64,000 nucleotides of DNA, taken from NCBI GenBank assembly GCA_965217775.1, contig CBDCJH010000002.1, positions 1,568,001 to 1,632,000 on the forward strand. The letters run 5' to 3'. Positions 1 through 64,000 of this stretch are shown here, one piece after another (position 1 is the first letter of the stretch; each line of letters begins with the position of its first letter). This DNA is from Acidobacteriota bacterium. GTDB taxonomy: Bacteria; Acidobacteriota; UBA6911; RPQK01; JAJDTT01. Made by a program: the position numbers and the translations under genes. The notes beneath the pieces are model-generated. The model had not been told where the DNA came from. It saw only the letters and a program-made list of their open reading frames with translations, and made no database searches.

Positions 1-206
1 TCTCTGGATTCGGTTCGGCTCCATACCCTCCACCAGAGCAGCAGCCCACCTCTCAAACCGGAATTTATCGATGCTGGCAAGCTCCTGAGCGTGTGTGATG
101 GTATGGGGAAGGCCAATGTCTTGGGTGTGTTCCCAACGGATTCATCCGGGACATCCTCCCGCATGACTTCAAGGTGGTCTCCAAAGCTCAGTCGATTTTC
201 GTTCAA
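1..206 (-). pseudogene. Internally deleted DNA methyltransferase/endonuclease-fusion passenger gene of the IS1595 element (runs off window)
   Basis: TTG at 206 overlaps the transposase stop (TTGA). 206-135 reads LNENRLSFGDHLEVMREDVPDESV, like N4/N6-MTase N-termini but with no DPPF following. In another frame 90-1 reads AQELASIDKFRFERWAAALVEGMEPNRIQR, like the C-terminal nuclease-type domain of such fusions. Confidence 0.55.
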
Positions 207-1153
207 CCCACCAAATCCTTGTAACGCAGCCGCTTTCCCACCATCCGGTCAGCGACCAGGGCCATTTGATCCAACGTGTCCATGCGCCTTAGGTTGTGAC
301 GTGCGGCAAACTCTCCAACGTATCGGTCGGTGTGCTGTTCCGAGAAGTGGTGAAAGGTTCCGTGGTAACTCCGCTTCAACATCGACCAGAACGATTCGGC
401 TCCGTTGGTGTGGCAGTTGCCTTTGACGTACTCCTGAAGAGAATGCTTGACCGTCTCGTGATTGACAAGCCGGCCGTAAGAGGTTGAATCGTCGGTGTAG
501 ATCTTGGCATCTTCTCCCACGTGCTCCAAGACGAAACGGGAGAGGGTTTCAGACTTGGTGTCAGGGACGACTCGGGCCGACACTTGGTTGGAGGGGCGAT
601 CTTTGACGGCAGCCACGGCCGTCTTTCCAACGGCTCCACGTCCCTCCAGTTTGGCGCGTTTGGCCTTTGGCATATTCTTCCGCTTTCCGCCGAGATACGC
701 CTCGTCAGCCTCGACCGGGCCGGAGAACAGGGCCATTCCAGTCAGGTTCAGACCTTTCCGTATCCGGTGAGCAAGGTGCCAAGCCGTCTTCTGTGTTACG
801 TCCAGGTCACGATGCAGCTTCATGGAGGAAACGCTCTTGAGGCTGGTAGTAAGGAGGTAGGTCGCAAGCAACCAAGTCTGATAGCCGAGTTTGGAGGACT
901 GCATAACCGTCCCGACCCGGACGCTGAACCGCTTGCCGCAATCGCGGCAACGATACGGCATGGAAGGATGCTTGGCTCCGGTCTGGACGTTGGTGGAGCC
1001 GCAATGGACGCAACAGACTTCCTCCGGCCACCGCCGCTTTATGAACCATTCCTCAGCGGCTTTATCGTCGGGAAATCTCTTGAAGAATCCGCGCAGTGAA
1101 AGTCCCTCTCGGAACGCCTTGCCGGGTGCCTTGTTCCGTGTCTCGTAACTCAT
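203..1153 (-). CDS. IS1595-family DDE transposase
   Basis: Zn ribbon CVHC...CRDC, HTH SSMKLHRDLDVTQKTAW, catalytic VEADEAYLGG / IYTDD / HTNGAESFWSMLKR; ATG at 1153 preceded by AGGAGG. Confidence 0.95.
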   Translation of the reverse strand: MSYETRNKAPGKAFREGLSLRGFFKRFPDDKAAEEWFIKRRWPEEVCCVHCGSTNVQTGAKHPSMPYRCRDCGKRFSVRVGTVMQSSKLGYQTWLLATYLLTTSLKSVSSMKLHRDLDVTQKTAWHLAHRIRKGLNLTGMALFSGPVEADEAYLGGKRKNMPKAKRAKLEGRGAVGKTAVAAVKDRPSNQVSARVVPDTKSETLSRFVLEHVGEDAKIYTDDSTSYGRLVNHETVKHSLQEYVKGNCHTNGAESFWSMLKRSYHGTFHHFSEQHTDRYVGEFAARHNLRRMDTLDQMALVADRMVGKRLRYKDLVG

Positions 1154-1282
1154 TGTATCCTCCTGACTTACAAGACATATTATATAGGAAAGTACCGGGA
1201 TTGTCAACCCCTACGGGCAACCTTTTCGGCACTTTCGTATATAATCCCCATAATCTGAATGACAACATTTTATTCAAGAAGT

Positions 1283-1391
1283 TGAAAATCATTATCATAT
1301 AGCCCTTCTCCGAATCTGATAATCATTGTTAATGAAATTGAATCTCATTATCTTTGAAAATGATATTCAATATCGTTGATATTGATGTCCC
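1283..1391. promoter_or_regulatory. Array of Fur-box-like sites upstream of ferritin
   Basis: 7-1-7 motifs TGAAAATcATTATCA (1283), TGATAATcATTGTTA (1317), TGAAATTgAATCTCA (1333), TGAAAATgATATTCA (1355), TGATATTcAATATCG (1361) in an AT-rich tract. Confidence 0.75.
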
Positions 1392-1427
1392 ATTTCATTT
1401 AAGTCCTTTCATATCTTCAGTTTATAT

Positions 1428-1457
1428 TTGACAGTCCGTTAGATTTATATGTATATT
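1428..1457 (+). promoter_or_regulatory. sigma70-like promoter of ferritin
   Basis: TTGACA-N18-TATATT. Confidence 0.55.
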
Positions 1458-1523
1458 TCTGCCCGGAAAGTCTGCTGACCGCGCCTTGGACAAGCGCCTG
1501 ATTTGACCAACGAGGAGGACGAT

Positions 1524-2009
1524 ATGAACGGAAAAATCAATCAAGCCTTGAACCATCAGATTCACATGGAGCTGGAATCCTCCTACCTCTACCTGGCCCT
1601 GTCGGCCTATTACGACTCGAACGACCTGCCCGGATTCGCGCACTGGATGAGAGAGCAGAGCCGGGAAGAGTATGGGCACGCCATGAGGCTGTTCGACTAC
1701 CTCCTGACCCGGGGAGCGAAGGTCGATCTGGACGCCCTCGGAAAACCTGCCGACGGTTTCACGTCCCCCGTGAAGGCGTTCGATCGAGTGGTCGAGCACG
1801 AAAGACGCGTCACCGAGGCCATCCACAAGCTTTACCTGCTCGCCCTCGGAGAGGGCGATCTGGCCACGGGGGTGGAGCTCCAGTGGTTCATTCGGGAGCA
1901 GGTCGAAGAGGAGCACTCGGCCTCGGAGGTCGCAGCTCAACTGCGATGGGGTAACGGTGAACCCATGGGCTTGTTGATGGTGGACCGCCAACTGGCCAAA
2001 CGGGAATAA
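1524..2009 (+). CDS. ftnA: Non-heme ferritin
   Basis: LNHQIHMELESSYLYL, EEYGHAMRLFDYL, LQWFIREQVEEE ferroxidase motifs; GAGGAGG RBS before ATG 1524. Confidence 0.93.
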   Translation: MNGKINQALNHQIHMELESSYLYLALSAYYDSNDLPGFAHWMREQSREEYGHAMRLFDYLLTRGAKVDLDALGKPADGFTSPVKAFDRVVEHERRVTEAIHKLYLLALGEGDLATGVELQWFIREQVEEEHSASEVAAQLRWGNGEPMGLLMVDRQLAKRE

Positions 2010-2072
2010 ACCGGGCCGGATTCCTCCGAATATCCGCCGCCGGCCCGCAGGTAGTGAGGCCGGCGGCGATTC

Positions 2073-2102
2073 TTGACAGTTTCAGCGTCCGCTTGGTAGC
2101 TT
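2073..2102 (+). promoter_or_regulatory. sigma70-like promoter, near-leaderless transcript for the acyl-CoA synthetase
   Basis: TTGACA-N18-TAGCTT ending 10 nt before ATG 2113, which has no SD. Confidence 0.45.
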
Positions 2103-2112
2103 CGGGCGCCTC

Positions 2113-3747
2113 ATGAGCACCTACCAGATCGGCGATTATCGGCAGACTTACGCCAATTTCCGCCTCACCCGCCCCGAACGCTACAACTGGGCCTTCGACG
2201 TGTTCGACCGCTGGGCCAGCGATCCTGCCAAGCTGGCGATGCGTTGGGTCAGCGATGCCGGAAACGTGCGGAAGGTGACGTTCCGGGAATTCTCCCGGTC
2301 CTCGACCCGGTTCGCCAACGCACTGGCCGGCCTGGGCGTGGAACCGGGAGAGCGAGTCTTCGTCATGCTCCCCCGGGTCGTCGAATGGTGGGAGGTCCTG
2401 CTGGGCGGAATCCGGGCCCGCGTCGTCACCGTGCCGGGCACCACCTTGCTGAGGCACAAGGACATCGTCTACCGGATCAACGCCTCGGGTGCTTCGGTGG
2501 CCGTGACCGATGCCGCCAACGCAGACAGGATCGAGGCTGTGCGCCCGGAATGCCCGGGGTTGCGGCAGGTGATCGTCGTGGGCGGGAGCCCCGGCTGCAT
2601 CGGCTATGAGGACCTGCTGGCGAAGAGCTCCGCCAGCATGGATCATCCCCGGAACCTCTCCACCGATCCCCTCATGATCTACTTCACGTCGGGAACCACC
2701 GGACCGCCCAAGATGGTCGTGAACGACCATGCCAGCTATCCGAAGGCTCACGTCATCACCGGAAAGTTCTGGCTGGACAACCGGCCCACCGACCTCCACT
2801 GGACGCTGTCGGACACGGGATGGGCCCAAGCCGCCTGGACCTGCCTGTTCGCGCCTTGGAACATGGGGGCGGCGATCTTCATCTGGGACCACCGGGGCCG
2901 CTTCGATGCGGAGCGGACCCTCCGGATGCTCCACGAGCACCCCATAACGACCTTCTTCGCTCCTCCCACCGCCTACCGGATGCTGGTTCAGCAGGATCTG
3001 ACGCGGTGGCCGGCCCGGGCCCTGCGCCACTGTCTGGGCGCCGGCGAAGCGGTCAACCCCGAGGTGATCGCCACCTGGAAGGGGGCGATGGGTCATCACA
3101 TCTGGGAGGGCTACGGTCAGACCGAGACCGTTCTCTGCGTGGCCACGTTTCCCGGCATGGAATATCGGCCCGGGTCCATGGGAGTCGCCTCGCCCGGGTT
3201 CCGAATGGGCGTGGTGGACGACTCGGGGAATGAAGTCGCTGCCGGAGAGGAGGGAGAGATCGCCATCCGGGTGCGCCCCGACCGGCCGCTGGGACTATTC
3301 TGCGGGTACTACCGGAACCCGGAGGCGACCGCGAGCTGTTTCGTAGGCGACTGGTACACCACCGGAGACCGCGCCACCCGGGACGAGGACGGCTACTTCT
3401 ACTTCGTCAGCCGCGCCGACGACGTCATCAACACCTCCGCCTATCGGGTCGGGCCCTTCGAGGTGGAGTCGGCGTTGCTGGAGCATCCGGCGGCGGCGGA
3501 GGTGGCCGTGGTGGGGAGTCCCGACCCGTTGCGGGGAGAGATCATCAAGGCATTCGTCGTACTCAGTCAGTCCGCCCGGCCCTCGGAGGACCTGATCCGG
3601 GAACTTCAGGCTCACGTGCGCAGCGTCACCGCTCCCTACAAGTATCCTCGCGAGGTGGAGTTCATCGAAGAACTGCCCAAGACCATCAGCGGAAAGATTC
3701 GCCGCAACGAGCTCCGGAGGTGGGAGCGGGAGAAGAAAGGCCGCTGA
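2113..3747 (+). CDS. Acyl-CoA synthetase (medium-chain, ACSM-like)
   Basis: YFTSGTTGPPK, EGYGQTET, GD...RADD, PKTISGKI motifs. Confidence 0.92.
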   Translation: MSTYQIGDYRQTYANFRLTRPERYNWAFDVFDRWASDPAKLAMRWVSDAGNVRKVTFREFSRSSTRFANALAGLGVEPGERVFVMLPRVVEWWEVLLGGIRARVVTVPGTTLLRHKDIVYRINASGASVAVTDAANADRIEAVRPECPGLRQVIVVGGSPGCIGYEDLLAKSSASMDHPRNLSTDPLMIYFTSGTTGPPKMVVNDHASYPKAHVITGKFWLDNRPTDLHWTLSDTGWAQAAWTCLFAPWNMGAAIFIWDHRGRFDAERTLRMLHEHPITTFFAPPTAYRMLVQQDLTRWPARALRHCLGAGEAVNPEVIATWKGAMGHHIWEGYGQTETVLCVATFPGMEYRPGSMGVASPGFRMGVVDDSGNEVAAGEEGEIAIRVRPDRPLGLFCGYYRNPEATASCFVGDWYTTGDRATRDEDGYFYFVSRADDVINTSAYRVGPFEVESALLEHPAAAEVAVVGSPDPLRGEIIKAFVVLSQSARPSEDLIRELQAHVRSVTAPYKYPREVEFIEELPKTISGKIRRNELRRWEREKKGR

Positions 3748-3778
3748 CTCTCGCCTCACCCCCGAAAGCCAACCGTTC

Positions 3779-4918
3779 ATGCCCTTTTCCGAAGACCACG
3801 AGCTCTTTCGCGAGTCTCTGAGACGGTTCGTGCAGGAGCAGATCCTGCCTCACGTGGAGGAGTGGGAAGAGCAGGAGGAGACTCCCCGTTCGCTGTTCGA
3901 ACACATGGGGGAACTGGGTTTCCTCGGCGCCGAGTACCCGCCTGAATACGGCGGCGGCGGCGCCGACTTCTGGATGTCGGTGGTCCTGGCCGAAGAGCTG
4001 GCGCGCTGCCGCTCCGGCGGCGTGGCCTTCGGTGTCATCGTCCACACGGACATGTCCTCTCCCTGGTTGGTCCACTTCGGAACCGAGGCCCAGAAGCGTC
4101 GTTATCTGCCCGATATCATTCTGGGCCGCAAGATCTGCGCCCTGGCCATCACCGAGCCGGACACCGGATCGGACATGGCGGCCCTCTCGACCCGGGCGGT
4201 CCGCGACGGCAACGACTGGGTCCTGACGGGAGCCAAGACCTTCATCACCAACGGCGTGAACGGAGACCTCTACTTCGTGGCCGCCCGGACCCGGGAGGAC
4301 GGCCCCCGCCGCGAGCGCCTCTCCCAGTTCCTGGTGGAACGGGACAGCCCCGGCTTCAGCGTGGGCCGGAAGCTCAAGAAGACCGGGATGCTGGCTTCCG
4401 ACACGGCCGAGCTGGTGTTCGACGAGGTGCGGGTGCCCGGCGAGAACCTCCTGGGGGTGGAGGGGCAGGGGTTCGCGCAACTGGTTTCGGGACTGCAACG
4501 GGAACGGCTCACGGCGGCGGTGTTGTGTGTTTCCGCCGCCCAGCAGGCTCTGGAGGACTGCGCCGAGTACCTGAACCAGCGCCATGCCTTCGGTCGGCCC
4601 CTCTCCCGGTTTCAGGCGCTGGCCCACCGGCTTGCCGACATGGCCACCGAGGCGGAAGCGGCCAAGCAACTCACCTATCATGCCGCCTCCCTCTTCGCGT
4701 CGGGGCAGGAGTGCACCCGGGTGGTGTCGATGGCGAAGCTCTACGCCACCGAGATGGCCAATCGCGTCGCCTACCACGCCGTGCAGATGCACGGTGGGTA
4801 CGGCTACATGCGGGAGTACGCCGTGGAGCGCTTCGCCCGGGACTATCGGCTCTGGCCCATCGCGTCGGGCACGTCCGAGATCATGCGGGAGATCATTTCC
4901 CGGGACTTGTTGCGGTAG
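3779..4918 (+). CDS. Acyl-CoA dehydrogenase
   Basis: ALAITEPDTGSD, GAKTFITNG, QMHGGYGY, GTSEIM. Confidence 0.93.
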   Translation: MPFSEDHELFRESLRRFVQEQILPHVEEWEEQEETPRSLFEHMGELGFLGAEYPPEYGGGGADFWMSVVLAEELARCRSGGVAFGVIVHTDMSSPWLVHFGTEAQKRRYLPDIILGRKICALAITEPDTGSDMAALSTRAVRDGNDWVLTGAKTFITNGVNGDLYFVAARTREDGPRRERLSQFLVERDSPGFSVGRKLKKTGMLASDTAELVFDEVRVPGENLLGVEGQGFAQLVSGLQRERLTAAVLCVSAAQQALEDCAEYLNQRHAFGRPLSRFQALAHRLADMATEAEAAKQLTYHAASLFASGQECTRVVSMAKLYATEMANRVAYHAVQMHGGYGYMREYAVERFARDYRLWPIASGTSEIMREIISRDLLR

Positions 4919-4919
4919 G

Positions 4920-5027
4920 GGAGCGGCGACTGGAGCGGCGACTTTCTTGTCGCCGACAGGGGAGTCTTGGGAAGAGGGGGCGACTAGAAATCGCCCCTCC
5001 GGGCGGGCGATTGGAAATCGCCCCTCC
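4920..5027. repeat. REP/REPIN-like palindromic element (GGAG family), between convergent genes
   Basis: GGAGCGGCGACTTTCTTGTCGCCGA opposed by two GGCGA(C/T)T(A/G)GAAATCGCCCCTCC units; related copies at 13240 and 17616. Confidence 0.75.
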
Positions 5028-5031
5028 AATC

Positions 5032-5796
5032 CTACTTCCGCCGCCGGCTCACGAAGTCCTGGACGTTCCTCCGGCTCTCCCGGCTCTCGAAGCACGCCAG
5101 GAAATCGGCCGAGGCCACGCCTTCCCAGTGGTCGCTCCTGAGTTCCGACATCCGGTGCAGGAGAGCCTTCGTGCGGGCCAGACCCTCCGGCGGAAATGAG
5201 GCGAGCCGCCGGGCCAGCGCTTCGCCCCGGCTCAGGAGCTCTGAATCCGGCACGACTTCGTTGACCAGTCCCATCTGGAGCGCGCGAGTGGCGTCGATTT
5301 TCTCGCAGGTCAGCAGCAGCCAGCGGGCAGCGGCTCCGCCGAGCAGATCAACGGTCCTCCCCAACGACCAGGGAGGCGTCCAGCCCAATTCCACCTCGGG
5401 AAGACCGAAGACAGCGGACCCGGATGCGATCCGGAAGTCGTGGTAGAGGGTGACCTGAAGGCCGCCGCCCAGGGCATAGCCGTGGACCAGCGCCAGAGTC
5501 GGCTGGGGCAGGGAATCGAGCAGACCGAAAGCCTCCCCATAACCCCTCTCCAGGGAGGTGGCCTCGGCGGCTGAGAGTGGCGCCAGCTCGCGCAGATCGC
5601 TGCCGGAACAGAAGGCGCGTCCCGCTCCCCGGGTCACCACCACCCGGACCGAGTCGTCGTCGCGAATCCGGTTCAGGAACTGCACGTAACGCCGGACCAT
5701 CTCCTGGTCCAGTGCATTGAGTACTTGGGGCCGGTTGAGAGTGAGCCAGGCCACTCCGTCCCGGATGGAGAGTTGGACCGAATCAGTCTCCGGCAC
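5032..5796 (-). CDS. Enoyl-CoA hydratase/isomerase
   Basis: LNRPQVLNAL, AFCSGSDL, ALGGG, FGLPEVELG; GTG start at 5796 overlaps the upstream gene end. Confidence 0.9.
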   Translation of the reverse strand: MPETDSVQLSIRDGVAWLTLNRPQVLNALDQEMVRRYVQFLNRIRDDDSVRVVVTRGAGRAFCSGSDLRELAPLSAAEATSLERGYGEAFGLLDSLPQPTLALVHGYALGGGLQVTLYHDFRIASGSAVFGLPEVELGWTPPWSLGRTVDLLGGAAARWLLLTCEKIDATRALQMGLVNEVVPDSELLSRGEALARRLASFPPEGLARTKALLHRMSELRSDHWEGVASADFLACFESRESRRNVQDFVSRRRK

Positions 5797-6190
5797 CTGA
5801 CTTCTCGCCGGCTCGGGCCAGAAACCGCGCCATGGATCCGAGGATGTAGCGCTCGTGGGTGCCGCGGGCAATCAGGTCCCGTTCGTCATGCGCCTGGAAC
5901 TGGAATCCGAGCCGCTTGCCCTCCAGTTCCACCAGCTCGACCCGGATCGTCACCTTCATGCCCACCGGCGTCGGAGCCAGATGCTGCATGTTCACCCGGG
6001 TTCCCACCGTGCCCTGACCCTCGGCCAGGGTCGGCGCGGCGCAGCGGATGGCGCACGCTTCGATGAGGGCCACCAGTGCCGGCGTGGCCAGCACCTGGAC
6101 GCCGGGGTTTCCGAAACGGTCTGCGGTCAGATCGTCGCTGACCTTGTGCTCCGTCGTCAGGGTACGGCCCACTTTGAGAACGTCGGTCAT
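5783..6190 (-). CDS. FlK-like hotdog thioesterase
   Basis: VLATPALVALIE...VGTRVNMQHLAPTPVG...GTHER. Confidence 0.88.
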   Translation of the reverse strand: MTDVLKVGRTLTTEHKVSDDLTADRFGNPGVQVLATPALVALIEACAIRCAAPTLAEGQGTVGTRVNMQHLAPTPVGMKVTIRVELVELEGKRLGFQFQAHDERDLIARGTHERYILGSMARFLARAGEKSGAGD

Positions 6191-6221
6191 TTCCACCTTC
6201 TTTCTCGTACCGCTTCGAAAG

Positions 6222-7265
6222 TCAGTCCGGGGACCCGGTCAACTCCTGACGGACGATTCGGGTTCCGGCCACCATGTTGCGCAGCTTATTGACCGTGATC
6301 CATCGGGGAAGCTGGAAGAAACCGCAGTCGGGTACGATCCAGAGCTTCTCGGGCGGAATATATTGCAGCGCGGCGCGAATTCGGTCCGCCACGTCTGCGG
6401 GCTTCTCCCGGTAAAAGGACTTGATGTCGATGACCCCGACGCCGATGTCCCGTTCCTGGGACAGCTCCCGGCACAGCTCCAATTCGTGCATCTCCCGGTT
6501 CGCGAACTCCAGGACGAACTCGTCGCACTTGGCCTCCAGCAGGTAGGAAATCATGGGTCCGTACTCCCGCTTGCCGCGGGGGCGCGACCCCAGGTTTCCG
6601 AAGCAGACATGAAAGGCGATCCTGGCATCGACCCCTTCCACGCACCGGTTGTACAGGTCCAGGTACTCCTTCAGTTCCCCGGGGATGATGGCGAAGGAGG
6701 GCTCGTCCAACTGAATGTAGTCGGCGCCCGCCTTGACGAGATCCTTGAGTTCCTGGTTCACGACCTCGGCGAATTCCCAGAACAGCTCCATGCGGTCCCG
6801 GTAGAACTCCCGCACCGACGAGTCCCTGAGGTGAATGGTGACGGTCAAGGGACCCGGACAGGTGGCCTTGACCGGTTTGTCGGTCTGGGTCTTCAAGTAC
6901 TTGAACTCCTCGACCACACCGAGTCCCCGCGGGACGGTCACCTTTTCCCGGAGACGGTATCGGGGCACCGAATCGTAGGCGTACAAACCTACCTTGCGAA
7001 GCGGCTCTTCCGGTTCGATGCCTTCCATCTTCTCGTAGAAGCTCTGGACGAAGTGCCAGCGCCGCATCTCCCCGTCGGAGATGACGTCCACGCCGGTCCG
7101 TTCCATGTCCCGGATGGCGATGCTCACGGCGTCATCGTAGAGTTCCCGTTTGTCGGTCTTGCCGTATTTTCCCGCCTCGATGGCCTCCAACGCGGTATAG
7201 AACCAGCTCGGAATGGCATGGCTGCCGATGACCGACGTGGGAAGCAGCGGAAGATTTTCCTTCAT
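6222..7265 (-). CDS. Cobalamin-independent methionine synthase II family (single catalytic barrel)
   Basis: ISDGEMRR, IQLDEP, Zn ligands HVCFGN / E / PDCG; lacks the MetE N-terminal barrel. Confidence 0.85.
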   Translation of the reverse strand: MKENLPLLPTSVIGSHAIPSWFYTALEAIEAGKYGKTDKRELYDDAVSIAIRDMERTGVDVISDGEMRRWHFVQSFYEKMEGIEPEEPLRKVGLYAYDSVPRYRLREKVTVPRGLGVVEEFKYLKTQTDKPVKATCPGPLTVTIHLRDSSVREFYRDRMELFWEFAEVVNQELKDLVKAGADYIQLDEPSFAIIPGELKEYLDLYNRCVEGVDARIAFHVCFGNLGSRPRGKREYGPMISYLLEAKCDEFVLEFANREMHELELCRELSQERDIGVGVIDIKSFYREKPADVADRIRAALQYIPPEKLWIVPDCGFFQLPRWITVNKLRNMVAGTRIVRQELTGSPD

Positions 7266-7353
7266 ATTTCCTTTATCTCCTCAGAGAAGCGCCAAATCGT
7301 AACACAGGCTCTTCGGGCACCCAAACCTCCGCCCCGGCCTCTTCTCTCACTCC

Positions 7354-8586
7354 TCACTTCCCCGCGTATTCTTCCGGGTGGGCGAACAGGTCCCGCAGTT
7401 CTTTCAGGAAGAGGCCGGCCGGGTATCCGTCGACGGCCCGATGATCGAAGACCAGACAGAGGTAGGCCGTGGGAACGACCTCCAACTGCCCGTCGACGGC
7501 CAACGGCCTGGGCTGGATCCGGCCGATTCCCAGAATCGCCACCTGGGGAGGATTGATGATGGGGGTGAACAGGTCGACGTGGGCACCGCCCAGGTTGGTG
7601 ATGGTGAAGGTTCCATCGCTCACGTCGGCCAGATCCAGAGTTCCGTTCCGAGCCTTCCCGGCCAAGGACCGGCTTTCCTGGGCCAGTTGCTCCAGGTTCT
7701 TTTGGCCGGCATCTTTCAGAACCGGCACCACCAATCCCTGGTCCAGATGGACGGCCAGGCCGATGTTGATCCCATCGTGGACTCGAACCTGGTTGTCCAC
7801 CAGCGTGGCATTGAGGAGGGTATGCCGCTCCAACGCCACGGCCACCGCCTTCGTCACCAGGTCGTTGAGGGAGATCCGCATTCCGTAGCTGGACTCCCAG
7901 CGGGAGAGATTAGTCTCACGGAAATCCACCGTCCGGCTCATGTCCACGTGCATCACTTCCGTCACCCGGGGGATCTCCCGCCAACTCTGAGAGAGACGTT
8001 GAGCCACGCGCCCTCGGGTACCGGTCAGGGGAATCGTCCGGGTCACTCCGAGAGTGGACTCGGGTACTTGAGCGGGCTGGCGAGGGGAAGCGGCTGCGGC
8101 AGCCGCACGCAGAATATCGTCCTTGGTGATCCGTCCGCCGGGGCCGGAACCGGCCACGGTGGCGGGATCCACGCCGTGCCGGGCGGCCAGCCTCCGGGCG
8201 ACCGGAGAGATTCGCAATCGGCCGGACTTGGCGGGCCGTTTGCGCCGCGGTGAGGGACGGGTCGCGGCTCTTGGTGCCTTCTTCCGAGTAGCCGGGGCTC
8301 CCTCCGGAGCCAACAGGCGAGCCGTCTCCGCCGGATCGGGGCTCTCACCGGGAACCAACAGGATCGCAAGAATGGCGCCGATGGGCCGCTCCTGACCGGC
8401 GGGAACGACGATCTTGTGGAGCGTTCCGTCCATGGGCGCCTCCACTTCGGTGGTCACCTTGTCGGTCTCCACCATCAAAAGGGGATCTCCCTTGGCGAGA
8501 CGGTCCCCCTCCTGTTTCAGCCACTCCAGAACCGTCCCCGATTCCATGGTGTGGCCCAGGCTGGGCATTCCGAATTTAACCGCCAT
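7354..8586 (-). CDS. Dihydrolipoamide acyltransferase (E2)
   Basis: Lipoyl ETDKV, E3-binding GSGPGGRITKDD, catalytic DHRAVDG. Confidence 0.93.
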   Translation of the reverse strand: MAVKFGMPSLGHTMESGTVLEWLKQEGDRLAKGDPLLMVETDKVTTEVEAPMDGTLHKIVVPAGQERPIGAILAILLVPGESPDPAETARLLAPEGAPATRKKAPRAATRPSPRRKRPAKSGRLRISPVARRLAARHGVDPATVAGSGPGGRITKDDILRAAAAAASPRQPAQVPESTLGVTRTIPLTGTRGRVAQRLSQSWREIPRVTEVMHVDMSRTVDFRETNLSRWESSYGMRISLNDLVTKAVAVALERHTLLNATLVDNQVRVHDGINIGLAVHLDQGLVVPVLKDAGQKNLEQLAQESRSLAGKARNGTLDLADVSDGTFTITNLGGAHVDLFTPIINPPQVAILGIGRIQPRPLAVDGQLEVVPTAYLCLVFDHRAVDGYPAGLFLKELRDLFAHPEEYAGK

Positions 8587-8598
8587 AAGGTTCGTCCT

Positions 8599-9570
8599 TT
8601 ACGCGACCAGGTTTCGCGCCGCGGCGACCAGCTTCTCGACGCTGGGCACCGCCAGCTTCTCCAACACGGGGCTGAAGGGCATGGGCACATTGGCGGCGGC
8701 AACCCGCCGGACGGGAGCGTCCAGGTAATCGAAGCACTCTTCGGCGATCCGGGAGGCCAGTTCCGCGCTCGATCCTCCCCGGCGGACCTCTTCGTCGGTG
8801 ACGATGGCCCGGTTGGTCTTCTCCACCGAGGAGAAAATCGTGTCCGCGTCCAGCGGGACCAGGGTCCGGGGATCGATCACCTCCAATTCGATGTCTTCCG
8901 CACTCAGGATCCGCGCTGCTTCCAGCGCCTTCCCCACCATGGGGCCGGATGCCACCACCGTAATGTCATCCCCTTCGCGCTTGACGTCGGCCTGGCCAAA
9001 GGGAATCAGATATTCCGTGTCCGGAACCTCCCCCTTGACCGAGTAGAGCCGTTTGTACTCGATGAACATGACCGGGTCCCGGCCCCGCAGGGCCGACTTC
9101 ATGAGCCCCTTGGCGTCGCGGGGGGTGGAAGGAACCGCGACCTGCAGGCCGGGCACGTGCATGAACCAGGCTTCCAGGCTCTGAGAATGCTGGGCGGCGA
9201 TCAACCTTGCCGAACCCGAGGGGAGCCGCAATATCACCGGGACGTCGGTCTGGCCTCCGAACATGTAGCGGACCTTGGCCATCTGGTTGACCACTTCATC
9301 CATGGCGCAGGTGATGAAGTCGACATACATGATCTCCGCCACCGGACGCAGTCCGCACATGGCGGCGCCGACGGCGGTGCCGACGATGGCGGCCTCGGAG
9401 ATGGGGGTCTGGCGGATCCGGTCCGGGTACTTCTCGGCGATGCCCCGGGTGACGGCATAGGGTCCTCCGTGGGCGATCACGTCTTCGCCCAGGACGAAAA
9501 TGCTCGAATCCCGGGCCATCTCTTCGTGCAGGGCTTCTCGAATCGCCTGGTTCATGGGTATCGAGGGCAT
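8599..9570 (-). CDS. 2-oxoacid/acetoin dehydrogenase E1 beta
   Basis: GEDV, TPISE, AQHSQSLEAW, IDPRTLVPLD. Confidence 0.93.
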   Translation of the reverse strand: MPSIPMNQAIREALHEEMARDSSIFVLGEDVIAHGGPYAVTRGIAEKYPDRIRQTPISEAAIVGTAVGAAMCGLRPVAEIMYVDFITCAMDEVVNQMAKVRYMFGGQTDVPVILRLPSGSARLIAAQHSQSLEAWFMHVPGLQVAVPSTPRDAKGLMKSALRGRDPVMFIEYKRLYSVKGEVPDTEYLIPFGQADVKREGDDITVVASGPMVGKALEAARILSAEDIELEVIDPRTLVPLDADTIFSSVEKTNRAIVTDEEVRRGGSSAELASRIAEECFDYLDAPVRRVAAANVPMPFSPVLEKLAVPSVEKLVAAARNLVA

Positions 9571-9603
9571 GACGGGCTGGTCCTCCTTCTGGACGGATTT
9601 TTC

Positions 9604-10587
9604 TCACGCAACCGGGGTGGAGAAAACGTCTCGCGTCAACTCCTCCGGGCCGGGGTAGGGACTCACGTCCGCGAATCGCACCGCGTCGGCGATCTCCTCC
9701 TCCGCCGATTTCCGGATCGACTCGGCTTCCTCAGCCGTCAGCATCCCCTCTTGGAGGAGATGGGCCCCAAGGCCCTGGATGGGATCGTGCTGGCCGGACC
9801 AATCCGAAATCTCCTCCTTGGTTCGATACTGCTGAGGGTCGCCGAAATTGTGGCCGTGGAAGCGGTAGGTCTTGCACTCCAGCAAGGTGGGCCCCTCGCC
9901 CCGGCGGGCGCGCTCGATGGCCTCGCCGGCCGCCTCGTAGACGGCCAGGACGTCCATGCCGTTCACCTGAGCACCGGGAATGCCGTAAGCGGAGGACATG
10001 GAGGCCACGTCGGTCACCAGGGTGATCTCCTCCTGGGGAGTCCACTGGGCGTACTGGTTGTTCTCGCAGACGTAGACCACGGGAAGGCGCCAGACGGCGC
10101 CCAGGTTGATGTTCTCGTGAAAGGGTCCGCGATTGACGGCGCCGTCTCCGAAGAAACAGACGGCGACCTGCCCGCTCTCCCGCATCTGCGCGGCCAGGCC
10201 GGCTCCCGTGGCCAAGCCGAAACCGCCCGCCACGATGCCGTTGGCTCCCAGCATCCCCACGGCGAAATCCGCGATATGCATGGAGCCCCCCTTCCCCTTG
10301 CAGTAGCCGGTGACGCGCCCGAACAGCTCAGCCATCATGCGCCGGACGTCGGCGCCCTTGGAGATGCAGTGGCCGTGGCCCCGGTGGGTGGAGGTGATGT
10401 AGTCGGCATCGGTGAGATGGGCGCAGATCCCGACTCCCACCGCCTCCTGTCCGATGTAGGTGTGCAGCGCCCCCAGCACCTTGCCCTGGCCGGACTGGTA
10501 CTCCGCCTGCTCTTCAAAGAGCCGGATGCGCCACATGACGGCGTACATTTTCAGCAGTTGTTCCGCTGTCGGTCCGTTAATTCCCAT
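9604..10587 (-). CDS. 2-oxoacid/acetoin dehydrogenase E1 alpha
   Basis: HTYIGQEA, STHRGHGH, GKGGSMH, TPP motif GDGA...ENN. Confidence 0.93.
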   Translation of the reverse strand: MGINGPTAEQLLKMYAVMWRIRLFEEQAEYQSGQGKVLGALHTYIGQEAVGVGICAHLTDADYITSTHRGHGHCISKGADVRRMMAELFGRVTGYCKGKGGSMHIADFAVGMLGANGIVAGGFGLATGAGLAAQMRESGQVAVCFFGDGAVNRGPFHENINLGAVWRLPVVYVCENNQYAQWTPQEEITLVTDVASMSSAYGIPGAQVNGMDVLAVYEAAGEAIERARRGEGPTLLECKTYRFHGHNFGDPQQYRTKEEISDWSGQHDPIQGLGAHLLQEGMLTAEEAESIRKSAEEEIADAVRFADVSPYPGPEELTRDVFSTPVA

Positions 10588-10630
10588 GGTGATGGTCTCT
10601 CCTCTGTCTCTCACGATTCCACGATTCTGC

Positions 10631-11434
10631 TCAGCGAGCCAGCCACCCTCCATCTACGTAAAGACTGTGCCCCGTGACCATGGCGGACGCGGAGCTGGCC
10701 AGATAGAGGATCGCGCCGGCCATGTCTCCAACTTGGGCCACGCGCCCCAGGGGAGTGTACTCCTCGATGGCCGTCCGCATCTCGGGAAGGTGCAGAATGG
10801 ACGCGGCCAGCGGCGTGTCGGTGAAGGTGGGAGCGATCTCGTTGACCCGGACTCCGTGGCGGCCCCATTCCGCCGCCAGTGCCCGGGTCAGGTTCACCAC
10901 CGCCCCCTTGGCGGCGTGGTAGGCCGAGTTGGGATACATTCCGCCTCCGCTGTGGCCCAGGATGGACGAGATGTTGACAATGCTGCCGCCTCCCCGGGCC
11001 GCCATCCGGCGACCCGCTTCCCGGCAACACAGGAAGGTGGAGGTCAGGTTCCTGGTGAGCACTTCGTTCCAGTCCGCCAGGCTCATCTCCATGGCCGGGA
11101 CGTGTTTCCCGCCACCCACGCTGTTGACCAACACGTCCAAGCGTCCGTACTCGTCCAGGACCTGCCCGAACCCGGCGGCAACCACCGGCTCCAGGGTCAC
11201 GTCCCATTCCCGGACCGCGGTTTGCCCCTCATCGCCGGCAATCTCCCCCGCGACCCGCTCAGCCGCCTCCCGGTTGCGGTCGGCCACCACCACTACGGCT
11301 CCGGCCTGGGCCAGGACATGGGCGGCCATGCGCCCAATGCTGCCGCCGCCGCCGGTGACCACTGCCACCTGGCCGTCCAGGCGAAAGAGTCTCTCGATCG
11401 CCGGGACGGAGGTTGACGGCTGGTCGGAGGTCAT
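10631..11434 (-). CDS. SDR family oxidoreductase
   Basis: TGGGGSIG, NISS, YHAAK. Confidence 0.92.
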   Translation of the reverse strand: MTSDQPSTSVPAIERLFRLDGQVAVVTGGGGSIGRMAAHVLAQAGAVVVVADRNREAAERVAGEIAGDEGQTAVREWDVTLEPVVAAGFGQVLDEYGRLDVLVNSVGGGKHVPAMEMSLADWNEVLTRNLTSTFLCCREAGRRMAARGGGSIVNISSILGHSGGGMYPNSAYHAAKGAVVNLTRALAAEWGRHGVRVNEIAPTFTDTPLAASILHLPEMRTAIEEYTPLGRVAQVGDMAGAILYLASSASAMVTGHSLYVDGGWLAR

Positions 11435-13140
11435 GGCGCAGGATCACCCGGAACCAATCTCAGTTGGGCTTTGAGGAGGGTCAACTCCTGACCGGGAGAG
11501 GACTCGCTGAGACCGGCCTCCACCAGGTTCTCCCCTCGCCGCAACGCGCCGGCTGCCAGTACGAAAGCGACTCGGGACGGGTCCGTCTCCGCCTCGGGCT
11601 GCAGCAACCGTCCTCCCGCCAGGGACTTCCCATTGAGGCTCAGGACCAACTGGTCCAACCGGGGCAGTGCGCCCTGCAGTTCCAGCGTGAGTTCGGCGCT
11701 TTCCAGGCGGCCTTCCTGCTCCAGGCGCGGGACGTCGTCACCGATGACGATGGGAATCTCGGTCCGCCCACGCGGCTCCAGGCGCGCCGGTAGAACGCCG
11801 GCGCTGGAGATGAAGGCGTAGGGGAACCAGACTTCTACGGCGGCCGAGTAGATCTTCTCCTTGCCTTCCAGCGCCTTGGGGTCGTCGATGCCGTCCAGAC
11901 AGGCGTAGACACGTTTCCGGAGCGCCCGCCACCGGGCCTCGTCGCGGATCTGTTCCCAGGGAGCCGTCAGATTCCAGAAATAGATTCCGTCGGCGCCGGC
12001 GGCATACCACTTGGCGGCCAGGGCCCGGGTCATCTCGTCTCCCTTGCCGTCCATCAGTTGGCCGGGATTGTTGATGCAGGGATAGAGAGGCACGCCGTAG
12101 ACATGGGCCGCCTGGGCCATCTTCGCCACGGGAAGGGAGAAATGCGCGTAACCCCCTCCCAGGAACAGCATGTTTACCAGACCTTCGCGCATCCAGGTGT
12201 CCAGATCCAGGCCGATGCCCAGGGAAAGTTCCAGGTCATCCGGAGTCCGAACCGCCAGCAGGAGAGGCCGTCCGCGCTCCTGTCCGATCTCGTCCATGCG
12301 CTGCCGAACCCTCCGGATGAAGGCAGTCATGAGGGAGACCTGCTCGGGGGTGATGGTCCCTCCTTCGAAGATGCTCTTGAAGAGGACGGGATGCCGGATG
12401 AAGTCCAGCTCGACGCCGTCCAGGTCGTACCGGAGGCAGACCTCCTCGATGATCTCGAATTTGCGGTCCCGGACGATCTGGTGGGTGAAGTCCAGAGCCG
12501 TGGAGTAGAGGTTGGCCACCGGGGAACCGGGAAAGGCGGGTTCGGCGATGGCCGTCTGCAGTCCGCGAGTGCTCACCAGGAACTCTCGATTGTCAAGCTT
12601 CCAGCGGGAGAGGTGCCCCTCGACGAAGCTGTCGTGAACGTCGTTCATGCGCAACGAGGCGAAGGCCTCCATTCCATGCTCATGGGCGAAGTCGGTGACG
12701 ATCTTCAGGGGGCAGGTGCCGGCTTCGACCAGGGTCTTGAGGTTGGCCGCGTACGGGTTCATGTAGTCCGGGCGGTCAAATTGTTGGGCGTCTCCGTAGA
12801 TCGGTTGGATGCGACTGTCGTAGGAGGGGGCGTCGCCTGCCAGGATCGACCAGCTGATGGTGGTCACGGGGGTTCCCGGAAGGGCCTCGAGCCGGGGCGC
12901 CAGGAAGCCTTCGACGGTGGAGGCTCCAGGGTGCATGAGAACCGCCGAGTCCCCGTTGAAGATCACACGGTGTTTTCGGGTCTCGGTCTGAGCGGTTCCT
13001 TCCTGCTGAGCCGGATCGACGGCGCAAGCGGCGAGGAAGCCGACCAGCAACAAGGGAAAGACGACTAGACTCCCGGCGGCTCGGGAGACGAGGCGTTCCG
13101 GACCACACCAGTTTGGACAAGAGGGATGCTTCCTGATCAT
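11431..13140 (-). CDS. Putative lipoprotein, GHL10/DUF187-like TIM-barrel glycoside hydrolase-like
   Basis: Hydrophobic stretch plus LAAC lipobox; SLRMNDVH, YDLDGVELDFIRHP, GADGIYFWN. Confidence 0.7.
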   Translation of the reverse strand: MIRKHPSCPNWCGPERLVSRAAGSLVVFPLLLVGFLAACAVDPAQQEGTAQTETRKHRVIFNGDSAVLMHPGASTVEGFLAPRLEALPGTPVTTISWSILAGDAPSYDSRIQPIYGDAQQFDRPDYMNPYAANLKTLVEAGTCPLKIVTDFAHEHGMEAFASLRMNDVHDSFVEGHLSRWKLDNREFLVSTRGLQTAIAEPAFPGSPVANLYSTALDFTHQIVRDRKFEIIEEVCLRYDLDGVELDFIRHPVLFKSIFEGGTITPEQVSLMTAFIRRVRQRMDEIGQERGRPLLLAVRTPDDLELSLGIGLDLDTWMREGLVNMLFLGGGYAHFSLPVAKMAQAAHVYGVPLYPCINNPGQLMDGKGDEMTRALAAKWYAAGADGIYFWNLTAPWEQIRDEARWRALRKRVYACLDGIDDPKALEGKEKIYSAAVEVWFPYAFISSAGVLPARLEPRGRTEIPIVIGDDVPRLEQEGRLESAELTLELQGALPRLDQLVLSLNGKSLAGGRLLQPEAETDPSRVAFVLAAGALRRGENLVEAGLSESSPGQELTLLKAQLRLVPGDPAP

Positions 13141-13239
13141 AGAGTCCTCGCAGTCGCGTTGGCCTCCAAGGTTGTTCGAGTGCGGGCGCCGAAGGCGCCG
13201 TGGGAGGATCATAACTCACCGGCGAGGGAGGGGAAAATT

Positions 13240-13350
13240 GGAGCGGCGGCTTCCTAGCTGCCGACCTCCCAATGAACGGGTCCGGCGATAATTTAACCGC
13301 CGAGCTCCGAACGTGCGTCGGGACGTTGGGGGACTAAAAGTCCGCCCTCC
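13240..13350. repeat. REP/REPIN-like element (GGAG family)
   Basis: GGAGCGGCGGCTTCCTAGCTGCCGA ... GGGGACTAAAAGTCCGCCCTCC. Confidence 0.6.
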
Positions 13351-13362
13351 TAATCCCCCCTC

Positions 13363-14484
13363 CTAACCCACCTTGTAGATGACATAGTCGCCGTAGCCGG
13401 TGATGATCCGCATGTAGCCGGAGAGTTCCTGGTCCAGGGCCGGGTCACCCGTATCCACCAGCAGCGGGCGGCCTCCCAGGGAGACGAGTTTCTCCTTGGT
13501 GGCGATGATCAGGATGTTCTCCCGGCCCACCTGGCGAATGACTTCAGGGCTGATCTGCTGGTTTCCCCGGCCCAGGATATGCCCCTGACCTCCGATTGCC
13601 GTCACCACGACCTTGGCCCTGTGTCCGTCGATCAGATCCAGGAGTTGGCGCGCCGTGACGTCGTTGGCGAGCAGCTTCTTGTTCCGCACCACGTCCACCC
13701 CCAGCAGCGTGTTCTCGAGCTCCAGGGCCTGGAGGATGCCCCGCGTCGTGGTTCCCGGTCCCACGGCGAAGATACAGTCCGGATCCTCCATCTCTCTCAG
13801 CACCTCCGCGCAGATTCCCTGGAGGGCTTCCGCCTCGTGGACGACTCCTCCCGCCTTCACGTTCTGGACGAACCGGTTCTCCTCCGGGACCCGCAGGTAT
13901 CCGTAGAGTTTGGCGCGGACAACTCCGGCCCGGAAGGCCTCCTCATCGATGTCCATGACCTCGGAGGACCGCATTCGCAGCAGACGGCGCTGCAGCCAGA
14001 GGACCACCAGCTCGCCGGCACTCCGGGGGGTCACGGCATAGACGGCCGAGTGGATCTTTACGCCCGCCGGAACCCCCAGAACCGGCACCTGCTCGCCGAC
14101 GGCGTGGTAGAGGTCGCGCGCGGTTCCGTCCCCTCCGGCGAAGAGGATCAGGTCGGCTCCGGCGGCCGCCATCTCCCGGGCAGCCCGCCGGGTGTCTTCG
14201 GGAGTCGTATGCTCGCCGTCGGTCCGTCCGATGACGGATGCGGGGAGGCCCGCCAGGGCGCAGGAATGCTCCCCCATCTGGTCGGGGTAGGTGAGGACTC
14301 GGGCCTGGTCCTTGAATTCGGAGACGGCCTTCAGCGTCTGGGCCATCCGCCCCGGGGCTTCGGGCCTGGCCCCCAGCTCGCGGGCGCGGCGCAGGATCTC
14401 GATCCCGTCGCTTCCCTTGAGTCCCACCCGGCCGCCCATGCCGGCCACGGGATTGACGATGACGCCGAGAGTGCGCCGAGGCAT
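13363..14484 (-). CDS. ATP-NAD kinase family (AcoX-like) protein
   Basis: VNPVAGMGGRVGLKGSDG, FAGGDGT, PAGVKIHSAVYA, GRGNQQIS. Confidence 0.88.
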   Translation of the reverse strand: MPRRTLGVIVNPVAGMGGRVGLKGSDGIEILRRARELGARPEAPGRMAQTLKAVSEFKDQARVLTYPDQMGEHSCALAGLPASVIGRTDGEHTTPEDTRRAAREMAAAGADLILFAGGDGTARDLYHAVGEQVPVLGVPAGVKIHSAVYAVTPRSAGELVVLWLQRRLLRMRSSEVMDIDEEAFRAGVVRAKLYGYLRVPEENRFVQNVKAGGVVHEAEALQGICAEVLREMEDPDCIFAVGPGTTTRGILQALELENTLLGVDVVRNKKLLANDVTARQLLDLIDGHRAKVVVTAIGGQGHILGRGNQQISPEVIRQVGRENILIIATKEKLVSLGGRPLLVDTGDPALDQELSGYMRIITGYGDYVIYKVG

Positions 14485-16058
14485 TACTCGGAACTGTTGG
14501 CCGCTTGTTTCTTAACGTACTGGCGCCAGGTCACTGCGATCCGCTCGGGCTCGTCGATGCTGGGCGCCGGCACCTTGTGAATGGCCGAATTATGCGGCGC
14601 GGTCTTGACCAGTTCCGGATTCTCGTAGGCTTCCTTGGAGATCTGGCGCAGCACGGCCACGTACTCGTCGATGTCGTCCTTGGAATAGGACTCGCACGGC
14701 TCCAGAGTGAAGGGCTCGGGGACGATCCAGGGGTGATGGCTGGGCCAGTAGTGCTGGATCCCGTAGTCGGCGATTCTCCGGTTGATGTCGTCCGTTCCCA
14801 CGCCGGTGTCCCGATTCAGCTTGTCCCAACTGTAGCGCACCTGCTCCAGGCGCCGTTTTCCTTCCGAGTACCAGATGACGACCCCCGGCACCTCGCTCAG
14901 CTTCTTCAGCATGTAGTTGTTGTTGAGCACGGAGCACTCGGCCACTTCCCGCAGTCCGTCGGCGCCGAGCTGCATGACCCAGGCGTAGGCCTTGAGGACG
15001 CCCTGGGCGTTGCCCAGAAAGGAACGGACCCGGCCGATGCTTTCCGGATCGCCCTGGTAGTCCAGGGAGTAGCGTTCGCCGTCGAATTCGACCCGGGGCA
15101 GGGGAAGATACGGTTTCAACTCGTCGACCACCCCGACGGCGCCGATGGCGGGTCCCATGCAGGCGTGGGGCATGGAGAAGGTCTTGTGAACGTTGAAGTG
15201 GCAGAGATCGAAACCCGCCTCTTTCGCCCGCGTCACCCCCAGGAGCCCGTTGGCGTTGGCCTGATCGTAGCTGCAGAGGGCGCCCACGCCGTGGGCGATG
15301 TCGACGAATTCCCTGATCTGGGGGTTGTAGAGACCCGTGTCCTCCGGGTTGGTGATGAAGATGCCCGCGGTCCGTTCGGAAACGGCCGCCTTCATGGCGT
15401 CCAGGTGCGGGTAGCCGGTCTCGTCCGGCATCAGGGTGACGACCTTGTAGCCGGCGGTGGCGCCGGTGGCCGCATCGCAGGGGTGGGAGAACATGGTGGT
15501 GATCACCTCGTCCCGCTGGTGATCGCCTCGGGAGGCGTGGTAGGCGCGCACCATGGAGGCGTTGGTAAAGACCCCCTGGGCGCCGCCTCCGGGCTGGAAA
15601 CTGAACCGGTCCAGGCCCGAGATCTCCTTCAGGAACTGCTCGAACTGGTAGTAGACATGGAGGATTCCCTGGATCGTGCTCTCGTCCTGCAGGGGGTGGA
15701 GCTCGGCCATGCCCGGGTTTCGGGTGGCCACGTGCTCCTGAATCTTGGGACTGTACTTCATGGTGCAGGTCCCCTGGCTGATGTCGATGTTGACGTCGGT
15801 GCCCAGCGTCTCCTGGGAGAGGCGCAGGTAGTGGCGGTTCACCCGCATCTGGTTGATTTCCGGCAGGGCCGGCGGGCGTTTCCGTCTCAGGTTCTCAGGA
15901 ATCCGGGACCATCCGTCTCCCACCGCCTCCTGGATGCCGGGTTCCGCCCGGGGAACCAGAATGCCCCGTTCGCCGGGCACGTGCATCTCGCAGATGATCT
16001 CCTCGTCCCATCGAGCCTGGTGGTATTTCCTGAGCAACGTCTCACGGTCTCTGCCCAT
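14484..16058 (-). CDS. gcvPB: Glycine dehydrogenase-like P protein subunit 2 (divergent)
   Basis: GTCTMKYSP, PLP lysine in HFNVHKTF. Confidence 0.88.
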   Translation of the reverse strand: MGRDRETLLRKYHQARWDEEIICEMHVPGERGILVPRAEPGIQEAVGDGWSRIPENLRRKRPPALPEINQMRVNRHYLRLSQETLGTDVNIDISQGTCTMKYSPKIQEHVATRNPGMAELHPLQDESTIQGILHVYYQFEQFLKEISGLDRFSFQPGGGAQGVFTNASMVRAYHASRGDHQRDEVITTMFSHPCDAATGATAGYKVVTLMPDETGYPHLDAMKAAVSERTAGIFITNPEDTGLYNPQIREFVDIAHGVGALCSYDQANANGLLGVTRAKEAGFDLCHFNVHKTFSMPHACMGPAIGAVGVVDELKPYLPLPRVEFDGERYSLDYQGDPESIGRVRSFLGNAQGVLKAYAWVMQLGADGLREVAECSVLNNNYMLKKLSEVPGVVIWYSEGKRRLEQVRYSWDKLNRDTGVGTDDINRRIADYGIQHYWPSHHPWIVPEPFTLEPCESYSKDDIDEYVAVLRQISKEAYENPELVKTAPHNSAIHKVPAPSIDEPERIAVTWRQYVKKQAANSSE

Positions 16059-16109
16059 GGTCCCGATCTCCTTTCCGGTTCCGGATTTTTCCGGCCGTCA
16101 GATCCTGTC

Positions 16110-17513
16110 TCAGCTGCAGCACTCGCCCAGGGCGCGGGCCAGCGAGTGGATGTCGTCCTGGGTGATTCTTTCCGTCACGCAATAGAGGGCGCTCTGGCCC
16201 AACTCGGGAAACTCTCCGGAGAGATCCTTGCCACCGAAGATCTTGCGGTCCAGGAGCGCGGAGTTGATCTCGCTGATGCTCTTGCCGGTCCCGTCGAAGT
16301 TCACGACGAATTCCTTGAAGAAAGGAGTGTCCGCATTGACCTGGACGCCCGGTATCCGGGCAATCTGCTGAGCGGCGTACTGGGACTTCTGGAGGATGGT
16401 TTGGCCGATCTCCTCCATCCCCCGAGGACCCATCAACGCCAGGTAGACACCGGCCGTGATGGCCCAGAGTCCCGTAGTGGTACCCGTGTACTCCTTGCCT
16501 TGTTCCCGGGAACCGTAGGAGGTCCGGTCGAAGAGCACCTCGCCGAAGCCCCACTCCCCCTCTCGGACGGTCTCGGTGAGGCCGAACATGAGGTCCTTGA
16601 ACTCGGCCACGTATCGCATATCGCCATGAGTGGCGATGAAGCCTCCTTGTCCGCCGCCGCACTGGATATGCATTCCAAGAGGCTGGAAGTCTCCACAGGC
16701 GAAGGTCCCGCCGTAGTGGGCCGGAGGCGCCAGGACTCCCAGGGAAATGGGGTCGGTATAAACGACGAACTCGGCGCCGGCGTCGCGGGCGATCTTTCCG
16801 ATCTCCTCGGCCTGGGTCTCGATGGTGCCCAGATACCCGGGATTCTCGATGAGCACCGCCGCCGTGTTCGACGAGACCTGGGACCGCAGTTGTTCCAGGT
16901 TCAGAAGGCCTGTGCCGGGATCGAAATCGACGGTCCGGATGGAGACCTGGGGCTCGCCGATGCCACCCAGGTAATTGCGGACCACCGCCATCAGATCCGG
17001 ACTCGCTGACCGGGGAACCAGGACCCCGTTTCTGCCGGTGGTCCGGGAGGCCATCCTCAGTGACGTGGCCGCGGCCGCTGGACCGTCGTAGAGGGGGCAA
17101 CTCAAGACGTCCATGTCCAGCAGCTCCCCCATGAGGCTGGCGTACTCGAAGAGGGCCTGCCATTTGCCGTGATCGGCGTAAGGCTCGCCCACGTAGGCCG
17201 TCACGAACTCGCCGCGGCTGCTGATCTCGTCGCAGACGGCCGGGACGTGGTGCTGGGCGCAACCGGCGCCGAGAAAATTCAGATGGTCGTCACAGTTGCG
17301 GTTCCGGTCCAGGATCTCCTCCAGGTGCCGTTTCAAGGAGTACTCGTCCAGAATCGGCTCCGGGAGGTCCATCCTCTGCTTCAGGATCAACTCGTCGGGA
17401 ATCTCCTCGTAGAGATCCATGATGTCCTGGGCGCCCACCTCCTTGAGCATCTGGGCTTTGATTTCGGGGACCGAATTGGGGATGTAGGGGTAGACGATCC
17501 GCTTTTGACTCAC
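16110..17513 (-). CDS. gcvPA: Glycine dehydrogenase-like P protein subunit 1
   Basis: YIPN, FLGAGCAQHHVPAV, ALFEY, GREKA-like SREQGKEY; GTG start with GGAGG RBS. Confidence 0.88.
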   Translation of the reverse strand: MSQKRIVYPYIPNSVPEIKAQMLKEVGAQDIMDLYEEIPDELILKQRMDLPEPILDEYSLKRHLEEILDRNRNCDDHLNFLGAGCAQHHVPAVCDEISSRGEFVTAYVGEPYADHGKWQALFEYASLMGELLDMDVLSCPLYDGPAAAATSLRMASRTTGRNGVLVPRSASPDLMAVVRNYLGGIGEPQVSIRTVDFDPGTGLLNLEQLRSQVSSNTAAVLIENPGYLGTIETQAEEIGKIARDAGAEFVVYTDPISLGVLAPPAHYGGTFACGDFQPLGMHIQCGGGQGGFIATHGDMRYVAEFKDLMFGLTETVREGEWGFGEVLFDRTSYGSREQGKEYTGTTTGLWAITAGVYLALMGPRGMEEIGQTILQKSQYAAQQIARIPGVQVNADTPFFKEFVVNFDGTGKSISEINSALLDRKIFGGKDLSGEFPELGQSALYCVTERITQDDIHSLARALGECCS

Positions 17514-17615
17514 GTTGCTCCTCCGTCTGCTCGACTCGGCGGCATCGGGGGGAAGACTTCCCGCTGCCGATCGCGCTCAGTCTACTACGACCAAGGCCGG
17601 AAAATACAAGGGCCG

Positions 17616-17693
17616 GGAGCGGCGGTTTCCAACCGCCGAACTCCGGAGCAAAATACCGCAAGAAGGGAAAGGGCGATCGGAAATCGCCCCTCC
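17616..17693. repeat. REP/REPIN-like element (GGAG family)
   Basis: GGAGCGGCGGTTTCCAACCGCCGA ... GGGCGATCGGAAATCGCCCCTCC. Confidence 0.7.
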
Positions 17694-17768
17694 AAGGCAG
17701 CGGCTATGTTCCAGGTTTCGCCTGGGGCCGCTTTGATGCAATCCGGACGGTTTCGTACACTGAAGAGC

Positions 17769-18368
17769 ATGCGCAAGGAGGCCTCCCCGGATCATCCCGT
17801 TCACGAACTCATCTCGACGCGCTGGAGTCCGTACGCGTTCTCCAAGCGACCAATACCGCGCGAACACCTGCTTTCCATCTTTGAGGCGGCACGCTGGGCA
17901 GCCTCCTCATTCAACGAACAGCCGTGGCGCTACATCGTTGCGAATCGCGATCGGAAGGACGATTTTGAAAAGGTCCTGAGCTGCTTGCTCAAGGGCAACC
18001 AGGCTTGGGCACGGGAAGTCCCAACGCTCGCCCTGGGATGCACCAGGATCACCTTCTCCCAAAACGGCAAGCCCAACCGCGTTGCGCAACACGATCTGGG
18101 ACTTGCGTCTGCGAGCCTCACCTTCGAGGCCACGAGCCGGGGAGTCTACGTGCATCAGATGGCCGGGATCCTGCCCGGCAAGGCAAGGGAAGTCTTTGCT
18201 GTCCCGGACGAATTCGAGGTCGTGACGGCGCTCGCGTTGGGCTATCGGGCTGACCTGGGTGCTCAAGCCCGGGAACTGCGGGCACGAGACGAGAACCTGC
18301 GCACACGGCGGCCGCTGGATGAGTTCGTGTTCGGCGCCGAGTGGGGCGAGCCAGGGCTCGGGTCGTAA
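17769..18368 (+). CDS. Nitroreductase family protein
   Basis: RWSPYAF, AARWAASSFNEQPWRY, VHQMAG; real start ATG 17769 inside the longer ORF. Confidence 0.9.
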   Translation: MRKEASPDHPVHELISTRWSPYAFSKRPIPREHLLSIFEAARWAASSFNEQPWRYIVANRDRKDDFEKVLSCLLKGNQAWAREVPTLALGCTRITFSQNGKPNRVAQHDLGLASASLTFEATSRGVYVHQMAGILPGKAREVFAVPDEFEVVTALALGYRADLGAQARELRARDENLRTRRPLDEFVFGAEWGEPGLGS

Positions 18369-18421
18369 CGCCAAGGTTCACAATCGAATAAGGCAGGCCG
18401 ACATCCTGCCGGCTGAGGTCG

Positions 18422-19690
18422 CTACTCCTGGATCCGGTAGAGGTGCGTCGTCGTGCGCAGGAAGAGCGCTCCGTCGGCCACCGCCGGCGAGGCCATGAAA
18501 CCGTCGTCCAGCTTGTTTCGAGCCAGAATTTCCAGGGTATCGCCCGGTTGAATGATGGTGGCGAGGCCGTCTTCGTCAAAGAAGTGAATCCGGCCGCTGG
18601 CAAAGAGAACCGAGGAGGAGTGGAGCCCCCCGATTCGTTCCTTCCAGATCTCCTTTCCATTCTTGAAGTCGATGCAGGTCGCGATCCCGTCGTTGCTCAC
18701 CATGTAGATGCGCCCCTCGACCAGAACCGGTGAGGAGCGCTTGGGAGCGCCTCGGGCGTGCTTCCACGCGACATGGGATCCGGTCACGTCGCCCCGGCCG
18801 CCGAGACGGACCGCCCAGATTTGGGCCGTACCGCCGATGTGCCCCGTGCCGATCCCGACTTGCCCGTCCGAATAGAGGGTCCGGGGGGCCGAGGAGTGGC
18901 CCACATGGCGAATCTGCCAGATCTCCCGACCGGTGCGGGGATCGTATCCGTAAGCCCCCTTGGCGCCGGGGCTGATGAGCTGCAGCTCTCCCTTGAAATC
19001 GACCACCAGCGGTGTATTGTAGGCCTTCCGGAAGTCCCCGGACGCGCGGGGTCGACCGTCCTCCTCCAAGTCGCCGTAGTCAACCGAACGAAAGGTCACC
19101 CACCGGTTGGTGCCGGTCGTCTTGTCCAGAGCCACCACGTACTGAACGTCGGCACCGTCCATCTGCAGGAACAGGAGGTCCTCCCAGAGCAGAGGCGAAG
19201 ACGCCGGACCTCGCCAATGATCGCAGGGGAGGTCCCGGCGTTGCCAGAGAACCTCAAAGGTCCCGGTGTCCAGGCAGGCGGTCCCATAGCTCCCGAAATG
19301 GATATAGACCCGACCCTCCTCGATGGTCGGCGAGGGACTGGCATAGGTGTTGACGGGGTTGTTCAGGGCACGAGGTCTGGCGACGTCGAAGAGCTTCCGA
19401 TCCAGGAGAATCTGTCCGCTGTCCCGGTCGATGCAGAGCACCGACAGAATCTTGCCGTCCTCCGTGGCGGTGGTGAGCCAGACCTGTTTTCCCCAGATCA
19501 CGGGAGAGGACCAGCCAAGCCCGTGAATGGGCGTCTTCCAGCGAACGTTGAGCGTCTCACTCCAGCGCAGGGGCAGGCTCGCCACCTCGGACACGCCGTC
19601 CCGGCGGGGGCCCCGGTAGTCGGGCCAGTTGCCGAACAGGGAGATGCTGGCAAAGCACGCGGCCAGGAGCAGGATCGATGATTGTTTCAT
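18422..19690 (-). CDS. Secreted PQQ-binding-like beta-propeller protein (copy 2)
   Basis: Signal peptide, WPDYRGP, WSSPVIWG, ASSP repeats, FMASPA. Confidence 0.88.
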   Translation of the reverse strand: MKQSSILLLAACFASISLFGNWPDYRGPRRDGVSEVASLPLRWSETLNVRWKTPIHGLGWSSPVIWGKQVWLTTATEDGKILSVLCIDRDSGQILLDRKLFDVARPRALNNPVNTYASPSPTIEEGRVYIHFGSYGTACLDTGTFEVLWQRRDLPCDHWRGPASSPLLWEDLLFLQMDGADVQYVVALDKTTGTNRWVTFRSVDYGDLEEDGRPRASGDFRKAYNTPLVVDFKGELQLISPGAKGAYGYDPRTGREIWQIRHVGHSSAPRTLYSDGQVGIGTGHIGGTAQIWAVRLGGRGDVTGSHVAWKHARGAPKRSSPVLVEGRIYMVSNDGIATCIDFKNGKEIWKERIGGLHSSSVLFASGRIHFFDEDGLATIIQPGDTLEILARNKLDDGFMASPAVADGALFLRTTTHLYRIQE

Positions 19691-19702
19691 ATCCGCCAAT
19701 CG

Positions 19703-20971
19703 CTATTCCTGGATGCGGTAGAGTTGCGTCGTCGTGCGTAGGAAGAGCGCTCCGTCGGCCACCGCCGGAGAGGCCATGAAGCCGTCGTCCAACTGGTTTC
19801 TGGCCAGAATCTCAAGCGTCTCCCCCGGTTTGATGATGGTGGTTTGACCGTCCTCGTCGAAGAAGTGAATTCGGTCGCTGGCGTAAAGGACAGAGGCAGA
19901 GTGGTGGCCACCGATTCGGCCCTTCCAGATCTCCTGTCCGCTCTTGAAGTCGAGGCAGGTGGCGATCCCGTCATTGCTCATCATGTAGACCCGCCCCCCG
20001 GCCAGAACCGGGGAGGAGTGCTTCGGAGAGCCGCGGGCGTACTTCCACGCGACGTGGGTTTCAGTCACATTGCCCCGGCCACCGAGACGGACGCCCCAGA
20101 GCTGGGCCGTGCCCCCAATGTATCCCGTGCTGATCCCGACCTGGCCGTCGGAGTAGAGGGTCCGCGGGGCCGAGGAGTGACCCCCGTGGCTGATCTGCCA
20201 GATCTCGCTTCCGGTGCGGGGATCATAACCATAGGCTCCCTTGGCGCTGGGACTGATGAGTTGCGGCTCTCCCCGGAAATCGACCACCAAGGGTGTATTG
20301 TAAGCCTTGCGAAAGTCTCCCGACTGGCGCGGGCGGCCGTTCTCGTCCAGGTCGCCGTAGTCGACCGAGCGAAAGGTCACCCACCGGTTGGCGCCGGTCG
20401 TCTTGTCCAGAGCCACCACGTACTGAACGTCGGCGCCGTCCATGTGCAGGAAGAGGAGATCCTTCCAAAGCACGGGAGAAGAGGCCGGGCCACGCCAGTG
20501 GTCGCAGGGGAGGTCCCGGCGTTGCCAGAGGACCTGGAAGGTTCCGGTGTCAAGACAGGCGGTCCCGTAACTCCCAAAATGGACATAAACCCGACCTTCC
20601 TCGATGGTCGGGGAGGGACTGGCATAGGTGTTGATGGGGTTGCTCAGGGGACGAGGATTGGCAACGTCGAAGAGCTTCCGATCCAGGAGAATCTGTCCAC
20701 TGTCCCGGTCGATGCAGAGCACCGACAGGACCTTGCCGTCCTCCGTGGCGGTGGTGAGCCAGACCTGTTTTCCCCAGATCACCGGAGAGGACCAGGCACG
20801 GCCGTGAATCGGCGTCTTCCATCGAACGTTGAGGGTCTCGCTCCAGCGCAGGGGCAGGTTCGCGGCCTCGGACACACCGTCCCGGCCAGGGCCCCGGTAA
20901 TCGGGCCAGTTGCCGAACAGGCAGACGCTGGAAAAGCACGCGGCCAAGAGCAGGATCGGCATTTTTCTCAT
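19703..20971 (-). CDS. Secreted PQQ-binding-like beta-propeller protein (copy 1)
   Basis: Same motifs; colinear close paralog of 18422-19690. Confidence 0.88.
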   Translation of the reverse strand: MRKMPILLLAACFSSVCLFGNWPDYRGPGRDGVSEAANLPLRWSETLNVRWKTPIHGRAWSSPVIWGKQVWLTTATEDGKVLSVLCIDRDSGQILLDRKLFDVANPRPLSNPINTYASPSPTIEEGRVYVHFGSYGTACLDTGTFQVLWQRRDLPCDHWRGPASSPVLWKDLLFLHMDGADVQYVVALDKTTGANRWVTFRSVDYGDLDENGRPRQSGDFRKAYNTPLVVDFRGEPQLISPSAKGAYGYDPRTGSEIWQISHGGHSSAPRTLYSDGQVGISTGYIGGTAQLWGVRLGGRGNVTETHVAWKYARGSPKHSSPVLAGGRVYMMSNDGIATCLDFKSGQEIWKGRIGGHHSASVLYASDRIHFFDEDGQTTIIKPGETLEILARNQLDDGFMASPAVADGALFLRTTTQLYRIQE

Positions 20972-21016
20972 TACTTCTTCGCCTTCATGAACGGAACGAC
21001 GGGCCCTGCCGGATTC

Positions 21017-21760
21017 TCAGTCGGACGCGGACCAGTCGGGTGCCGGACCCCAGCGCTCCGGCCAATCGACAGCGGCCAGATCGGCGGTGAGCGGATGCCA
21101 CAGATCGATCTTCTGCCTCATGACGCCCAGGTTGTTGGGCATGTCGAATTTGCTCGGAAGAGGCTCCACCCGGCCGGGAACCCCCTTGACGAAGCTCTTC
21201 CTGGGAACGTCACGGTGCACCACCGCTCCCGCCGCGATGAAGCTGCCCTCCCCGATGGTGATCCCGGGAAGAATGGTGCAACCGCCGCCGATGACCACTT
21301 CGTCTTCGATGGTGGCGCCGCAGGGCGTGGGCATGACGTCGTATCGGCAAGGCTCTCGATCGTTCAGGAAGATGACGCCCGGTCCCACGAAAACGTGGTC
21401 GCCGAACCAGGTCCGGGTGGGGATATAGGTGTGGGCCATGACCCGGACCCCGTTTCCCATGCGGACGATTCCTTCCACCACCGAGTGGTTGAAGATGGTG
21501 CAGTAGTTCCCGATCTCGACCTTGGCCCGGATGACCGCGTAGAGACCGGTCTGGAAGTAGTCGCCGATCCGGGTGTCGCCATAGATGACGGTCCCTTGCC
21601 GCAGGATCCCGTGGCGGCCGACCCGGGCCGGACCGCAGTCCCGGTGATAGCGAAAACCGACGGTGACTTCGGGCTCGATGAAGGTGCCCTCACCGATGAC
21701 GGCGTTCTCGAGCTGGGTCTCCCGGCCGGTGCGCTGATGGTGGGTCTGACCGTCGCTCAT
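21017..21760 (-). CDS. Hexapeptide-repeat acyltransferase
   Basis: LbH repeats, VFVGPGVIFLND, ILPGITIGEGSFIAAGAVV..DVP...GVP; GGAGGA RBS. Confidence 0.88.
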   Translation of the reverse strand: MSDGQTHHQRTGRETQLENAVIGEGTFIEPEVTVGFRYHRDCGPARVGRHGILRQGTVIYGDTRIGDYFQTGLYAVIRAKVEIGNYCTIFNHSVVEGIVRMGNGVRVMAHTYIPTRTWFGDHVFVGPGVIFLNDREPCRYDVMPTPCGATIEDEVVIGGGCTILPGITIGEGSFIAAGAVVHRDVPRKSFVKGVPGRVEPLPSKFDMPNNLGVMRQKIDLWHPLTADLAAVDWPERWGPAPDWSASD

Positions 21761-21793
21761 GCGGGTTCCTTCCTCCGAACGGACTTATGGAAT

Positions 21794-21895
21794 GGGGCTT
21801 ATATTCCTAAGTGCCCTTGGCATACAGTTCTGGCACCACGCTTTCCCCAACGAGATACGTTCCGGTACCCAGGGCAAGAACCCCAGCCCTGTGAA
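21794..21895 (-). ncRNA. Putative TnpB omegaRNA (reRNA) scaffold overlapping the tnpB 3' end
   Basis: Minus strand: CAGGGC/GCCCTG stem whose loop GTTCT can pseudoknot with downstream AGAAC; GGTACC..ACG/CGT GGTGCC stem; position typical of TnpB guide RNAs. Boundaries approximate. Confidence 0.6.
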
Positions 21896-22982
21896 TGTTC
21901 AGGGCGGCATTGTGGTCCCTGTCCATTCTAAGTCCGCAGGCCCTGCACCGGAAGGTTTCGCTCCGCCCTGGATCGTGGCGGGCGCCGCACCGGTGGCAGT
22001 CCTGCGATGTATATGCGGGATTCACTTCTACGAACTCCCGACCGGCCCATTCTGCCTTATACTGGAGTTGATTCCGCAGAAGCCCCCATGATTGCGTCAT
22101 TATTTCTCGATTCAGCCCCTTCTTCTTCGAGCCCTTCGTTACCATCCCTTGGATGTTCAGCTTCTCCACAGCGATCAGACCGTGCTCACGAATGATCCTG
22201 CTGGAGAGACGATGGCAGGCATTACGGTTTCGGACCGCTTCCCGGTGACGGAGCCGAGATAGCTGTACGATCCGCTTCCGTCTGGTCTTGGAAGTCTTCG
22301 TGCACCTGGAGACCTTTCTCTGCTGCTTTCGGATCCCCGCCCAGTCCCGTCGATTCCGTTCGATCCTCTCACCCGTGGACAGCACCGCTCGCTTGCGGAC
22401 TCCCAGGTCGATCCCTACCGAAGACTCGCATTTCGGTAGCGGCGGCTTCTCCACCTCGTAGGTCAGGTCCACATACACCCGGTTCGGCTTGCGGACGATC
22501 CGCATCACCTTCAACGGGCATCCGTCCGGCAACGGCCGGGACGGAAAGATCCGGATCGTCGGGAAGCCCTTGGGCCGGATGGCGTAGCCCCGAGCCCGCT
22601 TCTTCACCATCGTCGCCTTGGGGTCGACGACGTCGATGGTCTCCATCCTCGCCAGGGGCCGGAACCGAGGATACCCCGGCTTCTCCCCCGCCTTGCAGCG
22701 ACGGAAGAACGCCTTGAAGGCCCGGTCCAACCGCATCAACATCCCACGCTCCGCCTTGACCGCCACCGACCCGAGCCCCTCCGGATCGTCCTTCCTCTGG
22801 GAGGTCAACCCCTTCATCTGATCGTACAGGGTCACACCGTGTTCCTCGGATTCCCAGGCCGTCCTGCGTTCCTCCAGTGCAGCGTTGTACAGCCGATTCA
22901 GGATGGACCTCACCCGGTCCAACCGCCGGATTCCACCCTTGGACAGCTTGGCTCTGCACTGGATAGTTGCGTGGACTTTCAT
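21807..22982 (-). CDS. tnpB: RNA-guided endonuclease TnpB
   Basis: RLYNAALEER, KPGYPRF, RuvC GIDLG / AVEKLNIQGM / DRDHNAALNI, Zn finger TSQDCHRCG...CRACG. Confidence 0.95.
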   Translation of the reverse strand: MKVHATIQCRAKLSKGGIRRLDRVRSILNRLYNAALEERRTAWESEEHGVTLYDQMKGLTSQRKDDPEGLGSVAVKAERGMLMRLDRAFKAFFRRCKAGEKPGYPRFRPLARMETIDVVDPKATMVKKRARGYAIRPKGFPTIRIFPSRPLPDGCPLKVMRIVRKPNRVYVDLTYEVEKPPLPKCESSVGIDLGVRKRAVLSTGERIERNRRDWAGIRKQQRKVSRCTKTSKTRRKRIVQLSRLRHREAVRNRNACHRLSSRIIREHGLIAVEKLNIQGMVTKGSKKKGLNREIMTQSWGLLRNQLQYKAEWAGREFVEVNPAYTSQDCHRCGARHDPGRSETFRCRACGLRMDRDHNAALNIHRAGVLALGTGTYLVGESVVPELYAKGT

Positions 22983-23145
22983 GGTAGGAATCGTAACCCA
23001 TCAGCCTGAATTCTCGGCACTTACATATATAATCCCCTATAGAATCCTGTCGGCTCCGGACATTCTGTCCTTCCCGGCGGAAGGACGCAACGAGGAGACT
23101 TGACCAGGGTTCTGGGGTAGCCGTTCCCAAGCATGCATCACAGGA

Positions 23146-24384
23146 TCAATGGCGTCTGCGCACCGGAAGAGCCGTCCGAGCCTCATGTTCGCGGATCATC
23201 TGCCCGTGAGTGACGATCTTTGCAAGGTAGCTTTCGGTGTCGAAGTCCAGAAAACGGTCCGGGGAGAACTCGGCAGCGTCGATGCTGGTATTTCCATCCA
23301 CCATGTATTCCGCCAGGAGGAACCCGGCGACGGGATGGTAGCCGAAGCCGCCGGAGTTGAAGGTGACGGCCAGATAGAGTCCCGGCAAGGCGTCCACCGG
23401 GCCGATATTGGGCAGAAAGTCCAGGGCGTAGCTCACCAGACCCACGCGATGGTAGTCGATCTCGACCCCTTCGATCAGGGGGAGCCGGTCCCGAACCGCC
23501 TCCTGGATGAAGGGCAGGGAACGGGGATCGGGGACGAGCTCGGTGAGCCGGAAGTCGGGTCCGGGCCGCTCGATCTGCACCGCCTCGTGGGCGCCGGTTC
23601 CCAGCAGGACGCGATCATCCTCCGTGGGACGGTAATAGACGCCCTTGGAATCGTCGTTGGTGGCCGGAAGCCGGGGCGGATGGCCCAAGGGCATGGTGAC
23701 CCATCGTTCGTGAACGAAATTGCGCACCGGCAGCGGCTGACCCGCCTCGGCCATCAGCGAATTGGCCCAGGCATTCACGGTGCAGACCACCGAGTCTGCC
23801 CGCAGTTCACCTGATTCCCGGGTCCCAACGCCCGTGACCCGTCCGCCTTCGATCAGGAACTCCTCGATGGTCACGCCTTCCCGGATTTCCACGCCCATCT
23901 CCCGGACCTTGGCGCTGAGCGCGGGAAGATAGCGGTCCGGTTCGCTGTAACCGCCGCGCAGGTCCAGCACGCCGTACTCGTCGTCACGAATCCGAAGATC
24001 GGGGAATCGCTCCTCTATCTGTTGCCGGCGGAGCACCAGAAACCGGGCTCCCGCACGCCGGTGCATCGGGTGGAGCCGGCGGGCCCGTTCGAACTGCTGG
24101 GAGTCCAGCAGATTCAGGCAACCCACCTGGTGAAAGTCGTAGTTCTCCAGGATCTTGTCGAACCGCTCGAAGATGTCGAAGGTGATTCCTCGCGCCCGGC
24201 TGGCCCCCTCGGTGGCCATCATCATGGTGTTGATGGCCCCGGACCGGCTGCTGGAACCGTCGCCCACACGGCCCTTGTCCAGGAGCAGGATCTTCCGAAC
24301 ACCCTTGTCGGCCAGATGGAACGAGGTGCTCAATCCGGCGATCCCGGCGCCGACGATGATCACCGACTGTGACGTGTTCGCCAT
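23146..24384 (-). CDS. FAD-dependent oxidoreductase (DAO/sarcosine oxidase beta family)
   Basis: IVGAGIAG, GSSSRSGA, PNIGPV, SGGFG. Confidence 0.88.
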   Translation of the reverse strand: MANTSQSVIIVGAGIAGLSTSFHLADKGVRKILLLDKGRVGDGSSSRSGAINTMMMATEGASRARGITFDIFERFDKILENYDFHQVGCLNLLDSQQFERARRLHPMHRRAGARFLVLRRQQIEERFPDLRIRDDEYGVLDLRGGYSEPDRYLPALSAKVREMGVEIREGVTIEEFLIEGGRVTGVGTRESGELRADSVVCTVNAWANSLMAEAGQPLPVRNFVHERWVTMPLGHPPRLPATNDDSKGVYYRPTEDDRVLLGTGAHEAVQIERPGPDFRLTELVPDPRSLPFIQEAVRDRLPLIEGVEIDYHRVGLVSYALDFLPNIGPVDALPGLYLAVTFNSGGFGYHPVAGFLLAEYMVDGNTSIDAAEFSPDRFLDFDTESYLAKIVTHGQMIREHEARTALPVRRRH

Positions 24385-24423
24385 GCTTGATCTTCCAATC
24401 GAAAGCTATGGTACGATGAATCC

Positions 24424-24738
24424 ATGCCACAATCTTCACCTTCCAAACCATTGAAGCCCCATCCTGGGATCCGGATCGAGAAGATTCCGGTCAAGGGCGC
24501 CGCCGGCCTCATCTTCGCCCTGGGCGTCATGTTCATTTTCTGGGTGGGGTTGCCGACAGTTCGCGGCTTCGTGATTCTGGGAGCCGTGGGTGGCTTAGCG
24601 GCGTTCGCGGTCCTCCGTTGGTGGCGCAATCGGGACCAGGGTCCGACGGCCCAACAACGACTCTTCCCAGGGACCACGACCCCCGCTTCCAGGGCGGATC
24701 AGGCCGGGCGATCGGCGCAATCACCGACACAGGACTGA
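24424..24738 (+). CDS. Small hypothetical membrane protein
   Basis: HPGIRIEKIPVKG followed by two hydrophobic helices; occupies an otherwise empty gap. Confidence 0.6.
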   Translation: MPQSSPSKPLKPHPGIRIEKIPVKGAAGLIFALGVMFIFWVGLPTVRGFVILGAVGGLAAFAVLRWWRNRDQGPTAQQRLFPGTTTPASRADQAGRSAQSPTQD

Positions 24739-24846
24739 ACGCGGCTTTTTTCTTGACTTGCGTTCCGGGCTGTCGCTATCGTGTGCCTCATTGAGGACCA
24801 GACGCCAGGGGGCGCGGAGTGTTCCTTCCCGAAGCTTGAGGAGAGA

Positions 24847-26007
24847 GTGACAAAAGGCTTCTTGGCGGCGTGCCTAATCCTATTCCTCGCGACTTCAACC
24901 TCGACTGTCCCTGCCACAGATATTCCGGGCGACGCGCTTAAACGGTTCCCCGGAAAGGAGTGGGAAACCAAGCGTCCTGCGGATGTGGGCTTCGACGAGG
25001 AGGCCCTGCGGAGGATCCTGCCCCGAGTGGGGATCGGTGGGACCATCGTCCGCCACGGATACGTGGTGGCAACTTGGGGCAACCAGAGGACGGCCGTTCA
25101 GACCGCTTCCATGGGCAAGACCTTCAACGCGACCTGTCTGGGTCTGGCCGTCGACGCCGGCCTCGTCGAGTTGGACGACCTGGTCCGGAAGACCTGGACA
25201 GGTGAAGGAGAACTGTCCCATCCGTACAAATACCTCAACGAAGGCCATCATCGAAAGATCACGTGGAGGCATTTCGCCAACATGGTGTCGGGCTTTCCCG
25301 ACATCGACCTGAGCCGGTCCGACGGCGAAATGGGAGATTCCACCTACAACTACGCCCACCGGGCGCCGGGCGGCGAGTACATCTACAGCGACGGCGGGAT
25401 GTGGCGCTTCGCCCAGGCCTTGACGGCACTTTGGGGGAAGGACCTCAAGGACGTCCTGGATGAGAAGCTCTTCCGTCATCTGCAGGTGCCCGCCCAGCGT
25501 TGGGGCTGGATGCCCGCCAGAGTGATCCAGGAAAACCTCATGTACCCCTTCTGGCCGGGCTACGGCCGGTATCTGGACCCGCCCTGGGAGATCGACGGTC
25601 ATGCCGTGCGTGCCGGACCGGGCTGGGTCGTCATCAATTCCGCCGACGCCGCCCGATTCGGCTATCTCTTCCTGCGCAACGGGCGCTGGCGGGACCAGCA
25701 GTTGATCAGCGAGGAGTGGGTGCGGCAAACGCGAAAACCGCAGAGCCGCCGGCATGGACCCCACGGGGGTGAGGACTACAGCCTGAACTGGTGGTTGCCG
25801 GGACAGGGCGTCCAGGAAGCCCGCGGGGGAAACATCAATTGGCAGGCCGTCTCCCGGATTTCGGTGGTTCCAGAATACGACCTGGTGGTGGCCACCATCC
25901 GGACGAACTACGTGGCCCGGAAAGTTGTCGGGTCAGCCTATTTCGGATCCCAATACCAGGGCGATCGGGATTGGGTCTTCCGGCTTTTGAAGACCATCGT
26001 GCGATGA
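24847..26007 (+). CDS. Secreted serine hydrolase (beta-lactamase/AmpC family)
   Basis: SxxK (SMGK), PGGEYIYSD, ARFGYLFLRNGRW; signal peptide; GAGGAG RBS; TTGACT-N18-TATCGT at 24753. Confidence 0.85.
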   Translation: MTKGFLAACLILFLATSTSTVPATDIPGDALKRFPGKEWETKRPADVGFDEEALRRILPRVGIGGTIVRHGYVVATWGNQRTAVQTASMGKTFNATCLGLAVDAGLVELDDLVRKTWTGEGELSHPYKYLNEGHHRKITWRHFANMVSGFPDIDLSRSDGEMGDSTYNYAHRAPGGEYIYSDGGMWRFAQALTALWGKDLKDVLDEKLFRHLQVPAQRWGWMPARVIQENLMYPFWPGYGRYLDPPWEIDGHAVRAGPGWVVINSADAARFGYLFLRNGRWRDQQLISEEWVRQTRKPQSRRHGPHGGEDYSLNWWLPGQGVQEARGGNINWQAVSRISVVPEYDLVVATIRTNYVARKVVGSAYFGSQYQGDRDWVFRLLKTIVR

Positions 26008-26059
26008 GAGGCCCGAATAACGAACAAAAGGGAATGATTTGATCAGAGGAGCGAGACCG

Positions 26060-29000
26060 ATGCGAAGAATCCAAATTGCAATCTTTTTCTTGGGTGTGGC
26101 CCTGATGGCCGCGCCCCTGTCGGCCCAGATCACCTCGGGAGGCATCAGCGGCAGGGTCACGGACGAGACGGGGGGGATCATCCCCGGCGTCGAAGTCCTG
26201 TTGACCAACGTGGGAACAGCCCAGACCTGGGGCGCCGTCACCGGTGACACGGGCACGTACAAGTTCGTGTTTCTGCGGCCCGGCGACTATTCCGTTCGGG
26301 CGGAGTTGGCGGGATTTCAACCGGTGCTGCAGAGAGACGTCGTGGTCCGGGTCAATGAAACCGTTGCCGTCGACATCACTCTTTCACCAAGTGAGATCCA
26401 GGAAGTCGTCGAGGTCCTGGGGACCCCTCCTGCGTTGCAGACCGAGTCGGGTGAAATCGGAGACGTGGTCGATCATGACACCATCGTCAACCTGCCCTTG
26501 AACGGACGGAATTTCATTCAGTTGGTGGAGTTGCAGCCCGGCGCCGTCTCGACCCACAAGCTCCCCGGCGGGGGAATCAGCTTCCACAGCAGTATTTTCG
26601 GGGGCAACTTCTCGGTGCATGGAGCTCCGGCTGAAGGCACGGTCTTCCTGCTGGACGGAATCGACATGAAGGACGCGGTCGATACCCGCGTCGGATTCCG
26701 TATGACCGTCGACGCCATCCAGGAGTTCAAGTTCCAGGCCGGCAACTACTCGGCCGCATTCGGGCGGGCTTCGGGAGGTGTGATCAATATTGCCTCCCGC
26801 GCCGGCGTGAACGACTACCATGGTTCCGCCTGGGGGTTTTTCCGGAACGACGCCTTTGACGCGCGCACTTTCTTCGCCGCGGAGAAGGAGCCCTTCTCGC
26901 AGCAGAACGTCGGGGCCGCCATCGGCGGACCGATCGTGGAAGACCAGACCTTCTTCTTCGTCACCTACGAGGCGATCCGGTCGGACAAGGAAGTGACCCG
27001 CGCCGTCAGCGTGCCCACGGATCTGCACCGGCGGGGAGACTTCAGCGAAGGCAACCCCATCTTCAATCCCTTCGAGCTCGACCCCAACACCGGTCAGCGA
27101 ATGCCTTTTCCGAACAAGATAATTCCCGAGAGCATGTGGCATCCGGTCTCGGTCAAGGCCTTCCAGCGGTTGTTTCCCACGGCGAACCGCCCCGGCATCG
27201 TCAGCAATCTGGTGGACTCCTCCAACCAGCAGGTCCTCAGCGACCAGTTGAACATTCGAATCGATCAGAGGATCGGAGAAGAAGACACCATCTTCGGCCG
27301 CTATACGCTGGTCCGGTACGATCGCCTCTGGCCCTTCGTCTTTGCTTCACTTCCCAATTTCACGACCGTCTGGAAATCCCCGGCTCAGAATGCCGTGTTG
27401 GGTCACACCCACACTTTCGGCGCCAGCGCGGTCAACGACTTCAGGGTCGGCTTCAACCGGCACACCCAGGTTCTGGAGGACTCGGAACAGGAGGTTGCGG
27501 TCAACGAGGAACTGGGCATCAAGGGACTGAGCCCCCGTTTTCTCGGCAACCCCAACATCAACATCTCCGGCCTGGGAGGAACCGGAGCCATCGCCAATGC
27601 GCCCAACAATCGCTCCGACAACCAGTTCGCGATGCGGGAGAACTTCTCCTACATCACCGGCAACCACAATATTTCCACGGGCGCCTCAGTCGACTGGTAT
27701 CAGATGAACGGCGGCCATGCTCTGTTCGCCCACGGCTTATTCACTTTCAACGGAATCTTCACCTCGCAGTTGACCGAAACCGGCACCCAGCCGGGGACGG
27801 GGAACCCGGTGGCGGACTACATCCTGGGCGTTCCCAACCGGACCTCGCGGTGTTGCACCGTCAATGACGGGTTCCGCAACTTTCGCAAGAAGGACTTCGG
27901 CATCTACGTCAACGATGACTGGAAGGTGTCGCCTGATCTGACCTTGAACCTGGGGGTGCGGTACGAACTGTTCCAGCCGCCCTATGAAAAACACGGCCGC
28001 TACGCCCAACCGGATTATTCGCGAGCGCCCGAGTTGGTCCTGGCACACTCCGGAGAGGACATCCCGAGGGGAGTCTACAAGGCGGACAAGAACAACTTCG
28101 CGCCTCGGCTGGGGTTTGCATACCGGATCAACGACCAGACTGTTCTGCGCGGCGGCTACGGGCTGTTCTACATGTCCCCCAACATGGTCTTCTCGTTCTT
28201 CGCCGCCATGTCGCCTCCTTACGTGAGCCCGGAGACCTTCATCTCGGACACGAGGACGCCCCAGTTGTCCTTCAGCGCCCCCTTTCCCGGGGTGGGACTT
28301 CCCAGCTTGAATTTCTACTCCAACGACCCCGGATGGACGGACCCCTACAACCAGGTCTGGAATCTGACCCTGCAGCGGCAGATCGGGAACACCGCCATTT
28401 CCGCCTCCTACATCGGCAACAAGGGAACCAACCTCCTCACCGTCTTCAATACCAACTCCCCGCTGAGACCGGGGCCGGGATCCGTTGCCTCGCGCCGAAT
28501 TATCCCTTCCATCGTGAACGACACCCGGACCGACAACCAGGGCCGGTCGGCCTACCACGGGTTGGAGTTGAGGGCGGAGCAGCGATTCTCCGGGGGCCTG
28601 GGGTTCCTCGCCTCGTACGTCTGGTCCAGGTGCATGGATACCGGCAGCGTCCAGGTCAACGGGGACGGTTCTCCCCGGGGGACACGAGACCCACGCGACT
28701 TCGACGAGGACTGGGGACCCTGTCAATACGACGTTCCGCATCGCTTCGCGGCGAATTGGGTCTATCAGCTTCCCTTCGGCAAGGGAGTGGGGGGACTCGG
28801 CGGAATTTTGCTCAGGAACTGGCGGATTCAAGGGATCGTGACCCTGGAGGGCGGCCAGCCGTTCCATATCGGACTGCCGTACGACAACAGCAACACCGGA
28901 CTCGGGACCGACGTTCCGGATCGCGTGGCGAGTCAGGACCCCAATGCCGGGCCCAAAACCGTGCAGCAGTTCTTCAACATCAAGGCCTTTCAGAATCCGG

Positions 29001-29254
29001 TGCCGTTCACCTATGGGAATCTGGGCCGTAACGTGACCCGGGGTCCGGGGTTCGTCAACGTCGACTTCGGCCTGCATCGCAGGTTCCCCATCACTGAAGA
29101 TCATGTGCTCGAGTTTCGAGGGGAGGTCTTCAACGCCCTCAACCGGGCCAACTTCCTGCAGCCGGCCAATACCTTCGGCACGCCGGCCTTCGGTGTCATC
29201 GGGGGAGCCTTCGAGGCGAGAGAAATCCAGTTCTCGCTGAAGTACACCTTTTAA
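26060..29254 (+). CDS. TonB-dependent receptor with carboxypeptidase-regulatory-like N-domain
   Basis: Signal peptide, LPLNGRNF, DAIQEFK, NNFAPRLGFAY, terminal QFSLKYTF. Confidence 0.92.
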   Translation: MRRIQIAIFFLGVALMAAPLSAQITSGGISGRVTDETGGIIPGVEVLLTNVGTAQTWGAVTGDTGTYKFVFLRPGDYSVRAELAGFQPVLQRDVVVRVNETVAVDITLSPSEIQEVVEVLGTPPALQTESGEIGDVVDHDTIVNLPLNGRNFIQLVELQPGAVSTHKLPGGGISFHSSIFGGNFSVHGAPAEGTVFLLDGIDMKDAVDTRVGFRMTVDAIQEFKFQAGNYSAAFGRASGGVINIASRAGVNDYHGSAWGFFRNDAFDARTFFAAEKEPFSQQNVGAAIGGPIVEDQTFFFVTYEAIRSDKEVTRAVSVPTDLHRRGDFSEGNPIFNPFELDPNTGQRMPFPNKIIPESMWHPVSVKAFQRLFPTANRPGIVSNLVDSSNQQVLSDQLNIRIDQRIGEEDTIFGRYTLVRYDRLWPFVFASLPNFTTVWKSPAQNAVLGHTHTFGASAVNDFRVGFNRHTQVLEDSEQEVAVNEELGIKGLSPRFLGNPNINISGLGGTGAIANAPNNRSDNQFAMRENFSYITGNHNISTGASVDWYQMNGGHALFAHGLFTFNGIFTSQLTETGTQPGTGNPVADYILGVPNRTSRCCTVNDGFRNFRKKDFGIYVNDDWKVSPDLTLNLGVRYELFQPPYEKHGRYAQPDYSRAPELVLAHSGEDIPRGVYKADKNNFAPRLGFAYRINDQTVLRGGYGLFYMSPNMVFSFFAAMSPPYVSPETFISDTRTPQLSFSAPFPGVGLPSLNFYSNDPGWTDPYNQVWNLTLQRQIGNTAISASYIGNKGTNLLTVFNTNSPLRPGPGSVASRRIIPSIVNDTRTDNQGRSAYHGLELRAEQRFSGGLGFLASYVWSRCMDTGSVQVNGDGSPRGTRDPRDFDEDWGPCQYDVPHRFAANWVYQLPFGKGVGGLGGILLRNWRIQGIVTLEGGQPFHIGLPYDNSNTGLGTDVPDRVASQDPNAGPKTVQQFFNIKAFQNPVPFTYGNLGRNVTRGPGFVNVDFGLHRRFPITEDHVLEFRGEVFNALNRANFLQPANTFGTPAFGVIGGAFEAREIQFSLKYTF

Positions 29255-29340
29255 CGGAAGCGCAGGGGAAGACGGTAGTCACCGCATTGGTTCCGCCGGG
29301 GTTCCCCTGGCGCCGTAGAGCGAGGAACCTGAAGAGAAAC

Positions 29341-30402
29341 ATGTCCCATCAGACAACCGGTTTCGCGACGGGATGGAAGGCCGTCGGCCGCTTGGCCACG
29401 GTGCTTTTCGCCCTCTCCGTCCTGTTTGCCGGAGCAGGTCTCGACCCGGCGTCAGCTCGCTCGGCTGCCGGGCCGGAGGAAGTCACGCTTGATCTCGGAT
29501 CCGGGGTTCAACTGGAACTGGTTCGAATTCCGGCTGGCGAGTTCATGATGGGGGAGACCGACTGGTCCCGTGCCCTGATCGGTCTCTTCGCTCCCCATGA
29601 TCTCCGGGCTCGTCAGGTGACGATCACCAAAGCCTTCTACCTGGGGAAATACGAAGTCACCGTCGGGCAGTTCCGCCGCTTCGTGGAGGACACCGGATAT
29701 CGCACGGACGCCGAAACGGGACGCCGTTCATGGAAGGCCCTGGGGAAGGGCTGCTACACCATGGTGGGCGGGAGCTGGGAGCCTAAGTCCGACGCCTCCT
29801 GGCGGAATCCCGGTTTCCCCCAGGAATCCGACCATCCCGTCACCTGCATCAGCTGGTTCGACGCCGCGGAGTTCTGCCGGTGGCTGAGCCGCCAGGCGGA
29901 ACGAACGGCACGCCTCCCAACCGAAGGCGAGCTGGAGTACGGCCAGCGTGCCCTGACCGTCACCCGCTACTACTGGGGGAAGAGACCCGCCGATTACGTT
30001 CGGGATCCTCGGCTTCCCATCGGATACTGGGCCAATGTGGCGGACGCTGCGATGGGAGACGATTCCGACGCCGATCTTTTCTTGACCGGGACCGAAATGC
30101 GCAGTCTGACCCCAGAGGGGAGGGATGACGGGTACGGCCATACGGCTCCCGTCGGGAAGTTCTACCCGAACCCGCGAGGTCTCTACGACGCCATCGGCAA
30201 CGTCTGGGAATACACGCTGGACTGGGCGGGCGAGGACCCGGCCCGAACCGATCCCCGGGGACCGGACGAAGGCGGGGTCCGGAGCATGCGGGGAGGGAGT
30301 TGGCTCAACAGCCCGGACGCCTATCGGCCTTCCTACCGGCCGGAAATCGATCCGGCGGGACGAACCAGCACCCGGGGAATGCGTGTCCTGGTGGAAGAGT
30401 GA
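29341..30402 (+). CDS. FGE-sulfatase (SUMF1/EgtB/PvdO) domain protein, secreted
   Basis: IPAGEFMMG, YEVTVGQF, HPVTCISW, RLPTE, GLYD.IGNVWE, RGGSW. Confidence 0.87.
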   Translation: MSHQTTGFATGWKAVGRLATVLFALSVLFAGAGLDPASARSAAGPEEVTLDLGSGVQLELVRIPAGEFMMGETDWSRALIGLFAPHDLRARQVTITKAFYLGKYEVTVGQFRRFVEDTGYRTDAETGRRSWKALGKGCYTMVGGSWEPKSDASWRNPGFPQESDHPVTCISWFDAAEFCRWLSRQAERTARLPTEGELEYGQRALTVTRYYWGKRPADYVRDPRLPIGYWANVADAAMGDDSDADLFLTGTEMRSLTPEGRDDGYGHTAPVGKFYPNPRGLYDAIGNVWEYTLDWAGEDPARTDPRGPDEGGVRSMRGGSWLNSPDAYRPSYRPEIDPAGRTSTRGMRVLVEE

Positions 30403-30576
30403 TCCCTTCGAATCGAGACCTGCCTCGCTCTCGGTTCCCGAGTCCTCCGATTCTCAATCGTCGATCGTTGGTCCACCGCCAGAATTCGCAGACCTTGCCT
30501 CCTTTCCGCCCGAACTGCTCCCTGTCTTCCGGCAGGGGTTTCCGGGAATCGGAACCGGCTGACCCAAGGAGATCCC

Positions 30577-32598
30577 ATGTCCCGGCCTGAGTACGAGGTG
30601 CGACTGGACCGGCGGGTCCGGGTCCCGATGAGGGATGGGGTGGAGCTGGCCGCCGTCGTCGTTCGCCCTCGTGCGGAGGGACGGTTCCCGGCCATCATGT
30701 CCTACAATCCCTATCGGTGGCTGAGACAGGTCAAGGGCACCAGCTCGGACGCGACGTACAACCACCGTTGGGACGGGCCTCCCTACTTTGCCCAGAGAGG
30801 CTACGCCGTCGTCTATTTCGACGTCCGCGGCACCGGAAACTCGGGCGGGAACACCCAAGACCTCTATTCCGACGAGGAGCGCCTGGACGCCTGCGACATG
30901 GTGGAGTGGATCGCCGCACAGCCCTGGTGCAGCGGCAACGTCGGGATGTGGGGCATGTCCTACGGCGGCGTCGTGCAGTGGCAGGTGGGAGTGCAGAATC
31001 CTCCCGCTCTGAAGACCCTGGTGATCGGATCTTCCAATACGGACATCTACCTGGACTGGACGAACCCGGGCGGCAGCATTCGCCCCTACATGTTCGACAG
31101 CTTCGCGCCCATGATGACCGCCTTCAACATGTCGCCGCCGGACGCGGATATCGTCGGACCCCGCTGGTCGGAATTATGGGAGGAGCGCCTGGAACAGAAC
31201 GTTCCTTGGGGAATCGGTTTCGTCTCGAACCTCCTCCAGGGACCCTATTGGCGGGACCGCTCGCTGCAGCCGGACTACAGCCGGATCAAGGTGCCCGTCA
31301 TGTTCTGGTGCGGCTGGGCCGATCCTTATCCCACTCCCATCCTGAGGGCTTTCTCCAAGCTCGACGTCCCCAAGAAGATCATGCTGGGCCCTTGGGGGCA
31401 CTACTGGCCGGAGGAGGCTCTGCCGGGTCCCCGGATCGATTTCAGGCACGAGATGCTCAAGTGGTTCGATCGGTGGCTCAAGGGTGAGGACACCGGCGTC
31501 ATGGAAGAACCCGCCGTAACCGTCTTCGTACGGCGGTACAAGCGGCCCATAGCACATATGTACCTGGAAGACGCCGGATTCTGGAGGCACGAAGACGAGT
31601 GGCCGCCGGCTAGGAACCAGGACACTCCGTTTTACTTTCACGCCGGCGGAGAACTGAACCGAGAGCTCCCATCCGGCGAGAGTGCTCCCGACGAATACGC
31701 TTACAATCCGGCCGTCGGGATCAGTGCGGGAATCTACTGGGGCGGGGGCATCATGCCCTGGGCAATGCCGGTAGACCAGCGGCTCGACGAGGCCTGGTCC
31801 TTGACCTATACGACTCCCCCTCTGGAGAAGGATCTCGAGGTCACAGGGAACCCGAAGTCCGTGCTCCACGTGGCGTCCTCTGCCGACACCGCCTATTTCC
31901 ACGTGAAGCTCACCGACGTGGCGCCGGACGGCACCTCGAAATGGCTGGCGGACGGCGGGTTGCTCGCCACCCACCGCAATTCTCACTCCGAGCCGGAACC
32001 GATGGAGCCTGGACAGGTCTACGAGCTGGAAGTCGATCTGAAGTATATTTCCTACCTGTTCGAAAAGGGCCACTGCATTCGGGTGAGTGTTGCCAGCGCC
32101 GATTTCCAGAACGCCTGGCCCACGGCCAAGCCGGCGGTCAATCAGCTTCACCGCGACCAGCGGTATCCATCTCATATCGTTCTGCCGGTCACTCCTTCTC
32201 AGAATCCACGGCTGAGTGCACCGGACTTGAAGCCGTCTCCCCGACCGGCTGCGACGATGGCGGACATCAGCGCGAGCACGCGGCACGAGATCACCCACGA
32301 TCTGGTCGATGAAACGGTGACGGCGACTCTGGAGAGAGTCTCGGAGACGGGCCCCGCCCCCGGACTGGCGCATTCCACCTATACGGTTTCGCGGCGCAAT
32401 CCCGCGGAAACGGTTCTCAAGGCCCGTTACGTCTACGAAGTCCCGCCTGCGGGGTCCGGAATGACCGTGGAAGCCAATGAATTCCTGACCAGCGATCCGG
32501 AGTCTTTTCATTTTCTGAGCCAAGTGGAGGTGACCGTGGACGGCAAGCGCCACTTCCAAAAGGGTTGGAGGGTCAGCGTGCCCCGCAAGCTGAACTGA
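30577..32598 (+). CDS. CocE/NonD family hydrolase 1
   Basis: MRDGVEL, DVRGTGNS, nucleophile GMSYGG, GPWGH; no signal peptide. Confidence 0.92.
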   Translation: MSRPEYEVRLDRRVRVPMRDGVELAAVVVRPRAEGRFPAIMSYNPYRWLRQVKGTSSDATYNHRWDGPPYFAQRGYAVVYFDVRGTGNSGGNTQDLYSDEERLDACDMVEWIAAQPWCSGNVGMWGMSYGGVVQWQVGVQNPPALKTLVIGSSNTDIYLDWTNPGGSIRPYMFDSFAPMMTAFNMSPPDADIVGPRWSELWEERLEQNVPWGIGFVSNLLQGPYWRDRSLQPDYSRIKVPVMFWCGWADPYPTPILRAFSKLDVPKKIMLGPWGHYWPEEALPGPRIDFRHEMLKWFDRWLKGEDTGVMEEPAVTVFVRRYKRPIAHMYLEDAGFWRHEDEWPPARNQDTPFYFHAGGELNRELPSGESAPDEYAYNPAVGISAGIYWGGGIMPWAMPVDQRLDEAWSLTYTTPPLEKDLEVTGNPKSVLHVASSADTAYFHVKLTDVAPDGTSKWLADGGLLATHRNSHSEPEPMEPGQVYELEVDLKYISYLFEKGHCIRVSVASADFQNAWPTAKPAVNQLHRDQRYPSHIVLPVTPSQNPRLSAPDLKPSPRPAATMADISASTRHEITHDLVDETVTATLERVSETGPAPGLAHSTYTVSRRNPAETVLKARYVYEVPPAGSGMTVEANEFLTSDPESFHFLSQVEVTVDGKRHFQKGWRVSVPRKLN

Positions 32599-32642
32599 GC
32601 GCGACCGGGCCTGAAGCATCCGGACTGCGAAGGAGAGTCATC

Positions 32643-34745
32643 ATGTGGATCCTGTTGTTCTTGGTCATGATCCTGCCCGCACCCCTGCTGGCAGAGTCCC
32701 ACGGTCTGTCGGAACCGGTCTACGAGGGGCAGGTCAAGCTCATCTACCCCCGCGTCACCATGCGGGACGGGGTGGAGTTGGCGACCAAGATCACGATGCC
32801 GGACGCCGTGGGCCGGTTTCCCGCAGTCATGATGTACCACCCCTACCGCGGGGTTACGGAACCCAAGCCGGACTATCGTGATGAAAGGCCCATGCTGGTT
32901 CCGTATCTGGCGGAACGGGGCTATGCCATCGTCCAATACGACGTCCGCGGCACGGGAAACTCCGGGGGCTGGAGCAAGGACATCTACTCCGACGACGAGA
33001 GGCGGGACGGCTACGAGATGGTGGAGTGGATCGCGCGTCAGCCCTGGTCCAACGGAAACGTGGGCATGACCGGCATTTCCTACGGGGGGGTGGTGCAGTG
33101 GCAGGTGGCGGTCCAGAATCCGCCCAGCCTCAAGACCATCATCGTGCGCTCGGCCAACGACAGCGTCTATACCGAGTGGACCTATCCCGGCGGCTCTCTT
33201 CGGCCCTACATGTTCGACACGTATTCGCCCCTGATGACGGCTTACAACTTCGCTCCACCCGACCCTGAGATCGTCGGTGAGAAGTGGAGCGACATCTGGC
33301 AGACGCGTCTGGAGAACAACCAGCCCTGGGGAATCGGATATATCTCTCACCAACAGGAAGGACCCTACTGGCAGGACCGCTCCCTGTCGGCCGATTACAG
33401 CCGGGTCAAGTGCCCGGTCTTCGTCATCGCCGGTTGGGCCGACGTCTATCCGACGGCCCTGCTGCGAGCCTTCTCCAAGCTGGATGTCAAGCACAAGAAA
33501 GCCCTGGTGGGGCCCTGGAGGCATATCTGGGCCGAGAACGAGAAGGCGGTTCCCGGGCCTCGAATCGACGGCCGGCCCATCATGTTGAAGTGGTTCGACT
33601 ATTGGCTCAAGGGGATCGACAACGGGGTCCTGGACGAGCCTCCGGTGACGGTCTTCGTGCGGGAATACGATCCCCCCTCTCCCGTTATGCCCATCGAGGA
33701 GCCGGGTTTCTGGCGGTCCGAGCTGGAATGGCCTATTGCGCGGGAGCAGCCTACCAAGATGTATTTTCACCCGGACGGGAAGCTGAGCCGGACGACCCCC
33801 GAAGGTTCGGATGGGGAGGGAGACCGTCTTACGTATAAGCCCACCGTGGGGATCACCTCGGGAATTCATTGGGGGGGCGGGATTCTCCCTTGGGGCAATC
33901 CCATCGACCAGCGGGCCGACGAAGCCTACTCCCTGACCTACACCACGGCCCCGTTGGAGGAACCGTTGGAGGTATCGGGCACGCCCCGGGCCCTGCTGTA
34001 CGCCTCATCCACGGCCGAGGTCGCCTATTTCCGGGTGAAGCTGATCGACGTGGCGCCGGACGGAACCTCCAAGCTGGTCCGTTACGGCGGTCTGAACGCC
34101 GCGCACCGGAAGTCTCATTTCGATCCCGAACCGCTGCGGCCGGGAGAGGTGCACGAGGTGCCGGTGGAGGTGAAGGTGATGACCTACGTGTTCGCCCCCG
34201 GGCATCGGGTCCGGGTGGCCATCGCCAACGCGGACATCCAGAACGCCTGGCCCACGGCCCTGCCGGCGGAGAACACCGTCTACCGGAACCGCCGTTACCC
34301 GTCCCATATCGTCCTGCCGGTGATCCCGGAACAGAATCCCAAGCTTCCCGAGCCCGATTTCGTGACCCTGCCCAACGCCGACCCGAAGGTGGCGCTGGAC
34401 CAGACGCGGCCGCTGGAATATTCCATCACCCAGGACCTGGTCGCCGAAACCACAACGGTACGCCTGGGCAAGGAGAGAAAGGGCAAGCGGGGCGACGGCG
34501 AGCAGTACATGAAGCTGCTCTCCAGTTTCACCGTGTCCGAAAAGAATCCGGCGAACGCCGCGCTGAAGGCGGCGGCCACGTTATCGATCACCCGGCCCGA
34601 ATCGGAAGTCAAGATCGAGGCCAACGAGCTGACCTCCAGCAACAAGGCGGCTTTCCGTCATCTGGTGGAGATCGAGATCACGGTCAACGGAAGGAGACAC
34701 TTCAACCGGAGCTGGTCGGTCACTGTTCCACGAAGATTGAACTAG
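32643..34745 (+). CDS. CocE/NonD family hydrolase 2 (secreted)
   Basis: Signal peptide MWILLFLV..LLA, GISYGG, GPWRH; AAGGAG RBS. Confidence 0.92.
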   Translation: MWILLFLVMILPAPLLAESHGLSEPVYEGQVKLIYPRVTMRDGVELATKITMPDAVGRFPAVMMYHPYRGVTEPKPDYRDERPMLVPYLAERGYAIVQYDVRGTGNSGGWSKDIYSDDERRDGYEMVEWIARQPWSNGNVGMTGISYGGVVQWQVAVQNPPSLKTIIVRSANDSVYTEWTYPGGSLRPYMFDTYSPLMTAYNFAPPDPEIVGEKWSDIWQTRLENNQPWGIGYISHQQEGPYWQDRSLSADYSRVKCPVFVIAGWADVYPTALLRAFSKLDVKHKKALVGPWRHIWAENEKAVPGPRIDGRPIMLKWFDYWLKGIDNGVLDEPPVTVFVREYDPPSPVMPIEEPGFWRSELEWPIAREQPTKMYFHPDGKLSRTTPEGSDGEGDRLTYKPTVGITSGIHWGGGILPWGNPIDQRADEAYSLTYTTAPLEEPLEVSGTPRALLYASSTAEVAYFRVKLIDVAPDGTSKLVRYGGLNAAHRKSHFDPEPLRPGEVHEVPVEVKVMTYVFAPGHRVRVAIANADIQNAWPTALPAENTVYRNRRYPSHIVLPVIPEQNPKLPEPDFVTLPNADPKVALDQTRPLEYSITQDLVAETTTVRLGKERKGKRGDGEQYMKLLSSFTVSEKNPANAALKAAATLSITRPESEVKIEANELTSSNKAAFRHLVEIEITVNGRRHFNRSWSVTVPRRLN

Positions 34746-34760
34746 CGAACCGCCGATCCT

Positions 34761-36671
34761 ATGTTCCACAGCCAGAGGGAGATGAGTTCCATGTCGTGTA
34801 GCCGTAAGATTCCCGTCGTTCCCGTTTCCGCTATTTTGCAAATCCTGATCTTCCTGGTGGGAACGGGCCTGGCGTCGGATACATGGTTCGTGCGGAACGA
34901 CTCCTCCTGGGTGGGCAAGCTCTCGCAGCCCCGATACGACATCCTTTTCGAGCACGACGTCAAGGTGCGCATGCGGGACGGCGTCCGGCTGTCGGCCAAC
35001 ATCTGGCGGCCCAAGGCCGAAGGGAAGTTCCCGGTCATCTTCGTCTACATGCCTTATGACAACACCCGGAAGTCCGAGTTCTTCCAGGGCGACATCATCG
35101 GCCACGCCCAATACTTCGTTCCCCGCGGTTACGTGTTCGCCTGTATCGACGTGAGGGGACGGTACGATTCCGAGGGGGAATCCTACCTGTATTGGGATCC
35201 GAAATGGCGGGAAGGGAAGTTTGATGGACAGGACGTCTACGATTGCCAGACTTGGCTGGGAGAACAGCCCTGGTCCTCGGGAAAAATCGGGATGTGCGGC
35301 GGCTCCTATCTGGGATTCGTTCAATGGATGGGCGCCACCGAGGCGAACCCGTATCTCACGGCCCTGATCCCCTACGTCACTCCCGACGACCATTGGGACA
35401 ACGTCTACCCCAACGGAGCGTTCCAACTCTCCAACAGCCTCAACCTGCTGGCGTTGCTGGGAAACCTGACGGCCAACAACAACGACGGCCTGCGGAACGA
35501 TTTCCTGGACTGGGACAAGTTGTACCGCTACCTTCCCATTCGGACCATGGACCAGGCCATGTTCGGGCAGACGGACATCCTGTGGCAGGACTTGGTGGAT
35601 CACCCGGACAACGACCATTACTGGCGGTTCAGCGTGGGCGATCGTCCCCGGGCCGGGGAGATGAGCGCCGGACAGTACAACAAGGTCCAGGTGCCGACCC
35701 TGAACATCACCGGCTGGTACGACCAAGTCTCCCAGGCCACGATCAACGGTTATCTGGGCATGGTGCGATACGGTCCCGAGGAGATTCGCGACCGGCATCG
35801 CCTGCTCGTCGGTCCCTGGAGGCACGGGGTCGGGCCCCGGGAGGTCGGCGACCTCGACTACGGTCCCGAGGCGGACGTGGACTTCCGCCCCATCGAGCTT
35901 CGCTGGTACGACTACTGGCTCAAGGGCATCGACAACGGGATGATGGACGAACCGCGGGTCGACATCTTCGTGATGGGGGACAACAAGTGGCGCGGCGAGC
36001 ACGAATGGCCGCTCAGCCGTGCCCGGGACACCAAATATTATTTGCACAGCGAAGGGCGGGCCAACAGCCGGTTCGGCAACGGCACCCTGAGCACTGGGCC
36101 CCCGTCGCAGGAACCGGCCGACGCCTTCGTCTACGATCCGGACGATCCGGTTCCGACCTTCGGCGGCAACGTGAGCATGTATCCCTCCACCGGCGGACCC
36201 CGGGACCAGAGGGCCATCCAGCGGCGGGACGACGTGCTCGTCTACACCGGTGAGGTCGTGGAAAGAGAGATCGAGGTCACGGGACGGGTCCTCACCAAGT
36301 TGCATGCCGCTTCCGACACGACCGATACCGACTTCACCGCCAAGCTGGTGGACGTTCACCCCAACGGCTACGCTCAGTTGCTGGCGGAAGGGATCATACG
36401 GGCCCGCTACCGGGACTCGTTCAAGAAACAGACCCTGCTGGAACCGGACAAGGTCCACGAGTACACCATCGACTTGTGGTCGATCAGCCACGTCTTCAAG
36501 CGCGGACACCGGATTCAACTGGAAATCTCGAGCAGCAATTTCCCCAAGTATGATCGCAATCCCAACACCGGGCACAAGTTCGGTGAAGACGCGGAGCTGA
36601 GGAAGGCGACCCAGACGGTTCGTCACGATGCCGGCTACCCGTCGCACATCGTGCTTCCGGTCATTCCCTGA
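34761..36671 (+). CDS. CocE/NonD family hydrolase 3 (secreted)
   Basis: GGSYLG, GWYD, GPWRH, SSNFPKYDRNPNTG; start may be 34782 or 34791. Confidence 0.92.
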   Translation: MFHSQREMSSMSCSRKIPVVPVSAILQILIFLVGTGLASDTWFVRNDSSWVGKLSQPRYDILFEHDVKVRMRDGVRLSANIWRPKAEGKFPVIFVYMPYDNTRKSEFFQGDIIGHAQYFVPRGYVFACIDVRGRYDSEGESYLYWDPKWREGKFDGQDVYDCQTWLGEQPWSSGKIGMCGGSYLGFVQWMGATEANPYLTALIPYVTPDDHWDNVYPNGAFQLSNSLNLLALLGNLTANNNDGLRNDFLDWDKLYRYLPIRTMDQAMFGQTDILWQDLVDHPDNDHYWRFSVGDRPRAGEMSAGQYNKVQVPTLNITGWYDQVSQATINGYLGMVRYGPEEIRDRHRLLVGPWRHGVGPREVGDLDYGPEADVDFRPIELRWYDYWLKGIDNGMMDEPRVDIFVMGDNKWRGEHEWPLSRARDTKYYLHSEGRANSRFGNGTLSTGPPSQEPADAFVYDPDDPVPTFGGNVSMYPSTGGPRDQRAIQRRDDVLVYTGEVVEREIEVTGRVLTKLHAASDTTDTDFTAKLVDVHPNGYAQLLAEGIIRARYRDSFKKQTLLEPDKVHEYTIDLWSISHVFKRGHRIQLEISSSNFPKYDRNPNTGHKFGEDAELRKATQTVRHDAGYPSHIVLPVIP

Positions 36672-36722
36672 GAAATCGATTCCGAGAGCGGATATATTCT
36701 CCCTGAAGAGGAGGTCGGAGAA

Positions 36723-37892
36723 ATGCAGAAAACAGCGGATGCGGTAGTGATCGGAGGCGGAATCGCGGGCGCAAGCGTGGCCCATTTCCTGGCCCGGAAG
36801 GGATTCGGAAAGATCGTTCTGCTGGAGAAGGGCCGTCTGGCCGGTGTGAGCACGGGACGGTCAGCCGCCGTGGTCCGGACCTACTACTCCAACCCCATCA
36901 CGGTGAAATTGGCCTGGCGGGCGGTGCAGATGTTCGAGAACGATCGGGAGGCGCTGGGCGGCGATTCCGGGTTTCGGCAGATCGGTTTTCTGCTGCTGCT
37001 GGATGAGGGATGGAAGACGGCCGGTGACCAGATACTGGAAATGGAGAGCACCCACGGAGTCGAGGTCCGGGAACTGGCGCGGGAAGACATCCGGGAACTG
37101 GCGCCGCCGCTGAATCTCGAAGGGGTCGTCCGGGCGATCTTCGAGCCTCGCTCCGGCTGCGCGGATCCGATTCGGACGACGGAGAGTCTCGTGAACGGCG
37201 CCGCGAAATGGGGTCTCAAGGCTCACGTCGGAGTGGCGGCCACCGGCATCACGCTCGACGGCAGCCGCGTCCGATCCGTGGAGACGGAGCAGGGAAGCAT
37301 CGAGACCCCTGTGGTCGTGAATGCGGCCGGGCCCTGGGGCCGGCGGGTGGGACTCTGGAGCGGACTCAACTACTCCGTCCGTTGGAGCCGGGAGACGGAC
37401 CTGGTCGTGACTCAACCCGGCGATTTCGGCTCTCTTCCCGTCATTTCCGACCCCCCGCAGAGAGCGTATTACAAGCCTCACGCGGACAACACGATGCTGG
37501 CCGGACTCGGCTACCCCAAAGAGGTGGAGCCGTTGGACATCGATTCCTACAACGAGGATCTGGACGCGGATCAGCGTGGGCGGATCGAGGACTGCCTGTT
37601 CCGGCGGATTCCCGTGCTTCGGGAGATGGAATACCACCACGGATACGCGTCGATCTATACGATCATGGACGACTGGCATCCGGTGGTGGGACCGGAGCCC
37701 CACATCGATGGCTACTATGCATTCTTCGGCGGCAGCGGCCACGGCTTCAAGATCGGGCCGCCCCTGGGAGAAGCGCTGGCGGACGTCATCGCGGGTGAAG
37801 AACCCGAAATCGACATTCGCCAGTTCCGTCCGTCCCGCTTCCTGGAAGGGGAGATCTTCTCCTCGGCCTGGGGAGGCGGGAATCGAGGTTGA
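36723..37892 (+). CDS. FAD-dependent oxidoreductase (sarcosine oxidase beta-like)
   Basis: VIGGGIAG, STGRSAA, NAAGPW, GSGHGFKIGP. Confidence 0.9.
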   Translation: MQKTADAVVIGGGIAGASVAHFLARKGFGKIVLLEKGRLAGVSTGRSAAVVRTYYSNPITVKLAWRAVQMFENDREALGGDSGFRQIGFLLLLDEGWKTAGDQILEMESTHGVEVRELAREDIRELAPPLNLEGVVRAIFEPRSGCADPIRTTESLVNGAAKWGLKAHVGVAATGITLDGSRVRSVETEQGSIETPVVVNAAGPWGRRVGLWSGLNYSVRWSRETDLVVTQPGDFGSLPVISDPPQRAYYKPHADNTMLAGLGYPKEVEPLDIDSYNEDLDADQRGRIEDCLFRRIPVLREMEYHHGYASIYTIMDDWHPVVGPEPHIDGYYAFFGGSGHGFKIGPPLGEALADVIAGEEPEIDIRQFRPSRFLEGEIFSSAWGGGNRG

Positions 37893-37920
37893 GCGGACCG
37901 AAATCATCTAAGGGGGAACG

Positions 37921-38103
37921 ATGGAACCCGCTAAGACCGAGCCCCGGGAAGAGAAGGGCGAATCCTATCGGTACGACAGCCGGGAGCTCGACCTGATGGA
38001 CCGGGTCGAACTGCCGCGCATGAACCCCTGGTTGAGCTTGGCGCTGCTGGTTCTGGCCGGCTTCGCCTACGTCTGGATCTGGGGAGTGATCCTGCGAGGA
38101 TAA
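37921..38103 (+). CDS. Small single-TM protein preceding the symporter
   Basis: 60 aa, C-terminal TM, RBS, stop 3 nt before the SSS start. Confidence 0.65.
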   Translation: MEPAKTEPREEKGESYRYDSRELDLMDRVELPRMNPWLSLALLVLAGFAYVWIWGVILRG

Positions 38104-38106
38104 GCG

Positions 38107-39528
38107 ATGGAAGAGTTCCAGCCCTCCTGGTGGCTGATCGTAACTTACCTCCTCCTGATGTTCGGCATCGGCATCTGGGCGGCTCGAACCAGGGTCGGCC
38201 GGATGGAGGACATGGCCGTCGCCGGCCGCAGTTCCGGGCCCTGGTTGATCGCCTTCTCGGTGGCCGCAACCTGGATCAACGGGACGACCCTGATCGGGAT
38301 CTCGGGCGTCGCCAAAGACTTCGGATTGAGCGCGTACTGGACGGGTGGTTCATTTGTTCTCGCCACCATCTGGATGTCCTACTACGTGGTCCCGCGTCTT
38401 CGGGCCACCCGGATCATCACCGTTCCACAGCTCTTCGAGCGCTTCTACGGCCCCCGGCATCGACTCGTGTCCCTTTCCCTCATCATCCTTCGAGATCTGG
38501 GGGCCACCGCGGGAGTCATGGGGTCCCTCGCCGTCGTCACCTCCAGCATTCTGAACATCTCGCTACTGCAATCCCTGGCGCTGGTGGGAGCGTTGACGTT
38601 GGTCTATGTGTTCCTGGGCGGGATGTGGGCCATCCTGGTGACGGATGCCATCCAGTTCTTCATCGTTTCCATAGGATCCGTAGCGCTGGTGGTGTTCGGC
38701 TTCCTGGGCTCCGGAGGGTTCTCCGTCCTGCAATCCATCGAGGAACCGGACTTTCTCGGCAGCTTCGGCACCGGTGGCCCCAGCCAGGTCATCGCCTGGG
38801 TCATCATCGGCATTTCCATCACCTTCGGCTACCAGAGCGTGATTCAGCGAGGGTTGGCGGCCTCCAGTACGGCAGCCGCCCACAAGGGATTCCTCTACGG
38901 AGGCATCATTTCCACGATCTGGTACATGGTTCCGCCGCTGATCGGCGTCTTGGGACGAGCCCTCTACGGAGCGGACATCTCCGGTGACGACGTGTTCCTC
39001 AGAATGACCTTCGGCGTGGCCGGCGGGCAACTGGGCAGCATCATCATCGTGGGAATTCTGGCCGCCAGCATGTCCACTCTCGATTCCACCATCAACACCA
39101 TCGCCTCCAACTTCACCATCGATATCTACAACCGCTTCCTGAACCCGAATGCGAGTCCCAGGAAGCAGCTCTGGCTCTACCGCCTGAACGTCATTCTGGT
39201 CGGTGTGCTGGCCGCCGCCATCTACTACGTCTTCCCCTTGATGATCGAGTTGTTCTGGCTGGGCGGACGGATCATGGGGGCTTCGGTCGCGCCCGTGGTG
39301 GCGGCGATGGTCCTGTTTCCCAGAGTCAGGCGAGCTCCCAAGACGGTGCTCGGCTCCATGTTGGCCGGGGCCAGCGTGATCATCCTCTACCAGATCCTGG
39401 GAAGCGTGCAGGAAGTGGGCACCATCGTGGTCGTCTGGACCATCGATCCCATTCTGATCGGGGTCCCGTTCACCGTCTCGCTGCTGGTGCTCGGCACCTG
39501 GTGGGAGACGCAACGTCCTAGTTCCTAG
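38107..39528 (+). CDS. Sodium:solute symporter family transporter
   Basis: AVAGRS, GGMWAILVTDAIQ, IQR, AASMSTLDS; many TM segments. Confidence 0.92.
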   Translation: MEEFQPSWWLIVTYLLLMFGIGIWAARTRVGRMEDMAVAGRSSGPWLIAFSVAATWINGTTLIGISGVAKDFGLSAYWTGGSFVLATIWMSYYVVPRLRATRIITVPQLFERFYGPRHRLVSLSLIILRDLGATAGVMGSLAVVTSSILNISLLQSLALVGALTLVYVFLGGMWAILVTDAIQFFIVSIGSVALVVFGFLGSGGFSVLQSIEEPDFLGSFGTGGPSQVIAWVIIGISITFGYQSVIQRGLAASSTAAAHKGFLYGGIISTIWYMVPPLIGVLGRALYGADISGDDVFLRMTFGVAGGQLGSIIIVGILAASMSTLDSTINTIASNFTIDIYNRFLNPNASPRKQLWLYRLNVILVGVLAAAIYYVFPLMIELFWLGGRIMGASVAPVVAAMVLFPRVRRAPKTVLGSMLAGASVIILYQILGSVQEVGTIVVVWTIDPILIGVPFTVSLLVLGTWWETQRPSS

Positions 39529-39564
39529 ATCTCGAATTCGTGTGAAAATCGACGACGAATATTC

Positions 39565-39640
39565 GGTAGGGGCGCCCCTTGTGGGTGCCCTCTTCGGTCC
39601 GATTGGTAGGGGCGCCCCTTGTGGGTACCCTCTTCGGTCC
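39565..39640. repeat. Two tandem GTAG-type REP palindromes
   Basis: GGTAGGGGCGCCCCTTGTGGGT(G/A)CCCTCTTCGGTCC at 39565 and 39605 (35/36, period 40). Confidence 0.85.
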
Positions 39641-39712
39641 AAAGCGGAGCAACACGGGCCCAGACGAAGAGCTCGGGCCTGGAATCAGCCTCACAAGCAA
39701 CGGAGTTCACTG

Positions 39713-40966
39713 TTGACCGCCAAGACCACGTTTCTCATTCTTGCGATGCCGTGGTGGATGATGATGCCTGGAGCGTCGTCGTGGGCGCAGCAGGCCACTG
39801 GCGGCAAGCCCGGACCAATGCTCGACGCCGAAATGCAGGTGGTCGCCGAGTCGCCCGATCCGGGGAAGCTGTTCGTTTACGAACCGGGACTGGTGAAGCT
39901 TCCCAGCGGCAGGCTGTTGGTGTCCTATGAGCACACGTTGATTGACGCGAACGCCGAGGTGCCTCACCGGTTTCGCATAGCCATCAGTGAAGATGCCGGT
40001 CGTACCTGGCGGCAGCTTCCTCCGCTCGATCTGCACTCCGCGCAGCCGTTTGTGCATAAGAGTGAGTTGTATCTTCTTGGAAACCTGGCCATCCGCCGCA
40101 ACATCGTGATCCTGCGTTCCGGCGACGAAGGACGATCCTGGACCGGACCGGTCACGTTGTTCGAGGGAAGCTATTGGAACGCGCCCACCGGAGTCTTGAT
40201 CAAGGAAGGGCGTCTCTACCGGTCCTTCAACCTGCACGAGAACGCCGACGGCACGCCGAATCTGCGGAATTACCAGGGGTGCGTGGTCATCGCCGGGGAC
40301 CTCTCCGGGAATCTCCTGGACCCGGCCGCCTGGAGAATGTCCGAGCGTCTGGACTACCCGGGGACCCCGCGGCTGTTGACCCGTGTGCCGGTTGCCGGAA
40401 GACGCGCGGACCACTGGCTGGAATCCAATCTGGTGGAGGTGAAGGGTGGGATTCTAGGTTTCCATCGGCTCCGCATTCCCGGCGGAGCAGCTCATGGTCT
40501 GACGCATCAATCAACCGCCGGACTGGCCGCGGTCACCAACCTCGTGGACGATGGGAAGACCTTGAAACACACCTTCAGGCAGTTCTATCCGATACCTGGA
40601 GCGCAGAACAAGTTTCACATCATCCGCGACGAACCTTCCGGGTTGTATTGGATGGCGGGCAACATCCCCGTCGACTCGCTGGGGCGCCCCCCGGGCGGCG
40701 ATGATCGGCGGATCCTGATCCTGATGTACAGTATCGATGCGCACAACTGGTTCCAGGCCGGCTGTGTGGCCATGAGCAAGAAGCCTCGCGAAGCTTACAA
40801 CTACGCGTCGCTGCTGCCGGATGGCGATGACCTGCTGCTGGCGGTGCGGACGGCGCTGGGAGGCCGGCATTCACAGGCCAAGAGTACGCACATCACGTTT
40901 CACCGGGTGCGCGGCTTCCGCTCGCTCGCCCTTGATCTTCCCGGCCGCCGTCAGGCCGGTGATTGA
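39713..40966 (+). CDS. Secreted BNR/Asp-box sialidase-like protein
   Basis: Asp boxes SEDAGRTW, SGDEGRSW; signal peptide; TTG start after GGAG (alternative ATG 39746). Confidence 0.75.
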   Translation: MTAKTTFLILAMPWWMMMPGASSWAQQATGGKPGPMLDAEMQVVAESPDPGKLFVYEPGLVKLPSGRLLVSYEHTLIDANAEVPHRFRIAISEDAGRTWRQLPPLDLHSAQPFVHKSELYLLGNLAIRRNIVILRSGDEGRSWTGPVTLFEGSYWNAPTGVLIKEGRLYRSFNLHENADGTPNLRNYQGCVVIAGDLSGNLLDPAAWRMSERLDYPGTPRLLTRVPVAGRRADHWLESNLVEVKGGILGFHRLRIPGGAAHGLTHQSTAGLAAVTNLVDDGKTLKHTFRQFYPIPGAQNKFHIIRDEPSGLYWMAGNIPVDSLGRPPGGDDRRILILMYSIDAHNWFQAGCVAMSKKPREAYNYASLLPDGDDLLLAVRTALGGRHSQAKSTHITFHRVRGFRSLALDLPGRRQAGD

Positions 40967-41116
40967 CACCTGCTCAACGGAGCTCAGACGCCTCTCGCCG
41001 AGCCGACAACATCTGGCCGGCCACGTATTCAAAGGGGTTCGCAGGGGACGCGACGGCCCCTTTTTGCGAGCGTACTACGAAAATCGAATATCGCACAGGA
41101 TCGGGGAGGAGGAGAC

Positions 41117-42220
41117 ATGTTTTCAATTCTGGATGAAGGTGTGCTGTCACACAATCCGGGCACCGGAGCCTTCATTCCCAGCGTGACGCCGCTGAATGAC
41201 GGGACTTTCATCGCGGCTCAACAGGTAGGTAGCGAATTGGGGTCGCGGGACCATCATATCGAGATCCTGCGCTCCGAGAACGGTCGGGATTGGACCAACC
41301 AGGGCAGATTGGACATGCGTGATGGTGAGCGGCCCTGGAGCTATCACAGCGCCCAGGTCTACGAGGTTCCTGATGGGAGATTGCTGCTCAGGGCCAGCCG
41401 GTTCTGGCATCGCGACGACCCGCGGCAGTTCGAGAAGCCCGATCCTGGCATGCCCAGGACCGGCCCCGTCATCCTCTGGACGCGCGACCAGGCCAGGACC
41501 TGGTCGGAACCGCGGTTTGTGGACATTCCTTTGCGCTTCGATGAATACACCCATCACGTGATGGGCAATCTGATCCGGATATCAGACGACCGTTGGATGT
41601 TTCCCATCCAGCTCAATAGCCCCAAGCATCATTACAACGGGCCCAGTCATCACGGGGCAGCACTATTGTTTACGACTGACCAGGGAAAGTCCTTCGGCGA
41701 ATTTACCGTTCTGGCACAAGATCCGGATGGCATTATCGAATATCACGATCAGTTCGGGATTCTGCTGGAGGATGGAAGCCTCTACACGATGCTCTGGACC
41801 ATCGACACGAGAGCCAACGCCGATCTCAACAACCACTGGGTGATTTCAAGGGATGGAGGCAGAACCTGGTCGAATCCCGAGCCGACGAATCTGCGCGGCC
41901 AAGTCTGTGCACCGATCCGACTACCCGACGGCAGAATCGCGGCGGTGTACAACTACCGGCATGAACCGCAAGGTATTCATCTTGCTCTCGGACGCGATCT
42001 GTCCACCTTCGACACGGAAAACGAGATTGCCATTTTTCTGGCCGGACGGGAATCCATGGTCGGCAAGCCGAAGGATGAACATTTTCTGTCCAGGAACGAA
42101 AAAATCGCCTTTGGACGGCCCAACGGCGTCCAACTGCCAGATGGCACGATCTTGATCTGGTTCTGGTGTACGACTGATGGGGTCACCCATACTCGATGGG
42201 CAAGGGTTCAACTCCCTTAG
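41117..42220 (+). CDS. BNR/Asp-box sialidase-like protein
   Basis: TRDQARTWS, TTDQGKSF, SRDGGRTWS; GGAGGAG RBS. Confidence 0.82.
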   Translation: MFSILDEGVLSHNPGTGAFIPSVTPLNDGTFIAAQQVGSELGSRDHHIEILRSENGRDWTNQGRLDMRDGERPWSYHSAQVYEVPDGRLLLRASRFWHRDDPRQFEKPDPGMPRTGPVILWTRDQARTWSEPRFVDIPLRFDEYTHHVMGNLIRISDDRWMFPIQLNSPKHHYNGPSHHGAALLFTTDQGKSFGEFTVLAQDPDGIIEYHDQFGILLEDGSLYTMLWTIDTRANADLNNHWVISRDGGRTWSNPEPTNLRGQVCAPIRLPDGRIAAVYNYRHEPQGIHLALGRDLSTFDTENEIAIFLAGRESMVGKPKDEHFLSRNEKIAFGRPNGVQLPDGTILIWFWCTTDGVTHTRWARVQLP

Positions 42221-42309
42221 CCAAAATGCTAGTACGACTTGGCGTTGCGGATCCGGATTCGCAGTTGAACAGGCGGGCCGGCCAACGCACTGACATCGCT
42301 CTTCCCGCG
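42201..42309 (+). repeat. Imperfect ~110-bp direct repeat of 44113-44224
   Basis: CAAGGGTTCAACTCCC identical in both copies, followed by shared CTTGGCGTTGCGGAT..GGATTCGCAGTTGAACAGGC.GGCCGGCCA..GCACTGAC.TCGCTCTT.CCGCG. Confidence 0.85.
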
Positions 42310-42531
42310 GTCAGGTCTGCTCGCAAGACGGTGCTCGCGTCTACGCCGGACCCGATAGATCGAAGTCGCTCCTGATTGGAGGCTCGATCGTAGCGGGTCG
42401 GGCGGAAGTTGGAGCCCCCAAAGTCGGAGCAGAGAAGAACACCCCCAACTCCCGAATCGAGGTCGGATCCCTCGGTTCGATCGCCATCGAAGATCCGCCC
42501 ACTCTCGGTTCACATCGGGCGAAGGATCCGG

Positions 42532-44115
42532 TCAGTTCGGCGTCGACTCCGACCGGAAGGCGAAACTGAATAGCTGTGCATCAGTCAGATGGAATCGTAA
42601 AGAAATGGCTTTACCCTGAAGCGAGGATACATCGGATTGTCCATCAAAGGTCATCACGTGCCGGATCTCATCGCCGGAAAAGGGGTCCGATGATTCCCAG
42701 CCCCTCAGGGGACGGCCATCAGCGTCGAGCACCGCGACCGTAATTTTACCCCCTGATTTGGTCAAAGCATTGATCTCCAGGCGGCGGCCCTTGAATCTAA
42801 TCGGAATGGTCAACAACGATCCGCCCGCCTGCGGACCATCGACCGAGACGAATCGATCCAGTTTCCATTTGATTAATCCAATCGCCCCTTGCAGTTTTCT
42901 GGGTCCGTGCCCCGGGATGGTTACGATTCCGGTCTTCTTGGCGGTGCCCACCCCGTGAACCTGATTTCCACCTCGGTAGTAGAGCCAGATTTCATCCCCC
43001 AGCCGAATCGCCTCGGATGGAGTGCTTGTAATGTTCACGGAATCCCAAGCGTCCAGTTCTCCGAATTCGATCACCGGCGTTCGGAAGGGGCGTTCCCAAT
43101 GAATCAGATCACGCGAAACTGCGAGCTGTGTCTCCATCGGGCCCTGGTGATTGCGGTAGCGGGCATTGTTGTTGATCGTGAGAATCCACGGAAAGGCGAT
43201 GGTGCAACTCTCGGCCTGGTAGATCCCGACGCCGTAGAACTCGCTTCGCATCAAGCGCGGGTCGTCCGGTTCGTCCAGCAGTCCCCGTATTCTCTCAATC
43301 CTTGCCAACGCGCCCACATCATCTCTCAGGTCGTTGGTGAAAGACGGAACAGGTTCGGACCAATTCACAAAATCGTCGCTGATGATCGTGGAGAACGAGC
43401 GCCGTCTGAAACCCATGACCTTCTTGTGGATCTTTGGAAAAGCCACGAACTTGCCACGAGTTCGGTCAAAGTACGCCGATATCACGTCCCCTTCCGGAGC
43501 AATCGGTTTCTCGCTGGTGTAGGCCCAGTTCAGGCCATCCGGCGATACCATGGTTTGGTATCCCTTCGGCCTCCGGCTGTACCCCACCATCTTGTATCGC
43601 CGGCCAGGATCGGAATCCAGCAGATCCTTCATGACGCTGGCAGGATGAACTCCGGCAATAACCGCATTGTGCGGCTTGCCATTCCTGGCCTTGATGGTTC
43701 CCAGAAGCGGCTTCTCCCAGTGTATTCCGTCGCCACTCGAGGCGTAACAGATTACAGATTGATCGAAGTACGATTCGCTTCCGGACTGGAAGGAGGTGGA
43801 ATGATGGTAATTCGTGTACCACATCCTGAAGGTTTTTTCCCGAGCGTCGAAAATAACCGAGCCCGCCGCCACCAGCCAGCCCTCCCAGGGTTGGTCCGGC
43901 ACCAGCAGGGGATTTTCGTCGTGCTTCTGACCCGGGTGCTGAGTGAACCAGACTCCGTTGGTCTCACGAACCAGCAGTTTGTCCACGAACAACTGCGACC
44001 TGTCCGTCACATTGAAAGGAGATGGCGCGTCGCCGGCAGGTCTGGCCCCTGCCTCGGCCCAACCTTGTGCCCATACAGTCGAACCCGTCAGGAGCAGCAG
44101 AGACAGACAGATCAA
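42532..44115 (-). CDS. Secreted five-bladed beta-propeller (GH32/43-like fold) hypothetical protein
   Basis: QLFVD, FRMWY, SGDGIHWEKP, SRDLIHWER, DRFVS, LFSFAF; TTG start inferred. Confidence 0.75.
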   Translation of the reverse strand: MICLSLLLLTGSTVWAQGWAEAGARPAGDAPSPFNVTDRSQLFVDKLLVRETNGVWFTQHPGQKHDENPLLVPDQPWEGWLVAAGSVIFDAREKTFRMWYTNYHHSTSFQSGSESYFDQSVICYASSGDGIHWEKPLLGTIKARNGKPHNAVIAGVHPASVMKDLLDSDPGRRYKMVGYSRRPKGYQTMVSPDGLNWAYTSEKPIAPEGDVISAYFDRTRGKFVAFPKIHKKVMGFRRRSFSTIISDDFVNWSEPVPSFTNDLRDDVGALARIERIRGLLDEPDDPRLMRSEFYGVGIYQAESCTIAFPWILTINNNARYRNHQGPMETQLAVSRDLIHWERPFRTPVIEFGELDAWDSVNITSTPSEAIRLGDEIWLYYRGGNQVHGVGTAKKTGIVTIPGHGPRKLQGAIGLIKWKLDRFVSVDGPQAGGSLLTIPIRFKGRRLEINALTKSGGKITVAVLDADGRPLRGWESSDPFSGDEIRHVMTFDGQSDVSSLQGKAISLRFHLTDAQLFSFAFRSESTPN

Positions 44116-44119
44116 GGGT

Positions 44120-45703
44120 TCAACTCCCGAATCCAAACTGAAACGAGTACAGCTTGGCGTTGCGGATGTGGATTCGCAGTTGAACAGGCTGGCCGGCCAG
44201 GGCACTGACGTCGCTCTTGCCGCGCCAGCTCATGCGATGCCGGCCGGTGGTTCTCACCGGATCTGACTCAGCCAGGGTGAACCCGGCAATCGGTTCCAGG
44301 TCCGAATCCAATATCCCCACCTTCAGCTCGGGTTGTCCGGCTCCGGCGTTGTTCCAAGCCGCTTTCATATTGAGCGAAAGTTCGTTGCCCTCGAAGGAAA
44401 AAAAGTGGGTCACCAATTCACCGGGGAGCAGCTTGCCCGCGTCCACCGAGACGAATGCATCTTCCGCCAAGGTCGCCAGACCGGCGGCGTGAAGGGCTTC
44501 CTTCCCCTTCCTGTACAGGGCTTCCGGTCCCCTCCAGTTCCCGCCTTCATAGTAGATCCACACCTTTCCGTCATGGACGATAGGAGCCAGGACATAGACC
44601 GTCGTCTCATCGAAATCCCCATGGTCGCCCGGGCGGACGAAGGGTTCCCGGTAGTTCCTCTCGTAATGGATGCCGTCGCGGCTGACCACCAGTTCGGGGT
44701 AGTGCAAGGTGTTGGTGGTGCGAAAATTCCAAAGCATACCGATGTAGATTCCATGGTAGGTGATGGCCGGCATGTTGTAGAACTCGGTATCGGGGAAGTC
44801 CTTCTCGTCGGGGATCAGAATCGTCTGGTCCTGGCTCCACCGGATCATATCCGGGCTCTCGGCACGCCCGATCACCCTCTTCCCCAGCCGGCAGCGGCGG
44901 TGAAGGCAGCTTTCCACGTGGACCGCGTAGACCCCCCGGATCGGGTCCCAGCCCATGAAGACCGTGGGGCCCCAGCGTCCCCGGCGGGGTGAGGTGTCCA
45001 GCACCGGGTTGTTTTCATAGGGAGTCCATTCGAACCCGTCAGGCGAGTAGAACAGGTCCAGTTGCATACCGGGACCGGTGGTCGTTCCCGCCTTATGGAT
45101 CGTCTTGTAACGCTTGGCGGGATCGGTTTCGTGGTGGTCCTTGAACAGAGGGACCATATTCTCTTTCGGGAGGATGTTGTTTTCCTTGGAGTTGTTGAAC
45201 TCGGCCCGTCCCAGACTTGGCTTTTCCCAGTGCACCCCGTCACGGGAAACCGCATAACAGATCAGCCACTCATCGTCGGTCAGATCGTAGCTGTAGGGAA
45301 CCTCGACTGTGCGGCGGACGGTCCGGTCGCTCACCCAGTCGTAGGTCGTCATTTCACCGCCCTTCTTGGCGAAGTACCGCTTGGTGGTCCGGTACCACAT
45401 CCTGAAGAGGCCCTCGTCCTCGTCGTAAATCACGCGACTGGGACCGGTCAGCGCCCCCTCCCAGGGTCGATCGTTTCTCAGCACGGGGTTCTGCGGGTGC
45501 TTGTCAGCCGGATTCAGGACCTGCCGAGCGTTCTTGAGGCTTTGAATGATGTAGCTGTCGATGAACAGTTGTCTTTGGGTTCCTATCTGAAGGAGCGGCG
45601 GGGATTTACCCTCTGCTGAGACCATCGGCGCAGCCGTCCAGCATGAAGTGAGAAGAAAAACTGCGAAGAACAAACGCCGGCTCGTGTCCGGAATTTTCAT
45701 CAT
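44120..45703 (-). CDS. Secreted beta-propeller glycoside-hydrolase-like paralog
   Basis: QLFID, SRDGVHWEKP, SPDG, NAKLYSFQF; signal peptide. Confidence 0.78.
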   Translation of the reverse strand: MMKIPDTSRRLFFAVFLLTSCWTAAPMVSAEGKSPPLLQIGTQRQLFIDSYIIQSLKNARQVLNPADKHPQNPVLRNDRPWEGALTGPSRVIYDEDEGLFRMWYRTTKRYFAKKGGEMTTYDWVSDRTVRRTVEVPYSYDLTDDEWLICYAVSRDGVHWEKPSLGRAEFNNSKENNILPKENMVPLFKDHHETDPAKRYKTIHKAGTTTGPGMQLDLFYSPDGFEWTPYENNPVLDTSPRRGRWGPTVFMGWDPIRGVYAVHVESCLHRRCRLGKRVIGRAESPDMIRWSQDQTILIPDEKDFPDTEFYNMPAITYHGIYIGMLWNFRTTNTLHYPELVVSRDGIHYERNYREPFVRPGDHGDFDETTVYVLAPIVHDGKVWIYYEGGNWRGPEALYRKGKEALHAAGLATLAEDAFVSVDAGKLLPGELVTHFFSFEGNELSLNMKAAWNNAGAGQPELKVGILDSDLEPIAGFTLAESDPVRTTGRHRMSWRGKSDVSALAGQPVQLRIHIRNAKLYSFQFGFGS

Positions 45704-45758
45704 TTCAAAATTCCCTTTTTTTTCGAGTCTTGCTTTTGCCAACCAGGCGGACCTTCAT

Positions 45759-45916
45759 CAGTCCGTGGTGAAAGTCTCGCGAGCACCGAAACCGTTCCTG
45801 CGCCCGCCGGACAAGGCGCGATTCGGGAGCATACCGGGAGTATGTGACCGAATCGCAACGCAGTCCGCCGGGATGCAGGGACGGTCGAATGCCGTGACGA
45901 CTTTTGCCGCGGGCTG
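45759..45916 (+). mobile_element. 158-bp MITE copy A
   Basis: TIR CAGTCCGTGGTGAAAGTC / GACTTTTGCCGCGGGCTG; TSD TCAT. Confidence 0.9.
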
Positions 45917-46052
45917 TCATGCGCGACTTGCTTACTCATGCCCAAGTGGAGTCACCTTGACTTCCGCCTCAGGATGGCTCCCGCCTGCTCACGATGGTGG
46001 GGTCGCATCAGCGGCACCCCCGACCCCATCAGGCCCGGAGGCGCCGCTTGGT

Positions 46053-49000
46053 TCAGAAGGCGTATTTGATGCCAAATTGGACCTGACGCGCGGCGGCGGC
46101 ATTCCTCACCCGACCCACGTCTCCTCTGTCGACGTTGGCGCTTGGCGCTGCAAAGTTGGCGTGGTTGAAGAAGTTGAAGAACTCGAAGCGGAGCTGGATA
46201 CGGTGGCTCTCGGCAAAGCTGAGGTTCCTGATGACCGAGAAATCCACGTTGGCGAGGCCGTCCTGGATGAGGATGTTCCGCCCGGCGTCACCCCAGGTGT
46301 AGCGCTCCGAAATGCCGAAGGCACCCGGGTTGAAGAACCGATCCACCGTCCGCTGGGATTCCGGCAGATTACCCCAATTTTCTCCCCGCAGATCCGGGCG
46401 CAAATGCGACCGTCCTCCCGTGTTGACATAGAAATTGCGGTTACTGACAAACGGGGTGTAGGGGAAACCGGTCTGAAGGGTCACGATGGTTCCCAGTTGC
46501 CACCCGTCCAGAACGTGGCGCGCGCCTCCGGACATTCCCTTGGCGAAGGGAAGTTCCCAGACCGTGTTGAAGGTGAACCGGTTGCGCACATCGTGGTCGG
46601 TCAGCGCGTGATCGGCATCGATGTCTCGGATGTTCTGGGGGTTGGACACCCAGATCCCCACCCGGTCTTGGGATTTGCTCAAGGTGTAGCCGGCGAGAAA
46701 AAAGAGACCTTCCGAGAATCGACGCTGCAATTTCACCTGCAGGGAATGGTACTTGCTGGTGGAATCGCTGAGCCAGCACTCGCAACTGGTGGCGATTTTC
46801 AGCGGCCGCCTCGACTGCACGTCACCCGGCCCGGGATCGGGACGATTGAGGTTGCGCGCCACCCACAAGTCCACCGCGCGGATCCCGACATAACCCACGT
46901 CCAGCGCCAGATCGCGGCTCAGTTCCCTTTGCAGGTTCAGACTCCATTGATAGGAGGTGGCGGAGGGCTGCATGTCCGCCACCACCGCCTTGAAATCAAG
47001 CCCGTTTGCAAGCAGGGTGTCCACGTTGATGGTGGGAACGTAGCCCATGAACGTGGTGGGTGTTGCCGCCGTGTTGTAAAACTCCCGCGTTCGAGCGAAC
47101 CAGGGAGGAGCCCATCCCACCGATCTGCCGACGGATCCGGTGGCCTGCCCGTAATAGATGCCCCCACCCAGGCGAAACACCGTCCTGTCGTTGGCGCGAA
47201 ACGCCACGCCGATTCGGGGAGCAAGGTATTTGTAATTGGGGTCGTAGAGTCGTTCGTTGGGCCGAAAACTGTGGGGAACCTTGGCCGCAAAACCGGGAAT
47301 CGAACCAGGTCCGGTCTCCAAAGGCGCACCGCGAGGATAAATCACCTGCTGATTGACGTAATCCGGATTCGCCATGGCTCGATTGTGAGCCACGGTGTGC
47401 GGAAGATTGATCTCCCAGCGGAGGCCCAGGTTCATGGTCAGCCTGGAACTCACCTGCCAGTCGTCCGCCGCGTATAAGTGGTACTGGGATTGGCGGCCCC
47501 GGAAAATGCCCAGGGGCAGACCGTTGTTGACCTGCTGCGGTGTGCCCAGGAGAAAGTCGGCGAAGGACTCGCCCCGGCTTGCCAAGCCGGTACGCGCGTC
47601 ATCGAGCGGCCCGGTAAACCCGCCGTCGAAGTTAGTCCCCACCCCTCCGGTGCTGGCCAGCAGATCGTTGATCCCCCAGTCGAACCACTGGAAGCCGAAC
47701 TTGAACAAATGATTCCCCCGGTGGATGGAAAAATTGTCGGTAGCGGTGTAGACGGTTGACGGATCGCCCCGGCGCGTACCGCCGAATCCGGCAAATCCCG
47801 TGACTCCTATGCTGGGAAATCCCTGTTGCTCGAGATCCAGAGTGGCTTCATTGGGAAAGCCCAGGTTGAAGACCTGCTCCGCGTGCTCAGGAACAGTCTT
47901 GGGAGAATTGTGCAGTCCCGAAACGTTGATCTCGTTGATGATGGTGGGCGAGAAGGTGCGGGTCCAACTCAACATCGCGTGAAAACTCTTTCGAGTGAGG
48001 TCGCTTCCGAATCCGGGAAGGGTTCCGGGCTCAAACCTCGGTCTATTCTGGTAGGAAAACCGGGCGAAGAAATCGTCCTGATCGGTCAAGCTGTGATCGA
48101 ACCGGCCAATGAACTGGTTTTCATCGTTGTTGGCACTCAGGGTACGCGTGAAATTGGGCAAGTCGGCCTGATTCGGATCCGGCCAGTACGACAGGATCTT
48201 CTGGGCGATAGGATGGACCCGGCTGCTGGGGATTCGGCCTCCTGCAAAGGCGATCCGCTGGCCTGTAGCGTCGTGGTTGAATGGATCATAGATGGCGGAA
48301 CCGGAGAAATCGCCCGCTTTCTGAGCCGCGTCCGGGACGATTGCACTGCGAATCCGCTGGTTCCGGATGCGGGTCCCATCAAAGGCGAAAAAGAAAAAGC
48401 TGCGGTCGCTCACGATGGGGCCTCCGAGCGTAGCCCCGAACTGGTTCTGGCGAAAGGGCGGCTTGCCCAGACCGGCCTTGTTGGCGAAGAAGTGCACCGC
48501 GTCGAATTTGTCATTGCGGACGAACTCAAAGAGGCTTCCATGAAACTCGTTGGTCCCCGTCTTCATGACCGCGTTGATCAAGCCTCCCATGGCTCGGCCA
48601 TATTGGGCGCCAAAGCCGGTGGTCATGATTTTGAATTCCTTGATGCTGTCCACGGAGGGTCGGGTCGCCGGCTGCAAATGGTAGAAGTCGGTGTTGTCCC
48701 CTCCGTCCAAGGTGTACCCTACGTCGAAGACCCGAGTGCCGTTGATGTTGGGTAGGGGCTCGCCATAGTTCGTTTTCCCCGACACCACGCCCACCGTCAG
48801 ATGTGCCAGTTGCAAGTAATCGCGCCCGTTGAGCGGCAGGTCCACGATCTGCCTTTCGACGATCACCTCGCCCCGCTCCTGGGTCTGGGTCTCCAGCAAG
48901 GGCGACCGGCCGGTGACCGTAACCCTCTCTGTCACCTCGCCCACCGCGAGCTTGATATCCAGACGGGCGTCCTGATCCACCTGCAAGAGGAGCTCCGTGT

Positions 49001-49331
49001 GCTCGTAGGTCATGAATCCGGGGAGCGAGGCCGTCACTGTGTAGACGCCGGGCGCCAGGTTGCGGATCAAATACAATCCCACGTCTCCACTGATCTGGCT
49101 TCTTTGTGCGTTGGTCTCCTGGTTGCGGGCCGTCACGGTGGCTCCGGGAAGGACACCACCGGTGTTATCCGTGACCAGACCGGTGATGCTCGCCTTGATG
49201 CCCTGCGCCCGCACCACTGTCAGTTCCGAATTGAGGAGGGTGAAAAAAAGGCAGATGAATGGCATCCACCTGGGAATCTGAGGTCTGGGCGCACGGGATT
49301 CTCGAACCCTGAAATGGGCTGCATTCGACAT
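46053..49331 (-). CDS. TonB-dependent receptor with carboxypeptidase-regulatory-like N-domain
   Basis: LPLNGRDY, DSIKEFK, APRIGVAF, terminal QFGIKYAF; AAGGAG RBS. Confidence 0.92.
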   Translation of the reverse strand: MSNAAHFRVRESRAPRPQIPRWMPFICLFFTLLNSELTVVRAQGIKASITGLVTDNTGGVLPGATVTARNQETNAQRSQISGDVGLYLIRNLAPGVYTVTASLPGFMTYEHTELLLQVDQDARLDIKLAVGEVTERVTVTGRSPLLETQTQERGEVIVERQIVDLPLNGRDYLQLAHLTVGVVSGKTNYGEPLPNINGTRVFDVGYTLDGGDNTDFYHLQPATRPSVDSIKEFKIMTTGFGAQYGRAMGGLINAVMKTGTNEFHGSLFEFVRNDKFDAVHFFANKAGLGKPPFRQNQFGATLGGPIVSDRSFFFFAFDGTRIRNQRIRSAIVPDAAQKAGDFSGSAIYDPFNHDATGQRIAFAGGRIPSSRVHPIAQKILSYWPDPNQADLPNFTRTLSANNDENQFIGRFDHSLTDQDDFFARFSYQNRPRFEPGTLPGFGSDLTRKSFHAMLSWTRTFSPTIINEINVSGLHNSPKTVPEHAEQVFNLGFPNEATLDLEQQGFPSIGVTGFAGFGGTRRGDPSTVYTATDNFSIHRGNHLFKFGFQWFDWGINDLLASTGGVGTNFDGGFTGPLDDARTGLASRGESFADFLLGTPQQVNNGLPLGIFRGRQSQYHLYAADDWQVSSRLTMNLGLRWEINLPHTVAHNRAMANPDYVNQQVIYPRGAPLETGPGSIPGFAAKVPHSFRPNERLYDPNYKYLAPRIGVAFRANDRTVFRLGGGIYYGQATGSVGRSVGWAPPWFARTREFYNTAATPTTFMGYVPTINVDTLLANGLDFKAVVADMQPSATSYQWSLNLQRELSRDLALDVGYVGIRAVDLWVARNLNRPDPGPGDVQSRRPLKIATSCECWLSDSTSKYHSLQVKLQRRFSEGLFFLAGYTLSKSQDRVGIWVSNPQNIRDIDADHALTDHDVRNRFTFNTVWELPFAKGMSGGARHVLDGWQLGTIVTLQTGFPYTPFVSNRNFYVNTGGRSHLRPDLRGENWGNLPESQRTVDRFFNPGAFGISERYTWGDAGRNILIQDGLANVDFSVIRNLSFAESHRIQLRFEFFNFFNHANFAAPSANVDRGDVGRVRNAAAARQVQFGIKYAF

Positions 49332-49716
49332 GGTGGGCTCCTTCCGTAGTCGCCAGCCTTCTTTCAGACTGACTTGCCAAGTGCCGGCAGGTGCAAATGT
49401 CAGCAGGTGACTTGCGAAGTGTCGACAGGTGAGTTTGCAAACAGAATACCCGATTGAATCTAAATATCAAAATATAAATTTATTCCGTAGGAGGTGGACG
49501 GGAGGACCGGATACGTCACGGAAGAATTCGGATCAAGCCTGTGACTCCTCCGTTGTGCTCAGACCCTGCGGGTGACGCGACTCCCTCCGAGGCGAAGAGA
49601 GATGTTATGGGCGAACGAAAGGTTCCGGCCAAGACTGGCCGGAAGGGCCACAAACGGGCACCGGGCCACAAGACGAGGAGGTCACATTCTCACCGACCGG
49701 ACAGATCACGTGTTAA

Positions 49717-49874
49717 CAGCCCGTGGCAAAAGTCATCACGGCATTCGACCGTCCCTGCATCCCGGCGGACGGCGTTGCGATTCGGGCACATACTCCCGGT
49801 ATGCACCCGAATCGCGCCTTGTCCGGCGGGCGGAGGAACGGTCTCGGTGCTCGCGGGACTTTCACCACGGACTG
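49717..49874 (-). mobile_element. 158-bp MITE copy B (inverted)
   Basis: Reverse complement of copies A/C/D; TSD TTAA. Confidence 0.9.
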
Positions 49875-49936
49875 TTAAAAAACCGGTCAACGTGACGCGC
49901 TAATGACACCCCGGGCGGAGACGGCATGATCACACC

Positions 49937-51496
49937 CTACTTGAACTGGAAGGAATAGAGCTTGGCGTTCCGGATCCGGAAGCGCAGTTGAATGGGGCGG
50001 CCCGCCAGCTCGCCGAGGTCGCCTCGACCCTGCCAACTGGCTTGGTGCGTTCCCGTCCTGGTCAGGGGATCGGATTGATCCAAGGAGAAGCCGGACACGG
50101 GCTGGGCCTGATGATCCAGGATCTCCACCTTGACCTCCGCACGCCCCGCGCCATAGTTGTGACCGGCCGCTTCCAGGTTCACCGCCAGTGTCGTGCCTTC
50201 GAAGCTGAAGAGGTGGGTGAGCAGGATCCCCGGCCGGAGCTTTCCGGCGTCAATGGAAACGAAGCCGTCCTCCGGGAGTGTGGCCAGCCCGGGTGCCCGA
50301 ATCGCCGAGTCTCCGGCGAAAAAGAGCTGCTGGGGTCCCCTCCAGTTGGCACCCGTATAGTAGATCCGGACCTTGCCGTCACGCATGATCGGTGCCGAGC
50401 AGTAGATGCTCACTTCGTCGAAGCTTCCATGGTCCCCGTTACGGACCAGGGGCTCCCGGAATTCTCTCTCGTAATGCACTCCGTCGCGGCTGAAGGCCAG
50501 GGTGGGGTAGTGGAGGGTGTTGGTGGTCCGAAAGATCCAGGGCAGGGCGATATAGACTCCCTCGTAGGCGACGACGGGGAAGTTGTAGAATTCGGTATCC
50601 ACATAATCCCGTTCGTCCGGCAGCAGGATGTTCTGGGGCAGACCCCAGTTCTTCAGATCGGGGCTCTCGGCCCTTCCCACGATGCGTTTCCCCAGGGGAC
50701 AGCCACGGTGGAGGCAGTTCTCGATATGAGCCGCATACACCCTCCGGATGGGATCCCAGCCCATGTAGTGCGTGGGTCCCCAACGGCCCGGCTCCGGTGT
50801 GGTATCCATCACCGGATTCCCCGGGTCGGGCGTCCACTCGAAGCCGTCGCCGGAGTAGTACAGGTGGAGCTGCATGCCTGGGGGGTCGCTGGAGCGGGTT
50901 TGACCGATCGCCTTGTAGCGCCTCGCCGGATCCTTCTCATTGGTGTCGAAGAAGGTGGGAGCTCGGCTGTCTTCGGGCAGGATGTTGTTGGAACGGGAGC
51001 CGTTGAACTCCACCTTGCCCAGACTGGGTTTTTCCCAGTGGACTCCATCGCGGGAGGTCGCGTAGCAGAGACGGTAGGTGTAATGGCGATAGTCGCCCAC
51101 GTAGCGATAGGCCGCTTCCACCTGTTCCCGGACCGCGCCCTTGTCCGTCCATTGGTAATCGGTCAGCTCTCCGCCCCCGCGCTGGGCCTGGTATTGATCT
51201 GTGGTCCTGTACCACATCTTGAACAGGCCCTCCTCCTCGTCGTATAGAACCTTGGCGATGGGACTGAGACTGCCCTCCCAGGGGCGATCTGGCCTCACGA
51301 CAGGATTGTTGGCCGACTTGGTGGCCGGGTTGAGCACCCGTTGGGCGTCGCTGAGGCTCTGGATCATGTAGTCGTCGATGAAGAGCTGCTTGCGGTTCCC
51401 GATCTCCAGTAGGCTCGGAGGGTCCGATGCTCCGTGAAGCGTCAGGATGGTAAGCACAGATACACTGAGACTCGTTAGAGAAACCTGGCTTCTCAT
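49937..51496 (-). CDS. Secreted beta-propeller glycoside-hydrolase-like paralog
   Basis: Colinear with 44120-45703 (QLFIDD, SRDGVHWEKP, NAKLYSFQF); GGAGG RBS. Confidence 0.78.
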   Translation of the reverse strand: MRSQVSLTSLSVSVLTILTLHGASDPPSLLEIGNRKQLFIDDYMIQSLSDAQRVLNPATKSANNPVVRPDRPWEGSLSPIAKVLYDEEEGLFKMWYRTTDQYQAQRGGGELTDYQWTDKGAVREQVEAAYRYVGDYRHYTYRLCYATSRDGVHWEKPSLGKVEFNGSRSNNILPEDSRAPTFFDTNEKDPARRYKAIGQTRSSDPPGMQLHLYYSGDGFEWTPDPGNPVMDTTPEPGRWGPTHYMGWDPIRRVYAAHIENCLHRGCPLGKRIVGRAESPDLKNWGLPQNILLPDERDYVDTEFYNFPVVAYEGVYIALPWIFRTTNTLHYPTLAFSRDGVHYEREFREPLVRNGDHGSFDEVSIYCSAPIMRDGKVRIYYTGANWRGPQQLFFAGDSAIRAPGLATLPEDGFVSIDAGKLRPGILLTHLFSFEGTTLAVNLEAAGHNYGAGRAEVKVEILDHQAQPVSGFSLDQSDPLTRTGTHQASWQGRGDLGELAGRPIQLRFRIRNAKLYSFQFK

Positions 51497-51763
51497 TCCG
51501 TTCCTCCCTTGAAAGTCAGTACCTACAGCCTGGGAATCCAAGTGAGCCATAGGCTCTCAGGCGGCTGTTTCGTAGAGTTGATTGGAACGACTATACAACC
51601 GGCTCGATGTCCGGTCCAGGCGAGCCGGAGGAGCATCCCGTAACCGGGTGACTATACCTCTCTTCCGAGACGTACTCTTGGGCCGAGCTCAGCTGCTGAG
51701 GGTGTTACGATCACCGGTTGAGGATTGGGTGCGTGAGATTCGGAGCACTTCGGATGCTGGCTG

Positions 51764-52711
51764 TCAGTTGACATATCGGGTCTGGGTGATTGCCGAATCC
51801 CAGGAACGGCCTTCCATGACAAGGCCTTCATTTTCGGTACCTGGCTTGCCCCGAAAGGACTGTTCCATGGTTACTTCCTCTCTTCGGGTCACCGGACCGG
51901 TAGAGTAGTCGGCAGGGATCGTGATCTGCTGAGTGGCCTCCACCGTCAACTTCACCGGAATCACGCCTGGTTCCGGATGGCCGGTGGCCCGGACCGACAA
52001 GGCAAGCTCAATCTCCAGGTGGTGCACGCCCTTGATGGTCTTGACACCCAAAAGCCGGCCGGCGCCGGAGACACTCGAAGGATCGAGTCGAGGCGACATT
52101 CCACCAAACTTCCTCAGCAGTAGCCTCTTGTCGGCGAGCCAGCTTGCACCTACTTTTTGTGGTCGAGCGATCTTGAAAATCCGGTCGTCGATTTCCTTCC
52201 CGCCAGTGTCGGTGGTGACGATTCGGGGCAGACTTTCGAGGGCCAGATCTGACAGCGCTTCCCCAACCCGTTTCGCCCTGTAAACGGTCTCGTCATCCTC
52301 AGTCTGGGCGATGACCAAGGTGTCCGGCGAGCAGATCTCCTGGGGCCGACCCTTGTCCGGTGTAAGGACGTACTTGACGACCGTGATCAGGAGCTTGCTT
52401 TCTGCCCCGCGACGATTGACTTCGAGGACTTCGATCGTGCCCTCGAACTCGAAGCTTTGGATGGATTGTTCTTCCCACGCGACTTTTCCCTCTTTCTTGA
52501 CGACGCGTTCTACACTCTGTGTGCCTCTCTTGCGCACGCTCCGTCTACTTCCCACCTGGCTTGGTACAAAGGTCCGTACCCTGTAGCTTTTCTCTGAGGC
52601 ATCAGCCTGCTCTGCCGTGTGCGAGGAGAATAGGACCAGTCCCGCCAGAGCCAGAACCGGGAAGCGCCAGGTTCGCCCAATGGGCACCCCGACGGCCTTT
52701 CCACGCTTCAT
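51764..52711 (-). CDS. Hypothetical secreted protein
   Basis: 315-aa ORF with signal-like N-terminus; no recognisable motif. Confidence 0.65.
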   Translation of the reverse strand: MKRGKAVGVPIGRTWRFPVLALAGLVLFSSHTAEQADASEKSYRVRTFVPSQVGSRRSVRKRGTQSVERVVKKEGKVAWEEQSIQSFEFEGTIEVLEVNRRGAESKLLITVVKYVLTPDKGRPQEICSPDTLVIAQTEDDETVYRAKRVGEALSDLALESLPRIVTTDTGGKEIDDRIFKIARPQKVGASWLADKRLLLRKFGGMSPRLDPSSVSGAGRLLGVKTIKGVHHLEIELALSVRATGHPEPGVIPVKLTVEATQQITIPADYSTGPVTRREEVTMEQSFRGKPGTENEGLVMEGRSWDSAITQTRYVN

Positions 52712-52930
52712 CCACGGATCTCCCAGCCTGCGGATTTCCTAAACCGAACCATCAGTGTGACGAACTGTCAGTAAATCGTTCCGGAACCAGCGACAGTCGA
52801 CAGACCCGCACGCAGTACTGCTGATCGCGCCGTCGTCGGACATTCCCGGTAATGCCAATGTCTCTATTTGCGAATGGGGCAGCGCAGTCGGCGGCCACTG
52901 GTCTGAGACCGTGTTCTCCTCCGACCTTTC

Positions 52931-54895
52931 TCATTCGTTCAAATGCATGCGTCGATCATCCCTCTGTTCCAGGAGTCGGCGGAAGGCGCTCTCTTTCAGG
53001 ACCCCTCGTGCCTCGACGAGCATTTCTGTTGCAAAATGCTCCTGGCCGGCAGGTTTTGTACTCCCCCAGATCTCAAAAGCCCGCTCTCGGACCGTACGCC
53101 GATGGTCCGGGCTCCCCACGAAACTGTAATGGAATTCGGAATCTCGGCCGGCGGTCTCTGAAAACTCCGGTAGCTGCCGCAGGGACCGATAGGCCGCAAA
53201 CCGCACCGCATCGTAAGGATCCTCCAATAACTGGGCAAGATACGGTCCCATCCAGTGTGACCCGGAGACCTGCTGCGCTGCGTGCCAACCCATGCTCCAA
53301 GCGACCAGCGCACGCTGACCCGCATCTCCACTCAGAATCCAGAGGACAGAGGCGGCGATGGAGCGCTGATCGGCTGTCAGCCGGGGGCCGGGTATCAGAT
53401 GCCATGCCTCGAGATGATCGGAAGTCCATGCCAGCGTCTTGTCCAGATGACATAGGTTGCATGCATTGGGTCGACCGGTCTGAAGGCTGCTGGTCACGGT
53501 CGGACTGTCGATCTGGTGGCTGCGGATGGCCTTGAGGAGTCCCCACGTCGTGTGAGGCATATGGCAGTTGTAACAGCTGCTCCCGGTGGAGTCCGGCTGG
53601 TGGTGGGTGTGATCAGTCAGCCGCTTGTGACCTTCGAATTGCGGATGACACTGCAAACATGCCTGGTTGCTGTCCATGCCCAGAGTCAACTGATCGTCGG
53701 CCCACTGTTTCAGTGACCTGGGATCGTCTGTGGGCCTGTGCATAGTGTGACAGGAAAGGCAAGAGAAATCGCCGCCTCGATAGCAGGGTGACTCGATCAG
53801 TCCATTGTGCTCTCTTCCGGACACGCGAATCATTCCGTCCGCCCAGAAGCTCGTCCCCGGACATTCCGTACTCGAGTTGCACCGGCTCTGTGCCGCGAGC
53901 TCTTGAGCGTCCGGCCGCAGGCGCCGGGTCTCTTCCAGGTCCCGGCCCGGCCGGTACCGCCAGCCGTCCTTGGCGTATTCCCGTTCGTAATCTCTGGTGA
54001 TGAAGCTCAGGCCATGGCACTGACCACATACATGGGAGGAGAGACGCGCCGAAAGACGTCTGGGATTGACGATGGTTCGGTCCGGCCTGCTGCCCCCATA
54101 GAACTCATACCGGCGTCGCGGATCGCGGTTGGCACGTACATGCCTTTCACCTGGACCGTGACACGCCTCGCAGGCAATGCCAAATTCTCCCACGGTGGTG
54201 TCAACCTGCGCCGGCCCATGGATGCGCGGCCGGCCTCGCGTCACATGGCACTGGGTACAATTCTTGTGCCAATTCCCAAATGGAATCGGCGAATCCGGCG
54301 GGGTCAGCAATACCGAAACGTCGGGGATCCATTGTTGCTCAGGAATGCGGTAGACGAAGGGCAATCTGCCAATCCTGCGTCCCTGGCCGGTCTCGAACCA
54401 GTAGTCCTGCTCATGGTGGGAACCGGTTGTCAGGACGATCCGTCTGCGTACGGGTCCTCTACCGGCGCCGTTTTCCGGGTCGTCCATCTCTACCCAGAAT
54501 TCATCCTCTGCGTGGCCGAGACGGTACTTCTTTCCCCGGCTCTCGAGCTCAACTCCAGCGAAAGGGGCGACCACTGCCTGGGGAGTGGCCACCTGCGTCA
54601 TTCTGGGGTGGTAGGAGCCCTTCCAGCTGGCGTACTGTTCCGGATGGCAAGATTGGCACGTCCCTGAAGAGACATACCCTTCGCCAGCGAGTTGGATGGG
54701 ACGGTTTCTTACATCTTGCTCTTCTACGATCCGGTCCAGGTTCCGGACAATGGTCCAGCCGACCGCGACCGAGCCAACCAGACCTGCAGCTACGATGACG
54801 AGGACCGCGCGAGACCTCCCCAACTGGGGGTGGTGCCTCAGGGGAAACAGAGCGAGCAGCAGCAGCGCCGCTGCCACCAACGCTTCAAAGCTCAT
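52931..54895 (-). CDS. Membrane-anchored multiheme (8 CxxCH) cytochrome c
   Basis: CQSCH, CTQCH, CEACH, CGQCH, CLSCH, CLQCH, CYNCH, CNLCH; two N-terminal TM; HEAT-like LLEDPYDAVR near the C-terminus. Confidence 0.9.
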   Translation of the reverse strand: MSFEALVAAALLLLALFPLRHHPQLGRSRAVLVIVAAGLVGSVAVGWTIVRNLDRIVEEQDVRNRPIQLAGEGYVSSGTCQSCHPEQYASWKGSYHPRMTQVATPQAVVAPFAGVELESRGKKYRLGHAEDEFWVEMDDPENGAGRGPVRRRIVLTTGSHHEQDYWFETGQGRRIGRLPFVYRIPEQQWIPDVSVLLTPPDSPIPFGNWHKNCTQCHVTRGRPRIHGPAQVDTTVGEFGIACEACHGPGERHVRANRDPRRRYEFYGGSRPDRTIVNPRRLSARLSSHVCGQCHGLSFITRDYEREYAKDGWRYRPGRDLEETRRLRPDAQELAAQSRCNSSTECPGTSFWADGMIRVSGREHNGLIESPCYRGGDFSCLSCHTMHRPTDDPRSLKQWADDQLTLGMDSNQACLQCHPQFEGHKRLTDHTHHQPDSTGSSCYNCHMPHTTWGLLKAIRSHQIDSPTVTSSLQTGRPNACNLCHLDKTLAWTSDHLEAWHLIPGPRLTADQRSIAASVLWILSGDAGQRALVAWSMGWHAAQQVSGSHWMGPYLAQLLEDPYDAVRFAAYRSLRQLPEFSETAGRDSEFHYSFVGSPDHRRTVRERAFEIWGSTKPAGQEHFATEMLVEARGVLKESAFRRLLEQRDDRRMHLNE

Positions 54896-54988
54896 CGGTC
54901 TCGATCGTGTGAGATGATTCGCCCGCCGACCGGTACCTGGTGCTGGAATGGGCCGATCCAGGTACCCGTCTGTGCTCCCGGGCCTTTA

Positions 54989-55143
54989 CAGTCCGTGGTG
55001 AAAGTCCCGCGAGCACCGAGACCGTTCCTGCGCCCGCCGGACAAGGCGCAACGGAGGGGACCGGGAGTATGTGAGCCGATAGCAACGCAGTCCGCCGGGA
55101 TGCAGGGACGGTCGAATGCCGTGACGACGTTTGCCACGGGCTG
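54989..55143 (+). mobile_element. 155-bp MITE copy C (degenerate centre)
   Basis: Same TIRs; TSD TTTA. Confidence 0.88.
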
Positions 55144-55312
55144 TTTATTCGCCCAATGCCCGAATCCTACTAGAAAGGGACGGTTGAGTGAAAGCTGATA
55201 GGGGTTGGTGCCGGATCGTCTCTCAGTTCGCTTCTGCTACAATTCATGGGTTGCGTTTCCAGCAACGAGTCGTCCGTGACCTCACAGGGCTTCAGGAGAT
55301 GAGCCCGCTTTC

Positions 55313-55786
55313 ATGAGGCGGAGAGTCAAGAGTAGATCGATCAAGCGCAGATCCTCGGACTGCGTTCGCAGACACCTGAGGATCGGGTGGTGGTCGCTTC
55401 TGGCATTCTTGACTCTGGGGCTGGGACTGGAGGCCCTGCACGGCTGGAAGGCCGGTTGGTATCTGGACGCGTCCCAAGAAGCTCGACGACTGATGTGGAC
55501 TCTAGCCCACGCCCACGGCACCCTGCTGTCGCTGGTTCATGTCGGCTTTGCCCTGACGGTTCATCTGATTCCGGCCTGGGATGCGGGTCGCCGCGATCTC
55601 GCTTCACGCTGTCTGGTAGCAGCGATTGTGCTCATCCCACTCGGATTCTTCCTGGGAGGGATCTTCATTCACGGGGGTGATCCAGGCTTGGGCACCCTCC
55701 TGGTCCCCCCGGGAGCTGTTCTGCTCTTTGTGGCGGTTTTCCTGACGGCTCGGGCAGTGAGGTCTTTCGACAGCGCGGCTCGGTAG
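55313..55786 (+). CDS. Hypothetical four-TM membrane protein
   Basis: Four hydrophobic helices, LEALHG and LAHAHG motifs; start uncertain. Confidence 0.75.
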   Translation: MRRRVKSRSIKRRSSDCVRRHLRIGWWSLLAFLTLGLGLEALHGWKAGWYLDASQEARRLMWTLAHAHGTLLSLVHVGFALTVHLIPAWDAGRRDLASRCLVAAIVLIPLGFFLGGIFIHGGDPGLGTLLVPPGAVLLFVAVFLTARAVRSFDSAAR

Positions 55787-55910
55787 GTTTGCAGGAACCT
55801 CCATCGTTTCACTTCAGAGCCACAGACGGAACCATCGGGAATAAACAGACCAAACAAGATTCGTCGCCATCCACTGGGATTGCCTTGCCCGATCCGAAGA
55901 GCCGGCCTGG

Positions 55911-56960
55911 ATGCCCCACGATGATAAAATCGTCAGATTGAGTGATCGTAGGGCAGACCACATCGGGGCCGCGCTGACGACCTGCGAATGGGCAAGAAAA
56001 CTCCTTGGGCCCGATGGCAGCTTCGCCGGGAGCGAGGGCAGCATCGCCGGTTTCTACAAGGCGCCACGTGCCTTTGCGACAGCGGGCCTCGTCCGTGAGG
56101 CTGAGGCCGTAACCGGGTATGTCCGTCGGCATTTTTTTGCCAACGGGGACTTCAATCGAGGCCGGGACGAAGCCGCGCTCGATGGCGCCAACTACTTCAA
56201 CGCCTGGTTGTGTTGGGGGACCCATACGATTGGCGCTTACGATCTCTCCTACCCTGGAGGTGACCACCTGGAAAGGGTGCAGCATCCTGCCCTGGGGGGT
56301 ATCCCGGAATGCCCCAAACCGTCTCCGGCCGAACAGGAAATCGAATGGGGAGCAACCGCCTCAGCCATCGTCGCTTTCATCGCAATGGGACGCCTGTCAC
56401 AGGCGGTTCGAGTAGGCGAGTGTCTGCTGAACCGATTCCTCCGCGGTCAGCCGCAGCCTGGAGCCTCGCTCTACCTCAGAATGGACTGGGAAGGCAGTTG
56501 GAAGACACGGTTCATTGCCGACGATGCGCCCAGGCACGTCATCGAATTTGGGAAGCCAGGTCAGCTTTACTGGTACTTTGGGATCGGCATGGCGGCCTTG
56601 GGACACCTGTACCTGGCAACCGGCGAGGACCGGTTCCTCGAAGGCGGCCTTACCCTGTTCCGGTGGGCACAGAAGTGTCGTCCCTGGGCGTTTGAAGCGC
56701 TGACAGCGGCCAAAGTTGGTTGGGGGGCATCGGTACTCTACCGTTGTACAGGTGACGTTCGCCTCGCACAGGCGTCCAGGAAGGTGGGAAGCATGCTGCT
56801 GCAAACGCAGGAGGCCAACGGCGTCTGGCTGCGCCGCCCGGAATACTCGAGCTATGACGAACAGCCCATCGATCGATCCTTGGACACGAGTCTGGAACGC
56901 GTCTGCTGGCTGTACGAAATCGCCCGGGCCCTAAGCTCCAAATCACTCGAAGAAATATAG
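55911..56960 (+). CDS. Hypothetical protein, possible (alpha/alpha)-barrel
   Basis: 349-aa ORF with QxxxGxW-like motifs (QEANGVW, PDGSF). Confidence 0.65.
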   Translation: MPHDDKIVRLSDRRADHIGAALTTCEWARKLLGPDGSFAGSEGSIAGFYKAPRAFATAGLVREAEAVTGYVRRHFFANGDFNRGRDEAALDGANYFNAWLCWGTHTIGAYDLSYPGGDHLERVQHPALGGIPECPKPSPAEQEIEWGATASAIVAFIAMGRLSQAVRVGECLLNRFLRGQPQPGASLYLRMDWEGSWKTRFIADDAPRHVIEFGKPGQLYWYFGIGMAALGHLYLATGEDRFLEGGLTLFRWAQKCRPWAFEALTAAKVGWGASVLYRCTGDVRLAQASRKVGSMLLQTQEANGVWLRRPEYSSYDEQPIDRSLDTSLERVCWLYEIARALSSKSLEEI

Positions 56961-57118
56961 CAGTCCGTGGTGAAAGTCCCGCGAGCACCGAGACCGTTCC
57001 TGCGCCCGCCGGACAAGGCGCGATTCGGGTGCATACCGGGAGTATGTGCCCGAATCGCAACGCCGTCCGCCGGGATGCAGGGACGGTCGAATGCCGTGAT
57101 GACTTTTGCCACGGGCTG
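56961..57118 (+). mobile_element. 158-bp MITE copy D
   Basis: Same TIRs; TSD ATAG, which includes the upstream TAG stop. Confidence 0.9.
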
Positions 57119-57168
57119 ATAGCAGCAAGGGGAAGCCTGATTCCGGGGAATAAGAGGACGTAGCAATC

Positions 57169-58317
57169 ATGCGCGGGTTTCAACCGTTCCAGATGGAACG
57201 CATGCTGTCCAGGTTCGAGAAAGAGGTGGAATACAATCTTTCCGAAAGCGGCGTCCATCCGGTCTTGCTCCGGGAACTCGTGGATCGGGAGAACGGCTAT
57301 CTGCAAAGCTTGCTGGACACCGATCTGAACTACCCCCACACCAATGGAATCCCCCAGCTTCGGCAGAACATCGCGCGGCTCTATCAGGGCGGCACACCGG
57401 AGAACGTCCTGGTAACGGTCGGGGCGATTGAAGCCAACTACCTGGTGCTGAAGACCCTTCTGGCCGCCGGTGACGAGATCGTCGTGATGCTCCCGAATTA
57501 CATGCAGATCTGGGGACTGGCCAAGAACCATGGCCTGGCGTTGAAGACCTTTCATCCGCGGGAGGAAACGGGCTGGACGCCCGACTTGGCGGAACTGGAG
57601 TCGGTGGTGACGGCCAGCACCCGGCTGATAGCGGTGTGCAATCCCAACAATCCGACCGGGAGCGTTCTTTCCGAATCCGAGATGGACGCCATCATCAACA
57701 TCGCTGACCGGGTCGGAAGCTGGATCCTTGCCGATGAAGTCTATGCTGGGGCCGAGCGCCTCACCGACGAGGAGACGCCTTCCTTTTATGGGCGGTACGA
57801 CAAGGCCCTCGTGACGGGGAGCCTGAGCAAGGCCTACGGACTACCGGGCCTCAGGATCGGCTGGGTAGTGGCACCGGCCGGCATCGTGGATGATATCTGG
57901 GCACGCCATGAATACACGACGATCAGTGCGACAATGCTCTCAAACCAACTGGCAGCCCTGGCGCTGTCTCCCGAAGTTCGCCCCTGGCTGTTACGCCGCA
58001 CTCGTTCCTACATCCGTCGAGGTTATCCCGTACTCCGGAGCTGGATGGATCTGCATCCGGGCAGCTTCAGCCTGAGGCCGCCGGACGCTGGGGCGATCGC
58101 CTTCATTCGCTACCATTTCGACGTCAACTCGACTCGGCTCGTGGAACGAATCGCCTTGGAGAAGAGTGTCCTGATCGTACCGGGGGATCACTTTGGCATC
58201 GATCACTTCGTGCGGGTGAGTTTCGGCCTGCCGCACAGTTACCTACGGTCTGTCTTGGACAGATTTCACGATATGATCGAGGAACTATCTTTGAGATCGA
58301 TACCCCGGAACGACTGA
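57169..58317 (+). CDS. Class I/II PLP aminotransferase
   Basis: NPNNPTG, DEVY, SLSKAYGLPGLRIGW. Confidence 0.92.
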   Translation: MRGFQPFQMERMLSRFEKEVEYNLSESGVHPVLLRELVDRENGYLQSLLDTDLNYPHTNGIPQLRQNIARLYQGGTPENVLVTVGAIEANYLVLKTLLAAGDEIVVMLPNYMQIWGLAKNHGLALKTFHPREETGWTPDLAELESVVTASTRLIAVCNPNNPTGSVLSESEMDAIINIADRVGSWILADEVYAGAERLTDEETPSFYGRYDKALVTGSLSKAYGLPGLRIGWVVAPAGIVDDIWARHEYTTISATMLSNQLAALALSPEVRPWLLRRTRSYIRRGYPVLRSWMDLHPGSFSLRPPDAGAIAFIRYHFDVNSTRLVERIALEKSVLIVPGDHFGIDHFVRVSFGLPHSYLRSVLDRFHDMIEELSLRSIPRND

Positions 58318-58371
58318 CCGCCGCCAACCCAAACGGTCAATCCTGCCGACGAATCAGAATTGGAGGTCCGG

Positions 58372-59520
58372 ATGAGATTACAAATTGTCGATGAAGGCGT
58401 TGTCTGGAAGAACAGGCACGCTTCTGTGCGCTCGCTGTTTGCCTGGCACGGACACACCGTGAACCTGGGTGGCGGAGAGTTGCTGCATGCCATGCGCGTG
58501 GGACAGGCCAGGTCGAGCCTCGACTGCCGCTGCCTGATCGTCCGCTCCACCGACAGCGGGAGGACCTGGAACGAAACCACTCCGCTCCTGGCTGATGAGG
58601 ACCGCGATCCTGACTACAGCTACTTCACGGCTCGGCTCGGGATGACCAGCGATGGGAGGTTGTGGGCGAGTTCGATCCGATTCCACCAGATCGAACCGGA
58701 AGACGCACGCTGGACGGCCGCAAACGGAGGATGGATCGACTGCGAGAATTTTATTTGCACCTCTTCGGACCGGGGCCAGAGCTGGTCCAGTCCTCTGTAT
58801 GTCGGTCCGGAACGTCCTGAGGGCGGTTTTCCCACACTGGCTTCACCCATCTACGAGTTGGCTTCGGGGGAGTTGATGCTGGTGTTCGAAGCTTACTTCA
58901 CCCGGACCATGGAGCAGATGCGTCACCGCGTGACCGCCCTGTACAGTCGCGACGGCGGAGACAGTTGGGGGGAGCAAACGGTCATCGCCCAGGACCCGAA
59001 GCATCAGCTGATCTATTTTGACCCGAGGCTGACACGCTTGGCTGACGGCAGGTGGATCTGCTTCTTCTGGACCCACGACAAGCAGACCGACGAGGCGTTG
59101 AATACCACAGTCGCCTATTCCGAGGATGGCCACGACTGGACGTCTCCCCGGTCCACTCAACTGTGGGGATTCCCCACGCTGCCCTTGACGCTCCCCGACG
59201 GGAGACTGTTTGCGGTCTACAACTATCGACGGATGCCCCAGGGAGTCCGCTGCGCCGTCAGTGAGGACCACGGAAAGAACTGGGACATGCGTCAGGAGTA
59301 CGTCCTCTGGGACCAGATGGAACGACGCGCTACCGGAGAAACAGCCTCCAGCGGTCAGGCCAGGGATTGGGAGGGAAGTTGCCTGGCTGAAATGTTCACC
59401 TGGGATTTCGGCGTTCCGGAACCGACCTTGATGGACGACGGCACCGTCCTGGTCACCTTCTACGCAACCGAGTTAGATCACGTCACCCATCAGCGCTACG
59501 TCAGGATTCAGATTGATTGA
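58372..59520 (+). CDS. BNR/Asp-box sialidase-like protein
   Basis: STDSGRTW, SSDRGQSW, SRDGGDSW, SEDHGKNW; GGAGG RBS. Confidence 0.82.
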   Translation: MRLQIVDEGVVWKNRHASVRSLFAWHGHTVNLGGGELLHAMRVGQARSSLDCRCLIVRSTDSGRTWNETTPLLADEDRDPDYSYFTARLGMTSDGRLWASSIRFHQIEPEDARWTAANGGWIDCENFICTSSDRGQSWSSPLYVGPERPEGGFPTLASPIYELASGELMLVFEAYFTRTMEQMRHRVTALYSRDGGDSWGEQTVIAQDPKHQLIYFDPRLTRLADGRWICFFWTHDKQTDEALNTTVAYSEDGHDWTSPRSTQLWGFPTLPLTLPDGRLFAVYNYRRMPQGVRCAVSEDHGKNWDMRQEYVLWDQMERRATGETASSGQARDWEGSCLAEMFTWDFGVPEPTLMDDGTVLVTFYATELDHVTHQRYVRIQID

Positions 59521-59670
59521 TGGTGAGGCGTCGCTTTCCTTGCCCTTGCCTACGGCCCCCCGGTTAGGAATTCGTGTTAGCGATGAGCCTGGGTGAGAAA
59601 GATGAAGTCGGGCTCGGCTGAGAAGACGACTCAGAACATACAAACCTCCACGGCGGTTTGAGGCCGCTCC

Positions 59671-62532
59671 CTACTCATAGCGGACTGCAACTTCCGTCAG
59701 AACAGGATAGTCCGCTCCGTTCTGGGAGCGAAAGAGGGCCCGGTACTGGAGCCATTCGTTCCCTTCCTGAATTCCTTCGAGAGCTACCATCGAGCTCGCA
59801 TAGAAACTTCCCGAGCCGTTCGGCCCCCGCCAAGGTGAGGACTTCAGTCCCTCTTCGGAGTCGCTGCTGCGGACCTGAAAGAGCAAGCTCGTTCCTGGAG
59901 GCACTTCCGCCTTCCAACTGAGCCGGGTGAACCGTCTACCAGCCGGCACGTCGATAGCCGGGGACAGATATTCCTCCTCAAACTCCCGGCTGTACAGATT
60001 GCCCGGATCCGTCAACTGGGAATGGTGGGGTCCGAAGGTGGGCAGATGGGTCCGCCGGGCTACGGACAAACCTTCCGCGCCGCCCCAATAGATGTAGGAA
60101 TCCAGGTCATGATTTCCATCCCTGATGTGGTTGTGCACCACCAGGTCGCGATACCCATCCCGGTTCAAGTCCAGAATCTGTAAACCGCTGGAAGATTCGG
60201 CCGGCAAGGCCGTCCGCTTCGATTTTCCATAGCGGCGCCGGCCGTCTCCCCAGTAAATGAGAACCGGCAGGGTCCGGGTGTGATTCGACAGGTAACTGAC
60301 CAGAACCAGATCCAGATTGCCGTCGTGATTCAGATCGGCGATGGCCATTTCGGGGGTGTGGAAACTCTCCAATTCCTGCGCCTGGTCGCGCTGGAAACCA
60401 CCAGGACCACCCCAGTAGATGATGGTGCGCGTGTCGTAACTTCGCGTTTCCGGGATCTGCCGGCCGGCGAAAACCAGGTCCAACCAGCCATCCGCATCCA
60501 GGTCCGCTACCTCGATACTCGCTGCGGGCGTTTCGATCACCGTACTCTTCTCCAGCCCTGCCGGGCTTCCCCATAGAAACTGAGCGCGATTGGCCGAGGC
60601 GTCCGGAAAAACCACGTCCAGGTATCCATCCTTGTTCAGATCCGCAACGCTGTGGGTCAAAGAGGTCTTGATTTCCAACTCGAGCTGCTTCCGCTCTCCC
60701 TTCACGAACCCATCGGACCCTCCCCACAGGATCGTCGACCGCGCCTTCCCGTTGCCACGGTGGGAAAAAAGCAGGTCCAGGTAGCCATCCCGGTTGAAAT
60801 CGGCCGCACTGGCGTTATAAGCACCCGACACCTCCACCTCTTGACGCCGGTCGACGGAGTAGCCGTCGGGTCCACCCCAGTAGAGATAGGCGGGGCCGCT
60901 ATTACAGATCACGACGTCCGTCCAGCCGTCGTCGTTGAGATCGGCGGTAATGGATCCGTAGGCCCCGACGCTGGGCAGTGTCGTCACGGAAGCTGTGGAA
61001 TAGTAGTGGTGTGGGTTTCCCCAATAGATGAGGCTGTCAACCTCCGCTTCGTTGGTGCCGCTGGTCTGGTTGATCAAGAGGACGTCTGGCCTCTCGTCCC
61101 GATTGAAGTCGCCGGCCCTTACGCTTACGGCTCCAAAGCCCGTGAGGTCGCTACGCAGGTAAGAAGCGTAACCGGTAGCACTCCCCCAGTAGATGTAGGA
61201 TGGAACATCTGCCGTCTCGGCATCCCCGGAGTTGGCGAACACCAGATCGACATGGCCGTCGGAGTTGAGGTCGGCGGCGTCCACGCCTCTCGCTCGCAGT
61301 GTAGGCAGCACCGTGGAGGGCGCTTTGGCAAAACCCTCCGGGGAGGCGTAGAAAACCGACGAGGCCGCCGCATCCGGATTGGCAAAGGCAAGGTCGACCA
61401 GAGCATCGCCGTTCAAGTCCTGAATCACACAATCCTCAGCAGCTTCCACAGCGAGCATCTGCTTGCGGCTCACGTCGATCCGGCTGCCGTCTCCCGGGAA
61501 AATCCAGGCATGGGATGCCCCGGTCGTTATCACCAGATCGGGACGGCCGTCACGGTTCAGGTCTCCGGAGACGAGACTGGTTGCGCCTTCGACCGAAAAA
61601 CGCTGAACCTCCTCTCGTGAGAAGCCCTCAGGAGCTCCCCAGTAGATGACACAACTCTGCTCCTGTTGACTGTTGTTGACGAAGGCGATGTCGGGTCGGC
61701 CGTCACGGTTCCAGTCGTCGATCGCAACATCTCGGGCTCCAAACGAGGGAAGGGGAGTGCGATTGGCCTCCAGAAAGCCCTCCGGATGGCCCCAGTAAAC
61801 GTAGGACGGGTATCGATCCCGCTCGCTCTCCTGGAGTCCCCGGGCTCCCTCCAGCCCCTGGTTGGCGAAGACCAGATCGGTGAACCCGTCCTGGTTGAGG
61901 TCGGCTGCCGCCACTCCACTTGCCCAGAGTGTCGGCAGCTCTTTTCTGCGGTGGGGTCGGTAGCCGTCCGGTCCTCCCTGATAGACGTAGGCGGTGCGTT
62001 GGCCGGGATAGTTGTGGATGTAGTTGGTGAAGACGATTTCCGGATAGCCATCGTTGGTCAGATCGGTGACCAGCGAGCGCCCGCCCCCGAAGGCGGGCAG
62101 GCTGGTGATCCCAGGACTCCCTTGGGACAACCGTCTGACCAGGGCCAGGCGAGGCTGCAATTCGGGCAAGGGGGGCAGCATTGATTCGAATCCGTGGGCT
62201 GTCCCCCAATAGATCAACGCCTCCGGGTTTTCGATGACGTCATGACTGCTGGTAAAGAGCAGATCCGGATAACCATCCCGGTTCAGGTCCCAGCGGTTGA
62301 TCACCTGAATCCGCGCGGAACGGGAGACGTACAGGTTTTGTCCGCTGTTGCCGGTTTGTCCGCGACGGAAATCTTCGAAGGAGGCATGACGTACCCACGT
62401 CCCCGAGTCGGATCGTTCGGGTCCAGGTGCGGCTGGATGGCTCTCCCCGAGGCCCAGATTGAGGCTCACTCCCAAGCAGAGGAGCAGACCTGCTGTCTGC
62501 CCGGCCGTTGCGCGGCGCCTGATTCTCCTCAT
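59671..62532 (-). CDS. Large secreted FG-GAP/VCBS repeat protein
   Basis: Many DLNxDGxxD and IYWG repeats; signal peptide. Confidence 0.88.
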   Translation of the reverse strand: MRRIRRRATAGQTAGLLLCLGVSLNLGLGESHPAAPGPERSDSGTWVRHASFEDFRRGQTGNSGQNLYVSRSARIQVINRWDLNRDGYPDLLFTSSHDVIENPEALIYWGTAHGFESMLPPLPELQPRLALVRRLSQGSPGITSLPAFGGGRSLVTDLTNDGYPEIVFTNYIHNYPGQRTAYVYQGGPDGYRPHRRKELPTLWASGVAAADLNQDGFTDLVFANQGLEGARGLQESERDRYPSYVYWGHPEGFLEANRTPLPSFGARDVAIDDWNRDGRPDIAFVNNSQQEQSCVIYWGAPEGFSREEVQRFSVEGATSLVSGDLNRDGRPDLVITTGASHAWIFPGDGSRIDVSRKQMLAVEAAEDCVIQDLNGDALVDLAFANPDAAASSVFYASPEGFAKAPSTVLPTLRARGVDAADLNSDGHVDLVFANSGDAETADVPSYIYWGSATGYASYLRSDLTGFGAVSVRAGDFNRDERPDVLLINQTSGTNEAEVDSLIYWGNPHHYYSTASVTTLPSVGAYGSITADLNDDGWTDVVICNSGPAYLYWGGPDGYSVDRRQEVEVSGAYNASAADFNRDGYLDLLFSHRGNGKARSTILWGGSDGFVKGERKQLELEIKTSLTHSVADLNKDGYLDVVFPDASANRAQFLWGSPAGLEKSTVIETPAASIEVADLDADGWLDLVFAGRQIPETRSYDTRTIIYWGGPGGFQRDQAQELESFHTPEMAIADLNHDGNLDLVLVSYLSNHTRTLPVLIYWGDGRRRYGKSKRTALPAESSSGLQILDLNRDGYRDLVVHNHIRDGNHDLDSYIYWGGAEGLSVARRTHLPTFGPHHSQLTDPGNLYSREFEEEYLSPAIDVPAGRRFTRLSWKAEVPPGTSLLFQVRSSDSEEGLKSSPWRGPNGSGSFYASSMVALEGIQEGNEWLQYRALFRSQNGADYPVLTEVAVRYE

Positions 62533-62706
62533 TGTTTCAGTCGAAACGAGCACAGTTTCGCATTCTTGATCAGAATACGGAGCCTGATGCTGCGTCCCTG
62601 CAGCGAATGAAGGCCAGCGTGATCTTCCCAGGTCACCAGCCGCCAAAACGAAGTTTCAGCTTAATCCTGCCTGGCAGCAGGCGATCATTCAGCGGAGCAC
62701 TCCGTG

Positions 62707-64000
62707 TCATTGTTGTTTGAGTTCAGGCGCTTGCAGTGCCGACAGTTTCTCTCCCCGACCGTGGTTCCGCCACCAACGGAATTCCCGGTTGGGGCGATCG
62801 GCCACGGAGGCGACGTCGAGGTCCTGATCCCCGTCCAGGTCCGCCAGAATCAGCTGCGAGCTGCGGCGCCAATTGTCCTTCAGGATGTGCATGGTCCAGG
62901 CACCGGTGGGATCGCCGTGGTGTTCGAACCAGGCGATTCGCCCGGTATCGTACGCGCTGGCCACCACTTCCACGGCTCCATCGCCATCCAGATCTGCTGC
63001 CAGCGCCGAGAACGCGTCCTTGAAGGGTTGCTGAATGACGTGACTTCGCCAAGTAATGCCGCCATCGGCCGCCTGGTTCTCGTACCAGGCGACCTGGCTC
63101 CCGGTTTCGTCGCCACCGCGTAGCCCATGACCATCACGACATCCAGGTCACCGTCTCCGTCCATATCCACTGGATTTCCATGGACCGGGCTACGGACAGT
63201 GTCGATGACATGGGGCTTCCAGGGCTCGGAAGCCGGCGTTCCACTGTTCTCGAACCACAGAACCAGGCCGCCCTTGCCCATCACGGTTCCCAGCAGATCC
63301 GCGTCTCCGTCCTGGTCAAAGTCGGCCGCGCGGATGGTGCGGGTCTCGCCGCCACCACCGATCACGCGCTTGGTCCACTCTTCCCCCTGGTTTTCAAACC
63401 AGGCAAACTCGTTGCCTTTCCAGGAGGAAGCGCCCACATCCAGGTCTCCATCCCCGTCCAGGTCTGCCAGCGTCACGTCGTAGGCGTACTGCAGCTTGCT
63501 GGCACAGTCGGGGGCGGTGGTGATCAGATGGCGCTTCCAGACCTTCCCATCACTGGGGCTCCCGCTGTTCTCGAACCAGAGCAGTTCCCCATACTTGTTC
63601 ATGACGGTCACCACGTCGGCATGGCCGTCTCCATTGATGTCGCCCATGCTGTGGCGCTCGAAGTCATGGCCCATGTTAGAGGGAACCTCGGGCTCGTTCT
63701 TCTGGACGAAGTGGCGGGTGAAGTTGCCTGAGCCGTCGTTCTCGAACCAGTAGATGTTGTTGTGCTGGTCGCAGCAGTGCTCCTTGCCCGGCGCCAAGTG
63801 GAAAGGGTGCTTCGCTCCCGATCCCGTCGGCTGATCGCGCATATCTCCGGGAGAACAGGAATCGGTGCTGGTCAGGTCGATGTCTCCGTCGCCGTCGACG
63901 TCCCCTGACCAGATCCCATAAGCATAGACATAGTTTTCCATGATCAGGTGTTCGGTGAACCGGATCTCGGGGAGGGTGGGGGCGGAGGGCGGCTTCCGCA
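62707..64000 (-). pseudogene. FG-GAP/VCBS repeat protein with one frameshift near 63100-63125 (5' end outside window)
   Basis: DxDGDGDxD...WFEN repeats until VVMVMGY, then they continue in another frame (GDETGSQVAWYENQ...DLDGDGAVEVV) to the stop at 62707. Confidence 0.75.

Follow-up and report, generated by a model that had tools for sequence, protein, structure and literature searches.

TnpB nucleases have long been tied to IS605 and IS607 transposons, in which scarless excision explains how an element benefits from a nuclease acting on the empty site. IS200/IS605 elements insert 3′ of a fixed site of 4–5 nt. IS605 elements carry no inverted repeats, leave no target duplications, and have subterminal hairpins and a ..TCAC end. 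In the ISDra2 TnpB–omegaRNA system, the RNA shares sequence with the 3′ end of its gene, and the guide-adjacent bases form a pseudoknot with an apical loop. Passages of Yoon et al. (2023 NAR, PMC10711439) report this pairing, over five guide-adjacent nucleotides, for ISDra2 and IS607 TnpBs, and describe for the IS607 TnpB of ISXfa1 a scaffold that absorbs a fixed right-flanking nucleotide and a TAM of GGG.

Links with DDE transposons have also been described. Passages of Altae-Tran et al. (2023 PNAS, PMC10691335) present, at survey level, the DDE-1 to DDE-6 branches of TnpB, which are called rare (also in PMC13565253); in these, tnpB lies inside inverted terminal repeats with its 3′ end near the element end, and solo copies share their ends with transposase-bearing elements, indicating mobilisation in trans. 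The main text of PMC10691335 names the IS630 family and contains no occurrence of IS1595, and PMC13565253 names ISL2, IS630, and IS1031. The latter, a 2026 review, makes the case that OMEGA nucleases bring little gain to DDE elements, the empty-site benefit being less obvious than for IS605. In eukaryotes, according to passages of Yoon et al. (PMC10711439), Fanzor1 and Fanzor2* have the inverted repeat of a DDE transposon within the guide RNA scaffold, their RNA extends past the element end into the flank, and many of the elements are non-autonomous and encode the nuclease only; a fixed duplication (TA, TTAA) is absorbed into the scaffold, and the Fanzor1 pseudoknot is lost.

The locus described here, in the 64,000-nt stretch of DNA that was analysed (the window), has tnpB as its only cargo between 22-nt inverted ends (window 23037..21794, minus strand). 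We consider it probable that this is a tnpB-only element moved in trans by an IS1595-family DDE transposase, with an omegaRNA that contains the terminal repeat, a guide taken from the flank, and a TAM in the left flank. As in the DDE-associated TnpBs, inverted repeats enclose the gene, the 3′ end of tnpB is less than 250 bp from the element end, and solo copies share their ends with a transposase-bearing element; the present case differs in that transposase and tnpB never occurred within one element among the copies examined, and in having a scaffold structure, a repeat-tip pseudoknot, and a flank motif, which the passages of PMC10691335 do not contain. It parallels the Fanzors in the placement of a transposon repeat within the predicted scaffold, in a predicted RNA that extends into the flank, and in its nuclease-only form. 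Unlike the Fanzors, it has a bacterial host, a variable 8-bp duplication of which the first base alone is fixed, and a pseudoknot kept on the repeat tip. The invariant base of the flank may belong to the scaffold as in IS607 TnpB, by analogy alone, and the motif on the opposite side is G-rich as in ISXfa1, but IS607 is mobilised by a serine recombinase and this element by a putative DDE transposase. Full-text literature searches, judged on titles and abstracts, returned no description of a TnpB–IS1595 association. DDE-linked TnpBs are already published; what is new here is a predicted scaffold variant using an IS1595-type end. The locus is a compact, multi-copy, and testable case of a scaffold that absorbs a foreign transposase-binding end and keeps its pseudoknot, and it bears on how the logic of guide and TAM copes with a variable duplication.

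A tnpB element between IS1595-type ends

The encoded protein matches PF01385 (E = 1.1e-17) and PF07282 (E = 3e-26), both above the cut-off, and thus contains the RuvC core and the zinc-ribbon TNB domain of the family. The ISDra2 TnpB structures 8bf8 and 8h1j match it with an E-value of about 4.5e-32. In an alignment of 10 proteins (the window TnpB and nine relatives), D192, E273, D354/D356, and the zinc-finger cysteines are conserved, and the acidic residues align to the GxDxG, E, and DRDxNAA motifs of ISDra2 TnpB. These residues, which we take to be the catalytic RuvC D-E-D triad, occupy the canonical positions, so that family, triad, and zinc finger are those of IS1341-type solo tnpB and ISDra2. 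Homologues with at least 69% identity were detected in five of the eight other genomes of the genus and in none of 52 genomes outside it. The next relatives beyond this genus-level family share at most 48% identity, and a metagenome scan revealed none closer (80 loci, all at or below 48%); the set available for covariation is therefore confined to one genus. The features of the locus are collected in the table below.

Table. Features of the TnpB element, its predicted RNA, and its putative IS1595-family partner (window positions).
Feature	Position	Strand	Evidence or remark
Non-autonomous TnpB element, 1,244 bp	21794..23037	-	homology to 11 other same-genome copies (93–98% identity) stops at the outer repeat ends
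tnpB ORF, 391 aa, intact	21807..22982	-	Pfam OrfB_IS605 and Cas12f1-like_TNB
Left terminal inverted repeat, GGGGATTATATATGTAAGTGCC	23016..23037	-	inverted-repeat search; consensus of copies matches the 1,762-bp IS1595-family repeat at 21/22
Right terminal inverted repeat	21794..21815	-	inner part supplies the 3′ strand for hairpin 3; AGCCCC at 21799-21794 is the pseudoknot partner
Left copy of 8-bp target duplication, ATTCTATA	23038..23045	-	one mismatch to the right copy
Right copy of target duplication, ATTCCATA	21786..21793	-	putative first guide bases
GG immediately 5′ of the left duplication	23046..23047	-	putative TAM-like motif
omegaRNA stem 1, CAGGGC/GCCCUG, apical loop UGGGGUUCUU	21870..21891	-	covariation; GGGGUU at 21884-21879 is the 5′ strand of the pseudoknot
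omegaRNA stem 2, GGUACC/GGUGCC, lower helix ACGU/GCGU, inner hairpin UCUC/GGGA	21832..21869	-	covariation
Hairpin 3, last tnpB codons with inner repeat	21800..21826	-	weakened in the window copy: A at 21805, T in the others
Putative guide, about 16–20 nt of flank	21774..21793	-	starts at, or 1–3 nt inside, the duplication
Autonomous IS1595-family element, 1,762 bp (G000:C2:1567488-1569249)	1..1249 (part)		PF12762 match and ends

The region first noted is the 3′ (right) end of the element on the minus strand. The inverted-repeat search pairs 21815-21794 with 23016-23037 over 22 nt at 82% complementarity, and the tnpB stop codon (TAG, 21809-21807) lies inside the right repeat, as the preliminary description of this region had stated; it is 13 nt from the element end. 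It had also reported that the TCAC-type right end of IS605 is missing. This is the case, and with 22-nt inverted repeats and 8-bp duplications present, the element lacks the hallmarks of IS200/IS605 (IS1341 group) transposons. The window copy looks slightly decayed, with one change each in both repeats, in hairpin 3, and in the duplication, and its activity may be lost, given the weakened hairpin, the altered repeats, and the imperfect duplication.

The genome of the window contains 12 copies that share 93–100% identity and whose homology ends at the repeat tips. The duplication is a perfect 8 bp in 10 of them, carries one mismatch in the window copy, and is absent from one. The latter, L008 (G000:C2:1186780-1188023), is a full-length element with the flanks AATGGATT and AAACATAT and no matching duplication, which suggests recombination between copies or a rearrangement of the flank. 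The tnpB ORF is kept intact in most copies. In the over-length copies L012/L015 (G000:C2:4647309-4648714, 1,406 bp) and L011 (C2:2358592-2359856, 1,265 bp), the tnpB frame is interrupted and the duplications are still perfect. The orthologous intergenic spacer is present without the element in the relatives G001–G006; the spacer of G004 has a length that fits a single duplication copy and a diverged sequence, and an exact empty site was not recovered among these genomes.

Nine matches to DDE_Tnp_IS1595 (PF12762) were detected in the genome of the window, one of them at C2:1568293-1568724, within the 1,762-bp element that begins 512 bp to the left of the window and occupies window positions 1-1249. 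This element is flanked by a perfect 8-bp duplication (ATAATCTG), and its repeats are GGGGATTATATACGAAAGTGCC. The TnpB element and the 1,762-bp element have their first 22–26 nt in common, the repeats agreeing at 21–22 of 22 nt and at 24 of 26 nt, and perfect 8-bp duplications flank all 16 full 1,762-bp copies from three genomes (a wider count listed 20). The TnpB element thus shows both the inverted repeats and the 8-bp duplication of the IS1595 family. It resembles that family and its MITE-like derivatives in its GGGG-type inverted repeats, its AT-rich 8-bp duplications, and the occurrence of DDE_Tnp_IS1595 elsewhere in the genome; unlike the IS1595 parents, it carries an RNA-guided nuclease and a predicted guide RNA as cargo and inserts with a one-sided G|A motif. 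Both element types are present in G000 and G006, and G002 contains the IS1595 element, with no TnpB homologue found by the window query. Shared ends, multiple copies, and co-occurrence point to mobilisation by an IS1595-family transposase, and the 1,762-bp element is the likely source of a transposase acting in trans. Two quick inverted-repeat scans around the PF12762 matches revealed no autonomous partners for subfamilies B–E. In G002, two IS1595-family copies (L148 and L155, G002:C1:4122494-4124255 and 4124265-4126026) stand in tandem 9 bp apart, one inserted directly beside the end of the other.

The predicted omegaRNA scaffold and its pseudoknot

Covariation was analysed in an alignment of the last 135 nt of the element plus 10 nt of flank; its 25 distinct right ends represent seven subfamilies, all within one genus. 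The preliminary description had proposed two stems on the minus strand, CAGGGC (21891-21886) with GCCCTG (21875-21870), enclosing the loop TGGGGTTCTT, and GGTACC (21869-21864) with GGTGCC (21837-21832), enclosing an inner hairpin. Both are present and covary among the 25 relatives: paired cells make up 100% of stem 1, 99.3% of stem 2, and 99.5% of the inner helix, and each of these three structures contains three pairs changed on both sides. The 20 nested pairs are paired at 99–100% and nine of them show changes on both sides, and pairing falls to 31–49% in a sliding control in which the 3′ partner is moved by 1–3 columns. The variation comes from few lineages, and each compensatory change probably represents a single event. 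The end of tnpB thus overlaps a structured RNA region with covarying stems, as expected of an omegaRNA, and a conserved (A/G)GAAC segment forms part of the predicted scaffold. A covariance model of the nested stems, a check that the preliminary description had proposed, recovered the scaffold in two distant relatives, L168 (93.5 bits; loop GGGGU, tip AGCCCC) and L184 (40 bits; loop GGGAAU, tip AGUUCCC), the latter with a 14-nt inverted repeat at both ends. Rfam searched over 21000-24000 with E-values up to 10 gave a chance lncRNA match alone and no omegaRNA family. The minimum free energy (MFE) fold of the whole scaffold of the window copy mixes alternative pairings (z = -1.65; 12 of 200 shuffles fold equally well), so that folding of this single sequence is uninformative.

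The repeat was originally said to follow the stems directly, which is approximately right: 16 nt separate it from stem 2. It was also said to fold on itself (GGGC../..GCCC); this is the MFE structure only in the window copy, which has a T-to-A change at 21805, and 23 of the 25 sequences fold differently. In these 23, a hairpin forms between AGAAC and the tip and leaves the last 6–8 nt, including the repeat tip, unpaired. The 5′ strand of this hairpin 3 consists of the last tnpB codons or the stop region and its 3′ strand of the inner repeat. It forms at the right end of 10 of 11 elements with -7 to -11 kcal/mol, compared with 0 to -6.5 kcal/mol for the left end read in the same sense, and its 5′ strand varies among subfamilies in step with their differing repeats.

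The free tip pairs with the apical loop of stem 1. The loop GGGGUU and the tip AGCCCC (columns 48-53 with 143-148 of alignment A2) are paired in 96% of cells, with two pairs changed on both sides. Both changes derive from subfamily B2, in which loop GGGAAUU faces tip AAUUCCC; subfamily E combines GGGGC with GCCCC, and subfamily B has a U-U mismatch at position 5 of the pseudoknot (4 of 25 sequences). An apical-loop pseudoknot with about five guide-adjacent nucleotides, as in other omegaRNAs, is hence present, with modest support from few independent events: mainly one lineage of two sequences, together with L168 and L184 read by eye. IS605-type relatives with 30–37% identity, which end in ..GTCAC, show a corresponding arrangement, the loop of stem 1 being complementary to bases 3–7 nt before the guide in seven of the ten that were scored, with covarying loop/tail pairs GACG/CGUC, GACA/UGUC, and GGCUA/UAGUC. 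Among the remainder, another loop was picked by the fold in two and one had a mismatch; an eleventh relative has no TCAC end. As the loop–tip pairing occupies the canonical position of the TnpB pseudoknot, the guide should begin at the duplication, an expectation that combines this position with canonical TnpB geometry (PMC10711439).

The preliminary description had instead paired GUUCU of the stem-1 loop with AGAAC (21831-21827). The AGAAC segment is there, the two are complementary in the window, and 88% of cells are paired; an (A/G)GAA(C/G) segment is conserved in the IS605-type relatives too, and the two pairings need not overlap, GGGG being free to pair with the tip and UUCU with AGAA. 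Nevertheless, none of the five pairs shows a change on both sides, two positions are each unpaired in five of the 25 sequences, and AGAAC falls in conserved Pro-Glu-Leu codons, so its conservation may reflect coding. A pseudoknot of this kind, in place of the loop–tip pairing or stacked beside it, is rather unlikely.

The broader proposal of the preliminary description, that the repeat serves as the 3′ part of the scaffold, the guide starts from the duplication, and the TAM lies in the opposite flank, gains computational support from three results: the covariation of the right-end-specific hairpin 3, the loop–tip covariation, and the one-sided G|A motif considered below. Its main inference about the scaffold therefore stands, and the base-pairing details, namely the pseudoknot and the fold of the repeat, had to be replaced. 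A transposase-imposed end thus appears to have been built into the omegaRNA scaffold. The transcript is envisaged to pass the 3′ end of tnpB, then the right repeat, and to continue into the flank, giving rise to an omegaRNA whose scaffold would span the final ~110 nt of the element, include C-terminal codons of tnpB, and end at the repeat tip. It would comprise stem 1, stem 2 with its inner hairpin, the (A/G)GAAC segment, hairpin 3, and the loop–tip pseudoknot.

The flank motif and a putative restoring cycle

Of the 30 insertions with a left end found, 23 have a duplication with at most one mismatch. The motif set started from 37 distinct right flanks, of which seven lack the left end and seven have a poor duplication, leaving these 23 independent insertions. 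Read in tnpB orientation, 22 of the 23 have a G immediately 5′ of the left duplication and 15 have a G at position -2, in a genome with a G content of 31%; position 1 of the duplication is A in all 23, and the first base past the right tip (CCCC) is A in 36 of the 37 right flanks. When the elements' own right ends are read in reverse, 10 of 23 have the G and 8 have the A (p = 2e-4 and 2e-6). The IS1595 ends give G in 13, A in 20, and both in 11 of 40 (p = 7e-7, 1e-5, and 6e-8). By these controls, the motif is tied to tnpB and its orientation and not to the transposase. It is suggestive of a TAM-like imprint (..GG), and the fixed A may be the first guide base or, by analogy with IS607, a base absorbed into the scaffold. 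Several independent duplications begin with AAAC (AAACAGTT, AAACCGTT, AAACAATA, AAACGAAA, AAACGATT, and AAACGAAT) and others with ATT, which hints at a preferred target longer than G|A.

Typical TAMs are T-rich and 4–5 nt long, and the short G|A motif is unlike them. The motif might instead reflect an insertion preference of the transposition complex on this particular element, the RNA structure being real and TnpB being a passenger or having another role without a homing benefit. Weak target preferences are frequent among DDE transposases, duplications are AT-rich in both element types, some targets resemble the repeat tip (GGGATT..), and the review cited above (PMC13565253) expects little gain from OMEGA nucleases for DDE elements. 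However, in the autonomous elements, which use near-identical ends, the frequency of the motif (11/40) is at the background level. The motif is, moreover, strictly one-sided relative to tnpB, and most copies retain an intact tnpB ORF. Such a preference is accordingly an unlikely source of the motif.

We thus return to the reading in which G|A marks a TAM and the start of the guide. An IS1595-family DDE transposase would recognise the near-identical ends in trans and leave 8-bp duplications, and the guide would consist of the duplication and the adjoining flank, starting at the duplication or 1–3 nt into it. In the empty allele, the guide sequence would be preceded by the GG of the left flank, followed by A, and could be cut by TnpB. 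In the occupied allele, it would be preceded by ..GCCCC at the right junction, and the match at the left junction would be just 8 nt. The element would be restored once the cut allele is repaired from the occupied copy. As G|A sites are enriched, insertions may be retained or multiply at such sites only, and this imprint in the flanks suggests that the nuclease shapes which insertions persist. Beyond this, we tentatively propose, as a possibility with somewhat less than even chances, that TnpB and its omegaRNA have become adapted to a DDE transposon whose duplication varies: the repeat tip would serve as the pseudoknot strand, the duplication as the start of the guide, and G|A as the record of the TAM, only those insertions being kept whose empty allele TnpB can cut. 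If true, the G|A record would amount to evidence, at the level of populations, that a bacterial cut-and-paste DDE element can rely on RNA-guided restoring repair. The sequences further suggest a small (391 aa) nuclease whose TAM is possibly short and G-containing.

The preliminary description had also offered an alternative in which the scaffold stops short of the repeat, leaving the repeat (GGCACUUAGGUAUAUAAGCCCC) to act as the guide that directs TnpB to IS1595-type ends. These ends would then be cut. The repeat makes up the final 22 nt of the element and is common to IS1595 copies, whose ends are preceded on the inner side by a T-rich ..TTTC. Against this, the repeat is engaged in hairpin 3 and the loop–tip pseudoknot, both of which are conserved. 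The right repeat mismatches the IS1595 ends at positions 8, 9, and 18 and the left repeat of the element at 9 and 18; these mismatches would lie in the first 12 nt of such a guide. The G|A motif outside the element would be left unexplained. The alternative is disfavoured and must be regarded as very improbable. That the pairings are by-products of protein coding or DNA-level signals, and that the locus yields no omegaRNA, is scarcely credible: the scaffold does lie inside the ORF except for its last 13 nt and matches no Rfam family, but 9–11 pairs are compensatory, several of them alter an amino acid (in subfamily B2, for example, Val is replaced by Asn in the loop), hairpin 3 is a feature of the right end, not the left, and the architecture is common to the IS605-type relatives.

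Related sequences and neighbouring genes

Contigs 90–99% alike to the element were found in four sponge metatranscriptome runs of one study; they are assembled contigs and may contain DNA. Two of them continue past the right tip and enter different flanks, X3 record 18 by 29 nt and X4 record 26 by more than 255 nt, and in both the match ends after the A at 21793. The summed depth in X3 is higher over 21855-21956, a difference that is given no weight. As the contigs may be DNA, they define neither an RNA end nor a strand and are not counted as evidence of an omegaRNA. They attest only to the presence, in those libraries, of related elements and of read-through into further flanks that likewise start with A.

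TnpB homologues with 37–45% identity on a SAR202 MAG contig (L076) and on a Rhodoblastus MAG and a metagenome contig (L085/L201) are bounded by perfect inverted repeats of 16–17 nt with unrelated sequences (GAGACGATTTCACAAAT; GTCTCAGTTTGAAATC). No loop–tip match was seen by eye in L085. TnpB elements bounded by terminal inverted repeats may therefore exist with other transposon families, as judged from these ends.

The element of the window is inserted between genes for a DAO-family oxidoreductase and a hexapeptide transferase. A 695-aa open frame on the plus strand (window 19844-21931) overlaps three annotated-looking genes, as well as the 3′ end of tnpB, in antisense, and is probably a chance frame in GC-rich DNA. 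The start codon of the hexapeptide-transferase gene (21760) lies 33 nt downstream of the element on the same strand, and the putative guide overlaps its ribosome-binding region (window 21760-21793). This gene could be driven by read-through from tnpB.

Follow-up and report, generated by a model that had tools for sequence, protein, structure and literature searches.

According to passages of a 2026 review (PMC13565253), IS605-type elements have no terminal inverted repeats (TIRs) and produce no target-site duplication (TSD). The window, by which we mean the whole stretch of 64,000 nucleotides analysed here, from a sponge-associated Acidobacteriota genome, contains a tnpB gene placed between ends of the IS1595 type, and raises the questions of which unit this gene moves with, which transposase moves it and what the nuclease might contribute. 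With a probability of about 0.8, we favour the reading that the locus is a non-autonomous IS1595-family element whose sole cargo is an IS605-derived tnpB together with its putative omegaRNA.

A tnpB cassette between IS1595-type ends

The unit spans window positions 21794-23037 (1244 bp) between IS1595-type TIRs, and its one gene is tnpB, the ORF list giving no transposase ORF inside the cassette. An initial annotation had described just such a 1244-bp unit, with a tnpB bearing an intact D-E-D triad and zinc finger as the only gene, inverted repeats at 21794 and 23037, and an 8-bp flanking repeat matching at 7/8. The sequence agrees on each point, the repeat arms (21794-21815 and 23016-23037) being 22 nt long and 82% complementary and the flanking 8-mers TATGGAAT and TATAGAAT being identical at seven of eight positions. 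A degenerate pattern of the TIR occurs at three sites in the window (1228-1249, 21794 and 23037), compared with none in 100 shuffles. In the cassette subfamily of the window the two ends (LE, upstream of tnpB, and RE, on its 3' side; Table 1) disagree at TIR base 5 and again past base 22, and the tnpB stop codon falls inside the RE TIR, 13 bp from the element end.

Table 1. Positions in the window of the cassette, its proposed partner and the associated sequence features.
Feature	Position	Strand	Basis or remark
Autonomous 1762-bp IS1595	1..1249	-	Cut by the window start, extends 513 bp upstream; C2:1567488-1569249
IS1595-family DDE transposase, 316 aa	203..1153	-	DDE_Tnp_IS1595, NCBIfam
TIR of the autonomous IS1595 (1224-1249) and TSD ATAATCTG (1250-1257)	1224..1257	.	
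Candidate guide-encoding flank, TSD plus 12 nt past RE	21774..21793	-	Inferred from TnpB biology and pseudoknot position
TSD copy, tnpB-3' (RE) side, TATGGAAT	21786..21793	.	8-mer present once in the empty allele of public runs
RE terminal inverted repeat, holds tnpB stop codon	21794..21819	-	Same endpoint in 12 close copies and the 86% variant
omegaRNA-like scaffold, supported part	21794..21891	-	Covariation, in silico
tnpB, 391 aa, RuvC D-E-D and zinc finger intact	21807..22982	-	Pfam, NCBIfam, ISDra2 alignment
LE terminal inverted repeat, upstream of tnpB	23012..23037	+	Consensus copy 24/26 against the autonomous IS1595 TIR
TSD copy, tnpB-5' (LE) side, TATAGAAT	23038..23045	.	One change relative to the RE-side copy
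Candidate TAM-like motif 5'-GGATT (consensus (G)G|AWW), across LE flank and first TSD bases	23043..23047	-	Inferred

Thirteen copies and a segregating empty allele

We found 13 copies of the cassette in the host genome, 12 of them at 93-100% identity and one an 86% variant, and all terminate at GGGG...CCCC. Their targets are AT-rich 8-mers; the TSDs are perfect over 8 bp and all different in 11 of the 13, with one of the others matching at 7/8 and one mismatched. Copies ending in this way with different 8-bp TSDs had been predicted, as had an empty site with a single 8-mer. The latter was found at the window site in contigs of three of four public runs (X1, X11 and X3), which carry a single TATGGAAT and no TIR, the fourth run (X9) covering the element but not its flanks and thus being uninformative on the empty site. 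The empty-allele contigs join 21789 to 23042 and so skip 1252 bp, that is, the 1244 bp of the cassette plus 8 bp. Both the element and the empty allele are represented in run X3, a metatranscriptome available as contigs that show neither RNA ends nor strand and in which DNA carry-over is possible. A second joint, from 22058 to 22702, appeared in one contig (depth 3.7, side 27) and was set aside as weak.

Neither of the outcomes that had been named as refuting a unit of this kind was observed: no IS605-type ends turned up within the TIRs, and no empty allele had retained them. The cassette moves as a whole unit between IS1595-type inverted repeats, and its insertion is polymorphic in nature; it has been active recently in this sponge-associated genome, as the 13 copies and the segregating empty allele show.

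An autonomous IS1595 as the partner

The window opens within a 1762-bp IS1595, whose transposase ORF (203-1153, minus strand) matches DDE_Tnp_IS1595 at 1.6e-38 and the NCBIfam IS1595 family transposase model at 177 bits (cut-off 75). Five copies of this element, 1760-1762 bp long and without tnpB, occur in the genome, all with perfect 8-bp TSDs; four of the five are 99.3-100% identical to each other, and the TIRs of the five are identical or one to two bases apart. Perfect 8-bp TSDs were present at 10/10 autonomous IS1595 sites. Against the TIR of the 1762-bp element, the cassette LE is identical at 24/26 positions in its consensus, in line with the earlier claim that the tnpB-upstream end resembles the IS1595 end and has the same orientation towards its gene, and the RE at 21/26; the similarity between cassette and IS1595 is restricted to ~27 bp at the ends. 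Moreover, both members of the pair are present in genome G001, the IS1595 at 99% identity and the TnpB cassette at 94%. Against this stands G002, which has five cassettes but an IS1595 transposase gene only as a broken copy. We consider it very probable that the DDE transposase of IS1595 moves the cassette by acting in trans.

A further caveat to trans-mobilisation is the presence of other IS1595-like elements in the same genome. There are two more (C2:1021965-1023591 and C2:3648353-3649883), and G001 adds 10 more IS1595-like matches at 40-67% identity, any of which would fit mobilisation by a transposase different from that of the 1762-bp element. This appears quite unlikely given that the TIRs of the two extra elements diverge more from those of the cassette past base 12, whereas the 1762-bp element matches the cassette TIRs best and is found together with this cassette subfamily in G000 as well as in G001.

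The initial annotation had further proposed looking for autonomous versions carrying a transposase plus tnpB, and on this point it needs correcting: no such composite was found at 160 loci (80 genome, 80 metagenome) when an IS1595 transposase was sought within 2.5-3 kb. A search for partners of the other TIR subfamilies gave a TIR pair at one of eight transposase loci, matching no cassette subfamily, and a partner of the SAR202 element was searched for and not found.

TnpB relatives follow the TIRs

TnpB relatives that are 69-94% identical were found in five further Acidobacteriota MAGs and fall into five TIR subfamilies. Both ends could be located at 14 loci of these relatives, with a perfect 8-bp TSD at 10 and a 7/8 match at one. 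All 12 TIR-bound TnpBs are monophyletic (support 100/99), as expected if the TnpB clade tracks these TIRs, and the Y1-linked relatives L041 and L048 fall in another clade. The metagenome scan revealed no close relative, its best match being 46% identical. The proposal of a non-autonomous IS1595-TnpB element is thus supported by the copies, the empty site, the TnpB tree and an IS1595 with near-identical ends.

A conserved nuclease and a predicted RNA scaffold that includes the TIR

The 391-aa TnpB matches Pfam OrfB_IS605 (1.1e-17) and Cas12f1-like_TNB (3e-26) as well as NCBIfam guided_TnpB (215.5 bits, cut-off 100), and its residues 28-375 align to ISDra2 TnpB (8BF8/8EXA) with an E value of 4.5e-32. 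In the alignment to 8BF8, its GIDLG, AVEKL and DRDHNAALNI segments lie opposite GVDVG, GTEHL and DRDENAALNI, which we take to be the D-E-D catalytic positions of RuvC, and both CxxC pairs are found in the ISDra2 alignment. Intact ORFs of 391-393 aa exist in 11 of the 13 genomic copies. Across the five TIR-keeping subfamilies, dN/dS of the TnpB body is 0.11-0.22 at dS 0.39-1.46. These in silico estimates indicate that TnpB is retained by purifying selection.

As judged from covariation, the last ~100 nt appear to encode a conserved RNA. Its predicted parts are hairpin 1 (21870-21891), hairpin 2 (21832-21869) and a terminal hairpin with the inner TIR (21794-21831). In these hairpins 99.4% of the alignment cells are paired and 8/22 pairs are compensatory, a level reached in 0/500 shuffles, and slid controls were 35-45% paired. 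The tail of the tnpB ORF, which overlaps this region, combines a low dS (0.18-0.56) with an omega of 0.6-2.7. The inner TIR is included in the terminal hairpin of four of the five subfamily folds. A candidate pseudoknot would join the loop at 21879-21884 to the TIR tip at 21794-21799, with 96.4% paired and two compensatory pairs; its covariation comes from a single lineage (L029/L035), and in 3/14 rows the pairing at column 156 is broken. Since both the terminal hairpin and the candidate pseudoknot use the RE TIR, the transposase-binding end would double as the 3' end of a guide-RNA scaffold. An Rfam scan of 21500-23300 (E up to 10) returned four chance-level matches, all under gathering scores, and a promoter and terminator scan of the tnpB strand found nothing, including no sigma-70-like promoter.

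Selection and scaffold both bear on an alternative in which an IS1341-type solo tnpB fell into an IS1595 MITE and persists as a passive, decaying passenger, with ends and nuclease functionally unrelated. Such an origin would fit the 0/160 loci with transposase and tnpB together, and also the closest non-TIR relatives, L041 and L048, which are canonical IS605 elements with Y1 TnpA (2/12 loci examined). We nonetheless regard it as improbable, in view of the low dN/dS over five TIR-keeping subfamilies and the ORF intact in 11/13 copies; with 55 nt upstream of the tnpB ORF and 13 nt past its stop codon, IS605 ends would not fit; the RNA hairpin and candidate pseudoknot use the TIR and change along with it; and the Y1_Tnp matches in the genome are three, weak (22-39 bits) and none adjoining a cassette. 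Nested insertion of tnpB into a MITE was rejected on the grounds of selection, intact ORFs, the lack of room for IS605 ends and the TIR-using RNA.

Intact RuvC residues, and a gene residing in a multi-copy polymorphic mobile unit rather than at a fixed host locus, likewise make it hardly credible that TnpB has been domesticated as a TldR-like RNA-guided repressor or for another host function.

A one-sided motif at cassette insertion sites

The motif 5'-(G)G|AWW was found on the tnpB-upstream side in 23 of 24 cassette insertion sites in an orientation-specific manner (in tnpB orientation, G at -1 in 23/24 and A at TSD base 1 in 24/24), a count that excludes the TSD-less relatives L024, L027 and L031 (G at -1 in 2/3, A at base 1 in 0/3) and corresponds to at most 23 distinct target sites, as L029 and L038 share an orthologous site. 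The opposite side of the cassette sites has the same motif in 5/24, and the mirror position (TSD base 8 = C) gives no signal (9/23). At autonomous IS1595 sites, G|A occurs in 2/10 forward and 3/10 reverse (Fisher p = 2e-5), this control comprising 10 sites after three of eight G001 loci that were unresolvable had been dropped. The one-sided motif may be a TAM-like signature of TnpB-driven retention.

In the mechanism that we propose, a guide would be transcribed from the flank past RE and consist either of TSD and flank together or of the flanking sequence that starts at TSD base 4; TnpB would recognise the TAM-like 5'-(G)GAWW across the left flank and first TSD bases of the empty site; and it would cut empty alleles, recombination then restoring or fixing the insertion. 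A motif present only on the tnpB-upstream side of surviving insertions would follow from such cutting. Taken jointly, the flank guide, the TAM-like recognition and the cutting of empty alleles are a tentative proposal to which we give slightly less than an even chance. We are a shade more cautious about the wider suggestion that TnpB homing serves a TSD-making bacterial DDE transposon, with an IS1595 end incorporated in the omegaRNA as its terminal hairpin and also as pseudoknot partner, and with fixation or retention limited to insertions that have (G)GAWW on the side upstream of tnpB. Passages of PMC13565253 point out that a cut-and-paste DDE element leaves a donor-site break anyway, so that the benefit of homing is less obvious.

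The same motif could instead stem from a target preference of the transposase-end complex, due for instance to asymmetric subterminal sequences, without TnpB influencing which sites are used or kept. The targets of IS1595 are AT-rich, and of the autonomous TSDs 8/10 begin with A or end with T; the window subfamily has the LE/RE differences described above; and 8/24 TSDs begin AAAC, with one orthologous site used by two subfamilies, which suggests a strong site preference. We find this explanation rather unlikely, however, because in autonomous copies, despite their near-identical TIRs, G|A reaches only the frequencies given above, because the motif is kept in subfamilies with near-symmetrical TIRs (20-22 of 22, L021 and L022 types), and because the mirror position is without signal. 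TnpB-driven retention is the reading that we prefer, and the one-sided flank motif turns it into a concrete TAM prediction.

Relation to known systems

The IS1595 family (ISfinder) is characterised by TIRs that start with GGGG and AT-rich 8-bp TSDs, and its members can carry passenger genes. In eukaryotes, the relative of this prokaryotic family is the Merlin superfamily. Our elements are alike in the DDE_Tnp_IS1595 transposase of the partner, the GGGG-start TIRs and the AT-rich 8-bp TSDs, but the cassette encodes no transposase. Mobile insertion cassettes (MICs) and MITEs are non-autonomous elements with IS ends, and the cassette resembles them in its IS-type TIRs, missing transposase, TSD of the length made by the autonomous IS and many copies; it differs in its cargo, a predicted RNA-guided nuclease, and in an RNA scaffold overlapping the TIR. 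With the IS1341 group of IS200/IS605 it shares tnpB as sole gene and an omegaRNA-like structure overlapping the gene 3' end, and it differs from that group, whose elements have subterminal hairpin ends and are mobilised by Y1 TnpA, in having 22-26 bp TIRs and 8-bp TSDs.

The initial annotation saw in this locus the recruitment of an RNA-guided nuclease by a DDE transposon. The general idea was printed in 2023 (Altae-Tran et al. 2023, PMC10691335), in an account of six DDE-associated TnpB branches (DDE-1 to DDE-6) with inverted terminal repeats and of solo TnpBs whose ends resemble the ends of elements that do carry a transposase, implying that they are mobilised in trans. The main text of that paper names only IS630 as DDE partner and has 0 occurrences of 'IS1595' or 'ISXO2', and the passages of PMC13565253 on this subject list ISL2, IS630 and IS1031. 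DDE-associated, trans-mobilised TnpBs are therefore known since 2023, and the IS1595-linked cassette is a further case of that kind. As in the main-text description of DDE-1 to DDE-6, it has inverted terminal repeats and a TnpB 3' end near the transposon end (13 bp, compared with the 250 bp within which DDE-associated TnpBs are counted); unlike them as there described, its partner IS lacks tnpB, with no composite element at the 160 loci.

The role of TnpB or Fanzor for cut-and-paste, TSD-making transposons is a question posed in passages of PMC13565253. The cassette offers a compact bacterial case for testing what TnpB does for a TSD-making DDE transposon, useful for its recent activity, its separate autonomous partner and its five diverged subfamilies for covariation, and it also bears on the origin of Fanzor-like associations. 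As Fanzor and Fanzor2* are presented in parts of Yoon et al. 2023 (PMC10711439), they too are TnpB-family nucleases in cut-and-paste elements with TIRs and TSDs, with TIR bases in the guide-RNA scaffold and the TSD in the TAM/scaffold logic. Compared with them, the cassette is bacterial, encodes a compact ISDra2-like TnpB, makes TSDs that are 8 bp and variable rather than short and fixed, and appears to keep a pseudoknot.

A tnpB cassette with IS1595-type ends

The 1244-bp cassette occupies an intergenic gap, with a 247-aa ORF starting at 21760 on one side and a 412-aa ORF ending at 23146 on the other. An ORF scan bore out the initial annotation in finding tnpB as its sole gene, and the product matches Pfam OrfB_IS605 and Cas12f1-like_TNB, scores 215.5 bits against NCBIfam guided_TnpB (cut-off 100) and aligns over residues 28–375 to ISDra2 TnpB (8BF8/8EXA; E 4.5e-32), with the RuvC motifs GIDLG, AVEKL and DRDHNAALNI and two zinc-finger CxxC pairs in place. 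The inverted repeats and near-perfect 8-bp target-site duplication (TSD) described for the unit were also recovered, the flanking 8-mers TATGGAAT and TATAGAAT being identical at 7/8 positions. A degenerate pattern of the cassette end occurs at three sites in the window (1228–1249, 21794 and 23037), compared to none in 100 shuffles.

Features of the cassette and of the IS1595 element in the window
Feature	Position	Strand	Remarks
tnpB ORF	21807..22982	minus	391 aa; sole long gene between inverted repeats
Cassette inverted repeats	21794-21815 and 23016-23037		22 nt, 82% complementary
Hairpin 1	21870-21891	minus	
Hairpin 2	21832-21869	minus	
IS1595-family DDE transposase ORF	203..1153	minus	Pfam 1.6e-38; NCBIfam 177 bits, cut-off 75
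Autonomous IS1595, window copy	1-1249		continuing 513 bp before window start

A DNA search of the source assembly (6.43 Mb, two contigs), together with blastn using the 1244-bp unit as query, yielded 12 copies that are 93–100% identical, a variant at 86% and a small number of relics. Further copies with the same termini and different TSDs, as the initial annotation had anticipated, were thus found: all 13 end at GGGG...CCCC, 11 have perfect 8-bp direct repeats, all different, and 11 retain an intact ORF of 391–393 aa. We then compared window 21200–23600 with contigs of four public sequencing runs (X1, X3, X9 and X11, X3 being a metatranscriptome); runs containing the stretch include sponge metagenome libraries. 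One contig each from X1, X11 and X3 joins 21789 to 23042, omitting 1252 bp, that is, the unit plus one 8-mer, while the X9 contigs lack coverage of the flanks. The expected empty site with a single TATGGAAT is therefore present in three of the four runs, and the case against the original reading, an empty allele that keeps the terminal inverted repeats (TIRs), is excluded since the joint in X1, X11 and X3 leaves one 8-mer and no inverted repeat. We put at about 0.9 the probability that the cassette is a recently active, non-autonomous unit of IS1595 type carrying tnpB.

Some copies in the source genome (contig C2) have altered structures. The only full-length cassette with non-matching flanks (C2:1186780-1188023; AATGGATT versus AAACATAT) is as expected if recombination between two copies had rearranged the chromosome. 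Two others are damaged, one (C2:4647309-4648714) by a ~160-bp insertion near the tnpB 3' end, leaving an ORF of 376 aa that ends in a new tail; the second (C2:2358592-2359856) is 21 bp longer, its ORF shortened to 297 aa. A 466-bp relic with cassette-type ends (C2:4150407-4150872) has the same flanks, TAGTGTGGTA and CAAGCTACCT, as the full-length L031 cassette of another genome, G001, and is an old insertion orthologous to it, later internally deleted in the source genome.

An autonomous IS1595 as candidate mobiliser

Both Pfam and NCBIfam matches assign the transposase gene at the start of the window to the IS1595 family, as had been annotated. A search of the source genome with the TIR core gave 57 matches which, besides the cassette ends, define five copies of a 1760–1762-bp element, four of them 99.3–100% identical to each other and all five with perfect, different 8-bp TSDs. 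Alongside the transposase gene this element has some 700 bp of further sequence but no tnpB, and it resembles the cassette only in the terminal ~27 bp, where the consensus cassette end upstream of tnpB has 24/26 bases of the IS1595 TIR and the tnpB-3' end 21/26. The IS1595-like character first ascribed to the cassette ends is thus upheld by an autonomous element with near-identical TIRs and the same TSD length. Moreover, G001 holds both partners: an IS1595 at 99% identity (eight copies) and a TnpB cassette at 94% with the same TIRs. Judged from sequence, the transposase of the 1762-bp element would very probably mobilise the cassette in trans.

In the ~700 bp downstream of the transposase gene (C2:1567488-1568203; window 1–203 plus 513 bp upstream), a 110-aa ORF matches NA-iREase1 (PF22722, 2.2e-7) and Mrr_cat (2.2e-4), and may represent a restriction-endonuclease-like passenger, or what remains of one. 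Two further IS1595-like elements, C2:1021965-1023591 (TSD AAATTTTT) and C2:3648353-3649883, differ in their inner TIR sequences. In a third genome, G002, which has five TnpB cassettes (L022, L025, L026, L028 and L034), the sole good IS1595 transposase match is stop-broken and in two pieces; its cassettes may be stranded there.

TIR-bound TnpBs form one clade

A scan of the genome collection returned 239 TnpB relatives. Those at 69–94% identity come only from Acidobacteriota MAGs, one of them labelled Aminicenantes; the next best is a SAR202 MAG protein (45%) and the remainder are at ≤37%, while a metagenome scan added no near relative, its best match being 46% identical. At 14 of the relatives' loci it was possible to locate both ends; these loci represent five TIR subfamilies, their units measuring 1228–1379 bp apart from one 649-bp deletion derivative, and ten have perfect 8-bp TSDs, one has 7/8 and three (L024, L027 and L031) have none. 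In a maximum-likelihood tree of 26 TnpBs (12 TIR-bound and 14 others picked from the best matches), all 12 TIR-bound proteins form one clade (support 100/99), as expected if the TnpB clade tracks these TIRs, with the SAR202 protein as sister; deeper placement is unsure because of long branches. Y1 TnpA lies directly upstream at two of the 12 loci scanned for neighbours (L041 and L048), both in the other clade, and in the source genome Y1_Tnp gave just three weak matches (22–39 bits), none beside a cassette. The suggested autonomous version with transposase and tnpB together was not found, there being no IS1595 transposase within 2.5–3 kb of tnpB at any of 160 loci from the genome collection and metagenomes.

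Two relatives of different TIR subfamilies, L029:2935-4184 (genome G003) and L038:2945-3593 (G001), occupy one orthologous site in the same orientation. Their flanks are 85–89% identical over 1.5 kb. The TSD is internally identical at each locus but differs between the two (AAACGAAA versus AAACCCAA), suggesting that one hot spot was hit twice, independently. The sister SAR202 TnpB (L037:2881-4262; genome G006, C99:2215-3595 and C182:497-1878) is likewise enclosed by TIRs, in a unit of about 1382 bp with ends unrelated to those of the cassette (GAGACGATTTCACAAAT) and a 7-bp direct repeat (TGTGTAT); that genome has at least two pairs of such ends, and a search for a partner transposase found none. 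On the next branch out, a Rhodoblastus TnpB (37%; L046:2871-4182) is bounded by inverted repeats matching at 21/22 positions (GGTAGAGTCTCAGTTTGAAATC), with no visible TSD, and may be another DDE-type capture.

Selection on tnpB and an omegaRNA-like structure

Across five subfamily representatives, the tnpB gene body has a dN/dS of 0.11–0.22 at dS 0.39–1.46 and, by this measure, the cassette TnpB is maintained. Beyond the RuvC-III motif, in the final ~29 codons, dS is lower (0.18–0.56) and omega higher (0.6–2.7), and the stop codon position varies among subfamilies, a pattern that fits constraint on this tail as nucleic acid rather than protein.

In an alignment of 14 elements, the final 240 nt fold into two adjacent hairpins with 99.4% of cells paired and compensatory changes in 8/22 pairs; none of 500 shuffles reached this covariation and slid controls pair at 35–45%. 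Downstream, in four of five subfamily folds, a conserved CTGT(R)... pairs with the inner half of the tnpB-3' inverted repeat in a terminal hairpin, kept though the repeat sequence differs among subfamilies; the minimum-energy fold of the window copy differs from it. Hairpin 1 has a GGGGTT loop complementary to the six bases at the very end of the element (AAGCCCC); in the subfamily with ends GGGAATT.../...AATTCCC, this loop is GGGAAT. This candidate loop–tip pseudoknot has 96.4% of cells paired and both-side changes in 2/6 pairs, with covariation from one lineage and one pair broken in 3/14 rows. Its position at the element tip argues that a predicted omegaRNA-like scaffold extends to the last base, and the guide would then come from the flank. 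A pseudoknot adjoining the guide is described as a TnpB feature by Yoon et al. (2023; PMC10711439). An Rfam scan gave no family match.

A one-sided flank motif as a possible TAM

Empty sites were reconstructed and oriented by tnpB for 24 insertions, 13 from the source genome and 11 from relatives with a TSD. On the tnpB-upstream side, G immediately precedes the TSD in 23/24; the TSD itself begins with A in 24/24, followed by A or T at bases 2–3. Counting the orthologous L029/L038 site once, G occurs at position −2 in 15 and at −1 in 22 of 23 sites, A at TSD base 1 in all 23, and A/T at bases 2 and 3 in 23 and 22 respectively; at the first base after the TSD, the mirror of −1, C in nine of 23 gives no signal, and the motif read from the opposite side occurs in 5/24. 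The three TSD-less relatives, left out of the count, have G at −1 in 2/3 and A at base 1 in 0/3. As control, ten autonomous IS1595 insertions (five own, plus the five of eight G001 loci that could be resolved) have G|A in 2/10 in transposase orientation and 3/10 in the other (Fisher's test, 23/24 versus 2/10, p = 2e-5); genome-wide, G stands before A at a frequency of 0.41. Since the TIRs are nearly symmetrical in several cassette subfamilies, this orientation-specific signal is not easily explained by the transposase alone.

In canonical TnpB systems, the target-adjacent motif (TAM) is found in the left-end flank of an empty site and the right-end flank supplies the guide. By analogy, a TAM-like 5'-(G)GAWW would span the left flank and first TSD bases of the empty site and TnpB would cut the empty allele, whereas the occupied site would be spared because CCCC precedes the TSD at the right end. 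We consider this TAM and homing reading tentative, its chances falling somewhat short of even. According to a 2026 review (PMC13565253), the TAM of Fanzors includes the 5' TSD and their scaffold the 3' TSD.

Comparison with known DDE-associated TnpBs

Full-text literature searches for TnpB with IS1595 returned no matching paper with both terms in title or abstract, and one paper whose relevant passages name both does so as separate annotations only; those for TnpB with ISXO2 found nothing, and wider searches, including IS1595 passengers, gave no description of the association. In its account of DDE-associated TnpBs, Altae-Tran et al. (2023; PMC10691335) describe six branches bounded by inverted terminal repeats, along with solo TnpBs whose ends resemble those of elements bearing a transposase. 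Its main text names IS630 only, with no occurrence of IS1595 or ISXO2, and its branch lists may contain this clade; the 2026 review names ISL2, IS630 and IS1031 where it treats DDE-type associations. The initial observation of tnpB within IS1595 ends is confirmed, and copies, TSDs, empty allele, partner and tree support its interpretation. DDE-associated TnpBs being already known, what is new here is a clean evidence set for an IS1595–tnpB cassette and a testable TAM prediction.
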